In this document: positions 1 through 45,265 of the stretch, in pieces
Layout of the letters: each line of letters starts with the position of its first letter
Position numbering within the stretch: the first letter of the stretch is position 1
Source of the DNA: a virus
Lineage: Duplodnaviria; Caudoviricetes
Virus record (IMG/VR): IMGVR_UViG_3300027787_000005
Location: 1-45,265 of that record
Strand: one strand, 5' to 3'
Length of the DNA: 45,265 bases
Made by a program: the position numbers and the translations under genes
The notes under the pieces: model-generated
Told to the model about the DNA's origin: nothing
Seen by the model: only the letters and a program-made list of their open reading frames with translations
Databases searched by the model: none

Positions 1-168
1 CTGGTCGATGTAGTGCCCGCGGGTGCGGTAGCCATAGAACCGGTGCTTGAGGCTGTTGTGCGTCGGCTCGGCCACCAGACGCTCGGCCTCGCCCGCCATC
101 CGGGAGTCCTCCAGCTCCAGGGCCTTGGGGTTCTCCCCCCACCCCTGGTTACTCAGCGTGAGCAGGGC

Positions 169-333
169 TCAGTGGGGGTCATCGATCACGGTCGCTGGGC
201 TCAGCTGGACTGGGCTCTCGTCGTCGGTGATCTGACCGGCAAGCACCTGGTCACCGACCTTGACTGGACCGTTGTGGATGATGATCCAACCGGTCCGAGG
301 TAGTGGCTTCGCCTTGTGCAGGGTGATGCGCAT
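169..333 (-). CDS. Small hypothetical protein (54 aa), possibly the 5' half of a TGA-interrupted gene
   Basis: Hand-translated MRITLHKAKPLPRTGW...VIDDPH*; starts 2 nt after the HNH stop; the frame stays open after the TGA to position 1. Confidence 0.45.
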   Translation of the reverse strand: MRITLHKAKPLPRTGWIIIHNGPVKVGDQVLAGQITDDESPVQLSPATVIDDPH

Positions 334-335
334 GT

Positions 336-674
336 TCAGCTCCTCGCGTGCGCTGCCTTGCCGCCTGCACTGCGGTTACAGCGTCGGTGCTCCGGCCCTG
401 TCCACGTGGTGCGGTCCTCGGTGTGGCCCAAGTCCCAGGGTTGACAGAGCAGGATCAGCCTGGCCGGCATGACGCACACCACGGCGTGGCAGTGCACGCC
501 ACCCAGCTCGACCTTGGGCTTCCACTTGTCACGCAGGCTGTCGTGCTCAGCGTCGTAGCCACGCTGCTGCCGTGTGCCCCGTGCTCTTTCCACCTGGCGT
601 GTGTGCTCGGTGCACCTGCTGGTGGTGCCGAGGGTGGGGCAGCCAGGCTCAGCGCAGACGCGCATGCGGGCCAT
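336..674 (-). CDS. HNH-type endonuclease, terminase/cos-associated
   Basis: N-terminal CAEPGC..C..H, RQQRGYD, WDLGH...GPEHRRCNRSAG motif; GAGGTGG RBS; lies upstream of TerS if the genome is circularised. Confidence 0.8.
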   Translation of the reverse strand: MARMRVCAEPGCPTLGTTSRCTEHTRQVERARGTRQQRGYDAEHDSLRDKWKPKVELGGVHCHAVVCVMPARLILLCQPWDLGHTEDRTTWTGPEHRRCNRSAGGKAAHARS

Positions 675-768
675 GGTCACCACCTCGCGCCGTGCGGCAG
701 GGCAGGCCGCGCATTGCCCACCCTGCCGCTTCCCCTAACGCGCCCTGTTGCCAGGCCTGGATACGACG

Positions 769-798
769 AAGCCCCGGCCAGGTGAGGGGCCGGGGCTT
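769..798 (-). terminator. Stem-loop, likely intrinsic terminator or attenuator before the late genes
   Basis: AAGCCCCGGCC-N8-GGCCGGGGCTT; on the minus strand the stem ends in TT and continues CGTCGTAT. Confidence 0.55.
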
Positions 799-835
799 GT
801 CGCGTTCTGGGCGTGCGTCGCCGCACACATGCGGA

Positions 836-865
836 TTCATACCTGACCTTGACGCCGCCCGTCAA
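836..865 (-). promoter_or_regulatory. Putative late promoter with a palindrome over the -35 box
   Basis: Minus strand TTGACG-N18-TATGAA; inverted repeat TTGACG-N5-CGTCAA at 849-865. Confidence 0.5.
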
Positions 866-881
866 GTCACCGCGCCGCAGC

Positions 882-1208
882 TCACGGACGCCAGATGTCC
901 TGGTAGCCGGGTTTGTGGGCGTACGGGAGCGCGAGCACGCGCACGGTCAGGCATGGCCAGCGGACCACGGCCGCCTCGTCGCCCGGATTCCCCTGCTCGC
1001 CACAGGTCGAGCACACCGGGCCGTTCGGGTCGTAGCCGTGGACGGGAGCATGCAGGTCCAGGATCCGCCGCTTGGCGTCGATGTCGGCCAGCATCTGGCG
1101 CCACGAGATGGTCGACTGTTCGCCGATTTCCCTGTCGCTGATGATGGCCCGCTCGTCCTCGTCCAGCTGAGCGCGCAGCCAGGTGATCAGCTCGTCCATG
1201 TCGGTCAT
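882..1208 (-). CDS. DUF6221-like phage protein
   Basis: LITWLRAQLDEDE...LADIDAKRRILDLH...WPCLTVRVLALPYAHKPGY..WRP pattern. Confidence 0.7.
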   Translation of the reverse strand: MTDMDELITWLRAQLDEDERAIISDREIGEQSTISWRQMLADIDAKRRILDLHAPVHGYDPNGPVCSTCGEQGNPGDEAAVVRWPCLTVRVLALPYAHKPGYQDIWRP

Positions 1209-1408
1209 GCTCCCATCGCCTCAGTGCGGATGCGGATGAGCGCTTGATGCCCGGCCTGCTCCAACTCGGCGGGCGTGGGTGGGCGCTGCGCGTGCTCGTG
1301 GTCACCGGATGGCCATCGGCCCGCTATCTCCGTGACGGTCGCCGACTCCATCGTGCTGACGTCGAAGGTCTCGTGTGGCTCAACGCCGCACTGCCAGCAG
1401 CGGATCAT
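1205..1408 (-). CDS. Hypothetical CxxC protein
   Basis: 4-nt start/stop overlaps with both neighbours. Confidence 0.6.
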   Translation of the reverse strand: MIRCWQCGVEPHETFDVSTMESATVTEIAGRWPSGDHEHAQRPPTPAELEQAGHQALIRIRTEAMGA

Positions 1409-1647
1409 GCCGTCACCCTCGGCGTGGCGTGGCGCGGATCCTCGGCCGGGTCATCGCAGAGCATGCATCCCGGGTCGCGCGGTGTGTACGGGTGGGCGAT
1501 CTTGATCGGTGCCCAGTTCTTGCGCTTGTCCTCGACCTCCCTCTTCAGCTCGGCCAGCTGGGCGGACAGGATCGCCGCGCGAATCTCGGCCTGCTGCGCC
1601 CGGTCCTCGGCCTGCTCGGCGTACCTGCGGAGCTTCGTCTTGCTCAT
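1405..1647 (-). CDS. Hypothetical coiled-coil protein
   Basis: MSKTKLRRYAEQAE...; AAGGAG RBS; ATGA overlap. Confidence 0.6.
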   Translation of the reverse strand: MSKTKLRRYAEQAEDRAQQAEIRAAILSAQLAELKREVEDKRKNWAPIKIAHPYTPRDPGCMLCDDPAEDPRHATPRVTA

Positions 1648-2684
1648 GCCGCGTTCTCCTTCCGTCGTGCTCGCTTGGCCTGGTCGCCGGCCAGCCGCGC
1701 CTTGTCGGCGGCGGCCAGGTCCAGCACGTCCCCGACGTAGTGCAGCCGCTCCCGGGTCTCGCCGTCGGGCGGGTCCGTCCAGGCGGCGACGATGCCGGTC
1801 TCGGTGCGCCAGTAGCTGGCCAGCTGTCCCCGGTTGGCCCAGGTGCGGATGGTCTTGACGTTGACGCCGTGGGCGTCGGCGATGTCCCGGGCGGTGAAGG
1901 CCGCAGCGCGCACCTCGCCGTCCAGCCACTTCTGCCGGTCATCGGCCGGCCAGCGCGCCTTGCAGGTGCGGCAGGTGCCCGTGCCGCCGCCGAGGGGTAC
2001 GAAGACGCTGCCCTTGCACGGCTCGTCGCGTTCGTACTCGTTGCCGTCGTCGTCCCAGCCCACGGTGGATCCGCACGGCCCGAGGTACCTCGACTCCCTC
2101 GGCGCTCGCACCACGCCGGACAGCACCCGGGCGCACGCCGCGAAGTCCGCGAATACCTCGTCGACTTCGGGCCGGTGCGCCAGCCAGTCCAGGTGTCCGA
2201 CCAGCCACCGCGCCACGACGGCCAGCATCGGCGGCGCCTGCTCCTGGTCGCGCATCGCCTTGCACGAGTCGTGGGTGCACTCGTACCGCGTCCGGCACAG
2301 CGGTCCGGGCGGCGGCGTGACCGGCGTGGGTGCCTCGGGCAGGTGCACACCGCGTTCCTCGGCGACGTGCCGGGCCCAGCCGTTCAGCGACGCCGTGACC
2401 CGGTCGAGCCGCGAGCGCGCACCGAGGTCGAGCGGCAGTTGCGAGCCGGGCTTGCCGGGTCCGCCACCACCCGAACCGGATGAGAGCCGATTTGCCGCGT
2501 CAGAAACGGCGAGGGCTACCTCGGCTACCGATTCGAGGTTCTGAGCCGCCAGCGACGCGCACCGGGCGCAGGAATAGCCGTTCTCGGTCTGGCGCGGGAG
2601 GCACCCGTCGCACTTCCCGTCCTCGCAGGCGGGCAGATGCCGTCCACGGATCCGGCAGCCGGGAATCACGCAGAGCAGGCTCAC
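1644..2684 (-). CDS. Zn-finger + C-terminal MerR/Xis-like HTH protein; candidate late-gene regulator
   Basis: Several CxxC pairs; FTARDIADAHGVNVKTIRTWANRGQL HTH; near the end of the early operon, upstream of the putative late promoter. Confidence 0.65.
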   Translation of the reverse strand: MSLLCVIPGCRIRGRHLPACEDGKCDGCLPRQTENGYSCARCASLAAQNLESVAEVALAVSDAANRLSSGSGGGGPGKPGSQLPLDLGARSRLDRVTASLNGWARHVAEERGVHLPEAPTPVTPPPGPLCRTRYECTHDSCKAMRDQEQAPPMLAVVARWLVGHLDWLAHRPEVDEVFADFAACARVLSGVVRAPRESRYLGPCGSTVGWDDDGNEYERDEPCKGSVFVPLGGGTGTCRTCKARWPADDRQKWLDGEVRAAAFTARDIADAHGVNVKTIRTWANRGQLASYWRTETGIVAAWTDPPDGETRERLHYVGDVLDLAAADKARLAGDQAKRARRKENAA

Positions 2685-2793
2685 GGGCGCACCCGCCTTG
2701 GTCGGCGTCGGGAGATCGAGATCTCGATCCCCTGCCACTGCGTAGCTCGGCCGAGTCGTCGGAACGAGATGCACCAGCGCCAGATGCGCACGG

Positions 2794-2967
2794 TCATGCC
2801 GTGACCTCCTTGGGTGTCCAGATCCGCCAGCGGTGGCAGCCGGGGCACTTCCGCTGCTCGTGCGTCGTGCTCATCTCCTCGACCCAGTTGTGCCAGGCGA
2901 GGTAGCCCGTCGGCTGCTCAGCGTGCAGCTCAGCGCGGGGGCACGTCTCGGCCTTCCGGGCGTTCAC
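2794..2967 (-). CDS. Small Cys/His protein (57 aa)
   Basis: Hand-translated MNARKAETCPRAELH...GYLAWHNWVEEMSTTHEQRKCPGC; overlap-coupled. Confidence 0.55.
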   Translation of the reverse strand: MNARKAETCPRAELHAEQPTGYLAWHNWVEEMSTTHEQRKCPGCHRWRIWTPKEVTA

Positions 2968-3284
2968 CGGCAGACCTCCGCGTGTTCGTCGGCGCGCCGG
3001 TTCAGCTCGGCAAGGGCGAAGGGCTCGTCGCCGTCGATCTCGACGATCCAGTCGCAGCGGTTGCAGCTGAGTTGGATCACGGAGTTGCCGCCGAAGAGCG
3101 CGACGGACCCGACCCTGAACCGCTGCCGCTCTTCGGCCACCGCCTTGAGTCGGCGCAGCTCGATCAGCTCGTCACGCAGGACGTTGAGTGCCGCTGCCGT
3201 GAGGTTGGGGGGCAGCATCCAGGTGCGGATCATGTCGCCTGCCGCGTACGGCCCGCCGTTGATGATCTGGTCTTCGAGGTCCAC
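2964..3284 (-). CDS. Hypothetical protein with C-terminal CxxC...H motif
   Basis: ORF track; operon-coupled. Confidence 0.6.
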   Translation of the reverse strand: MDLEDQIINGGPYAAGDMIRTWMLPPNLTAAALNVLRDELIELRRLKAVAEERQRFRVGSVALFGGNSVIQLSCNRCDWIVEIDGDEPFALAELNRRADEHAEVCR

Positions 3285-3285
3285 G

Positions 3286-3849
3286 TCAGATCACCGTCCC
3301 GTGGCGTGGGCATGCCCAGCCCGGCGGGCGGCTGGCGGTGCCGTTCTTCGGCTTGTCGACGGTGGGCGGCGGGTCGTTGCAGATGCAGCCGGGCCCGAGC
3401 GACGGCGGCGCGGTGCGGCGTGGCACCGGTGGACGCGACCGGACCGGTGGCGTCCAGCCCATGACGCGCAGCACCTGGATGACGGCGAGCGCGGTGTGGG
3501 TCTCGATGCCGGGTCGTGCGGCGTTGACCTTCCGTGCCGCTTCCCGATCCCCTGAGATCGTTTCTGCGGCCTTGGAGCCGTCAGGGGCAGACACGGGTAC
3601 CCCTGGGCCTAGATCGGGCGTCCTGAGCGAAAGGGAAGCCCTTACCTGAGCCTCGCTGTGCTCGATCGCCTCAGCCCAACGCGCGCTGTCGCCGTTGAGC
3701 AGCGCGCAGATCCGCTCGGCCAGCGCCTGGTCCCCGTTGACGACCACGGCGACGAGCTCGGCCGGGCCGGTGATGTGGCCTTCGGGGGTGCGCTCGCCCT
3801 CGCGGACGATGGTGACGCCCCAGTGGTTGCCGGTGCGGTACGTGGTCAC
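3286..3849 (-). CDS. Hypothetical protein
   Basis: GTG start after AAGGAG; YRTGNHWGVTIVREG. Confidence 0.55.
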   Translation of the reverse strand: MTTYRTGNHWGVTIVREGERTPEGHITGPAELVAVVVNGDQALAERICALLNGDSARWAEAIEHSEAQVRASLSLRTPDLGPGVPVSAPDGSKAAETISGDREAARKVNAARPGIETHTALAVIQVLRVMGWTPPVRSRPPVPRRTAPPSLGPGCICNDPPPTVDKPKNGTASRPPGWACPRHGTVI

Positions 3850-4061
3850 GGTCGCTCCTTGACGGTCAGGCCGGGGATGTGGCGGGCGGCGCGGATGAGC
3901 CATGCGACCTTGACCGCCCGGGTGCGCAGCCACTGAGTGACGTCAGGTTCGGCGCCGTCGGTGCCGGGTGCGGCGCAGCAGGGCCGGAGCATTTTCCAGC
4001 GCCCGCCGTCATCCAGGCGCGACCACGGTGCGCCACGCAGGCGGCAGCTGAAGCACTTCAC
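3846..4061 (-). CDS. Hypothetical protein
   Basis: GGAGGG RBS, GTG start (VKCFSCRL...), GTGA overlap. Confidence 0.5.
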   Translation of the reverse strand: MKCFSCRLRGAPWSRLDDGGRWKMLRPCCAAPGTDGAEPDVTQWLRTRAVKVAWLIRAARHIPGLTVKERP

Positions 4062-4279
4062 GAGCCCTCCTTCCGGGTCGGCACCAGCTCGTAGCCGAGG
4101 CCGTCGAGCAGCCGCAGCAGGGTGGGCAGCGACGGGACGACGGTGCCGCGGGCGTACCGGCCGATCCACGCCGCCGGGATGCCGGTGCGGCGGGACAGTT
4201 CGGCCCTGCTGGTGCCGGTGGTGTGGAGCTGATCGGCGAGCAGCCGCCCGATGTCGGTCGCGGCGGTCAGGCGCATCAC
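4058..4279 (-). CDS. XRE/HipB-like HTH protein
   Basis: SRAELSRRTGIPAAWIGRYARG..VPSLPTLLRLLDGLGYEL. Confidence 0.75.
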   Translation of the reverse strand: MMRLTAATDIGRLLADQLHTTGTSRAELSRRTGIPAAWIGRYARGTVVPSLPTLLRLLDGLGYELVPTRKEGS

Positions 4280-4578
4280 GCGGTCCACCCCTCGCGCAGG
4301 TGGCCGTCGACCCACGCGGGGACGACGTGTCCGGCGGCCCGGTGTGCGGCGACGTGGGCGAGCATGGCGTCGAGGTCGCGGGTGGCGAAGTCGGGCTCGC
4401 GGACGTCCCGCCAGTGCTCCGGGTCGGCTCCGGCGGGCAGCCAGAGCGCGGCGAGCTCCTCGTCTGTGCGCTGGCGGATGACCTTGGCGAAGGCGCAGAA
4501 GCAGCAGGTGGGGCCACGGTCGATGTCGTCGTAGATGTAGACCCGGCTGCCGTCGGTGCCCATGCGGACGAAGCTCAC
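4276..4578 (-). CDS. Hypothetical protein
   Basis: VSFVRMGTDGSRVYIY...MLAHVAAHRAAGHVVP; AAGGAGG RBS. Confidence 0.6.
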   Translation of the reverse strand: MSFVRMGTDGSRVYIYDDIDRGPTCCFCAFAKVIRQRTDEELAALWLPAGADPEHWRDVREPDFATRDLDAMLAHVAAHRAAGHVVPAWVDGHLREGWTA

Positions 4579-4796
4579 GCGTCCTCCTTCGGGATCAGCG
4601 CGAGGTCGTAGCCGAGGGCCTGTGCGACCCGCAGCACCGACCGCAGGTCGGGCGTCTCGGCGCCGGTCTCCCAGACGCTGAGACGGGACTGCTTCTGGCC
4701 GGTGATGGCGCACAGCTGGCGCTGGGTGAGGCGCAGCAGCACCCGGAGTTGGCCGAGTGCGGGTCCGATGCGGGCCGGGTCGGTCAGGCGGATCAC
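4575..4796 (-). CDS. XRE/HipB-like HTH protein
   Basis: LTQRQLCAITGQKQSRLSVWETG..TPDLRSVLRVAQALGYDL. Confidence 0.8.
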   Translation of the reverse strand: MIRLTDPARIGPALGQLRVLLRLTQRQLCAITGQKQSRLSVWETGAETPDLRSVLRVAQALGYDLALIPKEDA

Positions 4797-5041
4797 GCCG
4801 GCCACCCCGTTCCGGTGCTGCGGGCGCCGGGGTGGCGCTGCGGGACGAGGGCGACCTCGTAGCCGAAGACGTGGGCGGTGTCGATGATGGCGTCCAGGTC
4901 GAGGCGGGCGTGGGACTCGCGGACGCTGATCGTGTGCTGGTGCACGTAGAGGCGTTCGGCGAGTTCGCGCTGGGTTAGCTTGCGGGTGAGGCGCATGCGC
5001 TTGAAGGACTTGGCGAGGTGCCGGCGGTCGATGACGATCAC
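4793..5041 (-). CDS. XRE/HipB-like HTH protein
   Basis: LTQRELAERLYVHQHTISVRES...VFGYEVAL. Confidence 0.75.
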   Translation of the reverse strand: MIVIDRRHLAKSFKRMRLTRKLTQRELAERLYVHQHTISVRESHARLDLDAIIDTAHVFGYEVALVPQRHPGARSTGTGWPA

Positions 5042-5268
5042 GAGGTCACCTCGGCTCGCTGCGGCCAGACGACGCGCTTGGTCGGCTCGGGTCCGGCGAA
5101 GCGCCACACACCTCGGCGGTCGGCGTGCAGGCCGATGGCGTGCGGGCTGAGACATGCGCCGCCGCGCCGGTGAAGGTCGAAGGCGGTAATGCCGCTGAAG
5201 GTGTGGTGACAGGCGGAGCAATGCGCGTTGGACGGGCTGGGCTGGATGCAGGTCGGGCGGCAACTCAT
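5038..5268 (-). CDS. FDXHR-type zinc-binding phage protein
   Basis: AHCSACHHTFSGITAFDLHRRGGAC motif. Confidence 0.7.
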   Translation of the reverse strand: MSCRPTCIQPSPSNAHCSACHHTFSGITAFDLHRRGGACLSPHAIGLHADRRGVWRFAGPEPTKRVVWPQRAEVTS

Positions 5269-6050
5269 GCAGTCACTCCTCGGCTGGTGCGGCGCTCGGC
5301 GGCGCGACAGGACAGGCAGACGGCCTCTCCGGTTGACGGGTGCGGCATCGACCCGCCGGGCATCCGGTGTTCGCACTCGGGTCCGCGCTTGATCGCGGTC
5401 CAGGCGGACTCGACTTCACGGAGCCGGGCGGCAGCCCGGTGCTCGGTGAGGTGTTGGGCTAGGTCCCCGTCAGCGGCCATCCGCCGAAGGAAGCCAACGA
5501 GGTTCCGGGGGGCCCGCTCGTTGCGGATCCGCTTGATGATTGCGACGGCTTCGTCGGCCGTCGCACCGGTGGCTTCGGCGACGATCTGCTCGGGTCCCGG
5601 CACAGCGGCTTGGAAAGAAGTATTGGAATGGTCTTGGTAGTGGGCACGTGGTGCCCTAGCCCGGGGCATCTCCTGCCCTAGCTCTGGGGCATCAGGTTCC
5701 CTAGGCAGGGCATCAGGTTCCCTAGCCTCTAGGGCACGACGTGCCCTAGCCGGAACGCCCAAACGGTACGCAGTCCGCTCCTTCTCGGAGCGCGCTTTCT
5801 CGACCGTGGGTCGGCTCCTGTGGACCCAGCCGTCTTGCCCTGGGGTCTTCTCCACGGCGTTCAGGTGGTTCATGACAGCGCGCCGGGACAACCCCGTCGC
5901 CTCGGCCAGCTTCGTCAGCGAGGGGCTGTACTTGGCCGGCACGGCGCCGCCCGGCCAGTTCGCGATGACGGCCAGCACCAACAGGACATGCCGGGCTGGG
6001 GGTGCGAGGTCCGAAGCGAGCACGGCACGCTCGAACTCCCAGCGCTTCAT
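5265..6050 (-). CDS. Replication initiator (lambda O-like organisation, N-terminal winged HTH)
   Basis: PSLTKLAEATGLSRRAVMNHL HTH; internal iterons; C-terminal C/H zinc motif. Confidence 0.7.
   Translation of the reverse strand: MKRWEFERAVLASDLAPPARHVLLVLAVIANWPGGAVPAKYSPSLTKLAEATGLSRRAVMNHLNAVEKTPGQDGWVHRSRPTVEKARSEKERTAYRLGVPARARRALEAREPDALPREPDAPELGQEMPRARAPRAHYQDHSNTSFQAAVPGPEQIVAEATGATADEAVAIIKRIRNERAPRNLVGFLRRMAADGDLAQHLTEHRAAARLREVESAWTAIKRGPECEHRMPGGSMPHPSTGEAVCLSCRAAERRTSRGVTA
5642..5750. repeat. Five 19-bp iterons, putative replication origin
   Basis: GGGCA-N5-T(G/T)CCCTAG(C/G) at 5642, 5664, 5687, 5708 and 5732 (21-24 bp spacing), next to an AT-richer tract at 5610-5640. Confidence 0.75.
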
Positions 6051-6535
6051 GCCAACTCCTCCGGCTCACCCTGGTCGGCAGCCGCGACTTCCTTCAGGAG
6101 TGCAATAAGGTCCTCCCGCGTCGGATTCCGGCGAGCCTTATCGCGATCGTCGGTGGCGGGCGGGATGTAGCCGTTCCAGTGCCGCGCTTCCTTGATGTCC
6201 AGAATCAGGCAGAGGCGCTTACACGCCCATTCGTGGGCGAGGACACGCTGCCGGCGGGCTGCGGTTTTGGCGCGGATATCGCGCAGCACGGGCAGCCACT
6301 CCCGGAGTCGCTGCGCGCCGACCGGGCCGCGCATGAACGGCATCTCCACCCAGACGCTGGTGGCGGTCCGTGGAGTGTCGCGGCGCGCCATCAGACGACA
6401 CCTGAACAGGTGATCAGAGGCAACGCGAGGGAGTTGACACGCGACAGCGTGTAAGGCCATGGCATCATGACGCCAGGGCTCCTTCCGGGGTAATCGGAAC
6501 GGGCTTAGGTCGAGTGGGGAGGTCAGAGCCCCCAT
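6047..6535 (-). CDS. Hypothetical protein (start uncertain)
   Basis: 162-aa ORF whose stop overlaps the rep start (ATGA). Confidence 0.5.
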   Translation of the reverse strand: MGALTSPLDLSPFRLPRKEPWRHDAMALHAVACQLPRVASDHLFRCRLMARRDTPRTATSVWVEMPFMRGPVGAQRLREWLPVLRDIRAKTAARRQRVLAHEWACKRLCLILDIKEARHWNGYIPPATDDRDKARRNPTREDLIALLKEVAAADQGEPEELA

Positions 6536-6718
6536 TCGGCCGCACCCATTCTCCCATTCCGCAGCGTCCGAAATTGATCGGCGCGCCGGATGCCTCTGCG
6601 TTATTGATCACTTCTTACCTCGACGTTCTGCTATTCGCCACTCGGCGCTATTCCTTGCTCACGGAATGGCGCCCGGAAATGCGGCCCGGCCGCGTACGGG
6701 GATGGATACGGCCGGGCG

Positions 6719-7558
6719 TCAGGCGGCTCCCTTCTCGCCCGGAAGGTCGAACAGCGTCGGGTGCAGGTTCAGCGGCCGGTTCGACCACAGCACCTCGGTA
6801 CGGTTCGCCCACCCGTCGCCCTGCCCGGTGCCGGCGGCGAACGTATGCCGGTCCCATCCGGCGTAGAGCTCACGGTCGTACAGGTCGGACGCGTAGCCGG
6901 AGAGCACGACCGCGGCCCGGGCGCTGTTCAAAGCGTCGGCCAGGGCTCGATGGTCAGCCTCGCCGCGCATCTCGCACTGATAGCCGTCGTAGGACTTGCT
7001 GCGGGTTGAGCCGAGGTACGGCGGATCGACGTAGAGCAGCACGCCCGGCTCGGCGCCGTACTTGGCGATTACCTCGAGCGCTGGCATCGACTCCAGCGAG
7101 ACCGCGGCGAGCCGCTCGGCCGCGGGCGCTATCCGCTCGACGTAGCCGGCGAGGTAGTCGGGCATCGACGTGGCGGCGCCGCTGGTCTTGACGTAGTGCC
7201 GCCATCCGGTGCGCCGCAAAGCGCCGGCGCGGCCTTGGGTGAGCCGGACGAACACGCGACGCGCGGTCTCCAGATCGGTGCCGGCCGGCTCGTACGCCTC
7301 CTGCTGCTCCGCCCTCGAGTGCGGCGTAAGTACGCAGACTCGGGCCAGCTCGTCGGGTTGCTCGCGCAGAACGCGCCAGAAGGTCATGAGCTGACCGTCT
7401 AGGTCGTTGACGGTCTCGTGGTCGGATACCGACTTGGCCAGCAGCACGGCAAGGCTGCCGCAGTACGGCTCGACGTAGTGATCGTGCTGCGGAAACAACG
7501 CGGCGATGGCCGGGGCCAGCATGATCTTCCCGCCGAAGTACGACATGGGCGGCTTCAC
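6719..7558 (-). CDS. DNA adenine methyltransferase (Dam/D12 class)
   Basis: YFGGK, YVEPYCGSLAV, ETVNDLD and YVDPPY motifs. Confidence 0.92.
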   Translation of the reverse strand: MKPPMSYFGGKIMLAPAIAALFPQHDHYVEPYCGSLAVLLAKSVSDHETVNDLDGQLMTFWRVLREQPDELARVCVLTPHSRAEQQEAYEPAGTDLETARRVFVRLTQGRAGALRRTGWRHYVKTSGAATSMPDYLAGYVERIAPAAERLAAVSLESMPALEVIAKYGAEPGVLLYVDPPYLGSTRSKSYDGYQCEMRGEADHRALADALNSARAAVVLSGYASDLYDRELYAGWDRHTFAAGTGQGDGWANRTEVLWSNRPLNLHPTLFDLPGEKGAA

Positions 7559-7767
7559 CGTTCGTCTCCGTTCTCGTGTTCGTAGCGGCTGGCCACCAGC
7601 GCCTGTTCCGGCACGTCCGGGAGGGTGTGGCGGGGGTCGCCGGGCTCGCCGAGCAGGTGGCAGGTGAGGCAGACGCCGCGGGTCTCGATGTCCTTCGGAT
7701 GTGGCGCCAGGTCCGGGTCGGGCACGAACAGGTGCGGCTTCACCTGGGACGGCGGCTGCTTGGTCAT
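7555..7767 (-). CDS. Hypothetical protein
   Basis: MTKQPPSQVKPHLF...CLTC..PGDPRH; overlap-coupled. Confidence 0.55.
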   Translation of the reverse strand: MTKQPPSQVKPHLFVPDPDLAPHPKDIETRGVCLTCHLLGEPGDPRHTLPDVPEQALVASRYEHENGDER

Positions 7768-8864
7768 GACGTCGCCGCTCGGACGATCGCGGCGGCGAGC
7801 CGCGGCGGGACGGCGTTGCCGACCTGGAGGAACTGGGCGGTCTTGTTGCCCTGCCACGGGTAGTCGGCGGGGAACGACTGGAGGATGGCTGCCTCGGCGA
7901 CGGCGATGCGGATCGACTGGTCGTGCTGTCGCTCGCCGCCGGCACGGTCGCGGTGGCCGGGTGCGGCGATCCGGGGATCGCCGGCAAGAGTGGTGGCGGG
8001 CCTGCCGTGCACCCATGCCGGCTTACCTTGACTAGTCAGAGTTGGTGCTGGCCGGTCTGCTGCCACCAGGGCAACGGGAACACGGGAGCCGCGCGGGCCG
8101 CGGCCGATGGTGCGCCGGTCTAGCGTCCAGCCCGTGGCGTAGCTGTTGCCTTGTCCGTACGCCCACCGCGGCGACCGGTCGCCGCAGACGGTTCGTGCCG
8201 GCCGGTCGATCCCTTCCCAGCCGAGCGCGTCGGCCATCGACACCCATGGCAGGAGCTCTCCACCGAACAGGTCAGCGCCCTCGGGGTGCTGGGCGTGTGT
8301 TGGTGCCGGCGGGTGGACAGGCTTGTCCAGCCGAGCCATCAGCACGGCCCGCTCGCGGGTCTGTGGAACCCCGTAGTCGGCGGAGTTGAGAACGCCGGTC
8401 CAGGTGGAATAGCCCCAGCGACGCAGGGCGTCCGAGGCGTGCTGCCACAGGCCGAGCACCGGCGGAACCTGCTCGAAGCAGACCCAGGTCGGGCGGAAGT
8501 CCCGGACCCAGCGGACCGGCTGGGCGGCATGGTGGGAGCGGTCGTCGGCCCATCCGTCACCGATGTCGTCGCGGCCGGCGGCGTAGGCGTTGATGAGGTG
8601 GTGAGCCTTGGTCCGGTCCTGCTCCCCGGCGCGCTTGCCGGCCATCGACCACGCCTGGCACGGCGGGGACGCGACGAGCCCGCGGATCGGAGTGCCAGGC
8701 CGGATCGGCGAGCGGGAGACATCGGCGCGGATCCGGGTGTGGCCGGCGGCCTTGGCGGTGGCGCAGGCGCTCGGTTCCCACTCGACGCCGATAACGTCGG
8801 TGATGCCGATCTGGCGCATCCCCTCATCCCAGCCGCCAGGGCCAGCGTAAAGGTCGAGGATCAC
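7764..8864 (-). CDS. DNA cytosine-C5 methyltransferase
   Basis: DLYAGPGG (motif I), SPPCQ (IV), EQV (VI), YGVPQTRER (VIII), QVGNAVPP (X); could start at GTG 9011. Confidence 0.92.
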   Translation of the reverse strand: MILDLYAGPGGWDEGMRQIGITDVIGVEWEPSACATAKAAGHTRIRADVSRSPIRPGTPIRGLVASPPCQAWSMAGKRAGEQDRTKAHHLINAYAAGRDDIGDGWADDRSHHAAQPVRWVRDFRPTWVCFEQVPPVLGLWQHASDALRRWGYSTWTGVLNSADYGVPQTRERAVLMARLDKPVHPPAPTHAQHPEGADLFGGELLPWVSMADALGWEGIDRPARTVCGDRSPRWAYGQGNSYATGWTLDRRTIGRGPRGSRVPVALVAADRPAPTLTSQGKPAWVHGRPATTLAGDPRIAAPGHRDRAGGERQHDQSIRIAVAEAAILQSFPADYPWQGNKTAQFLQVGNAVPPRLAAAIVRAATS

Positions 8865-9003
8865 CGGGCGCCTCGCCGCTTGCGCCAGGTGGCCCAACCG
8901 TGCCGGGCGAGGGCGTACGGCATCAGCAGGATCACCAGCGGCAGCATGTCGCCGCAGGACCGGCCGAGCGGGTGGCGCCTGTTCCCCCTCGCGGTTGCTG
9001 CGT

Positions 9004-9156
9004 TCAGTCACGGTCGGCTCCTTTCTTGCGTGCGGCCTGTAGCCGCCGTTTGCGCTCGGGGCGCGTCAGCGCCAGGTATTCGGTGAGCGGGAGGCCGAGC
9101 AGGTCGGCGTTGGCTTGGCGCCGTACGGCGTCCCGGGCCTGCTTGCGGGCGCTCAT
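9004..9156 (-). CDS. Small basic hypothetical protein
   Basis: MSARKQARDAVRRQ...; ATGA overlap. Confidence 0.5.
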   Translation of the reverse strand: MSARKQARDAVRRQANADLLGLPLTEYLALTRPERKRRLQAARKKGADRD

Positions 9157-9530
9157 GACGCCGCCCAGTGCCGGTAGTCCGTGCACCAGCCGAAGCAGGC
9201 CATGCACGACGTGCCGGTGTTCAGGTCCGGCACGAACTCGTGCGCCTGGTCGGTTCCGGCGTAGGCGCCCAGCGGGATCGAGCCGGAGTCCAGCCGGAGC
9301 ACGCGGATCTCGCGCCCCCGCCGCTCCGCCGCCTCGATCGCTCTACGCGCTTCACGGGCCTCGTGTGCGGCGCGCATTGCGCGTCGGGCAGCGCGGTGCT
9401 CGGCCCTACGGTCGTAGTTGTAGGCGTTGTAGGCGGTCCGGCAGGCGCCGTCGATGGGCTCGCCCCTGCGGCGGTGCCGGTCGTAGCCGGCGCGCGTGCC
9501 GCAGACCTTCTCCGCGGTGGTGGCCGTCAC
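9153..9530 (-). CDS. Hypothetical protein with CGTxxGYxxHxxxGE..C motif
   Basis: Motif recurs in actinophage proteins; overlap-coupled. Confidence 0.6.
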   Translation of the reverse strand: MTATTAEKVCGTRAGYDRHRRRGEPIDGACRTAYNAYNYDRRAEHRAARRAMRAAHEAREARRAIEAAERRGREIRVLRLDSGSIPLGAYAGTDQAHEFVPDLNTGTSCMACFGWCTDYRHWAAS

Positions 9531-9769
9531 GACGCACCCCGTTCCAGGACCTCTTCGCCGCGGGCGGTCAGCTGCCACACGATGGAGTCGGCTGGCTCGC
9601 GGATCCACTTGTGGTGCTCCAGCAGCGACGCCATGGTGCTGACCAGCGCGGGCGGGTCGCCGGGGATCTCGAGGTAGACGTGGTTGTCAGCTTCGTTGGT
9701 GAGGACGCGGCGGGCGTCGACGTCGGCGAGGAAGGCGATGTGGGCGGCGGTCGGAGTCGGCTCAGCCAT
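9527..9769 (-). CDS. Small winged-helix-like protein
   Basis: WQLTARGEEVL wing-type motif. Confidence 0.5.
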   Translation of the reverse strand: MAEPTPTAAHIAFLADVDARRVLTNEADNHVYLEIPGDPPALVSTMASLLEHHKWIREPADSIVWQLTARGEEVLERGAS

Positions 9770-10118
9770 CGGAGCGGCCCTCCAGGGCGGCGCTACGGGC
9801 GAGGCTGTCGGCGACGGTGAACCCGTTCACGGTCATGCCCGGCGCGGCCTCGACGGCCAGCCGGATCGCCTCGTCGTAGCCGAACCGGTGCGTCTCGATC
9901 CAGTCGTCCTCGCGGTTCGACGGGCTCGGCTCGTAGTCCCACTCGCCATCAGAGCCCAGTACCAAGCTGTGCCGCTTGACGGCGTACTGGTCGTCGCCGC
10001 GCCACTGCACGGTGATGGCGTACGCGCCGTGGTTGACGTTGCCCTCGGGAATCGCCGAGACGGTGACCTCGGTGACGCGGGCGTTGATGCCAGGGGCAGG
10101 GTCGGCCATGCGGGTCAT
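9762..10118 (-). CDS. Hypothetical phage protein
   Basis: GEWDYEPSPSNREDDWIETHRF motif; AAGGAG RBS. Confidence 0.65.
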   Translation of the reverse strand: MTRMADPAPGINARVTEVTVSAIPEGNVNHGAYAITVQWRGDDQYAVKRHSLVLGSDGEWDYEPSPSNREDDWIETHRFGYDEAIRLAVEAAPGMTVNGFTVADSLARSAALEGRSDG

Positions 10119-10678
10119 GTCGCTTCTCCTTGGCGTTTGGTCAGTTGGGCGCGCAGCTGCTCCAGCTCGATGAGCGCGGACGCCAGCTCGGCCTTGACCG
10201 CCTGCGTCTCCTGGAAGCGGACCGCGCAGCGGCGGGCCAGCGAGTCCCGTTCGCGGGTGACCAGCCGCAGCTCAGCGGCGATCTTGTCGGCGCTGGCCAG
10301 CTCGGCGCGGAGGCTGTCGATCTGGTCGGCGGCGGCCGCCTCCGATGCGCAGACCCGCCGGTACGCGCCGAGGGCGTATTCGATCGTGGACTCCAGGTCT
10401 GGGCAGGAGTCGCCGTCGAACTCCTCGATGTACAGCGCTTCGTGGGCGGCGTGGAATCTCGCGACCCACCCGGCGACGGCGTTCGAGAGCTGGTCGCGTT
10501 CGGCCCGCACGGCGGTCAGGTCTTGCTCTGCGGCGCTCCAGCAGGCCCGTGCCTCGTCGCGCTCCTGCTCGACGCGGCGTAGCTGGGCCGAGGTTGACTC
10601 GCCGCCCGGCAGGTCGAAGCTTGCGATCTCGACGGCGATCTCAGACGGCTTCCGCTTGGGCAGCTCCTCGGCGCTCAC
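10115..10678 (-). CDS. Coiled-coil hypothetical protein
   Basis: Repeated xERD heptads. Confidence 0.6.
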   Translation of the reverse strand: MSAEELPKRKPSEIAVEIASFDLPGGESTSAQLRRVEQERDEARACWSAAEQDLTAVRAERDQLSNAVAGWVARFHAAHEALYIEEFDGDSCPDLESTIEYALGAYRRVCASEAAAADQIDSLRAELASADKIAAELRLVTRERDSLARRCAVRFQETQAVKAELASALIELEQLRAQLTKRQGEAT

Positions 10679-10902
10679 GAGTCACGTCCCGGGCGGATGG
10701 CGTTGCGCAGGTCGATCAGCCGGTCCAACTTCGACCACAACGCGTCGGAGCGGACCGGCGGCGGCACGGCGGCGATCTCGGCCAGCTGCGCGTCGAGTTG
10801 GGCGATGCGGGCCTCGGCCGCGTCGACCACATCGGTCGGGGTGGCGGTGTACTCGACGCGGAGTGGCTCAGCCGGGCCGAGCAGCCAGCGGGCGATGTTC
10901 AT
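10675..10902 (-). CDS. Hypothetical protein
   Basis: MNIARWLLGPAEP...; overlap-coupled. Confidence 0.55.
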   Translation of the reverse strand: MNIARWLLGPAEPLRVEYTATPTDVVDAAEARIAQLDAQLAEIAAVPPPVRSDALWSKLDRLIDLRNAIRPGRDS

Positions 10903-11231
10903 GGCAGCCTCACGTCCAATCCCTCGCGGGCGCAGTCGGGGCAGCCCTCTACGCAGATCTCGACGAAGTGGGTCTGGCGATAGCAGCGGTGGCAGAGCAG
11001 CGCCTTGTGTGACGAGCAGCAGAGCGCGCTGGCCGGGGTGGCGCAGCGGACGCACGAACCGGAAGCCACAGCCTCGGTGAAGGCGCGGCAGTCGCAGTTG
11101 GAGTTGGAGCAGCCGGTCCGCTTCCCGACGGTCGACAGGTTGTGCAGCACGTCCAGGTCGCCGCAGACGCAGCGCAGCATCGGCGGGTACGTCTGCTGCC
11201 CGTTCGCGGCGCCCGGGTCGTGGGCGCTCAC
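10899..11231 (-). CDS. Cys-rich multi-zinc-finger protein
   Basis: More than 12 Cys in CxC/CxxC patterns. Confidence 0.55.
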   Translation of the reverse strand: MSAHDPGAANGQQTYPPMLRCVCGDLDVLHNLSTVGKRTGCSNSNCDCRAFTEAVASGSCVRCATPASALCCSSHKALLCHRCYRQTHFVEICVEGCPDCAREGLDVRLP

Positions 11232-12100
11232 TGGGCACCGTCCGGCACTGGCGCGGTCTCCGGCCACGCCTCGTCGGGCGCGTCGGCGAGCACCTCGCCC
11301 TCAAGGACGTCGCCCTGCGGCTGATCGATCCCGGCCGGCGCGGCAGGCTCGGCCGCGACGCGCTGAACCTCGGCCGCCGCCCGGGCGATCTCCTTGCGGT
11401 ACTCGGCGGAGGTCGGCACCCACTTCCGCAGCTGACGGGCGGCTGACTTCATCCACATCGCCGCCTCCCACTTCACCCACGGCGAGTACTCCGAGCCGGA
11501 GGCGGGGTTGACCTTCCGGATCCGGTCGATGTCGTCCTGGTTCAGCTCGACGACCTGGGAGATCGCGCCGTTCTGCATCTCGGCGTAGGCGTAGACGCCG
11601 ACGATCGGGCCGCGGGCCGCCTCCCGGGCGAACGGCGTGAAGCGGTGCACCGGCGTGCGGTCGACGCCGCGCTGGTAGCGGTACTCGTCGAATTCGCGGA
11701 CCACCTGCACGACCACCGACGAGACGGCACCAGCCCGGTACATCAGCTCGACGTAGCCCTGGTATCCGGTGATGCCGAGGATCTCCAGGCGACCCTTCAC
11801 CTTGCGCGGGGTGAGGTAGTACTCCTCCGAGCCTGGGGTGAGGCCCTGCCGGGCGGCGTCGAGCAGCGCGGCGAGGAAGACGCCCGGCTCGTTGGCGGCG
11901 GCGATCTCCAGCTCGAACGGCGCCCCGGGCCGGGCGTCGACCCGCTTGCCCTTCTTCAGCGCACCCTGGGCGAGCCGAACCCAGGTCTCTGCCTTGACGT
12001 GCGTGGGCAGGACGGCGGCGAAGCTGTTGCTGTACTTGCGGATCAGCTCGCCGGGGGTGTTGTCCCGCTCGGCGACGGCTTGGGAAACGGTCTCAGGCAT
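11228..12100 (-). CDS. recT: RecT single-strand annealing recombinase
   Basis: AAVLPTHV, GLTPG..EYYLTP, GYQGYVELMYRAG, SPWVKWEAAMWMKSAARQLRKWVPTSAE. Confidence 0.92.
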   Translation of the reverse strand: MPETVSQAVAERDNTPGELIRKYSNSFAAVLPTHVKAETWVRLAQGALKKGKRVDARPGAPFELEIAAANEPGVFLAALLDAARQGLTPGSEEYYLTPRKVKGRLEILGITGYQGYVELMYRAGAVSSVVVQVVREFDEYRYQRGVDRTPVHRFTPFAREAARGPIVGVYAYAEMQNGAISQVVELNQDDIDRIRKVNPASGSEYSPWVKWEAAMWMKSAARQLRKWVPTSAEYRKEIARAAAEVQRVAAEPAAPAGIDQPQGDVLEGEVLADAPDEAWPETAPVPDGAQ

Positions 12101-13130
12101 AGCTGGCAGCCCTTCCGGGGTTCAATCGGTCGGTGATCGGATAGCCGTCGTCGAGGGCGTGCAGCTCATGCTCGTCGTCCGACCGGCGCTCGAATACGCT
12201 GCGGGAGGCGACGAGCTTGTTGCCGACGACGGCGCGGTTGAAGTCGGAGCCGAGGGCGGCACGAATACGGGCTTCGCACCGGTCCACGACCGCCTCGATG
12301 CGCTTCTTCAGCGCCCGGGCCCGGCGGTACGTCTCGGCCAGTTCCACCGGCACCTCCACATCGCCCTCACCGAGCGACGGGTGTAGGCGGGAGAGCGTCG
12401 CCAGTGTGGCCGCGTGGCCGTCAAGGTCCGGGGCGTCGCCGGATTCGAGCCGGGCGTGGAACTGCGCACCGGCGTGGCGCATGACCCGCAGGTCCATCTC
12501 GTCGCGCCTGACCGGGCCGTACGCCCGGAAGCCGCCTGGGCCGAGGACGGCGAAGTGCACCTCGTCCACGCCGAGGACGTCGAGCTGCCAGAGGGCCTGC
12601 GCGCGGTAGTAGACGGGGATGTCGTCGGTGCCGGGCTCGCCCCATCCGTCCCACGAGTGCGCCACCCACTTGCACTCCAGCAGCGCCAGCAGGCCGCAGC
12701 CGCCCGTTCCCGCGCAGCCCTGGCAGTCGGCGTCATCGCCGTCGCGTGGGTCGACGCGGCTACCGGCGCCGTCGCACCAGCCGCACACGCCGAGGAGTAG
12801 CCGATCCGGTGTGGCGAGCTGCCACGGCCGATCCGGGTGCGCGTACAGCCCAGCCGGACACATGACGAGGTTCTCCAGCGGGTCGTTCTCTGCGATCCAC
12901 CAGTCGGCGATGGCGTCTTCGAGGTGGCTGCCGGTCGAGGTGTACTCGTTGCCCTCGCTGCCCCAGCCGTTGACCTTCTGCCAGTACAGCGAGAACGCGG
13001 ACTGCCACGGGCTCAGGCCCATCACCGCGGCGATCTCCGACGCGGTGACGCCGGCCCGGCGCAGCTCGTGCCAGCGCGGGTTGTCCGGTCCGGTCTCGGC
13101 CGGCGGGAGCAGCTCGATCGGCTCAGCCAT
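12093..13130 (-). CDS. YqaJ-like (RecE-type) exonuclease with inserted CxxCxGxG zinc finger
   Basis: RRAGVTASEIAAVMGLSPWQS, ATPDR, LECK, IPVYYRAQALWQLDVLG; adjacent to recT. Confidence 0.9.
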   Translation of the reverse strand: MAEPIELLPPAETGPDNPRWHELRRAGVTASEIAAVMGLSPWQSAFSLYWQKVNGWGSEGNEYTSTGSHLEDAIADWWIAENDPLENLVMCPAGLYAHPDRPWQLATPDRLLLGVCGWCDGAGSRVDPRDGDDADCQGCAGTGGCGLLALLECKWVAHSWDGWGEPGTDDIPVYYRAQALWQLDVLGVDEVHFAVLGPGGFRAYGPVRRDEMDLRVMRHAGAQFHARLESGDAPDLDGHAATLATLSRLHPSLGEGDVEVPVELAETYRRARALKKRIEAVVDRCEARIRAALGSDFNRAVVGNKLVASRSVFERRSDDEHELHALDDGYPITDRLNPGRAASYA

Positions 13131-13353
13131 CGGTCGGCTCCTTGTCCTTCTCGGCCTCGCGGCGGTAGGCGGCGATGGCGCGGGCGCGGTCCATGACGTC
13201 GTCGGGGACGAGGTCCAGCGGTCGGCACGGGCACCAGTCGTAGGCGGCGATGCCGCCGAACGCGTAGTCGGCCAGCAGGCGCGGGTGGATGCCCTGCTGC
13301 TCCAGCAGGTTGCCGAGGACGTCGTAGACCCAGTTCGGCAGCTGCTCAGCCAT
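13123..13353 (-). CDS. Hypothetical protein
   Basis: Operon-coupled ORF. Confidence 0.55.
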   Translation of the reverse strand: MAEQLPNWVYDVLGNLLEQQGIHPRLLADYAFGGIAAYDWCPCRPLDLVPDDVMDRARAIAAYRREAEKDKEPTDG

Positions 13354-13624
13354 CGGTCGTCACCACCGCGACGTGCTCCTCGGCCGGGTGGCAGCACCGG
13401 TCGCAGTCAACGGCGTACAGCTCGCTCTTCACGAAGGCGTGAGGCTTGTCCTTGCAGTGGTAGCAGAGCAGCAACTTCTCGTCGCCCCACCACTCACCGC
13501 TGCCAACTGCGTCGTCGGCGGCCTCGCCGGCGCTCGGCCAGTGCGGCGTGTAGTCGTGTTCGTAGTCGGCGCCGCAGTCGCTGCACGCGGCGATGAAGCA
13601 GGTGATCTGCCGGATGGCCATCAC
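13346..13624 (-). CDS. Zinc-ribbon hypothetical protein
   Basis: CSDCG...CYHC...CDRC. Confidence 0.6.
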   Translation of the reverse strand: MMAIRQITCFIAACSDCGADYEHDYTPHWPSAGEAADDAVGSGEWWGDEKLLLCYHCKDKPHAFVKSELYAVDCDRCCHPAEEHVAVVTTDG

Positions 13625-13872
13625 GCCACCGCCGCATGCCAGACGAGCTGGACGTCGGTGACGGCACCGAATGCTCGGAGCACCGTCACGTGCTCGCGGG
13701 TCGTCAGCTCCCGCTGCGGGCGCACGTGCACCGAGCCGTTGTCGTCGACGTCGGCGGTCAGCGGGATGTGCTCGACGGCGCGGAGCACGGTGCAGACGGT
13801 GGTGGCCTCGACCTGGGCGCAGCGGTGCCCGACGACGTCACGCGTGTGGCCGTCCTTGATCAGCGTCCTCAT
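13621..13872 (-). CDS. Hypothetical protein
   Basis: ATGA overlaps at both ends. Confidence 0.55.
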   Translation of the reverse strand: MRTLIKDGHTRDVVGHRCAQVEATTVCTVLRAVEHIPLTADVDDNGSVHVRPQRELTTREHVTVLRAFGAVTDVQLVWHAAVA

Positions 13873-14195
13873 CGCAGACCGCCCTGCTGCGCGTCGTAGG
13901 CGGCGCGCTCAGGCGTGCCGTACGGCGGCTTGACCGGCCCGTGGTCGACGGGGAAGGTGTCGCCGCACGGGGCTTCGGCGGCCCGCTTCAGCTCACCGAG
14001 TCGCATCAGGGCTGCCGCCGCGACCGTGACGGCCTTGGCCTGATCCGTGCCCAGCGATTGCACCAGGACCGCGAAGGTGAAGGCGGGAATGTCGCCGTCC
14101 AGAGGCTTGGCCGCCTCGACCATCTGGTCGAGCAGGGCGGTGATGATGTCTTCCTGCTCCTGGTAGTACGTGATGTTTGACAGCAGTGCGCTCAC
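13869..14195 (-). CDS. Hypothetical protein
   Basis: GGAGGG RBS; overlap-coupled. Confidence 0.55.
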   Translation of the reverse strand: MSALLSNITYYQEQEDIITALLDQMVEAAKPLDGDIPAFTFAVLVQSLGTDQAKAVTVAAAALMRLGELKRAAEAPCGDTFPVDHGPVKPPYGTPERAAYDAQQGGLR

Positions 14196-14479
14196 GATCC
14201 GGCCCTCCGCACGGTGTAGTGGCAGCCGATTTCGGCCGGGTGCGAGCGCGTCAGCCGGTACGCGCGCCAGTACGCCAGCCGCTCGAAGCGGTGACGGCTG
14301 ATCGGCTGCTCGACGACCTCACCGTCGGTGTGGATCTGCCGCACCACCGACCAGCGGGTGCGGCGCTCGGCGGCCTTTCGCATGGCCTCGTCGGCGGTGA
14401 GCAGCTCGGCGAGGAGCTTGTCGCGGTCGCGGGCGGAGTCGGCCAGCATCTCGTCGAGGCTCTGCCGGTCGGCGCTCAC
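14192..14479 (-). CDS. Hypothetical protein
   Basis: GTGA overlaps. Confidence 0.55.
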   Translation of the reverse strand: MSADRQSLDEMLADSARDRDKLLAELLTADEAMRKAAERRTRWSVVRQIHTDGEVVEQPISRHRFERLAYWRAYRLTRSHPAEIGCHYTVRRAGS

Positions 14480-14835
14480 TCGGCCACCGCCGGACGCGGG
14501 CCGAAGATCTCGGCGACCATGCGACCCAGGTCGGCACGGGTGTTGAACTCGGAGAAGAGTCCGCGTTCCCCGGAAGGGTTCAGGTGTACGTGCCGCTGCT
14601 CCAGGTCGTCCCAGTCTTCAAAGCCGAGGTGCTTGGAGGCCCGGTCGGCGACGGAGATTCCGCCAGCGAGGTACCCGTAGTCTTGGAGGACGGGCGTGTC
14701 GCCGGACAGCGCGCAGGCCCAGCCCGCGAAGCAGCCAGACGTTTCGCACCACCACGTTCTCTGGCTCCAGCTCTCCGGGTGAGCGTCAATCTGGTCGAGC
14801 ACCGCGTACGCCAGCGCCGCGTTCGGGGCGGTCAC
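14476..14835 (-). CDS. Hypothetical phage protein
   Basis: VLDQIDAHPESWSQ..W.C....CFAGWAC motif recurrent in actinophages. Confidence 0.6.
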   Translation of the reverse strand: MTAPNAALAYAVLDQIDAHPESWSQRTWWCETSGCFAGWACALSGDTPVLQDYGYLAGGISVADRASKHLGFEDWDDLEQRHVHLNPSGERGLFSEFNTRADLGRMVAEIFGPRPAVAE

Positions 14836-15188
14836 CACGACACCGCCAGCGCGGCCAGGAACCCGGCGGCCTCGGCCAGCAGCAGCGCACCAGCGCCGAG
14901 CACCGCCCACGACCGCGCCGAACGAGCCCGGCGGTGCCTGCCCCGGTAGCGGCCCGCCCGGGCCGGCTCCGGCTGGTAGATGGTCGGCGCGGCGGAACGC
15001 GGCACCAGCGCGGTGGGCTGCTCGGCCGGAGTCACGCCGACTTCGAGCACCATGGTGTCGCCGGCGGACAGCTCGGCCAGCTTGGCGATGCCGACCGGCT
15101 CGAGGGGCAGGCCCTCGATGAACGGGATGAATGGCTTGGCGGCGGCACCGATGTCGCCGGTGTCGGTGGGGCTGAGCGTGTCGGTCAT
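14832..15188 (-). CDS. Hypothetical protein with C-terminal transmembrane helix
   Basis: GRYRGRHRR followed by a hydrophobic C-terminus. Confidence 0.55.
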   Translation of the reverse strand: MTDTLSPTDTGDIGAAAKPFIPFIEGLPLEPVGIAKLAELSAGDTMVLEVGVTPAEQPTALVPRSAAPTIYQPEPARAGRYRGRHRRARSARSWAVLGAGALLLAEAAGFLAALAVSW

Positions 15189-15577
15189 CGCCCGGCCTCC
15201 GTGACGCTGATGTTGAAGCCGTACGCGTAGTAGCCCGACCCGGGCGACCAGCTCACGGTCAGCTCCAGCACGTCGCCCATGTCGGCGTAGACGTGCCACG
15301 TCGTGTACTCGCCGGTCGTGCCGACCCCGGTGATGATGTGGTCGACCCGCTCCGGGTGGAGCAGGAACGCCATCAGGTCGGTGCCCGCGCAGCAGTCGTC
15401 GGTGTCGGCCAACTCGACGCGCTTGCCGTTGTCGAGCGTGATCGTGAACGTGCCGCCGTCCCGCTCGGCGGAGACGATCCGGTGGCCGACCACGTGCTCA
15501 CGCAGCGCGGCGACGTTCCCCGGCATGGTGTCTTCGTCGGGGCCGAGGTTCTCTTCGGGGTACCTATCAGTGGTCAT
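15185..15577 (-). CDS. Hypothetical phage protein
   Basis: VVGHRIVSAE...DTDDCCA...GSGYYAYGFNISV; GAGGGA RBS. Confidence 0.65.
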   Translation of the reverse strand: MTTDRYPEENLGPDEDTMPGNVAALREHVVGHRIVSAERDGGTFTITLDNGKRVELADTDDCCAGTDLMAFLLHPERVDHIITGVGTTGEYTTWHVYADMGDVLELTVSWSPGSGYYAYGFNISVTEAGR

Positions 15578-15590
15578 CTCTATATCCCTC

Positions 15591-15621
15591 GTGCGAAGTG
15601 GGTGTGAAGTAGGTGCGAAGT
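15591..15621. promoter_or_regulatory. Three direct repeats with 11-bp period, putative protein-binding site
   Basis: GTGCGAAGT 15591, GTGTGAAGT 15602 and GTGCGAAGT 15613 in an intergenic gap, beside a CCGGCGG..CCGCCGG hairpin. Confidence 0.5.
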
Positions 15622-15665
15622 TCGGAGGTGGACCGGCGGCCGGGGAAGTGACCGCCGGACCGCGA

Positions 15666-15920
15666 TCAGGACGGGTCGGGGGTCGGCTGACGCAGGCGGA
15701 TCGACCGGGCGTAACCGCCGAGCGCGTGGAACTGCTCGTCGTGCCCGGCGCAGGTCCGGACGAAGAGCTCCACGTCCAGGCCATCGCGCTTGCGGACCAC
15801 GAAGGTCGAGAACGCGGCGGGCTCGTCGCAGCCCGCGATCTCGTCGGGCACGTCGGTGTGGTCGATCGCGGCGAGGAGTTCGACGAGCAGCTGGTACTCG
15901 CAGCTCAGCGGCGCGGTCAT
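15666..15920 (-). CDS. Hypothetical protein
   Basis: MTAPLSCEYQ...; ATGA overlap. Confidence 0.55.
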   Translation of the reverse strand: MTAPLSCEYQLLVELLAAIDHTDVPDEIAGCDEPAAFSTFVVRKRDGLDVELFVRTCAGHDEQFHALGGYARSIRLRQPTPDPS

Positions 15921-16567
15921 GCGCTGGCCTGCCTGATGTGCTGGTCCAGCACGGTTTGCGCCTCGGCGGCCGTGTCGAAGCCGTTGAAGCTGACACCACA
16001 CGCGCAGTCCCGGCCGTGGTCGCCAGGGTTGGGGCCGACCGAGCCACCCGTCTCGTAGTGCTCCGGCGTCTCGTCGACCACGAGCGTGCTGTCGGAGACC
16101 GTGCCGACCGGGCCGCCGGTGTGCAGCGGCACGCGGGCCGGGGACACCGGCGTCGGGTCGTCCGGCTCGGAATCGGCGCGGGTGTACGTCAGGCCGGACG
16201 CGTCCGCATCGACCTGGGCGCGCAGCCGCTCAACCTCAGCGCGGAGGCGTTCAAGCTCGCCAATGTCGCCTCGGCCGCCCTTGTGCCAGGCGTACAGCTC
16301 GTACCAGACGTGGTCGCCGACCTTGATGCGGAGGACGGTTCGGTCGTCGAGCTGCTCGTCGGTACCGACTTCAAGGCTCGCCGCGATGCTGCGGACGGAG
16401 GCGAGGTTCTCAGCGTCGGTACCGTCGCCGAGCGTCAGGTGGCGGTGGAGGCTCAGCGTCGGCATCGGCACGTCGGGGTTGCGCTCCAGCCACGCGGCGA
16501 AGTCGCGGAGCGCGTTGACCTGGGCGGTGCGCTTGGCCGCCGCTTCGGTTACGTTCAGGGGAGTCAC
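15917..16567 (-). CDS. Hypothetical protein
   Basis: GTG after GAAGGG; ALRDFAAWLERNPDVP; C-terminal CxC...H. Confidence 0.6.
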   Translation of the reverse strand: MTPLNVTEAAAKRTAQVNALRDFAAWLERNPDVPMPTLSLHRHLTLGDGTDAENLASVRSIAASLEVGTDEQLDDRTVLRIKVGDHVWYELYAWHKGGRGDIGELERLRAEVERLRAQVDADASGLTYTRADSEPDDPTPVSPARVPLHTGGPVGTVSDSTLVVDETPEHYETGGSVGPNPGDHGRDCACGVSFNGFDTAAEAQTVLDQHIRQASA

Positions 16568-16644
16568 TGATCGGCCCTTCGTAGGAGTTGTGGCTGGTCG
16601 GTGCAGCGGGTCGTCCTGGGTAGGCCGGGGCGGCCCGCCTTCGT

Positions 16645-16749
16645 TCAGCGGCCGGTGGTCGGCGGCTTGCTGATCGGCTTCGTGTTGGTCGGCTTCTTCG
16701 GCGGCTTGGACGGCGGCGGCGCGCCCTTCTTCTTGCCGAACAGGCCCAT
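16645..16749 (-). CDS. 34-aa Lys/Pro-rich peptide
   Basis: MGLFGKKKGAPPPSKPPKKP...; GGAG RBS; TGATG overlap with the BldC-like gene. Confidence 0.5.
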   Translation of the reverse strand: MGLFGKKKGAPPPSKPPKKPTNTKPISKPPTTGR

Positions 16750-16931
16750 CAGGAGCTCCGGTCGAGCAGGGCCAGCACCTCGGCCTCACGGAACCGGCGG
16801 TGACCGCCCGGCGTCCGGACGCAGCCGATCCGCCCGACCGTCGCCCACCTCGTGACCGTCTTCGCGTCCACGCCAAAGAGGCGGGCCACCTCGCCGGTCT
16901 TCAGCAACCGGTCCACGCCGGGCCGCGTCAC
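16749..16931 (-). CDS. bldC: BldC-family (MerR/Xis-like) DNA-binding protein
   Basis: LLKTGEVARLFGVDAKTVTRWATVGRIGCVRTPGGHRRFREAEVLALL closely parallels Streptomyces BldC. Confidence 0.85.
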   Translation of the reverse strand: MTRPGVDRLLKTGEVARLFGVDAKTVTRWATVGRIGCVRTPGGHRRFREAEVLALLDRSS

Positions 16932-17374
16932 GGCCGGCCCTCGGCGTTGCGCCTGATCGCGGCGGCGACCTGCTTGGCGAACGCGGCCGGGTCCATCGCC
17001 GACGGGCCGACGAAGCTGACCTCGACGGCCGAGCCGACCGGCGGCAGCGGCAGGGCGACGATCCGGCCGAGCTTGCGCTGCACGAGATGCAGCTGCGCGA
17101 TGACTTCGCCGAGCAGCAGGTTGTGCACGAGGACGTCCTCGGCCAGCGCAGGCCAGGCCATGACGGTCGGCTCCGACGCCGGATCCACGTCGCGCCGGAG
17201 CACGGCCTCGGCCTGAGCGATCAGGCGCTCGGCGTCGCGGATGACCTCACCGAGGCGGGGCAGGTTTGCGCCCGGGCCGACCGGCGGCGTAACCGCAGCG
17301 TCGGACGGCCCGGGAGTATCAATGCGGCCGGGACCGGTCGGGCCGGTCGGGTGGCCGGGCGGATGCGTGGTCAT
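16928..17374 (-). CDS. Hypothetical protein with Pro/Gly-rich N-terminus
   Basis: ATGA overlap with the RAMP gene stop. Confidence 0.55.
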   Translation of the reverse strand: MTTHPPGHPTGPTGPGRIDTPGPSDAAVTPPVGPGANLPRLGEVIRDAERLIAQAEAVLRRDVDPASEPTVMAWPALAEDVLVHNLLLGEVIAQLHLVQRKLGRIVALPLPPVGSAVEVSFVGPSAMDPAAFAKQVAAAIRRNAEGRP

Positions 17375-18039
17375 GCGGCCCGGTCCCAGCGGGTGACTTC
17401 GTACCGGCCGTAGCCCTGGGAGCGCGAGGCACCGATGCCCTGCTGCTCGCCGGACGTCCAGATCGCGGCCCACTCCTTCTCGCTGAAGTCGTGGTCGGCC
17501 ATGACCGTGAAGTCGACCTTCGCGTCGGTGACGTACTCCTCGTACTGGATGCCACTGCCCCGGAAGGTGTGCACGAAGCGCTGGTTGATGCCGCTGGCCT
17601 CGGTGACGCCGAGGTGGAGCCGGTCCTCGATGACGAAGACGTGCTCGGCGAGGTAGGACAGCAGGCCCTTGTTGGTCTTGCCCCAGCCCCGGCCGTTGAG
17701 CTTCCCGGCGGCGACGGCGCAGGACGCGGCTTCCTTCAGGGCGGCCTTGAGCTGACGGCCCTCGATGTACAGGCCCAACTCGTCGCGCTTGAAGCCGTTG
17801 AGGTGCTTGTTCATGGCCACCTGCTCGGCGGCCTCGTCGGCGCTGACGCCTCGGTCGACCATGGTCTCGGCGACCATCTGCCGTACGAGGTCATCGGTCG
17901 CGCCGAGCTTGGTGCGGATCCAGGACTCGGCCACGTTGGCGTCCGTGGGTGTGCCGCCCGCGATGGTGCCGACGAGCAGCTGGCCGCTGAATCTGTACGG
18001 AAACATCTCCGCTTGATGCTTGGCGAACACGCTGGCCAT
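17371..18039 (-). CDS. Stand-alone RAMP superfamily protein, Cas7/Csm3-like
   Basis: N-terminal beta strand + TIAGG; FKRDELGLYIEGRQLKAALKEAA resembles the Csm3 PxIPGSSLKGxxR helix; C-terminal Gly-rich loop GIGASRSQGYGRYEV; AGGAG RBS. Confidence 0.8.
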   Translation of the reverse strand: MASVFAKHQAEMFPYRFSGQLLVGTIAGGTPTDANVAESWIRTKLGATDDLVRQMVAETMVDRGVSADEAAEQVAMNKHLNGFKRDELGLYIEGRQLKAALKEAASCAVAAGKLNGRGWGKTNKGLLSYLAEHVFVIEDRLHLGVTEASGINQRFVHTFRGSGIQYEEYVTDAKVDFTVMADHDFSEKEWAAIWTSGEQQGIGASRSQGYGRYEVTRWDRAA

Positions 18040-18052
18040 TCGAATCTCCTAG

Positions 18053-18345
18053 GTCAGTCGATGAGGGCTGTGACGGCACGGGATGGGCGGGAAAGTCGGA
18101 CTGAGGTGGGAGGGGTGGCCGCCGGGATGGGTAGTCGGTCCGGGGCGTGGTGGGTGGTGGCGGGATGGGTAGTCGGGAGGGCCTGGCTTGGGCCGTGTTG
18201 GCATTGGGTCGGGAAGTCGGGTCCGAGTGGGGTCGACTGGTTTTGGGCGGGGTAGTCGGGTCGGGCCGGGCTGGGCAGTGGTGGATTGGCGCGCGTCGGG
18301 TAGTCGGTACGGCGAGGGCCGGGAAGGCGGGAGTCGGGTAGTCGG
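18053..18345. repeat. Non-coding array of 7 units (38-48 bp) built from G-led pentamers; putative guide-RNA locus
   Basis: AGTCG anchors at 18056, 18094, 18133, 18171, 18215, 18254, 18302 and 18340; minus-strand consensus head CCGACTACCC; fills the gap between the 195-aa gene stop and the RAMP RBS. Confidence 0.85.
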
Positions 18346-18933
18346 CTAGACGGCCACGAGCGGCGTCTGCTTGGCGGTGAGCGAGTCCCACATCGTCGAG
18401 AGCTGCTGCTCGGTGTAGTGCTCGATGACGGTCCGGTCGCCGACCTTCCTGGCGATCGCCTTGAGGAACGCAGCGGTGAGCAGGGCGTCTCTGGCGCGCT
18501 CGGTGTAGGCCTCGCCCACGAACAGCAGGTCACCCCGGGACATGTCGGCAAGCTGCCTGCGGGAGCCATCGGCGATCGTGAACCGCGACGACAGCCAGCG
18601 GCCCATCTGCGCAGCGCGACGCTGCTGTGGACTGTCGGCCGCCCATCCGTCGGCAGCGAAGCCGGAGTTGACCTGCTCCATGGCCTTCGCCTCCATGGCG
18701 AACGCGGAGCGCGGGGCGGAGTAGCGGGCGCTCGTACGCTGCGACCGATCCCGGGCGTTCACCGCTTCGCGGAGGATGGCTTCCGCCTGCGCGTCCAGCC
18801 ATCCGGCCAGCAGCTCAGGGTCTTCCGTCCGGAGCTTCTCGGCGATCTTGCGGGCGACGTTGGACGGCGTGTACGAGCCGGTGGCCTCGGCGTTGATGAG
18901 TTCGCGCATCTCGCCGACGTAGTCGCGGCTCAT
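18346..18933 (-). CDS. Hypothetical helical protein (195 aa), candidate accessory of the RAMP/array module
   Basis: ATGA-coupled to cro; its stop codon abuts the first array repeat. Confidence 0.7.
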   Translation of the reverse strand: MSRDYVGEMRELINAEATGSYTPSNVARKIAEKLRTEDPELLAGWLDAQAEAILREAVNARDRSQRTSARYSAPRSAFAMEAKAMEQVNSGFAADGWAADSPQQRRAAQMGRWLSSRFTIADGSRRQLADMSRGDLLFVGEAYTERARDALLTAAFLKAIARKVGDRTVIEHYTEQQLSTMWDSLTAKQTPLVAV

Positions 18934-19190
18934 GCGGCACCGGCCGAGAGCGCGGAGGGGGCGGAGAGGAAGCGGTCGACCGGGACGCCGAAGGCGGCGG
19001 CCAGCTTGTCCAGCTCGTCGGTGTCGAACGGGAACTTGCCGTTGAGCCGGCGGCTAACGCTGGGCTGGGCGATCTCAAGGATCCGAGACAACTCAAGCTG
19101 CGTCACGTTCTGGCGAGCAACCTCAGCCCTGACCTCAGCCGCGACCCGCTGGGTGAGAGACTGAGAGATCCCGGTGGGTGTCTCTGTCAT
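18930..19190 (-). CDS. Cro-like XRE HTH regulator
   Basis: VTQLELSRILEIAQPSVSRRLNGKFPFDTDELDKLAAAFGV; first gene of the early operon, divergent from the repressor. Confidence 0.85.
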   Translation of the reverse strand: MTETPTGISQSLTQRVAAEVRAEVARQNVTQLELSRILEIAQPSVSRRLNGKFPFDTDELDKLAAAFGVPVDRFLSAPSALSAGAA

Positions 19191-19289
19191 GCCGTTACGC
19201 TCTCACTCATAGCGTGAGAGGTCAAGGGAGTCTGTGAGATGCTGACCAAAAGGTTGACTTAATAACGTCAGGGCATAACACTCTCTCCT
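19191..19289. promoter_or_regulatory. Divergent, probably leaderless promoters with an operator palindrome
   Basis: Minus: TTGACC-N17-GAGCGT-N6-ATG. Plus: TTGACT(19254)-N17-AACACT-N7-ATG. Palindrome CTCTCAC-N7-GTGAGAG at 19200-19220. Confidence 0.6.
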
Positions 19290-19802
19290 ATGAGCATCAC
19301 GCCTGAGGTTTCCGCGAAGACCCTCACGCAGCTCGTGGCCACCGAGATCCGCGTACAGATGGCCAGGGCAGACGTGCGGCAGTCACAGCTCGCCCGCGAG
19401 ATCGATAAGACCGAGCAGTGGCTGTCCGTGCGTCTCCGGGGGCGCCAACCGATCGATTTGAACGATCTCGCGCTGATCGCGCGGGCCCTGAACGTCGGAG
19501 TCCACGAGCTTCTGCCGCCGCCCGCCGTGGTCGCGGCGGCCGTAAACGGCTTGTCCCGAGGTGCGGGAAGTGGTCGGCGGGGGAACGACCTGAACGATAG
19601 TTCCTGCTCACTCATCCCTTCGGCCGTCGACCGACCGGCGAAGGCACCTCGGCCACCCGTCCGCGCGAACCGCCACACGGTCATCGGCAATGGCCCGTAC
19701 GGCGGAGGGCGCCGCGACGCCACACGCCCGGTATCGGCCGTCCCGTTCTCATCTCGGCGACCTGCCCGAATGGGGCCAGGCAACCGGCCCATTCCCACGT
19801 GA
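19290..19802 (+). CDS. Immunity repressor (XRE HTH) with long low-complexity C-terminal tail
   Basis: VRQSQLAREIDKTEQWLSVRLRGRQPIDLNDLALIARALNV; divergent from cro, same direction as the integrase. Confidence 0.8.
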   Translation: MSITPEVSAKTLTQLVATEIRVQMARADVRQSQLAREIDKTEQWLSVRLRGRQPIDLNDLALIARALNVGVHELLPPPAVVAAAVNGLSRGAGSGRRGNDLNDSSCSLIPSAVDRPAKAPRPPVRANRHTVIGNGPYGGGRRDATRPVSAVPFSSRRPARMGPGNRPIPT

Positions 19803-19900
19803 GTGAACCAGCACCACGATCGAGTGACCACCGTAAGCGGGTCCCGGGCCAGTGCGGACACACCACCCGGAACCCTTGACCGCAGAGGAGCCTGCGACCC

Positions 19901-20125
19901 ATGCACACCGTAACCACCGCCAAGGGAGCACGCCCGGCGTACGGCACTGTCGCGTACTACACAGACCTCATCGGCCCCGAGGTTCCGAGCGAGACGTTGG
20001 TGCTGAAGCTTGTCGACCAGGTCGCGAACGAACTGGTGCTCGGCGAGCTCGAGCGGATCACCCACATCCGCAGCCTGCTGGCCGCCGCCGCGCAGATCCG
20101 CGCCGAGCTGGCGGCCGCGCGATGA
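19901..20125 (+). CDS. Hypothetical protein
   Basis: AGGAG RBS; ATGA overlap with the integrase. Confidence 0.6.
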   Translation: MHTVTTAKGARPAYGTVAYYTDLIGPEVPSETLVLKLVDQVANELVLGELERITHIRSLLAAAAQIRAELAAAR

Positions 20126-20928
20126 GCGACCTGATCGCCGAGTACCTCGAGCACCTCGCCGACCTCGGCCGCGCCGACAGCACCATCGGCACCTACACCG
20201 ACATCCTGCAGCGGATGGACCGGCAGCTGCCCTACGGCCTCATCTCCGCCTGCCAGGACGAGCTGCACGCCTGGATCTTCTCCGACAGCCACGGCAAGGC
20301 CCACCGCAAGCTGTGCCGCATCGTCGCGAACGGCTTCTACGAGTGGGCGTCCAACCCGGCCGAGCCACGGCTGGACTTCAACCCGGCCGCCGGGCTGCCG
20401 GCCGTCTCCGCGCCGCGCGGCCGCCCGAACCCGATCGCCGAGCAGGAGAAGATCGAGATGCTGGCCTCGGCCGCCCGGCCGCACCGGGACTGGTTCCTGA
20501 TCGCCTGCTTCACCGGCGCGCGGTGCACGGAGCTGGCCGACCTCGACCGGGAGCACATCACCGAGCGGCGGGTGCTGCTGCATGGCAAGGGCGACAAGCC
20601 GCGGTACGTGCCCACGCATCCGCTGGTGTGGGCGCTCGCGCAGGAGCTGCCACCCGGGCCGCTGACGACCGACCGGCACGGCCGGCGGCTGACCCGGCAG
20701 CAGGTCAGCCACCGGGGCAACTACTACCTGCAGCAGGTGCTGGGCATGAAGGGCGTGCACATGCACCGGCTGCGGTCGACGTTCGGCACCGAGGCGTACG
20801 AGGCGACCCGGGACATCCTGGCTGTGCAGCGGCTGTTGGGCCACGCCTCGCCGGCGACGACGCAGATCTACGTCGAGGTCGGCGGTGAGGCGATGGAGCG
20901 GGCGGTGGCCGGCTTGCGCGCGGCCTAG
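20122..20928 (+). CDS. int: Tyrosine recombinase/integrase, XerC-like, lacking an arm-binding domain (268 aa)
   Basis: TGARCTEL (R), GKGDKPR (K), HRLRSTF (H-x-x-R), LLGHAS..TTQIY (H, Y). Confidence 0.92.
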   Translation: MSDLIAEYLEHLADLGRADSTIGTYTDILQRMDRQLPYGLISACQDELHAWIFSDSHGKAHRKLCRIVANGFYEWASNPAEPRLDFNPAAGLPAVSAPRGRPNPIAEQEKIEMLASAARPHRDWFLIACFTGARCTELADLDREHITERRVLLHGKGDKPRYVPTHPLVWALAQELPPGPLTTDRHGRRLTRQQVSHRGNYYLQQVLGMKGVHMHRLRSTFGTEAYEATRDILAVQRLLGHASPATTQIYVEVGGEAMERAVAGLRAA

Positions 20929-21227
20929 ACCTGGTTCGGGCGACGGTGCCGCCGCGGGACGGGTCCGGAGTTGCGCGGCGGCACAGCATGCGATGCGCCC
21001 TGGTCGACCACCTCGATGCGGGGCTCACGGTCCGGGTCGAGGTGGTCGGGCCGGGCGACGACGATCACCTGCGCGGCCCGGGCGGCCATCACGGCCATGA
21101 CGTCGACCCAGTCGGTGGTGATGACACCGGTGACCTCGTAGCCCTTCACGACGCAGTAGGCGATGCATTGATCGGCGTAGTTGGCAAGGTGCTGGGCGGC
21201 CGGGATGTAGATGACGGCGTTGGTCAC
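20925..21227 (-). CDS. Small protein resembling a degenerate serine-resolvase catalytic domain
   Basis: AVIYIP...QCIAYCVVKGYEVTGVI...QVIVVARPDHL follows the resolvase pattern but lacks YxRVS. Confidence 0.5.
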   Translation of the reverse strand: MTNAVIYIPAAQHLANYADQCIAYCVVKGYEVTGVITTDWVDVMAVMAARAAQVIVVARPDHLDPDREPRIEVVDQGASHAVPPRNSGPVPRRHRRPNQV

Positions 21228-21480
21228 TGGGTGGGCGCTCCTCGTCTGTTGTCGCAGGTGGGGAAGGGCCGCGAGAGATCCCGAGTTAACCGCTGCGTCA
21301 CCCTTCGGTGCATCCACCGTGACGTTCGACGAAACGGACTTTGTGTGCGTGAACATCACTCAACCGGCGTCCAGTCATCACCCATACGGACAGAACCGTG
21401 ACTCACCGTTGCTAGATCACCATTTTCCACCCACACTCCGGGTGGCGATCACAAAGGACTCAGCGATGAAGGAACCGGCC

Positions 21481-21774
21481 ATGACCGAGCACGACGGCAC
21501 CACCTCCTACGACGAGGACGACGCGACGCCGGTGCGGCTGTCGTACTCCACGCTGGCCATCATGTCGTTCGCGCTCGGCCTCGCCGGGCTCCTGCTGTTC
21601 GCCGTGCCGGCGCTGCCCTGGCTGCTCTCCGTCCTCGCCGTCGTGCTCGGCCACACCGGCCGGCGCGAGATCAAGCAGGGCGCCAAGCAGGGCTGGGGAT
21701 ACGACATCGGCGGCCTGGTCCTCGGCTACCTCGTGCTAGCGGCACTGCTCGTCGTGGCGGTCGGCCACCGTTAG
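21481..21774 (+). CDS. DUF4190-like membrane protein
   Basis: STLAIMSFALGL...LAVVLGHTGRREIK....GWG..IGGLVLGY; AAGGA RBS. Confidence 0.75.
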   Translation: MTEHDGTTSYDEDDATPVRLSYSTLAIMSFALGLAGLLLFAVPALPWLLSVLAVVLGHTGRREIKQGAKQGWGYDIGGLVLGYLVLAALLVVAVGHR

Positions 21775-22026
21775 CGTGTCGCGCAGCGCAGCGCCGAGCT
21801 CCTCAGCCGTCTTGCCGTACGCGTAGCCGCGGCGCCTCGCGTTCCAGGTGACGGCCCGGTAGCCCGGGTTCGGGTCGCGCGGCAGCCCGCCCTTGGTCCA
21901 GAACACCATCCAGGCGGGAAACTCCGCCTCGAGCTTCCGGCACGCCTCGAGGGCGCCGTCGGGCCAGCCGAGGCGTTCGGCGATGAGCGCGCGGTTCTTC
22001 TCCGGGTCGACCGGCGGCAGGCTCAT
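21736..22026 (-). CDS. Hypothetical protein
   Basis: MSLPPVDPEKNRALIAERLGWP...LEAEFPAW. Confidence 0.55.
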   Translation of the reverse strand: MSLPPVDPEKNRALIAERLGWPDGALEACRKLEAEFPAWMVFWTKGGLPRDPNPGYRAVTWNARRRGYAYGKTAEELGAALRDTLTVADRHDEQCR

Positions 22027-22193
22027 CGGTCGGCCTGCGCGTCGTGCTCGTGCGCCGGGCAGGAGCAGGTCGTCGGCCGGATGCAGGCGCGGTGATGAAC
22101 GGCCCGCCGCTCGGGAGTCGCCTGCCGGGATTCGATGTCGCAGGTCATCGTGATGCGCTTCTCGCCTGTGCTGTGTGCAGATGTTGTCGACAT
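22023..22193 (-). CDS. 56-aa Cys/His peptide
   Basis: Hand-translated MSTTSAHST...HHRACIRPTTCSCPAHEH; GGGAG RBS; ATGA overlap. Confidence 0.45.
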   Translation of the reverse strand: MSTTSAHSTGEKRITMTCDIESRQATPERRAVHHRACIRPTTCSCPAHEHDAQADR

Positions 22194-22389
22194 GGCCACG
22201 TCTCCCGCTCACCTCGGGGCTTGGAAGGGAGGCGACGGGCAACGGCCTCGCGGCCATTCCCCGCGTAGGGGGATTGGCTTCCGATCACCCGCCGCCTCCG
22301 GGCAATGACTCTACGCTCGCGCTGAGCCCCCGTGTAGTGCCCGCGTGAATCTGCGCGCGCACAGCGTGATCATCTATAGCGTCCGTGGA

Positions 22390-22611
22390 GTGCCAGCTAA
22401 GCGCCCGACGTTCCGCCTGATGGGCTCCGCCGAGATCGGCCGACGCCTCGGCGGGATCTCCCGGACCCGCGTCTACCAGATCACCCAGCGGCGCGGCTTC
22501 CCCGAGCCGTACGCAGTGCTGGAGATGGGCAACGTCTGGCTGGCCGACGACGTTGAGGCCTGGATCCGCCAGCACCGGCCGGAGATCAACGAGGCCACCG
22601 AGGGGAGCTGA
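22390..22611 (+). CDS. AlpA-family phage regulator
   Basis: MGSAEIGRRLGGISRTRVYQITQRRGFPEP..VLEMGNVWLADDVEAW; TAGCGT -10 box 7 nt upstream of the GTG. Confidence 0.8.
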   Translation: MPAKRPTFRLMGSAEIGRRLGGISRTRVYQITQRRGFPEPYAVLEMGNVWLADDVEAWIRQHRPEINEATEGS

Positions 22612-22616
22612 CCGGC

Positions 22617-22799
22617 GTGGCGCTAACCGATGAACTGCTGCGGCGGCTCGTCGAGAGCATGGCCGAGGATCCGGCGTACGAGACGTACGGCCAGCTGGAG
22701 ACCAGCCCATGGGGCTCCGGCTGGTGGGTGAAGTACACCGACGCCGAGGGCCGCGAGCACTATCTCCGCGTCGTCGTCGAGCCGTTCCGTCCGGAGTGA
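22617..22799 (+). CDS. Hypothetical protein
   Basis: GGGGAG RBS; downstream of the AlpA-like gene. Confidence 0.55.
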   Translation: MALTDELLRRLVESMAEDPAYETYGQLETSPWGSGWWVKYTDAEGREHYLRVVVEPFRPE

Positions 22800-22807
22800 G
22801 GGCACGC

Positions 22808-22841
22808 AAAAAGCCGCCCCCACCCGAAGGTGGGGGCGGCT
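22808..22841 (-). terminator. Intrinsic terminator ending the late/lysis operon (possibly bidirectional)
   Basis: 13-bp stem, UUCG loop and U-tract on the minus strand, between convergent genes. Confidence 0.85.
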
Positions 22842-22885
22842 CAACCTGGCATCACCAGGTCATGTACTTCGGAAGACCTCGGAGT

Positions 22886-23188
22886 CTAGTTCACGTACTC
22901 GTTGCGGCAGACGTCGTACCAGGCGATCGCGTTGTGCCCGTAGTCGCGGCCGACGAGCGCGAGCCGCTCCTTCAGTCGGGCCACGATGCCGGGCTGCACC
23001 TCGATCAGCCAGGACGCGTTGTGGCTCCGGGACAGCGGCTCGCTGAACCACTCGGCTCGCAACTCCGCGCCTGCGTGCTCGATCTCCGTGAACGCCCGCG
23101 CGTGGAACTCCCGCCAGTCGCGCGGCGGCACGTTGTGCACGTTGCCGATGACGACCAGCGCCATGTCCGCCGGGCCCGGGGTGCTCAC
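22886..23188 (-). CDS. Hypothetical protein (small alpha/beta)
   Basis: GGAGG RBS; 100-aa ORF. Confidence 0.6.
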   Translation of the reverse strand: MSTPGPADMALVVIGNVHNVPPRDWREFHARAFTEIEHAGAELRAEWFSEPLSRSHNASWLIEVQPGIVARLKERLALVGRDYGHNAIAWYDVCRNEYVN

Positions 23189-23222
23189 CGGTTACCTCCA
23201 CTGCCGCCCTCGGTGCGCACGG

Positions 23223-23594
23223 TCACGCCCGGGTCGGCGAGTCCGAGCCCCAGCCGACGGCCGTGGCGGTCTTCACCGACACGGCGGGCGCGACGGTGAT
23301 GCCCAGCACCGAGGCGACAGCCGCGGCGATCAGCAGCACGTCGTTGCCGTCGATGCCGCCGAGGATCACCGTCACGGCCACCTGGAGGCCCGCGAGCACG
23401 GCGCTGACGGCGGTCTTGATCCACGGCGCGGACGGCACCAGCGGGACGAGGTAGGTCAGGGCGGCGGTGCACACGGCGATGCCGATGGCGACACCCTCGG
23501 ACGGGTCGATGTGGTGGTCACCGGTGAACGCGCCGACGAAGGTGACGCCGACGAAGTAGAGGAACGAGAACCAGAACTTTCCGTAGACGGCCAT
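23223..23594 (-). CDS. Putative holin, multi-pass membrane protein
   Basis: AAGGAG RBS; about 4 hydrophobic segments; in the lysis cassette. Confidence 0.7.
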   Translation of the reverse strand: MAVYGKFWFSFLYFVGVTFVGAFTGDHHIDPSEGVAIGIAVCTAALTYLVPLVPSAPWIKTAVSAVLAGLQVAVTVILGGIDGNDVLLIAAAVASVLGITVAPAVSVKTATAVGWGSDSPTRA

Positions 23595-23641
23595 GGTCGT
23601 GCTCCTTGGTGAGGAGAATGTTAGGAAGAAGGGCCGCCCGG

Positions 23642-23920
23642 CTACTTCGCAGGGCAGCCAAACTCGTTGCGCAGCCGGGTCAGCTCGGCCGCGAACTGCC
23701 GGCCCGACGGCGTCGTCGGCGGCGTCCTGTCCTGCGCATCGGTGAGCTGGACGAAGAGCGTGCACCAACGCTGGTCCGACTGCCGCTGCTGGTCACGCCA
23801 GCGCCGCTCCGACTGGGCCTGCACGGTGCCCGCGTACACCACCGACGCGACCGCGACGATCACGCAGGCGATGAAGCTGACCAGCAGCGCGTACCAGAGG
23901 CGGACCGTTGGGCTGCTCAC
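23642..23920 (-). CDS. Lysis-cassette membrane protein
   Basis: N-terminal TM, coiled coil, two C-terminal Cys. Confidence 0.65.
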   Translation of the reverse strand: MSSPTVRLWYALLVSFIACVIVAVASVVYAGTVQAQSERRWRDQQRQSDQRWCTLFVQLTDAQDRTPPTTPSGRQFAAELTRLRNEFGCPAK

Positions 23921-24183
23921 TCTTCACCGTCCTCCGAGGGAGAGGGCGAGGGCGACACCGACGAGGACGCAGACGATGACCGCCCACGACCACCATTGCT
24001 GGAACGCGTCGAGGGCCTCAGTTGCCGCACGTTGATGGCTCCGGTGATCCCGAGCAAGGCCATGCACGTCGTCAGCAACGCGACGTTGGTCTCCCGGGTG
24101 ACGATCTGATAGGTGATCCCGCCCAGGCCCACCACCACGCAGCCCGCGTCGCGGACGTAGCCGATCAGCTTCTCCGTGTTCAC
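23917..24183 (-). CDS. Lysis-cassette two-TM protein
   Basis: GTGA overlap with the endolysin; two hydrophobic segments and a Ser-rich tail. Confidence 0.6.
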   Translation of the reverse strand: MNTEKLIGYVRDAGCVVVGLGGITYQIVTRETNVALLTTCMALLGITGAINVRQLRPSTRSSNGGRGRSSSASSSVSPSPSPSEDGEE

Positions 24184-25118
24184 GCACCCGAGAACGCATT
24201 ACGGAAGGCCGTCGAGACGGCGGCGTTGACCTCTTCCTGACTGACCTGGTCGGCGCCGGCAGGAAGCGCGGCGATCACCTGAGTAGCCACCGCCGGGGCC
24301 AGCATGGCGACCAGGGCCTGCTCGTCGACGACGTCCTTCGCGACCAGCTGCAGCACGACGGTGCGGAGGCCGGCGACGGCCGTCTCCAGCGCTCGGGCGC
24401 GCGTGTCCGCGTTGGCCGCGTCAACGGCGCTGCGGTGCGCGTGGATCAGCGCCAGCTGCAGCAGGGTTGAAGCGGCCACCTTGTCGCCGGCCTTCTTGCC
24501 GATCTCGGCGGCGGTGTCGTCGGTGATCGTGATCAGGTCGTCGGCGAGCGCCACGTCTGCCTCCTGCGGGTTGAGTTCGTCACGGACCATGTCCAGGAAT
24601 TCGGACCACGGGAAGTTCGGCCCCGGGTCGGTGTGCGTGCCGTTGTCCTGCGGGAACGCGCGGGTGACATCGACGTGCCCGCAGAAGCCCTTCGCGCCGT
24701 CGGCGACCTGCGCGACGGACAGGTGCCGGACCGGGATGCCCCACTTCTTCGCGTCCCGCGCGGCCTGCTTCGCGGCGCGGGCCAGCATCGCCTGCGCGTA
24801 CGGCGACTGCCAGTCCAGGGAGCCCGCGCGGCCGCACAGTTCGTGCTGGATGCCGCGCCGGTTGCCTTGGGTGCGCGCGGCGTGCGCCTGATCCTCGGTG
24901 CGCACGCACTGCACGGTGCTGTCGTTGTCGTGGAAGTAGTGCGTGCTGGTGCCGTCCGTGCGGCGCTGATCGTATGCGGCGCCATCCTCGGCGCTCTCAC
25001 CGCGGCTACTGCCCTCGGTGGTGTGGATGACGATCAGCTGCACCGCGGTGCGGTTCGCGTTTGTCCAGGACTTTGACGGCATCCACCGCAGGTCCGGGTA
25101 CTCAGGTGACTGAGCCAC
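24180..25118 (-). CDS. Endolysin, N-acetylmuramoyl-L-alanine amidase (Amidase_2)
   Basis: IVIHTTEG, STHYF, AHAA, GIQHELCG, GHVDV, HTDPGPNFPW. Confidence 0.92.
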   Translation of the reverse strand: MAQSPEYPDLRWMPSKSWTNANRTAVQLIVIHTTEGSSRGESAEDGAAYDQRRTDGTSTHYFHDNDSTVQCVRTEDQAHAARTQGNRRGIQHELCGRAGSLDWQSPYAQAMLARAAKQAARDAKKWGIPVRHLSVAQVADGAKGFCGHVDVTRAFPQDNGTHTDPGPNFPWSEFLDMVRDELNPQEADVALADDLITITDDTAAEIGKKAGDKVAASTLLQLALIHAHRSAVDAANADTRARALETAVAGLRTVVLQLVAKDVVDEQALVAMLAPAVATQVIAALPAGADQVSQEEVNAAVSTAFRNAFSGA

Positions 25119-25121
25119 TCT

Positions 25122-25487
25122 TCAACCTCCGTTGTGGGCAGCGATCTTGGCTTGCAGGACCGACAGCGAATCGGCCTCGGTGGCGCCGTAGATGGCGAGG
25201 TCTTCCGGGGCGATCTGCGCGAGCACCCAGCCGGCCCAACCCGACCGGTCGCCGGCCGGCCCTGTGTCTATCGCGACGTTGAGCCGGGCCTGCCACCACG
25301 CGTCGGTGGCGGTGGTGGGCACGATGTCCTGCACGGCCTTCATGACCATGCCGATCAGCGCCAGCGTGGTCAGGTTGATGTTGTACAGCTCCCCGCTGGT
25401 CGACATCACATCCGTGCCGAGCTGATCGGAGATGGCATGCTGGCCTTTGAGCAGGGGCGGGACGAACTGGGACGACCAGGCGGCCAT
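25122..25487 (-). CDS. Hypothetical protein
   Basis: GGAGGG RBS; between the tail genes and the lysin. Confidence 0.65.
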   Translation of the reverse strand: MAAWSSQFVPPLLKGQHAISDQLGTDVMSTSGELYNINLTTLALIGMVMKAVQDIVPTTATDAWWQARLNVAIDTGPAGDRSGWAGWVLAQIAPEDLAIYGATEADSLSVLQAKIAAHNGG

Positions 25488-25497
25488 GCGTCCCTCC

Positions 25498-26040
25498 TCA
25501 GAGCGCGATGACGGTGATGGCGCGGTCGAAGAACGTCGCGGTTCCGCCGGACACCCGGTACTGCAGGGTGAAGGTGTTGGAGCCGCCGGTCAGGGTCTTG
25601 TAGAGGATGGCCGCGCTGCCCCGGAATTCGGCGTTGGAGCCGTACACCTGAAACTCCATCGAGTCGGTGTCGGCCGCCGCGATCGTCGAGGCACCGGACA
25701 CCGCCGGCGCGATCCAGGACTTCTGGCCGAGGGTGCCGTTCGAGACCGTCGCCGACGCGAAGACCAGCGCCCGCGTGCCGGTCGTAGCGGTCACTACAGG
25801 CCCGGCGCCGGCCACGAGGGATCCGTACGACGTCGAGGTGGTGGTCGAGGAGCTGGACGTCACGGTGGAGTCGATGACGCGCTCGGCGAGGGCGTTGGCG
25901 CCGGTGCTGACGAAGATCCGGCCAGCGGCGGTGGCCTTCGCCGGCGCGGTCTCCAGCAGGTTGTCCCGCACGCTGGCGTTCCACTGCGCCGCCGTGAGCG
26001 TCGCGTTCGACACCGCGGTCAGGGGCGTGGTCCAGGCCAC
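25498..26040 (-). CDS. Minor tail / fibre-like protein
   Basis: MAWTTPLTAVSNATLTAAQWNASVRDNL N-terminus; beta-rich, Ser/Thr-rich. Confidence 0.7.
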   Translation of the reverse strand: MAWTTPLTAVSNATLTAAQWNASVRDNLLETAPAKATAAGRIFVSTGANALAERVIDSTVTSSSSTTTSTSYGSLVAGAGPVVTATTGTRALVFASATVSNGTLGQKSWIAPAVSGASTIAAADTDSMEFQVYGSNAEFRGSAAILYKTLTGGSNTFTLQYRVSGGTATFFDRAITVIAL

Positions 26041-26041
26041 G

Positions 26042-26485
26042 TCAGACTCCCTTCAGGGCGGCGACCGCCTCGTTAGCTGTGATCCCGGCGTCCTTGAGCT
26101 CCGCGAGCAGGGCGGCACGCCGGTCGGCGATGGCCGCGGCGTCACGCGCCTCGCCGACTTCGGCCTCGCGGCGGAGATCGCGCACCGACTGGCCGTGCGG
26201 CTGGCCGGTTAGGACGGCGAGCGGGTGGCCCTTGGGGAACCAGTTCTTGCGCTTCTCGCTGGCCCTCTCCGACAGCGCGGACACGATCTGCGCCTCGGTG
26301 GTCGGGGCTGGCAGTTCCACCATGAATGGGTGACCGCTGGTGCAGACGTGGTCAATCACGGGACCCATGCCCGTCGGTTCGCCGGCGGCGTTGGTCGGAT
26401 AGATCGCGCGAGCATCAGTGCAGCCGTCAACGGGACAGTCGGCCACCCAGCGGCCCCAGTTCACGTAGGCGAGCGCCTTCAACAT
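26042..26485 (-). CDS. Hypothetical tail-region protein with Cys/His motif
   Basis: AYVNWGRWVADCP..GC...C..GH. Confidence 0.65.
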   Translation of the reverse strand: MLKALAYVNWGRWVADCPVDGCTDARAIYPTNAAGEPTGMGPVIDHVCTSGHPFMVELPAPTTEAQIVSALSERASEKRKNWFPKGHPLAVLTGQPHGQSVRDLRREAEVGEARDAAAIADRRAALLAELKDAGITANEAVAALKGV

Positions 26486-26501
26486 CAGCTATCTCCTGGG
26501 G

Positions 26502-28043
26502 TTAGTTGGCGAAGACGCCGTCGTTGAAACCGCGGCCCGCAGTGTCGAAGCGGAACATCGTGCTGGGGTTGTCGAGGCCGCCGCCGCCGAACGTGCCGTC
26601 GTTGAAACCGCGGCCGGCGACGTCGAACGTCAGCGCGGTGGTGACCACCGGCGGGATCTTCTCCACGCCGAACGTGGTCACGTGCTCCAGGCCGCCGTTG
26701 CCGACCGAGTGCTGGATCTGTTCGATGAAGCAGTCGGCGTCGAGGCCGGTGTGCGCCTCGACCACGTGGACCCGGTCCGACAGGTTGCGGGTGAGGCACT
26801 CGGTGAGCCGGGTCGCGTTGCCGGCGCCGCGCATCGTCACCGAGATGGTCGGCAGCCGCTCCGCGCGCTGCGCCACGGTCAGGTCGAGGATGGCCTGCGC
26901 GTCGTAGATGTTCGCCCACGCCGGCAGCCGGGAGTCGGGCATGGACTTCGGGCCGTAGCGGTCCACGCTCTGCTGGTCGACGGATGACACCACCACGCTG
27001 GTCGACGTGATGGCGTAGGCGCGCAGCTGCAGATCCTGGATGACCACGTCACCGGTGGCCGTGATCGTGATGCCGGTCGACTGGCCCGAGGTCCGCGTCA
27101 AGGAGATCGCCGGCGTACCGGAAAGCAGCGTGTAGTCCAGGTCCTGCACCGGCGTGAGCGCGCCCAGGAACGGGCCGGACGCGCGGGCGGTGATAGTCAG
27201 CGTGGTGCCGGACGGGACGACGGTCTGCCCCTCGGTGCTCCAGACCGCCGACAGATCCCCCTCGATCCGGCGCTGCGGCACCTCGACGGAGACCGAGTTG
27301 ATGATCTCTTGCCACCCGTGGTTGTAGGCGGTCGGCGACGAGATGCACGGCTCGGTACCCGACGATCGCCAGGTCGCCTGCACGGTCAGCGACGGTGCGC
27401 GGGTGAGCCGGTGGTGCCGGTCGCGGAAGACGATCCGGCCCTGGCTGTCGCAGGTGATCAGCGCTGCCGGGCCTTCGCTGTCGGCCAGCGCCATCAGGGC
27501 GGTGAAGGCGTCCACGTCGTCGAGCCACCAGTACGGCAGGAACGAGGCGCCGGAGTCGAGGTCGCGGTCCGCGGTCGGCCAGTCGACGGCGTCGAGCAAG
27601 TAGCCGATCGCGTCGCCGGTGCGCAGGCCCTGGTAGAGCGGGGTGGTGACCGAGACGCCCTTGAACCGGCCGAGGGCGTCGATGCAGGTCATCGGCACGC
27701 TGCGGTCGTTGATCTCCGGCTTGACGTCGAAGTCGTCGGTGTAGCCGGCGTACAGGGTGGTGATGGTGGAGCCGTTCGTTGCCTCCAGCCGCACCTTGCG
27801 GCTGGGCTGGACGAAGCCGGCCAGCGGCGACGACGTGTTGTCGGGGCTGTAGTCCCGCGAGCGGTTGTCCAGCTCGAAGTTCAGCTCGCCGGGCGCGGTC
27901 GGTGACAGCTGGCGGGACTGGTCGCGGCCGTAGCGCACGTTCAGCGGCGTGCGCTGGTCGAGGGTGCGGGCGGTGACGTCGTCGGCCGAGCCGGCGAATC
28001 CGTTGTTGAGCCAGTCGACAAGCAGCCGGTAGCTGGCGGCCAT
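26502..28043 (-). CDS. Minor tail (hub/baseplate) protein
   Basis: Follows the tape measure; GR...LDNRSRDYSP N-terminus; duplicated C-terminal FDxAGRGFNDGxF motif. Confidence 0.8.
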   Translation of the reverse strand: MAASYRLLVDWLNNGFAGSADDVTARTLDQRTPLNVRYGRDQSRQLSPTAPGELNFELDNRSRDYSPDNTSSPLAGFVQPSRKVRLEATNGSTITTLYAGYTDDFDVKPEINDRSVPMTCIDALGRFKGVSVTTPLYQGLRTGDAIGYLLDAVDWPTADRDLDSGASFLPYWWLDDVDAFTALMALADSEGPAALITCDSQGRIVFRDRHHRLTRAPSLTVQATWRSSGTEPCISSPTAYNHGWQEIINSVSVEVPQRRIEGDLSAVWSTEGQTVVPSGTTLTITARASGPFLGALTPVQDLDYTLLSGTPAISLTRTSGQSTGITITATGDVVIQDLQLRAYAITSTSVVVSSVDQQSVDRYGPKSMPDSRLPAWANIYDAQAILDLTVAQRAERLPTISVTMRGAGNATRLTECLTRNLSDRVHVVEAHTGLDADCFIEQIQHSVGNGGLEHVTTFGVEKIPPVVTTALTFDVAGRGFNDGTFGGGGLDNPSTMFRFDTAGRGFNDGVFAN

Positions 28044-31000
28044 CAGGCCCTCGCCTTGCGCTTGAGTCGGTCGAAGCTCGCCGAGAGCCAGCTGTCCAGC
28101 TCATACTGGCTCCCGATCGGCCCACCGAGGGTCGCGTTCAGCACGTACGTGTTGCCGCCACCTCCACCGCCGCCGGCCGTCTGCCAGTTCGGGGTGACCC
28201 GCTCAGGCTTGTAGCCCTCGCCGAAGGAGTAGGTGCGCCCGGACGCCCCGACGCCGTAGACCGGCTCCTGGATGGTGCCGCCGTTCTCCATGGCGATGTG
28301 GATGTGGTTGCGGTGTGCGTTCATCAGCGACTCGTTGAACGAGCCCTTGTTCCGACCACGGGTGTACGCGTAGTCGCGGTGCTTCGTGCGGTGGATCAGC
28401 TCCAGCGGGCCCTTCGCCGCGAGGAAGCTGGCCAGGGCGTCCTGGTTGTAGCCCATCCAGTCGACGGCCCGGCCGGAGCCGTGCCAGAGTGGGTCACCGG
28501 GGCGGTAGGCGTTGCCGAAGCTGCCGGAGTGCGGTCCGGACTTGATCAGCTTGATGACGTCGCGCCAGACGCCGGAGTCGCCGCGCTGCGCCGACGGCGA
28601 CGACGGCCAGTCCTTCGAGAACGTCGGACCGACCACCGCGGCGACCTCGGCGGCCGTGGGGACTTTCGTCCCGGCAGCGCTCACAGGAAACGGCCAACCG
28701 ACCCGGCCGCCGCCCCGGTAGCCGGGAAGCTGGCCGGTGGCGAGAACCTCGTCGATGAAGCCGGGCGCCTGTCGGTCGATCGCCCGAGTGGTCTTGGCGC
28801 TGAGGACGGTTTCCTTGCCGTGCACGACGCCGACGGGCTCGTGCTCGCCGACGTTCGGGGTCCGGCCGCCGTCGTGGAACTTGAGGAAGTCTGCGTTGTC
28901 CTTGGACAGGCTCTTGCGGATGCTGGCGACGTTGCCGCTTCCCTGCTTGAGTGCCTTCTGGTAGGCCGCTAGGCTGAGCAGCTTGTTCATGACGGCCTTG
29001 TCGCCGGTGACCGAGACCTTGGTGTCGACCCTGCCGGGGATCTCGTCGTACTTGTCGACGAGTCGGCCGACGGCCTTGCTCTGGAAGTCGGTCTGGATCA
29101 GGTTCTTCTTGAGCGTTCCGATTTGCTTCCGGTACAGCTCGTCAGCCTTATCCACCGACATGCCGTTGTTGATGTTGGCTTCGCGCTGCTCCTTGATTGC
29201 CTTGATCAATGCGAGGACGGCAGAGCGGTTCTCCTGTCCGGCCACGGTATTGACCCGCAGGTCCTTCGACCCGTCCTTCAGTACCGCGTTGGTCGAGGCC
29301 AGCTGCTTCTCGTACGCCATGGCCGCCTCGTCGGCAGACATGTAGCGGTTGAACAGGTCATCGAACGCCTTGGAGAGTGCCTTGGCCTCCTCCTCCTGCT
29401 TCTGCATCTGCTCCGACGTCTTGCCGGTCTGCGCAGCCAGTTCCCCCTGAGCCCCGGCGGCACCGTGGGCCGTCTTCTGCAGCTGCTGCAGGCCCGCCCA
29501 TGCCCCCGGCAGCAGTTCGGCCAGCTGCTGGGTGTCCAGGCCGGACTTGGTGAGGATCTCGTTCCACAACTCGCCGGCCTTCTTCGCGTCCTTCTGCGTC
29601 GCGATGAACGCGGTGAACGACTCGTCGAGGGCTTTCATCCGGTCCGTGGCGTCGTTGAAGCTGGTGCCGTTCATGGACTCGTTCATCGAGTCGACGACCG
29701 AGGAGACGCCCGGCACGGTGCTGACCAGGTCGTTCAGGCCGCCCCAGAAACCGTGCGTGGCGGCCTCCGCCGTCTGTGCGACCGTGGCCAGCTCGTCGAG
29801 GTTCTTGCCGAACTCGTCCGTGACGCCCTGGGTCAGCTTGCCGGTGGTGGCGTAGTCCTGGAGGGCGGCGGTGAGCTTGTCGACGTTGACCGCCGAGTTG
29901 CCGAGCTTGTCGAACACGGCGCCGGCGACCTCAAGACCGACGAACGCCAGGCCGGCGATCCCGGCCGCCTTGCTTGCCGCCTGAAGTCCGGTCGCCGCCC
30001 GTGCGCCGGCCGGCCCGACGGCGTTGAGCTCGGCCACGGTCGCAGCGATCGACGCGCGCACCTTGACCCAGGCGGCGCCGCCCAGCAGCACGGCGGCAGT
30101 CAGACCACCCATGACCACGACGGTCGCGCCGATGCCTGAAGGCAGCCGGGAGAACTGATCGACCATCGCCTCAAGGGACTTCGTGATGGCGCGCAGGCCA
30201 GTCTGGGCGCCGCCGCCTGACTCGATCATCAGAGTCTCGAGCGAGCCCTTAAGCCGCTCGAGGTCACCGGCGAGGTTGTCTGTCTTGATCGCGGCGGTCT
30301 CGGCGGCGTAGCCGGCATCGTTGGTCTTGGTGATCCAGCCCTGAATGCCGTCCTGGCCCTGCTCGTACAGGATGTTCGCCGCCCGGGTCGCGTCGCTGCC
30401 GAAGATCTGCGCCATAGCGTTGTTACGCAATTCGGGCGTGAGCTTGCTCAGCTGCGTCTTGAGTTGGCCGGCCAGCGCGGTGATGCCGATGAAGTTGCCC
30501 TGGACGTCGTAGGCCGAGATGCCCAGCTCGTCCATCAGCTCCTTCGTCTTACCCGACGGAGCCTGCAGCGCCTGCAGCATCGTCTTGAACGACGTGCCCG
30601 CGTCGGAGCCGATCAGGCCGGCCGAGGCGAACGCGGCCAGGGTGCCGGTGGTGTCCTCGATGCTCAGCCCGGTGCTGGCGGCGATCAGACCCGCCTGGTT
30701 CAGGGCGGCACTCATGTCGTGGACCGAGCCCTGCGCCTTGCCGGCGGCGGCTGACAGCAGGTCGGCGACGTGCGGAACGTCCTGACCCTTGAGTTTGAAC
30801 TGGGTCAGCGCGCTGGCCGCGGTCTCGGCGGCCTCGCCGACGTCCAGCTGGCCGGCCGCGGCGAGGTCTAGAGCGCCCTTCAGGCCGCCGCCGAGGATGT
30901 CGGCGGTGGAGACGCCAGCCTTGGATAGTTCCTCGATGCCCTTGGCGGCCTCGGTCGCCGAGAACTGGGTGTCCTTGCCGGCCTTCAGTGCGGCCTGGCG

Positions 31001-31279
31001 CATCTTGTCCATCTCGCCCGCGCTGGCGTGCGTGGCTGCCCGGACGCTGCTCATCTGCTTGTCGAAGTCGGCGGCGGCCTTCACGGCCAGGCCGATGCCG
31101 GCGCCAACGGCCAGGCCAGCGAGTCCAGCCCGGTCGGCGATGGCGTCGAGCTTGCCGGCGGCTGCCTTCTGCCCGAGGCCCTCCGAGAACGACTTGGTGC
31201 TCTCGCTGGCCCGCTTCATGTTGGCGGTGTAGTTGCTGATGTCGGCGACGAGCTTCACGCCCACGGTGCGCAGCGCCAC
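28043..31279 (-). CDS. Tape measure protein (1078 aa)
   Basis: AADFDKQMSSV, TQFSATEAAKGIEELSKAG, GSDAGTSFKTML; follows the chaperone genes. Confidence 0.92.
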   Translation of the reverse strand: MALRTVGVKLVADISNYTANMKRASESTKSFSEGLGQKAAAGKLDAIADRAGLAGLAVGAGIGLAVKAAADFDKQMSSVRAATHASAGEMDKMRQAALKAGKDTQFSATEAAKGIEELSKAGVSTADILGGGLKGALDLAAAGQLDVGEAAETAASALTQFKLKGQDVPHVADLLSAAAGKAQGSVHDMSAALNQAGLIAASTGLSIEDTTGTLAAFASAGLIGSDAGTSFKTMLQALQAPSGKTKELMDELGISAYDVQGNFIGITALAGQLKTQLSKLTPELRNNAMAQIFGSDATRAANILYEQGQDGIQGWITKTNDAGYAAETAAIKTDNLAGDLERLKGSLETLMIESGGGAQTGLRAITKSLEAMVDQFSRLPSGIGATVVVMGGLTAAVLLGGAAWVKVRASIAATVAELNAVGPAGARAATGLQAASKAAGIAGLAFVGLEVAGAVFDKLGNSAVNVDKLTAALQDYATTGKLTQGVTDEFGKNLDELATVAQTAEAATHGFWGGLNDLVSTVPGVSSVVDSMNESMNGTSFNDATDRMKALDESFTAFIATQKDAKKAGELWNEILTKSGLDTQQLAELLPGAWAGLQQLQKTAHGAAGAQGELAAQTGKTSEQMQKQEEEAKALSKAFDDLFNRYMSADEAAMAYEKQLASTNAVLKDGSKDLRVNTVAGQENRSAVLALIKAIKEQREANINNGMSVDKADELYRKQIGTLKKNLIQTDFQSKAVGRLVDKYDEIPGRVDTKVSVTGDKAVMNKLLSLAAYQKALKQGSGNVASIRKSLSKDNADFLKFHDGGRTPNVGEHEPVGVVHGKETVLSAKTTRAIDRQAPGFIDEVLATGQLPGYRGGGRVGWPFPVSAAGTKVPTAAEVAAVVGPTFSKDWPSSPSAQRGDSGVWRDVIKLIKSGPHSGSFGNAYRPGDPLWHGSGRAVDWMGYNQDALASFLAAKGPLELIHRTKHRDYAYTRGRNKGSFNESLMNAHRNHIHIAMENGGTIQEPVYGVGASGRTYSFGEGYKPERVTPNWQTAGGGGGGGNTYVLNATLGGPIGSQYELDSWLSASFDRLKRKARA

Positions 31280-31283
31280 GGCG

Positions 31284-31709
31284 TCACCTCTTCCGGATCG
31301 TCGTGCCCCAGAGGTGGGCCGGACGGTTGGGGTGTTCCTTCTCGCCGTACGTGCCGCGCTGCTTTTCGAGCAGCTCGCGGGTGGCGTTGCAGACCTGCCA
31401 GACCACGTCGTACTGCGCGGTCTTCGGGTCCGCCTCGTCAGCGGTGCACACGGCGAGTGGTCGCCCACACTTCGGGCAGAGGCTGTCTCGGTAGCGGCCG
31501 AGAGCGATGACTTCGGCCCGGTCCTGTTCGGTCCAGCGCGGTTCGCGGGTCGTCACGGATCGGATGAGGCGGTCGCCGGCGTATTCGTACTCGGTGACCT
31601 CTGCCGGCTCGCGGCCGTCAAGCTGCGACGGCGGGATGCCGAGGCGCTCGGCGGCCTCTACTCGCTCTCGGAGCTCTCCGTCTGCTTCGATTCGTCTGAC
31701 CAGAAAGGG
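31284..31709 (-). CDS. Tail assembly chaperone frameshift extension (GT-like)
   Basis: No credible start of its own; in the -1 frame of the chaperone after CCCTTTC. Confidence 0.75.
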   Translation of the reverse strand, partial: PFLVRRIEADGELRERVEAAERLGIPPSQLDGREPAEVTEYEYAGDRLIRSVTTREPRWTEQDRAEVIALGRYRDSLCPKCGRPLAVCTADEADPKTAQYDVVWQVCNATRELLEKQRGTYGEKEHPNRPAHLWGTTIRKR

Positions 31710-32239
31710 ATGTCGGTCCCACCTCGATTGACGAACCAGCAGGCCCCGGCCAGCTCCTCGAACTGCTGCTCGTTGAGCTTGTCCATGAGGTCGTCGAAGC
31801 CGTCGTCGTCCAGTTCCGGGTCGACGAGGCACAGACGGACCAGAGGCTCGAAGCCCGTCTCGCCGTTGAAGCCGAAGACGTTGTCGCGCTCGTGCAGCTT
31901 CCCGTCCTCGTCGATCCGAATCGGATGCTCGGCCTTGAACGCCCGGTACTGACGCGGCGGCAGGGACCGCAGCCGGAACGGGTAGACGTAGGCCTGCATC
32001 TCAGCTTCGAGATGCCGGATCCGCTCGACGAGGTCCTCCGTGCCGTCACCCGCGAGGCTGTCGCCGGCGTTCTTCCGGAGTCGCTCGACCTCGCGGACGG
32101 CGGCAAGGTGGTCGCCGACGAGGTCGCCACGAAGGCAGATCGGCACCTCGCGCTCCTGCTGCCGGGCGCCCGCGATGAGCTTGGCGAAGTCGGGCTTCGA
32201 GACTGCGACGACGGCAGCCTTCTTCGGTCGTGCTGGCAT
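31658..32239 (-). CDS. Tail assembly chaperone (G-like)
   Basis: Between the tail tube and tape measure; AGGAG RBS; slippery C CCT TTC near its end. Confidence 0.8.
   Translation of the reverse strand: MPARPKKAAVVAVSKPDFAKLIAGARQQEREVPICLRGDLVGDHLAAVREVERLRKNAGDSLAGDGTEDLVERIRHLEAEMQAYVYPFRLRSLPPRQYRAFKAEHPIRIDEDGKLHERDNVFGFNGETGFEPLVRLCLVDPELDDDGFDDLMDKLNEQQFEELAGACWFVNRGGTDIPFWSDESKQTESSESE
31703..31709 (-). other. -1 ribosomal frameshift heptamer C-CCU-UUC
   Basis: X XXY YYZ pattern joins the ...DIPF frame to the LVRRIEADG... frame. Confidence 0.8.
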
Positions 32240-32305
32240 TGCTCTCCTACCCGAACCTCCCGAACGAAGCGCCCGGCCGCCGGTTCGGGACGGCGGCCGG
32301 GCACG

Positions 32306-32325
32306 AAAAAACCGCCCGGAGGCGG
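32306..32325 (-). terminator. Intrinsic terminator after the major tail gene
   Basis: CCGCC-TCCG-GGCGG-TTTTTT; a second perfect 12-bp hairpin follows at 32271-32302. Confidence 0.75.
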
Positions 32326-32345
32326 CGGATGTGGTGACGGAAGAA

Positions 32346-32840
32346 TCAGGCGACGGCGGCGCGGAGCGACGGGCCCGTGCCCGCGGTGCCTGCGGTGATC
32401 TTGATCGGGATCTCGTACCGCTCGACGGTGTTCGGCTCGAAGTCCACGCGGGCGACCTCGCCGCACTTCGCCGGGTACACCTCGACACCCTGCGCCGTGG
32501 TCCACGCAGTGGCCTGTGCCACCGACCGGCGCACGACCAGGAAGCCGGCGGTGTCCTTCACCAGCGTCGTGAAGATCGTGTCGGTGCCGGACTGCTTCTT
32601 GATCCGCAGCTTCGTTCCCGAGAACGACACCCGGCCGTTGTCGACCGAGTTGAATGTCGACGCCAGCGACGAGGTGTCGACGTCGGCGGTCTCCGGCTGC
32701 AGGCCCATCAGACCGTCGGCGGTCATCGTCGAGGTGAGGTCGATGCCCGCGTTCAGCTCGGTCGTTGTGGGCGCGTTCTGGTTCGAGATGGACGTGACCC
32801 AGTAGACCCTGATCTTGCCATCGCCAGCGATGTCCGGCAT
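32346..32840 (-). CDS. Major tail tube protein
   Basis: DGKIRVYWVTSISNQNAPTTTELNAGIDLT...VEVYPAKCG; synteny. Confidence 0.85.
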   Translation of the reverse strand: MPDIAGDGKIRVYWVTSISNQNAPTTTELNAGIDLTSTMTADGLMGLQPETADVDTSSLASTFNSVDNGRVSFSGTKLRIKKQSGTDTIFTTLVKDTAGFLVVRRSVAQATAWTTAQGVEVYPAKCGEVARVDFEPNTVERYEIPIKITAGTAGTGPSLRAAVA

Positions 32841-32843
32841 GAC

Positions 32844-33155
32844 CTACTCCTTCTTGTCGCCGGCGGCGCCGGACTTCGGGGAACTCTTGGGCGCCGGCTC
32901 GTCGGCCGGCTCGTCGTATCCGTCCGGGCCGGACGGAGCCCAGCCGAGGCCCTCGTGCAGGACGGCGGCCTCGTGGTTCAGGACGCCCTTACCGCCGTGG
33001 ACCTCATGCCGGACCCATTGGAACTCGAGGCCGGTCGGCTCGGTCGTCTCCGACCAGCCGTGGACGCGGGTCCACTGGTCGCGCGCCTCGGTGCCCTCGA
33101 CCTTGGCCTTGACGCCCTCGGTGTCGGCGATCCAGAACGTCTTCTTGTCACTCAT
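32844..33155 (-). CDS. Hypothetical virion-region protein
   Basis: ORF with RBS. Confidence 0.6.
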   Translation of the reverse strand: MSDKKTFWIADTEGVKAKVEGTEARDQWTRVHGWSETTEPTGLEFQWVRHEVHGGKGVLNHEAAVLHEGLGWAPSGPDGYDEPADEPAPKSSPKSGAAGDKKE

Positions 33156-33165
33156 CTCGCGCCCC

Positions 33166-33498
33166 TCAGGCCGTGTAGATCTCGTACGTCACGCCGGTGA
33201 GGGCGCCGGAGAATGTCACCGTCGCGACGCCGGTGGAGTCGGCCGCCGTCCTCGGGACGAGGATCATCCGCACGCCTGTGGCCGGTGCGGCGACGGGCGT
33301 GACAGTGCCGGGGTTGCTCGACGCCGTGAAGCCGGCGTCGAGGGTCGCCACGTTCGTTGCGGTGCCGGTCGTGATGACCCGCAGGAAGAGCCCATTCGGC
33401 CCCATGAGCGAAGCCGGGAATGTGTCGGAGGCGGTTGGGGTGATCGCGCTGGGAGTTGTCCCGGTCGTGACGACCGACTGCGGTGTCCGGAGCGTCAT
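33166..33498 (-). CDS. Hypothetical beta-rich virion protein
   Basis: Thr-rich beta pattern; AAGGGGG RBS. Confidence 0.65.
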   Translation of the reverse strand: MTLRTPQSVVTTGTTPSAITPTASDTFPASLMGPNGLFLRVITTGTATNVATLDAGFTASSNPGTVTPVAAPATGVRMILVPRTAADSTGVATVTFSGALTGVTYEIYTA

Positions 33499-33564
33499 CC
33501 GGCACACCCCCTTCTGAATCGTTGGGCGTGGTGAAGCCGCCGGTCGTCCGGCAGACAGATCAGG

Positions 33565-33981
33565 TCAGCTGGCTGCGACGCTGCCGAAGCTGTAGACGTC
33601 GACCAGATCCATGACCAGCGGACCGGTGTCCTCGTCGCGGCGCGGCGGCGATCCCTCACGCCAGCGGATCGGCGAGCACACGCGGTTGGCGACGACCGGG
33701 GTCACGTCCAGCACGGCCGCTTCGACCCGGGCCGCGACACCCCGGGCGGCGATCGCGTTGCCGCCGACGCAGTGGCAGTACGCCCACAGGTTCGCGGCCA
33801 TGGACCGGCCCGTCAGCGGCACCCGGTCCGGGGCGGTCAGGCCGTCCGGGGTCTCGCGGAAGATGTAGACCAGGACGTAATGGTCGGTCGTGCCGTCGGC
33901 CTTGCCGTCGTAGACGGTCAGGCCGGCGTCGGCGCGCAGCAGGTTCAGGAACGCATCCGCGTGGTCCTGGTAGGTGCTCAC
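33565..33981 (-). CDS. Tail terminator protein
   Basis: LTVYDG...YVLVY...PPRRDED; synteny. Confidence 0.75.
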   Translation of the reverse strand: MSTYQDHADAFLNLLRADAGLTVYDGKADGTTDHYVLVYIFRETPDGLTAPDRVPLTGRSMAANLWAYCHCVGGNAIAARGVAARVEAAVLDVTPVVANRVCSPIRWREGSPPRRDEDTGPLVMDLVDVYSFGSVAAS

Positions 33982-34367
33982 CCGAGACCCGTGACCTTCA
34001 CGGCCAGCGCCTGCATCGCCGCGGCGAACTTCGGCTCTTCGGCGTCGGCCGCCGGGCGCATGTGCGGGATCGGCGGGTTCTTCACCGTGCCGAACTCCAG
34101 GATGTTGCCGAGCGCGCCCTGACGCTTGTCCTTGTCCGGGCCGATTTCCGCCCAGCTGCCGGTCGCGGTCTCGTGCGTGTCGTAGGTGATCGCATACGGG
34201 TACGCCGGGGCGTGCGGGTGCCCGGAGATCCGACGGCGCGCATCGGTCTTGATGTTCAGTGCGCCCTTGCCCAGGACCTTGCGGGACTCCTTGGGTGCGA
34301 CGCCGGCGGCCTGGACGAGGATCTGGTGCAGCTCGTGGACCTCGTGGGCGTCGATGAGTTCGGCCAT
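33978..34367 (-). CDS. HK97 gp10-like neck protein
   Basis: KGALNIK...AEIGPDKDKRQGALGNILEFGTVKNPPIPHMRPA. Confidence 0.8.
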   Translation of the reverse strand: MAELIDAHEVHELHQILVQAAGVAPKESRKVLGKGALNIKTDARRRISGHPHAPAYPYAITYDTHETATGSWAEIGPDKDKRQGALGNILEFGTVKNPPIPHMRPAADAEEPKFAAAMQALAVKVTGLG

Positions 34368-34368
34368 G

Positions 34369-34761
34369 TCAGCCCGTCCTCTCAGTCACGCCGACCCTGC
34401 GCGCGGTCTCGTCCGTCTTGTGGAACAGGTCGCGGATCAAGAACACCCGGCCGACCAGGTCCGCGTCGCGGGAGCTCGTGATGGTGATCTCGTCGTTGAC
34501 CTGCAGACCGGTGACCGTGACGGGCAGCTGCACGACGAGCCGCAAGCGCAGCTGGAAGTCCTCGCCGACGTCGTGCTGGTCGGCCTGCGCCAGGGACTGC
34601 TGCACCCGGCACACCCCCGCGTAGAGGCTGGCCCACGTCGGCGTGATGACGCTGGTGTCCGGGTTGGTGGCCTCGCCGGTCCTGCGCCGGATGGTGCAGG
34701 CATCGACCATGCTCGCCAACGCGGCGGCCTGACCGCGGGCGAGGGCGGACGCTCGTGACAT
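34369..34761 (-). CDS. Head-closure / head-tail stopper (DUF6093-like)
   Basis: GQAAALASMVDACTIRR...YAGVCRVQ. Confidence 0.75.
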   Translation of the reverse strand: MSRASALARGQAAALASMVDACTIRRRTGEATNPDTSVITPTWASLYAGVCRVQQSLAQADQHDVGEDFQLRLRLVVQLPVTVTGLQVNDEITITSSRDADLVGRVFLIRDLFHKTDETARRVGVTERTG

Positions 34762-34762
34762 G

Positions 34763-35413
34763 TCAGATGCCGGTGAGGTCGAGCGTCAGCGCGCTGATCG
34801 CCACCGTCAGCTGCCCCTGGCTGGCGAACGTCTCCGGGATGACCTTCTCGAAGTAGCACTCGCCGCCGGCCAGCGCGGTCACGTCGACCGCTGCGCCGCC
34901 CGAGGTCAGGGACACCTTGAACGTGTCCGTGGCGACGTTCACCACGAAGTAGACGGTGCCCTCGGAGACGCCCGTGGCCAGCGTCGTGCCGAGGACGTTG
35001 TAGAGCATGACCCGGTCGGTGTTCGCCAGGCCGTGCCCGGGCGAGAGGAACTGGTCGTTCGTCAGGGTCGTGTCGACGGTGGCGAACCCGCGCACGGTGC
35101 CGTTGATCGGGGCGTACCCGCGGAAGTTGTTCGTGTTACCGGTGCTGGCGTTGAAGAAGCACAGGAAGCCGTACGTGCCCGCTGGCAGGTCGAACGTCAG
35201 CGCGCCGGTGTTCTGCTTGACCTCGGCCGCCGCCGCACCCCACACGACCGCCTGCCGGGCGTAGGCGGGGCTGCCACCGGTCGCCTCGGTGCCGGTGGCG
35301 TTGGTGCCGGTTCCAGGGTCGGTCAGGGTCCACACGGCAACGTGGGTGATCTTGGTGTTGGACTCGTCGAGAGCGTCCAGCATCTCGTTCTTCGCGACGG
35401 TATTGAACGGCAC
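34763..35413 (-). CDS. Putative neck/fibre-associated protein
   Basis: AKNEMLDAL...EATGGSPAYARQAVVW...FDLPAG plus HGLANTDRV..YFVVN..DTFKVSLTSGGAAVD insert. Confidence 0.65.
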   Translation of the reverse strand: MPFNTVAKNEMLDALDESNTKITHVAVWTLTDPGTGTNATGTEATGGSPAYARQAVVWGAAAAEVKQNTGALTFDLPAGTYGFLCFFNASTGNTNNFRGYAPINGTVRGFATVDTTLTNDQFLSPGHGLANTDRVMLYNVLGTTLATGVSEGTVYFVVNVATDTFKVSLTSGGAAVDVTALAGGECYFEKVIPETFASQGQLTVAISALTLDLTGI

Positions 35414-35424
35414 GGTTCGCTCCT

Positions 35425-36333
35425 TCAGGGCCAGTACGTGATGCCGGCGAACGGCCGGACGGTGCGGCCACTTCCGGGCCTGGTCGTGGTGCCGCTGTTC
35501 GGTCGCGGCGTGCGCTGATGGGTGCGGGCGTAGGTGACCGCCTGGGCCACGCACCGACCGACGGCCGGGCGTGTGGCGCCGAGCTGGCCGCCGACGCCGG
35601 TCGCCGTCGCCAGCGCCACCACGCGGGCAGTGGCCGCGTTGCGCTTACCGGTCGTGGACCGGGCGGAGGCAGCGGCGCAGGCACTGCCGGTCGACGGTGC
35701 GCGATGGACCGCGACCGACCGGGCCATGCCGGCCGCGACAGCGACTGCGGCGGGCAGCGCCCGATGAACGGATACCGCGCGCGGTATGGCTGCGGCCACC
35801 GCCGAGCAGCCAGCGGGCGTGATGCGAGCGGTGGTCGCGGAGATCCGGCCGGCGGCGACGCAGGCGGCGACCGCCGGCCGAGCGGTGCCGGACGTCGGCG
35901 TGGCCGTGGCTGAGGCGGCACCGACGGCGGTGACCGTGACCGGCGCCCGCTTGCTCACGGCGGCCGTCGCAGTGGCCGCCGCGACGGCGCGGGCTGAGGT
36001 AGCTGTGACGTGCCGGGCCGATGCGTAGGTGACAGCCGCGGCGGTCGAGCGCGCCGTAGTCGGCGTGACGTGCACGGCGGTGACGCGGGCAGTGGTGGCG
36101 CCCACGGCGGTCGCGGTCGCCGCGTACACCTTCCGGGTGGTCGCCGAGACGGTCGCCGCAGCGACACTGCGACCGGTCGCTGGCAGCGTTTTGGTGGCGT
36201 TGGCCCGGATGGTCCCGGCGGCGGCCGCCAAACCTGTGGCGGCTACCGACCCACCCGCGGCCGCTGCGCTGTGGACGAACCGGCGGCGGGGCTGGATGCG
36301 GACGGGTGGCCGACCGCGGCGCGGCCAGCCCAC
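35425..36333 (-). CDS. Ala/Thr-rich repetitive fibre-like protein
   Basis: Loose ~19-aa repeats; contiguous with its neighbours. Confidence 0.6.
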   Translation of the reverse strand: MGWPRRGRPPVRIQPRRRFVHSAAAAGGSVAATGLAAAAGTIRANATKTLPATGRSVAAATVSATTRKVYAATATAVGATTARVTAVHVTPTTARSTAAAVTYASARHVTATSARAVAAATATAAVSKRAPVTVTAVGAASATATPTSGTARPAVAACVAAGRISATTARITPAGCSAVAAAIPRAVSVHRALPAAVAVAAGMARSVAVHRAPSTGSACAAASARSTTGKRNAATARVVALATATGVGGQLGATRPAVGRCVAQAVTYARTHQRTPRPNSGTTTRPGSGRTVRPFAGITYWP

Positions 36334-36336
36334 CGA

Positions 36337-36813
36337 TCAGCCCTGCTCGCGCACGTAGAGGGTGCCGGACATGGTCAGCGAGTCCGCCGGGGCCGCGGCG
36401 AGCCGCACGACCAGCGAGGTGTCGGCGGCGCTGGCCTCCCACTCGCAGCCCTCCGGCAGCCACAGCTTCTCGCCGGCGGCGACGTGGAACGTGTCGGCGT
36501 GAAGTTGTGCCGTCGTGCCGGTGGTGGCCGCCGTGGTGTTGCACGTCTCGGCCGAGAACCCGGCCGCGCTGTCGGAACGGTTCAACGGTGCCGGCGTCGG
36601 CGTCGCGCCACCGGATCCCGATGTGGTGAAGCCGCGGATCACCGTGTACGCGAGCAGCTCGGCCTGGGCGTCACCAGCGTCGGACGATTGGCCGACGAAC
36701 AGGCCCATGACCTCGCACGGCTTGTTGCTCACCGGACGGATCTCGAACAAGTCCACGGCGACCGTGACGGCGACTGCCGAGAAGCTGACGGTGTAGATGC
36801 GGTTCTGCGCCAC
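36337..36813 (-). CDS. Hypothetical beta-sandwich virion protein
   Basis: AGGAG RBS; beta-strand pattern. Confidence 0.65.
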   Translation of the reverse strand: MAQNRIYTVSFSAVAVTVAVDLFEIRPVSNKPCEVMGLFVGQSSDAGDAQAELLAYTVIRGFTTSGSGGATPTPAPLNRSDSAAGFSAETCNTTAATTGTTAQLHADTFHVAAGEKLWLPEGCEWEASAADTSLVVRLAAAPADSLTMSGTLYVREQG

Positions 36814-36822
36814 CCGGTGCTC

Positions 36823-37515
36823 CTAACGCATGGTGAGGCCGCGGTGCGGCCTGCGACGGATGACGGGCTCGGCGGCGGTGGTCGCCGAAGCCTTGAACGC
36901 GATGACCAACTCCTGGCGACAGGTCATCGACCCGGTCCAGGACGCCGAGGTGGCGTAGGCGCCGGCCGCGCCGGCGGTGAGCTCGGCGAGGAACGTGGCG
37001 CCACGGTTCGTCGCGCCGGTGACGGTCTGGCTGAGCTGGTTGGCGAAGGAGTTCGTCCACGACGGCGCTGACGCCGACGAGGTGGCGGTGAACCGGTAGA
37101 CGCCCGCCACCGCGATGACCAGGTCGTTCGCGGCCGTCGTCGTCACGGACGTGTTCGTGGTCGTCGTGCCCTCAGTGACGGTGATCGTCGACGTGTTGGA
37201 GACATCCAGCGGCGTCGCGGTCGCACCGCTGTACTCGCACACCGTGGAGATCATGTCGGTCGCGCCGCCCTCGGTGAGGGTGACCGTCGACTCCGTGCCG
37301 GCGGCGATCTTCCAGAACAGGTAGATCGCGTTGTCGTCGACCACGCTCGGCCCGGCGGTCCACCCGCCCGGGGTCGACACGAGGTTGTCGCCGTTGGCCG
37401 TCGCCACCAGCAGGTTGCCCGCCGTGGGGGTAGCCCATCCGTCGCCGGCGCCGATGGCCAGCGACGAGACCGCTGCGCCGGCTTTCGCCACCCGCTGAAC
37501 TCCGGCGATCGCCAC
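36823..37515 (-). CDS. Hypothetical beta-rich virion protein
   Basis: PTAGNLLVA and TTTAANDLVIA duplicated motifs. Confidence 0.65.
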   Translation of the reverse strand: MAIAGVQRVAKAGAAVSSLAIGAGDGWATPTAGNLLVATANGDNLVSTPGGWTAGPSVVDDNAIYLFWKIAAGTESTVTLTEGGATDMISTVCEYSGATATPLDVSNTSTITVTEGTTTTNTSVTTTAANDLVIAVAGVYRFTATSSASAPSWTNSFANQLSQTVTGATNRGATFLAELTAGAAGAYATSASWTGSMTCRQELVIAFKASATTAAEPVIRRRPHRGLTMR

Positions 37516-37516
37516 G

Positions 37517-37876
37517 TCAGGCCAGGTCGAAGGTGATGCCGTTGAAGTCGGACGAGTTGGTGTACGGGCCGTCCGGCGCAGGCGCGGCGGCCAGCTGCGC
37601 TGCGGTCGCCGCCCGACCGCCAGCAGGGATACTTACGCGGCGCAGTTCGTTCCCGCCTGCGTCGTTGACTCGGACCTTGACGGTGCGGCCGAGGGTGTTC
37701 GCGGCGATCAGAGCCCCGGAACCGATCGGCCAGACCGTGCCGTCCGGCGACGTCCACGCCACGGGGTTGTTGCGCAACGCGCCGGTGGCTGGGTTGAAGA
37801 ACCACGTCACGCACACCGCGACCGTGCCGGCGGCGTTGGGGATGGTGGTGACGACCTGGCCGGGCAGTGCAGGCAT
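37517..37876 (-). CDS. Hypothetical virion-region protein
   Basis: GAGGAGG RBS; MPALPGQVVTTIP... Confidence 0.6.
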   Translation of the reverse strand: MPALPGQVVTTIPNAAGTVAVCVTWFFNPATGALRNNPVAWTSPDGTVWPIGSGALIAANTLGRTVKVRVNDAGGNELRRVSIPAGGRAATAAQLAAAPAPDGPYTNSSDFNGITFDLA

Positions 37877-37914
37877 GGCAGACCTCCTCGGGAGGGTTAT
37901 GCGTGAGGCCGGGG

Positions 37915-38508
37915 CTAGGCCTTGACCAGTCGGACCGAACCGGTCGGCTGGCCGTACTGGCGTCGCAGGAGATTCGCCAGTGACGGTGAGGCGTCCATGC
38001 GCGCCGATGCGGCCTCGTAGGCGACCGCGTAGTCGTCGATCTGCTCGCGAGTCGCCCCGCCAGGGTTGGCGTAGACGGAGGCGGCCAGCTGGAGCACCGC
38101 GCTGCGGGCGAGCTGAAGCCGCTGGTGGCCGGCGGCGTATCCGTGGGTGTAGGTCACCGTCACCAGCGACGGCTGATCCGGATAGGCGACCAGCGTCGAG
38201 CGCCAGCCGTAGGCCCGCCACAGGCGGGCGCGGCGCAGCTGGGTGCTGTAGTCGGTGACCGCGGTCGCGCCGATCGTCACCGTCGTCACCGCGGTAACGG
38301 GGCGTTCGGGCAGGTTCAGGTAAAGCCCGTCGTCGTACTCGTCCAGGTCCAAGGTGACGATGTCGCCGACAACCTGGACGATCCGCTGGCCGGTGACGGC
38401 CTGCACCACCGCGGTGGATGCCTCGATCAGCAGCGTCGCGGTGGCGGTGTCGACGTCCTGCTGCAGCAGGGAAGCGAGATCCGACGGCGTCGCGAGTTGG
38501 TCTGCCAT
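37915..38508 (-). CDS. Head-tail adaptor/connector
   Basis: LATPSDLA..L...LPERPVTAVT...VTYTHGY...YANPGG..REQIDDY. Confidence 0.8.
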   Translation of the reverse strand: MADQLATPSDLASLLQQDVDTATATLLIEASTAVVQAVTGQRIVQVVGDIVTLDLDEYDDGLYLNLPERPVTAVTTVTIGATAVTDYSTQLRRARLWRAYGWRSTLVAYPDQPSLVTVTYTHGYAAGHQRLQLARSAVLQLAASVYANPGGATREQIDDYAVAYEAASARMDASPSLANLLRRQYGQPTGSVRLVKA

Positions 38509-38529
38509 CAGATCTCGCCCCTCACTGTG

Positions 38530-38826
38530 TTATCGCTCGGAGACGCCGTTGGCCTGCTTCTCGACGTCCTTGATGTCCCGGCGCACCTGCTCGGCCTGGG
38601 CCTCGTCGGTCTCCGGGGTGGGCATGCCCGACGTCACGCCGGCGAGGGTGTAGGCCTCGTTCGGGGTGCTGTCGACCTCGATGCCGCGGAAACCCTGATC
38701 GGTCTCCTTGTCGACGACCTCCTGCGGACCCGCGGCCACCGACTTGTCGGCCTTGGCCGCGTCGGCCTTGGCCTTCTGGCCCGCGGGAGTGTTCTCGGGG
38801 TGGTCCTTGCTGGTGCTGACTGCCAT
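38530..38826 (-). CDS. Hypothetical acidic capsid-associated protein
   Basis: AAGGAG RBS; GFRGIEVDSTPNEAYTLAGV..PTPETD. Confidence 0.65.
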   Translation of the reverse strand: MAVSTSKDHPENTPAGQKAKADAAKADKSVAAGPQEVVDKETDQGFRGIEVDSTPNEAYTLAGVTSGMPTPETDEAQAEQVRRDIKDVEKQANGVSER

Positions 38827-38835
38827 CGCTGCTCC

Positions 38836-39243
38836 TTACGCGTACTTCGCGGCGGTGGACACGGCGACGAGCCCACCCGGGTCGGCGATACCAGTACCCA
38901 CCGCGGTCGACTGCCACTGCAGGACATCGCCGGCGACCAGGAGCAGATCGGAGGCGGTCACCGACAGGGTGATGGCCTTCTCGTCGGCCGCGACCGTGTT
39001 GACGCCCGAGTTGAACTGCAGCGTCGCGATGACGGTCGTACCCGCACCGGCCTGACCCTTGTTGACCAGGGAAACCGAGCGGGTGTTGGTGTTCGCGCCA
39101 GTGATGGCCGTGACGGTCGTATACGTCACGGCGGTGACGGTGCCGTCGCGAGGCACCACCCAGGCGATGGAGTTGAGGTTGCTGCCGGCGGTCGCCTGCG
39201 GCTGCACCGGGACCTGGTGAGCGGCGCCGAAGGGTGCGGTCAT
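38836..39243 (-). CDS. Putative capsid decoration protein
   Basis: Directly after the major capsid gene; beta-rich. Confidence 0.55.
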   Translation of the reverse strand: MTAPFGAAHQVPVQPQATAGSNLNSIAWVVPRDGTVTAVTYTTVTAITGANTNTRSVSLVNKGQAGAGTTVIATLQFNSGVNTVAADEKAITLSVTASDLLLVAGDVLQWQSTAVGTGIADPGGLVAVSTAAKYA

Positions 39244-39255
39244 GTTCTGCCTCGC

Positions 39256-40209
39256 TTACGGGATGAGGATGCGGGCGACGGGGTAGCGGCTGCCCTCGGT
39301 CGGCTGGTCGTAGTTGAGGATGTTGGCGACCTGCCAGCCCACCCGGAAGGTGAGGCGGATCGCGGTCATGTCCTGCTGGGGCAGGTTGTAGATGATCGCG
39401 CCGGTGTTGTCGGTGATGACCGCCTGGTCGAGGATCTTCATGGTGATGTCCTGGCGGACACCGACGACGAACTGCGACCAGTCGCCGAGCAGCGAGTACA
39501 CGCCGCCGGAGCCGGCGGGCCACAGGCCCCGCATCGGGTAGACGACCGGCAGGCCGTCGATGTCGGTCAGAGTGGCGTTGGCGCGGCCCGGGTCGAGGCG
39601 CTGGCCGGTGCTGTCACGCGCCGGCCGGATACGACCCTTCCACGCCGTCGACGCCACAATGCCGGTCGGGTCGTAGCCGTCCGCGTCGAGCAGCGCGTAG
39701 GCCGCGTCGAGGTCGCCGTAGCCGCCACCTGCGGTCGCCGCGGCGTTGCCGGTCAGCGAGTTGCCCGCGGCGAGGGCGGCGGCGGAGATGTTCGTCGGCC
39801 AGGTACCGGGCGCGTTCGTGCCGAAGAACGCCGCAGCGTCGAGCGTGCGGTAGAACGCCTCGACGAGGTAGGGCATCGCCTCGTCCCAGATGTTCACGTC
39901 CACGTCGGCGACCACGTTGTCGGGCACCGGCATGATCGTGGCGATCTCTTCGATGTTCAGGTACTTGTTCGTCCAGTTGACCTCGGTCGTCTGCTTCAGA
40001 CCGGTGTCACCGTTGACGAAGTATCCGACCGGCAGTGCCGACAGGACGGGGAATCGCACCTGGGCCCGACCCACCGGCACCCGGCGGAACAGGCGCAGCA
40101 CTGCCGACTCGTCGGTCGCCCGGCGGAGCATCTCGTTCGAGACTTCTTCGGGGATCAGCGCCGACGCGTCGGTACGCGAGGTCAAGTTGTTGTAAGCGAT
40201 GGGACTCAC
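39256..40209 (-). CDS. Major capsid protein (HK97 fold)
   Basis: ALIPEEVSNEM, FPVLSALP..YFV.G, EEIATIMPVPD, GDWSQ, NLPQQDM.AIR. Confidence 0.92.
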   Translation of the reverse strand: MSPIAYNNLTSRTDASALIPEEVSNEMLRRATDESAVLRLFRRVPVGRAQVRFPVLSALPVGYFVNGDTGLKQTTEVNWTNKYLNIEEIATIMPVPDNVVADVDVNIWDEAMPYLVEAFYRTLDAAAFFGTNAPGTWPTNISAAALAAGNSLTGNAAATAGGGYGDLDAAYALLDADGYDPTGIVASTAWKGRIRPARDSTGQRLDPGRANATLTDIDGLPVVYPMRGLWPAGSGGVYSLLGDWSQFVVGVRQDITMKILDQAVITDNTGAIIYNLPQQDMTAIRLTFRVGWQVANILNYDQPTEGSRYPVARILIP

Positions 40210-40247
40210 CTTCCTTGGTCAGCGGGCCCCATCTGGGTCCCTACTGG

Positions 40248-40748
40248 TCAGCCCCGGCCCGCCGCACGGCGGATCAGGGAGTTCATGTCGGCCGGCTTCC
40301 CGGCCGGGGTGCGGGCGCCGCCGTCGAAGTCGGTGCGCTTCTGTCCGCCTCCGAGTCGCGAGATCCGGGCCTCGATGGCCTTGGTGTCGGGCTCGCCGTC
40401 GTCGCCGAGGAACTTCGTCAGGTCGACGTCCTCGAGGTAGGCGGACAACGTGTCGGTCTCCACGCGGCCGGCGGCCGCGGCGCGGAACTCGGCTCGGACG
40501 AGCCGTGGGCCGGCCTTGGCGGCTGCGGTCTGGGCGCCCCGCTGCTCGGCCTCGGCGACCGCCTTCTCCTGCTCGGTCAACCCGGACTTGCGGACCTTGT
40601 CCAGTTCAGCCTGGGCGGCTCGCAGCTCGCGGCGGTACTTGGCCGCTTCCTGGTTCGCCTTGGTGACGCGGGCGTCCTCGGTGCTCTCCTCAACGGTCGT
40701 CGCGGCCTCCTGGGCCTCGTCGCTCGCCTCGGTGGTGGTGTCACTCAT
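40248..40748 (-). CDS. Scaffolding protein
   Basis: ANQEAAKYRRE, LTEQEKAVAEAE, FDGGAR, DMNSLIRRAAG; upstream of the capsid gene. Confidence 0.85.
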   Translation of the reverse strand: MSDTTTEASDEAQEAATTVEESTEDARVTKANQEAAKYRRELRAAQAELDKVRKSGLTEQEKAVAEAEQRGAQTAAAKAGPRLVRAEFRAAAAGRVETDTLSAYLEDVDLTKFLGDDGEPDTKAIEARISRLGGGQKRTDFDGGARTPAGKPADMNSLIRRAAGRG

Positions 40749-40793
40749 GCGCCCTCCAGGGGCTACTTCCACCGCCCTCCAGGGGCGGGAAGA

Positions 40794-41684
40794 TCAGGTG
40801 ATGTAGCCGTGCAACCGCAGTAGGCGGATCGCGTCCTCGCGGTCGCGGGCGTCGCGGAAGATCTGCTCGGGCATCAACCGTGGTCGGCGGCCGGCCGCCT
40901 CGGTGGTGTAGAGCCGGCCGTCGGCGGTTTGCATGCCGCGGCGCGCATTGACGACCTTCGCCATGTCGGCGCCCTCGCGGACCGCCTGAGCGCCGGCCTT
41001 GCCGAGGAGCTCGTCCTGGCCGGCCGGGTCGAGGGAATCGAAGTACGCCTTCGGATCGGTGCTGACGTCGTCCGGCGCATACTCGGCGACCGGGATGTGC
41101 CGGCAGTCGCAGCGCGGATGCCGCAGGAAGCCCTGATTCCAGCGGTAGCGGCGTCCGGCGAGGATCAGGCACCGTGAGCACGTCTTGCCGACGACCATGC
41201 GGACATAGCCGCGGACTTCGGGCCGTGCGGCGATGGCAGTCCCGACGGCGACGCGCCCAGCGTCGGCAACCTGCGTGCGTGAGATCAGGTCGAGCACGAA
41301 CCGGCCAGACGAGAGGGCCTGCGCCGGGCGTGCCCCCTGCCTGATCTGACCCAGGGTCGTCAGCACCGGCTGCAGCAGCAGCGACGCCAGCGGCCGTCCG
41401 TCGGAAGCGATGCCCGCGAACGCGCCCGGTGCGATTCGGCCAGCGGCCTCGACGGCGACGCCCGACTCGGCGAGAACATCATCGACGTACACGCCGGCCG
41501 AAGCCGCGGCGGTGGCCTGCGAGGTGCCGAGGACCGCGACGGCCTGCGGGAGCAGGGCGCCCCACGATGCGGCGATGTTGCCGGATTCGATCGCCCGCCA
41601 CAGCCGGGCGAGCTCGAGCGCGGTCCGCCGGGCGAGCGTCACCTGCCGGTCAGCGTGCCCGACGGCGATCTCGTCGACCGCCAC
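40794..41684 (-). CDS. MuF-like minor capsid / maturation protein
   Basis: GYVRMVVGKTCSRCLILAG...FLRHPRCDCRHIP; RLMPEQI. Confidence 0.85.
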   Translation of the reverse strand: MAVDEIAVGHADRQVTLARRTALELARLWRAIESGNIAASWGALLPQAVAVLGTSQATAAASAGVYVDDVLAESGVAVEAAGRIAPGAFAGIASDGRPLASLLLQPVLTTLGQIRQGARPAQALSSGRFVLDLISRTQVADAGRVAVGTAIAARPEVRGYVRMVVGKTCSRCLILAGRRYRWNQGFLRHPRCDCRHIPVAEYAPDDVSTDPKAYFDSLDPAGQDELLGKAGAQAVREGADMAKVVNARRGMQTADGRLYTTEAAGRRPRLMPEQIFRDARDREDAIRLLRLHGYIT

Positions 41685-41687
41685 GGC

Positions 41688-43100
41688 CTACTCCCCGATG
41701 GGCTGGGCCGCGCCGGACGCTGCGCCGTCTGGCAGGCCGCGGCCGGCGGCCTGGGTGAGCTGTCCGAGCGGATCGCGCGCGGCCTGCTCCTCGGCCATCT
41801 TCTTCCACCGCTGGATCTCCACTTGCGATGCGCCCCAGCGCTCCCAGAGCGCCTCGTCGGGCACGTGCAGGGTGGACATCTTCGTCAGCGCGTCGACCAG
41901 CTCGCCCTCGGTGCGGAACTCCGGGTTACGCCACTTCGTCTCGATGACCTCGCGGCCGTTCGCCAGCCCTCCGGCGCGGCGGGCCAGGCCCATCGTGTCC
42001 TCAAGGCCGTCGCCGGCCGTCCGGTTGCGCTGACGGACCTTCGAGACTAGGCCGGATTCGGAGGCCTTCAGCGTCTCGCCGTTGACGTTGGACATCTCGC
42101 CGAGCAGGTACTGCGCCGGCGTCCGGGTGCGGGAGGCGATGTCCTTGACGTCCTCGCGCTTCGCCGCCGAGTACGGATCCAGAGGTGCCGACTCGAACTG
42201 CCCGAACTGCGTCTCCGCCATCTCTGAGGTGATCATGCGGTTGCGCCCGACGTCGATGCGGTTCTCGTTGCCGTCGGCGTCTTTCTCCGGGAAGCCCTTG
42301 GCCCACTTCTGCGGGAACGCGCCGAAGTCCTGCGTCATTAGCCGGTCGGCGATCGTCTTGTTGATGCGGTCCTGGACGACGATCACGTCCGCGAGTTCGG
42401 ACACCCCGCCGGTGAGCAGCCTCGGGTTGTTCGCGACCTCCACCAGCGGCACCTCGCCGAGCGGATTCTTCGCCGGCCAGCGCTCGCCGCGGACCTCACG
42501 CTTCTCCCAGCGGGGCTCGGTCACACCGCCCGGGGTGGGGTTAGGCGACTCGAACTTGTAGACCGCGTCGGGCAGGTAGAGCGTGGCCATCTGCTTACCG
42601 GTCCAGTCGTCCTGCCACACCTTCAGTCCGGCCGCCCGGCGTCGGCGCGCACTGCCCGGCTCGTACTCGACGGTCGCCTGGGTCGGATGCTCGGCGTAGA
42701 TCACCGGCTGGTCCCCGTCGGCCGGCGGGGCGACGAGCAGGAACGAGCAACCGCCGATCGCGGCCTCGAGCAGCACCTGGTCAGAGGCGGCGTCGAGGTT
42801 GTTGGCCTGCCAGATGTCCCAGGTGGGCATGTCGGCGGCCAGGTCGTCGCCGATGGAGAAGCCTTCGACGCTCATCCGCTCGACCATGGCATCGACGACC
42901 AAGCCCATGTAGTTGCTGTTCGACAACGACAGCAGGCGGGAGAACTCTTCGCGGGACTGCTCGGCCAACCACGGCAGCCGCGGCGGCTTCCCGCGGTAGT
43001 AGGCGTCGTACAGCTCGAACGTCTCGCGCTGTACCTTCAGGCGGTCGTAGAGGCGCTTCACCCACCATTCGGGCGTGAGGGGCTGGTATGGCTGCGACAC
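41688..43100 (-). CDS. Portal protein (SPP1 gp6-like)
   Basis: NYMGLVVDAMVER, IWQANNLD, QDRIN, AFPQKW, SNVNGETLKASE. Confidence 0.92.
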   Translation of the reverse strand: MSQPYQPLTPEWWVKRLYDRLKVQRETFELYDAYYRGKPPRLPWLAEQSREEFSRLLSLSNSNYMGLVVDAMVERMSVEGFSIGDDLAADMPTWDIWQANNLDAASDQVLLEAAIGGCSFLLVAPPADGDQPVIYAEHPTQATVEYEPGSARRRRAAGLKVWQDDWTGKQMATLYLPDAVYKFESPNPTPGGVTEPRWEKREVRGERWPAKNPLGEVPLVEVANNPRLLTGGVSELADVIVVQDRINKTIADRLMTQDFGAFPQKWAKGFPEKDADGNENRIDVGRNRMITSEMAETQFGQFESAPLDPYSAAKREDVKDIASRTRTPAQYLLGEMSNVNGETLKASESGLVSKVRQRNRTAGDGLEDTMGLARRAGGLANGREVIETKWRNPEFRTEGELVDALTKMSTLHVPDEALWERWGASQVEIQRWKKMAEEQAARDPLGQLTQAAGRGLPDGAASGAAQPIGE

Positions 43101-43113
43101 CGTGATCCCCTCA

Positions 43114-44709
43114 TCAATAGCCGGACACGCGCCCGACCACCCTGGTCAGCGTCTTGCGGTTCAGGCCGGCCTCGATGACGTCCGCGCGGGCCTCGTAGGC
43201 CAGGGCGGCACCGACCACGGAGTCGATCTTGCGGGGGCTCTTGTCGTGCTCCTTGCGCACGAGTCGGTGGCCGCCCTTCATGCGGACGTAGGCGTTGCCG
43301 AAGTGCTCGGCGAACGTCCCATCACCGGAGTGCCAGACCGCGCCCACCTTCAGGTCGGTCAGCAGCCGGTCGAGCGCTGCCGCCATCTGCACGTCGCGGC
43401 GGGTCTCCCAGGCGATCACGCGCTCGGTGCCGAGGGTCTCGGCGAGCGTGTCGATGTCGGAGCGCCACTCGTGCGGGTCGGCGTACAGCCGGGTCACCTT
43501 GTAGCGGGAGAAGGCCTCCCGGATCGCCGCGAGGACATCCGAGCGTGGGACTTCCCACCAGTTGCCCTCGGGCCCGGACGGCTTCGCCCAGATGCCCACC
43601 GGGAACAGGAAGCCGTCGGAGATCCGCGAGCCGATCAGCACCGTCGAGTCGTCGTTGAGCGACCCGTCGAAGCCGAGGGCAATCTCTGTGCCGGGCTCGA
43701 CCGCTTCGACACGGGCCTGCCGCTCGACGACGTCCAGCGGGATCCACACGTCCTTGGTCGACTGCGCCCGGTTCAGGAAGTACCGGGCCGCCGTCGCGTC
43801 ATCGGGGCACGAGCGCGGGTCGCGCATCTCCCGGTAGATCCGCGGCAGGTCCATCCACGCCGCGGCGGCGCCGTAGACCTGCTTGAGCTGAGCCAGGGTG
43901 TGTTCCCTGTTGTCCAGGTCGATGCGGCCCTTGGCCTCGCGGTGGTCGACGTGCACGGCCTCGGACAGCTCGCCCTTGCGCCAGGCGGTCAGCGTCTCCT
44001 CGGCCGTCGACTGCTCGCCGGGGCGGTAGGCGGTGGTCGTCTGCATCAGCCAGGGCTCGGCCAGCTTCCGCTTGCCCAGGTTGCGCTTCACCGTGCCGTA
44101 CATGGCCTTGGGCTCGCGCAGCACGTACAGGTGGGTCTCGTCGGCGCAGACCCAGGTTTCCTTGCCGCCGTCCTTCGATGCCGCGCCGGCCGTGCACGCC
44201 CGGATCTCACCGCCGTGCGGCAGGTAGAGGGCGGTCGCCGACTGGTACTGCCGGATACCCGACACGCCGCCGTAGATGTCCGGGTGGACGTCCGGGCCCC
44301 AGGTGCCGGCGATGAAGGCGATGTTCTCGAAGGTGTTGCCGGCCTGCGACTCCTCGGTGGCCAGGCACTTCAGCAGCGGGGACACGATCGGTCGGCCCAC
44401 CGGCTGCCCGTCGGCGTCCCAGCCGTCGAAGCGCACCGGGGCGAACGCCTCGGCCGTGCCGACGAAGCCGGCCAGCTCGCTCTTCGCGCGGCCCTTCGGC
44501 CGGCTGAGCACGCTCTCGTCGTAGACCCGCCGGCCGGTGGCTGGGTCAAGGCGGTAGGACTCGACGATGAAGTCAAACCACTCATCGTCCAGCTCGATCG
44601 GCAGGCCCTGGATGTCGCCGGGACCATGGCAGCAGTACGCCTGGATCCAGTCGGCGATTTCGTAGCCGAGCGAGCAGATGTGCCCCTCGAACTGCGGCCG
44701 CCAGGCCAT
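43114..44709 (-). CDS. terL: Terminase large subunit
   Basis: SRPKGRAKSE Walker A, CADETH Walker B, LGFDGS..DDST nuclease, KIDSVVG. Confidence 0.95.
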   Translation of the reverse strand: MAWRPQFEGHICSLGYEIADWIQAYCCHGPGDIQGLPIELDDEWFDFIVESYRLDPATGRRVYDESVLSRPKGRAKSELAGFVGTAEAFAPVRFDGWDADGQPVGRPIVSPLLKCLATEESQAGNTFENIAFIAGTWGPDVHPDIYGGVSGIRQYQSATALYLPHGGEIRACTAGAASKDGGKETWVCADETHLYVLREPKAMYGTVKRNLGKRKLAEPWLMQTTTAYRPGEQSTAEETLTAWRKGELSEAVHVDHREAKGRIDLDNREHTLAQLKQVYGAAAAWMDLPRIYREMRDPRSCPDDATAARYFLNRAQSTKDVWIPLDVVERQARVEAVEPGTEIALGFDGSLNDDSTVLIGSRISDGFLFPVGIWAKPSGPEGNWWEVPRSDVLAAIREAFSRYKVTRLYADPHEWRSDIDTLAETLGTERVIAWETRRDVQMAAALDRLLTDLKVGAVWHSGDGTFAEHFGNAYVRMKGGHRLVRKEHDKSPRKIDSVVGAALAYEARADVIEAGLNRKTLTRVVGRVSGY

Positions 44710-45119
44710 CAGGCGCCGCGGGCCACCCGGGCCCGGTCGATCGAGGACACCTTCGCGCCCCCGGGGACAGTCGGCTTCTGCGCGCCGCGGGCGCCTCGGT
44801 ACTGCGGTCGCTTGCCAGTGGCCGCGTCGGGCAGCCGGAGGGCCGCCAGGAGCTGCTTCATCTGGTTCGCGGTGGCGTTGGCCTGGGTCAGAGCGGCGTC
44901 GATCCGCAGCTCGTAGTCCTCTGTCCGCAGATTGTGGGTCAGGCGCATCCACACGTCGGCGTCACCGCGCAGCACGGTGTCGAGCCGGTCAAGCCGGTCC
45001 TTCGAGCGGCAGGCCTCGAGGAGCTGAACCTTCTGAACAGCGTCGAGGTCGTGCTCGTCGGTGATCGAGTCCCAGAGGGCGCGGCCGCCGGCTCCTAGAT
45101 CGGTGTAACTGTCCGTCAC
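44709..45119 (-). CDS. terS: Terminase small subunit
   Basis: LGAGGRALWDSIT...LLEACRSKDRLDRL...KQLLAALRLPD; TGATG overlap with terL; AGGAGG RBS. Confidence 0.85.
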   Translation of the reverse strand: MTDSYTDLGAGGRALWDSITDEHDLDAVQKVQLLEACRSKDRLDRLDTVLRGDADVWMRLTHNLRTEDYELRIDAALTQANATANQMKQLLAALRLPDAATGKRPQYRGARGAQKPTVPGGAKVSSIDRARVARGA

Positions 45120-45265
45120 GACGGGTCACCTCCTGTAGGGAACTCAGGGGTCTGGACTGCGAGGCACCTCCCCCGCGGTGTCCTATCCGGCCGCGTCGGC
45201 CCCTCCCCCTGGGTGGGCTATGCGTCTGATGAGATACGCCGGGTGGCGGTCGCCGTGTTGCAAGG

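Follow-up and report, generated by a model that had tools for sequence, protein, structure and literature searches.

A phage-borne RAMP gene beside a pentamer array: a locus probably of the VIPR kind, with likely C-rich guides

Can a single RAMP protein and an adjoining array of five-nucleotide repeats make up an RNA-guided system in a virus and, if so, which strand of the array is the guide and what does it read? These questions are raised by a locus in a stretch of viral DNA of 45,265 nucleotides (the window; IMG/VR record IMGVR_UViG_3300027787_000005), which a first-pass annotation had put forward as a candidate RNA-guided system lacking CRISPR machinery. The virus record is rated as complete. 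Because it carries an integrase, two divergent XRE genes, RecE/RecT, terminase, portal and tape measure genes, we class the phage, by its gene content, as temperate; its GC content of 70% and the relatives of its portal suggest that it is probably a phage of an actinomycete. Elsewhere in the window, two DNA methyltransferase genes lie in tandem in the early region (6722-9011), and a 45-nt tandem repeat within a replication initiator-like gene (5642-5751) probably represents origin iterons. The locus itself lies directly after the leftward XRE gene, in the minus-strand order HTH gene, 195-aa gene, array and RAMP gene, with the following features.

18930-19190, minus strand: XRE-type HTH gene at the head of the leftward operon, overlapping the start of the accessory gene (context)
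18346-18933, minus strand: candidate accessory gene (vap-like), 195 aa, mostly helical
18306-18343, minus strand: putative guide unit 1, 38 nt, 7 NN pairs
18258-18305, minus strand: putative guide unit 2, 48 nt, 9 NN pairs
18219-18257, minus strand: putative guide unit 3, 39 nt, 7 NN pairs, one extra base
18175-18218, minus strand: putative guide unit 4, 44 nt, 8 NN pairs, one extra base
18137-18174, minus strand: putative guide unit 5, 38 nt, 7 NN pairs
18098-18136, minus strand: putative guide unit 6, 39 nt, 7 NN pairs, one extra base
18060-18097, minus strand: putative guide unit 7, 38 nt, 7 NN pairs
18052-18059, minus strand: terminal GAC boundary motif, the end of the array just ahead of the ribosome site
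18046-18050, minus strand: AGGAG ribosome binding site for the RAMP gene, read from the sequence
17371-18039, minus strand: Vipr-like single-RRM RAMP, 222 aa, predicted; G-loop GIGASRSQGYG, R206 invariant, D33 conserved

A RAMP gene and its array

The 222-aa open reading frame with the two motifs quoted in the first-pass annotation was present, and its ribosome site does abut the array, which fills 18052-18345, i.e., from the stop codon of the upstream gene through to the AGGAG. A scan for sigma-70-like promoters, which fits actinomycetes poorly, found none between 16500 and 19500. The absence of CRISPR machinery was borne out: within the record there was no match to Cas1 or to a Pfam RAMP family, no cas match by PADLOC over 58 ORFs, no CRISPR-like repeat family and no Rfam match. 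This viral locus is thus minimal and lacks both the CRISPR array and the cas genes that together mark CRISPR-Cas types III and VII.

Pfam, PHROGs and PADLOC gave no name to the RAMP or to the accessory protein, and a sequence search of the PDB with the RAMP returned only matches to the G-loop (E 0.4). Its AlphaFold (AF2) model (pLDDT 78.8) gave 51 Foldseek matches at E <= 0.001, with Csm and type VII complexes at the top; the best solved structures were type VII Cas7 (Z 11.2, rmsd 2.8, 132 residues aligned) and Csm3. On this model the protein has a predicted Cas7/Csm3-like RAMP fold with an RRM core, a thumb and a G-loop, as the first-pass annotation had proposed. RAMP homologues numbered 1643 out of 1949 candidates. 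The statement that no Asp is evident at the Csm3 catalytic position was not confirmed: D33, in a GGTPTD loop after the first strand, is Asp in 45/45 close homologues; among 69 distant homologues it is Asp in 51 and Asn in 12. This conserved Asp may be a candidate equivalent of the catalytic Asp of Csm3.

We also compared the RAMP with Vipr of Escherichia phage SUSP1, which we located by its GGY runs, these lying on the vipr strand; nine residue numbers given in the passages of the structure paper used here were confirmed, and the tenth, T175, is Val in the sequence record used. A profile of 69 RAMP sequences matched SUSP1 Vipr at E 0.0013 over 127 columns with a probability of 18%, a weak match that makes the residue mapping uncertain. 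In this weak alignment the SUSP1 guanine readers D177, W178 and R138 fall on A204, S205 and E167, while R179 of the third-position pocket falls on R206, an Arg kept in 69/69 homologues. It likewise places K82, described as an essential clamp on the non-target strand (10.64898/2026.04.26.720927), on S106.

The array consists of seven units of 38, 48, 39, 44, 38, 39 and 38 nt, and no other part of the window equals it in G skew or in GG period-5 score. Runs of six C spaced 5 nt apart occur 25 times, against 6.0±3.6 in 5000 shuffles (one of which reaches 25), and the boundary motif 6 times, against 0.03 (no shuffle in 5000 reaches 6). Read on the RAMP-gene strand, a unit has the form GAC-NN-CCC-NN-(nYC-NN)n-nCC, or in short form GAC-NN-(nYC-NN)n. 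In 120 units of length 5n+3 that were picked by the boundary motif alone, C accounts for 89-97% of the letters at triplet position 3, and C or T for most of those at position 2, whereas position 1 is loose and the NN letters are near uniform. Unit spacings are 5n+3 or 5n+4 in 153 of 211 cases. Unit 1 has 13/14 NN letters in common with a unit in a related phage (G014), which we attribute to descent.

Arrays recur beside related genes. Among distinct homologous RAMP genes with enough flanking sequence, the window included, 34/47 have an array within 3.5 kb, rising to 12/13 at 70% identity or more; this supports a conserved adjacency, the check proposed in the first-pass annotation, and no array was detected near the other 13/47. 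Four homologues at 53-60% identity without a detected array within 3.5 kb (L027, L031, L044 and L051) are possibly orphan effectors, or have arrays of another triplet. Some arrays are very long, with 24-45 parsed units and up to 1.9 kb (L120, 6067-7859; L126, 7604-9417; L083). One cultured phage, Microcystis phage Mae-JY09 (L062, PP395641), has a 34%-identical RAMP with a GAC-reset, C-rich array downstream (3235-3752), and would be a ready experimental source; its high GC is a poor fit to the named host.

The accessory gene upstream of the array has a homologue in 44 of the records searched, and one homologue is named from Micromonospora tulbaghiae. In fold comparisons its product gave only weak matches, of winged-helix-like type (Z at most 5.5), and no likeness to SUSP1 vap1 was detectable. 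At several loci (L074, L080, L082, L084 and L093) the GAC of the first unit overlaps the TGA stop of the upstream gene, in several cases as ATGAC, an arrangement in which translation could continue into the array.

Targets of the guides of related phages

The VIPR systems published in 2026 are described as skipping one target base between pairs, in line with the wobble position (10.64898/2026.04.26.720920, 10.64898/2026.04.26.720927). Under such a one-base skip the NN string of a unit corresponds to codon positions 1 and 2 of a target gene, with the wobble bases left out. The first-pass annotation had suggested competing phages among the targets; this received support from the guides of relatives, and for none of the seven guides in the window did we find a target.

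When guides were compared with 97 vipr genes, which are over-represented in the search database by construction, 6 of 792 guide variants matched at least three sites in antisense register, against 0.3±0.6 in shuffles. Four of the six are credible units and one is a duplicate variant; the sixth, a guide of 5 pairs, may have matched by chance. Units adjoining the ribosome site target vipr in 3/31 cases (L087 in G009, L157 and L163), compared with 3/466 other units. The last array unit before vipr in G009 (L087) matches that phage's own gene at 14/14, and may provide self-limiting feedback. Among other targets, a motif of terminase, which we take to be Walker A, was matched 16/16 by one guide, in two phages.

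Related units of three phages decode to HELGH[LI]V[LIM]H. One such guide pattern, when scanned, found about 150 viral stretches, where window patterns of the same length found 5 and 6, and HELGHLVL occurred in 55 of the 120 stretches listed out of these. All five HELGH-type stretches tested matched PF06114, four of them above the cut-off; ImmA/IrrE proteases act as anti-repressors. An unrelated 11-pair guide gave a 21/22 match to a second ImmA motif, ANEFAAEFLMP, present in 54 such genes, for which a generous estimate of the chance expectation is 0.004. The NN pair after GAC, omitted from the first searches and later included, fits the next codon in 5/6 cases, and its inclusion added DUF6582 as a target. 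With this pair included and 2383 phage ORFs as the search set, homologous sites in at least two phages were matched in the antisense codon-1,2 register by 6 of 583 units, whereas 8 shuffles gave 0-2; in the sense register no unit of the 583 converged on homologous sites.

In all, eight independent guides have an identified target (vipr for four, ImmA for two lineages, terminase for one and DUF6582 for one), and every one is antisense to its target gene. By these matches the guides of relatives follow the one-base-skip code, and what appears to be new here is that they spell conserved codons of an ImmA/IrrE protease, a terminase, DUF6582 and other vipr genes. The decoded targets indicate what temperate actinophages contend over, namely anti-repressors of the ImmA type, terminase and the vipr genes of one another. 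Units common to different phages also decode, antisense, to a GLS[AT]K-x-[IM]-K-H-like peptide (L074, L112 and L167) and to an IVDEAY[HQ]-like peptide (L157 and L175), the latter presumably resembling a helicase Walker B motif.

The NN composition of 361 units favors codon positions 1 and 2, with 0.42 for sense, 0.40 for antisense and <=0.01 for other registers. Near-match counts showed no excess over shuffles. For exact matches there was an excess at skip 1 only in 7-pair guides (7 versus 3.3±1.7, of 126), the contribution elsewhere coming from one long guide, and none at skips 0, 2 or 3. Within-guide coherence was not register-specific. When the order of pairs was tested, skip 1 showed no signal (z 0.6 and -0.1), and z was 2.5-2.9 for skips 0 (sense) and 3, values for which we have no explanation.

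As to the window's own guides, units 3, 5 and 6 were checked locally only. Unit 2 had 5 and 6 exact viral matches without plausible convergence, and 3/49 records lay within two mismatches. For unit 7 there was no convergence among the 120 matches listed of about 160, and unit 1 had one match in 401 actinomycete genomes, against five control matches. No site within the window was closer than two mismatches to any unit. Unit 4 had about 1000 and about 170 matches, and the groups among the 120 listed from each were low-GC phages; unit 1 matched a vipr motif only weakly, at 10/12.

Guide strand and mode of action

Both strands of the array were scanned. The C-rich strand is that of the RAMP gene in 62/65 arrays, that of the upstream gene in 44/47 and that of the downstream gene in 49/52, counts that are not independent because the arrays come from related phages. 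In G044, where the RAMP gene is on the opposite strand or distant, the C-rich strand follows the upstream gene in both arrays for which such a gene was called. Since the C-rich strand follows the operon, the G-rich antisense strand on which the first-pass annotation had placed the pattern is probably not the RNA. Public runs were searched for one holding RNA, and none was listed. Because the C-rich strand is co-oriented with the RAMP gene and, in the weak alignment, the guanine-reading residues of SUSP1 are not kept, we infer that this strand, made within the early mRNA, is likely to be the guide.

The reading that we prefer, and consider probable with considerable room for doubt, is that the RAMP coats C-rich units with one protomer per pentamer, and that the NN pairs then read duplex DNA, skipping the wobble base, to silence genes of rival phages. 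By analogy with SUSP1 VIPR, each protomer would bury the triplet of its pentamer, the third-position pyrimidine pocket (R206) being retained and the guanine readers lost. The guide would be the C-rich strand of the phage's early mRNA, and at each GAC a phase shift of 3-4 nt would end one filament and start the next; the RNA may also be cut there, as the first-pass annotation had supposed for its units. The NN pairs, including that right after GAC, would pair with double-stranded DNA, every third target base being skipped, so that synonymous changes would give no escape. The bound filament would block transcription of rival-phage genes such as the ImmA/IrrE anti-repressor, terminase and a rival vipr.

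DNA targeting on either strand does not predict that all targets should be antisense, and this conflicts with the even sense and antisense composition of the NN pairs; targeting of mRNA therefore has to be weighed. In that case the same protein and C-rich guide would pair with codon positions 1 and 2 of the message, blocking translation or cutting the RNA via D33. All 8/8 independent guides are complementary to the coding strand and none is in the sense register, D33 is conserved, the K82 clamp of SUSP1 aligns to S106, and SUSP1 VIPR is reported to be able to form an RNA-RNA duplex (10.64898/2026.04.26.720927). Against this, the composition suggests about as many sense as antisense guides, the targets belong to only four gene families (a chance of 1 in 16), K82 is placed by a weak alignment, and the published VIPRs, in the texts compared, act on DNA. 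We regard mRNA targeting as unlikely, and rate just as low its boldest form, a mirror-code branch of VIPR in actinophages in which C-rich guides from early mRNA would read codon positions 1 and 2 of catalytic motifs in rival mRNAs, possibly with cutting by D33. If true, such a system would read amino-acid sequence by means of RNA guides and would connect Vipr with RNA-targeting Csm3. The antisense bias offers a direct and cheap test of DNA versus RNA.

That the guide is instead the G-rich antisense strand (GRN/NN, near NNNGG/NNNNG), made from a promoter inside the RAMP gene of a VIPR of published type, seems to us improbable. Repeats of the NNNGG and NNNNG types and staggered arrays are listed for VIPR (10.64898/2026.04.26.720920), and matching to double-stranded targets cannot distinguish the strands; such a guide would run against the orientation of the upstream gene at most arrays, both of those in G044 included, would meet a protein in which the guanine-reading residues are not kept, and is itself predicted to form G-quadruplexes. 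We consider it very improbable that the array acts in cis, be it as a binding site for autoregulation in the leader of the RAMP gene, as G-quadruplex DNA or as a proline-rich ORF, because, although the array stands directly before the ribosome site at many loci and open frames cross it, unit lengths are evenly spread modulo 3 (73, 73 and 65 of 211), the NN pairs are variable and spell conserved protein motifs, and arrays also lie downstream of the RAMP gene or far from it.

Should the guide be the C-rich strand, VIPR coding would not depend on guanines: the letters of the scaffold and the residues that read them would have changed in step, with the skip rule left as it was. Programmable silencing in high-GC actinomycetes would also gain a second, compact scaffold, with guides of 38-48 nt that come naturally multiplexed.

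Comparison with known systems

With the Cas7-group RAMPs of CRISPR systems (Csm3, type VII Cas7 and Cmr4) the protein has its predicted fold and G-loop in common, whereas CRISPR array, Cas6, Cas10 and Cas1 are absent here, and pairing would be gapped where theirs is contiguous. The closer likeness is to VIPR, gene-silencing systems described in 2026 (10.64898/2026.04.26.720920, 10.64898/2026.04.26.720927), whose type II, one of seven types, is represented by Escherichia phage SUSP1 and a Pseudomonas fulva prophage (10.64898/2026.04.26.720920, 10.64898/2026.04.26.720927). The first-pass annotation had pointed to this resemblance, and it stands: like type II VIPR, the locus has a lone phage-borne RAMP, an accessory gene and 5-nt repeats of a fixed triplet with variable NN, and the guides of relatives add the wobble-aligned one-base skip and targets in rival elements. 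Guides that target vipr have also been reported for VIPR (10.64898/2026.10.15.759431).

It differs from type II in several respects. The triplet is nYC on the gene strand instead of GGY; units have 7-9 pairs (5-12 in relatives) instead of 9-16 repeats; they are contiguous and GAC-reset with no structured tail seen, where those of type II have a conserved 3' tail; and the G-loop reads ASR in place of the DWR of SUSP1 Vipr. The set of features that marks type II (GGY on the vipr strand, 9-16 repeats per guide and a conserved 3' tail) is thus absent here.

Consensus repeats NNNGG, YNNNG and NNNNG and staggered arrays are also listed for VIPR (10.64898/2026.04.26.720920, figures S17-S18), and the present array resembles the staggered ones in that contiguous guides are mutually out of phase and the triplet is degenerate. 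The nYC/NN of the gene strand is absent from the consensuses listed there, and the opposite strand loosely fits NNNGG/NNNNG. The text of that paper names no C-rich or GAC-reset type; this comparison being one of text, the clade may equal a listed type read on the other strand. Our literature search found no paper describing C-rich VIPR guides, though figures and supplements may hold such a description. Non-canonical VIPR-like clusters, named in the text as GAC/NN, CAC/NN, WGT/NN and TGH/NN (10.64898/2026.10.21.760802), have likewise a Vipr-like fold beside period-5 arrays with non-GGY triplets; unlike the present analysis, their text gives no targets or strand tests in the passages compared. 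By these analogies the locus appears to be a system of the VIPR kind, a kind already published, that is not of the type II, GGY form and is likely to be a C-rich variant.
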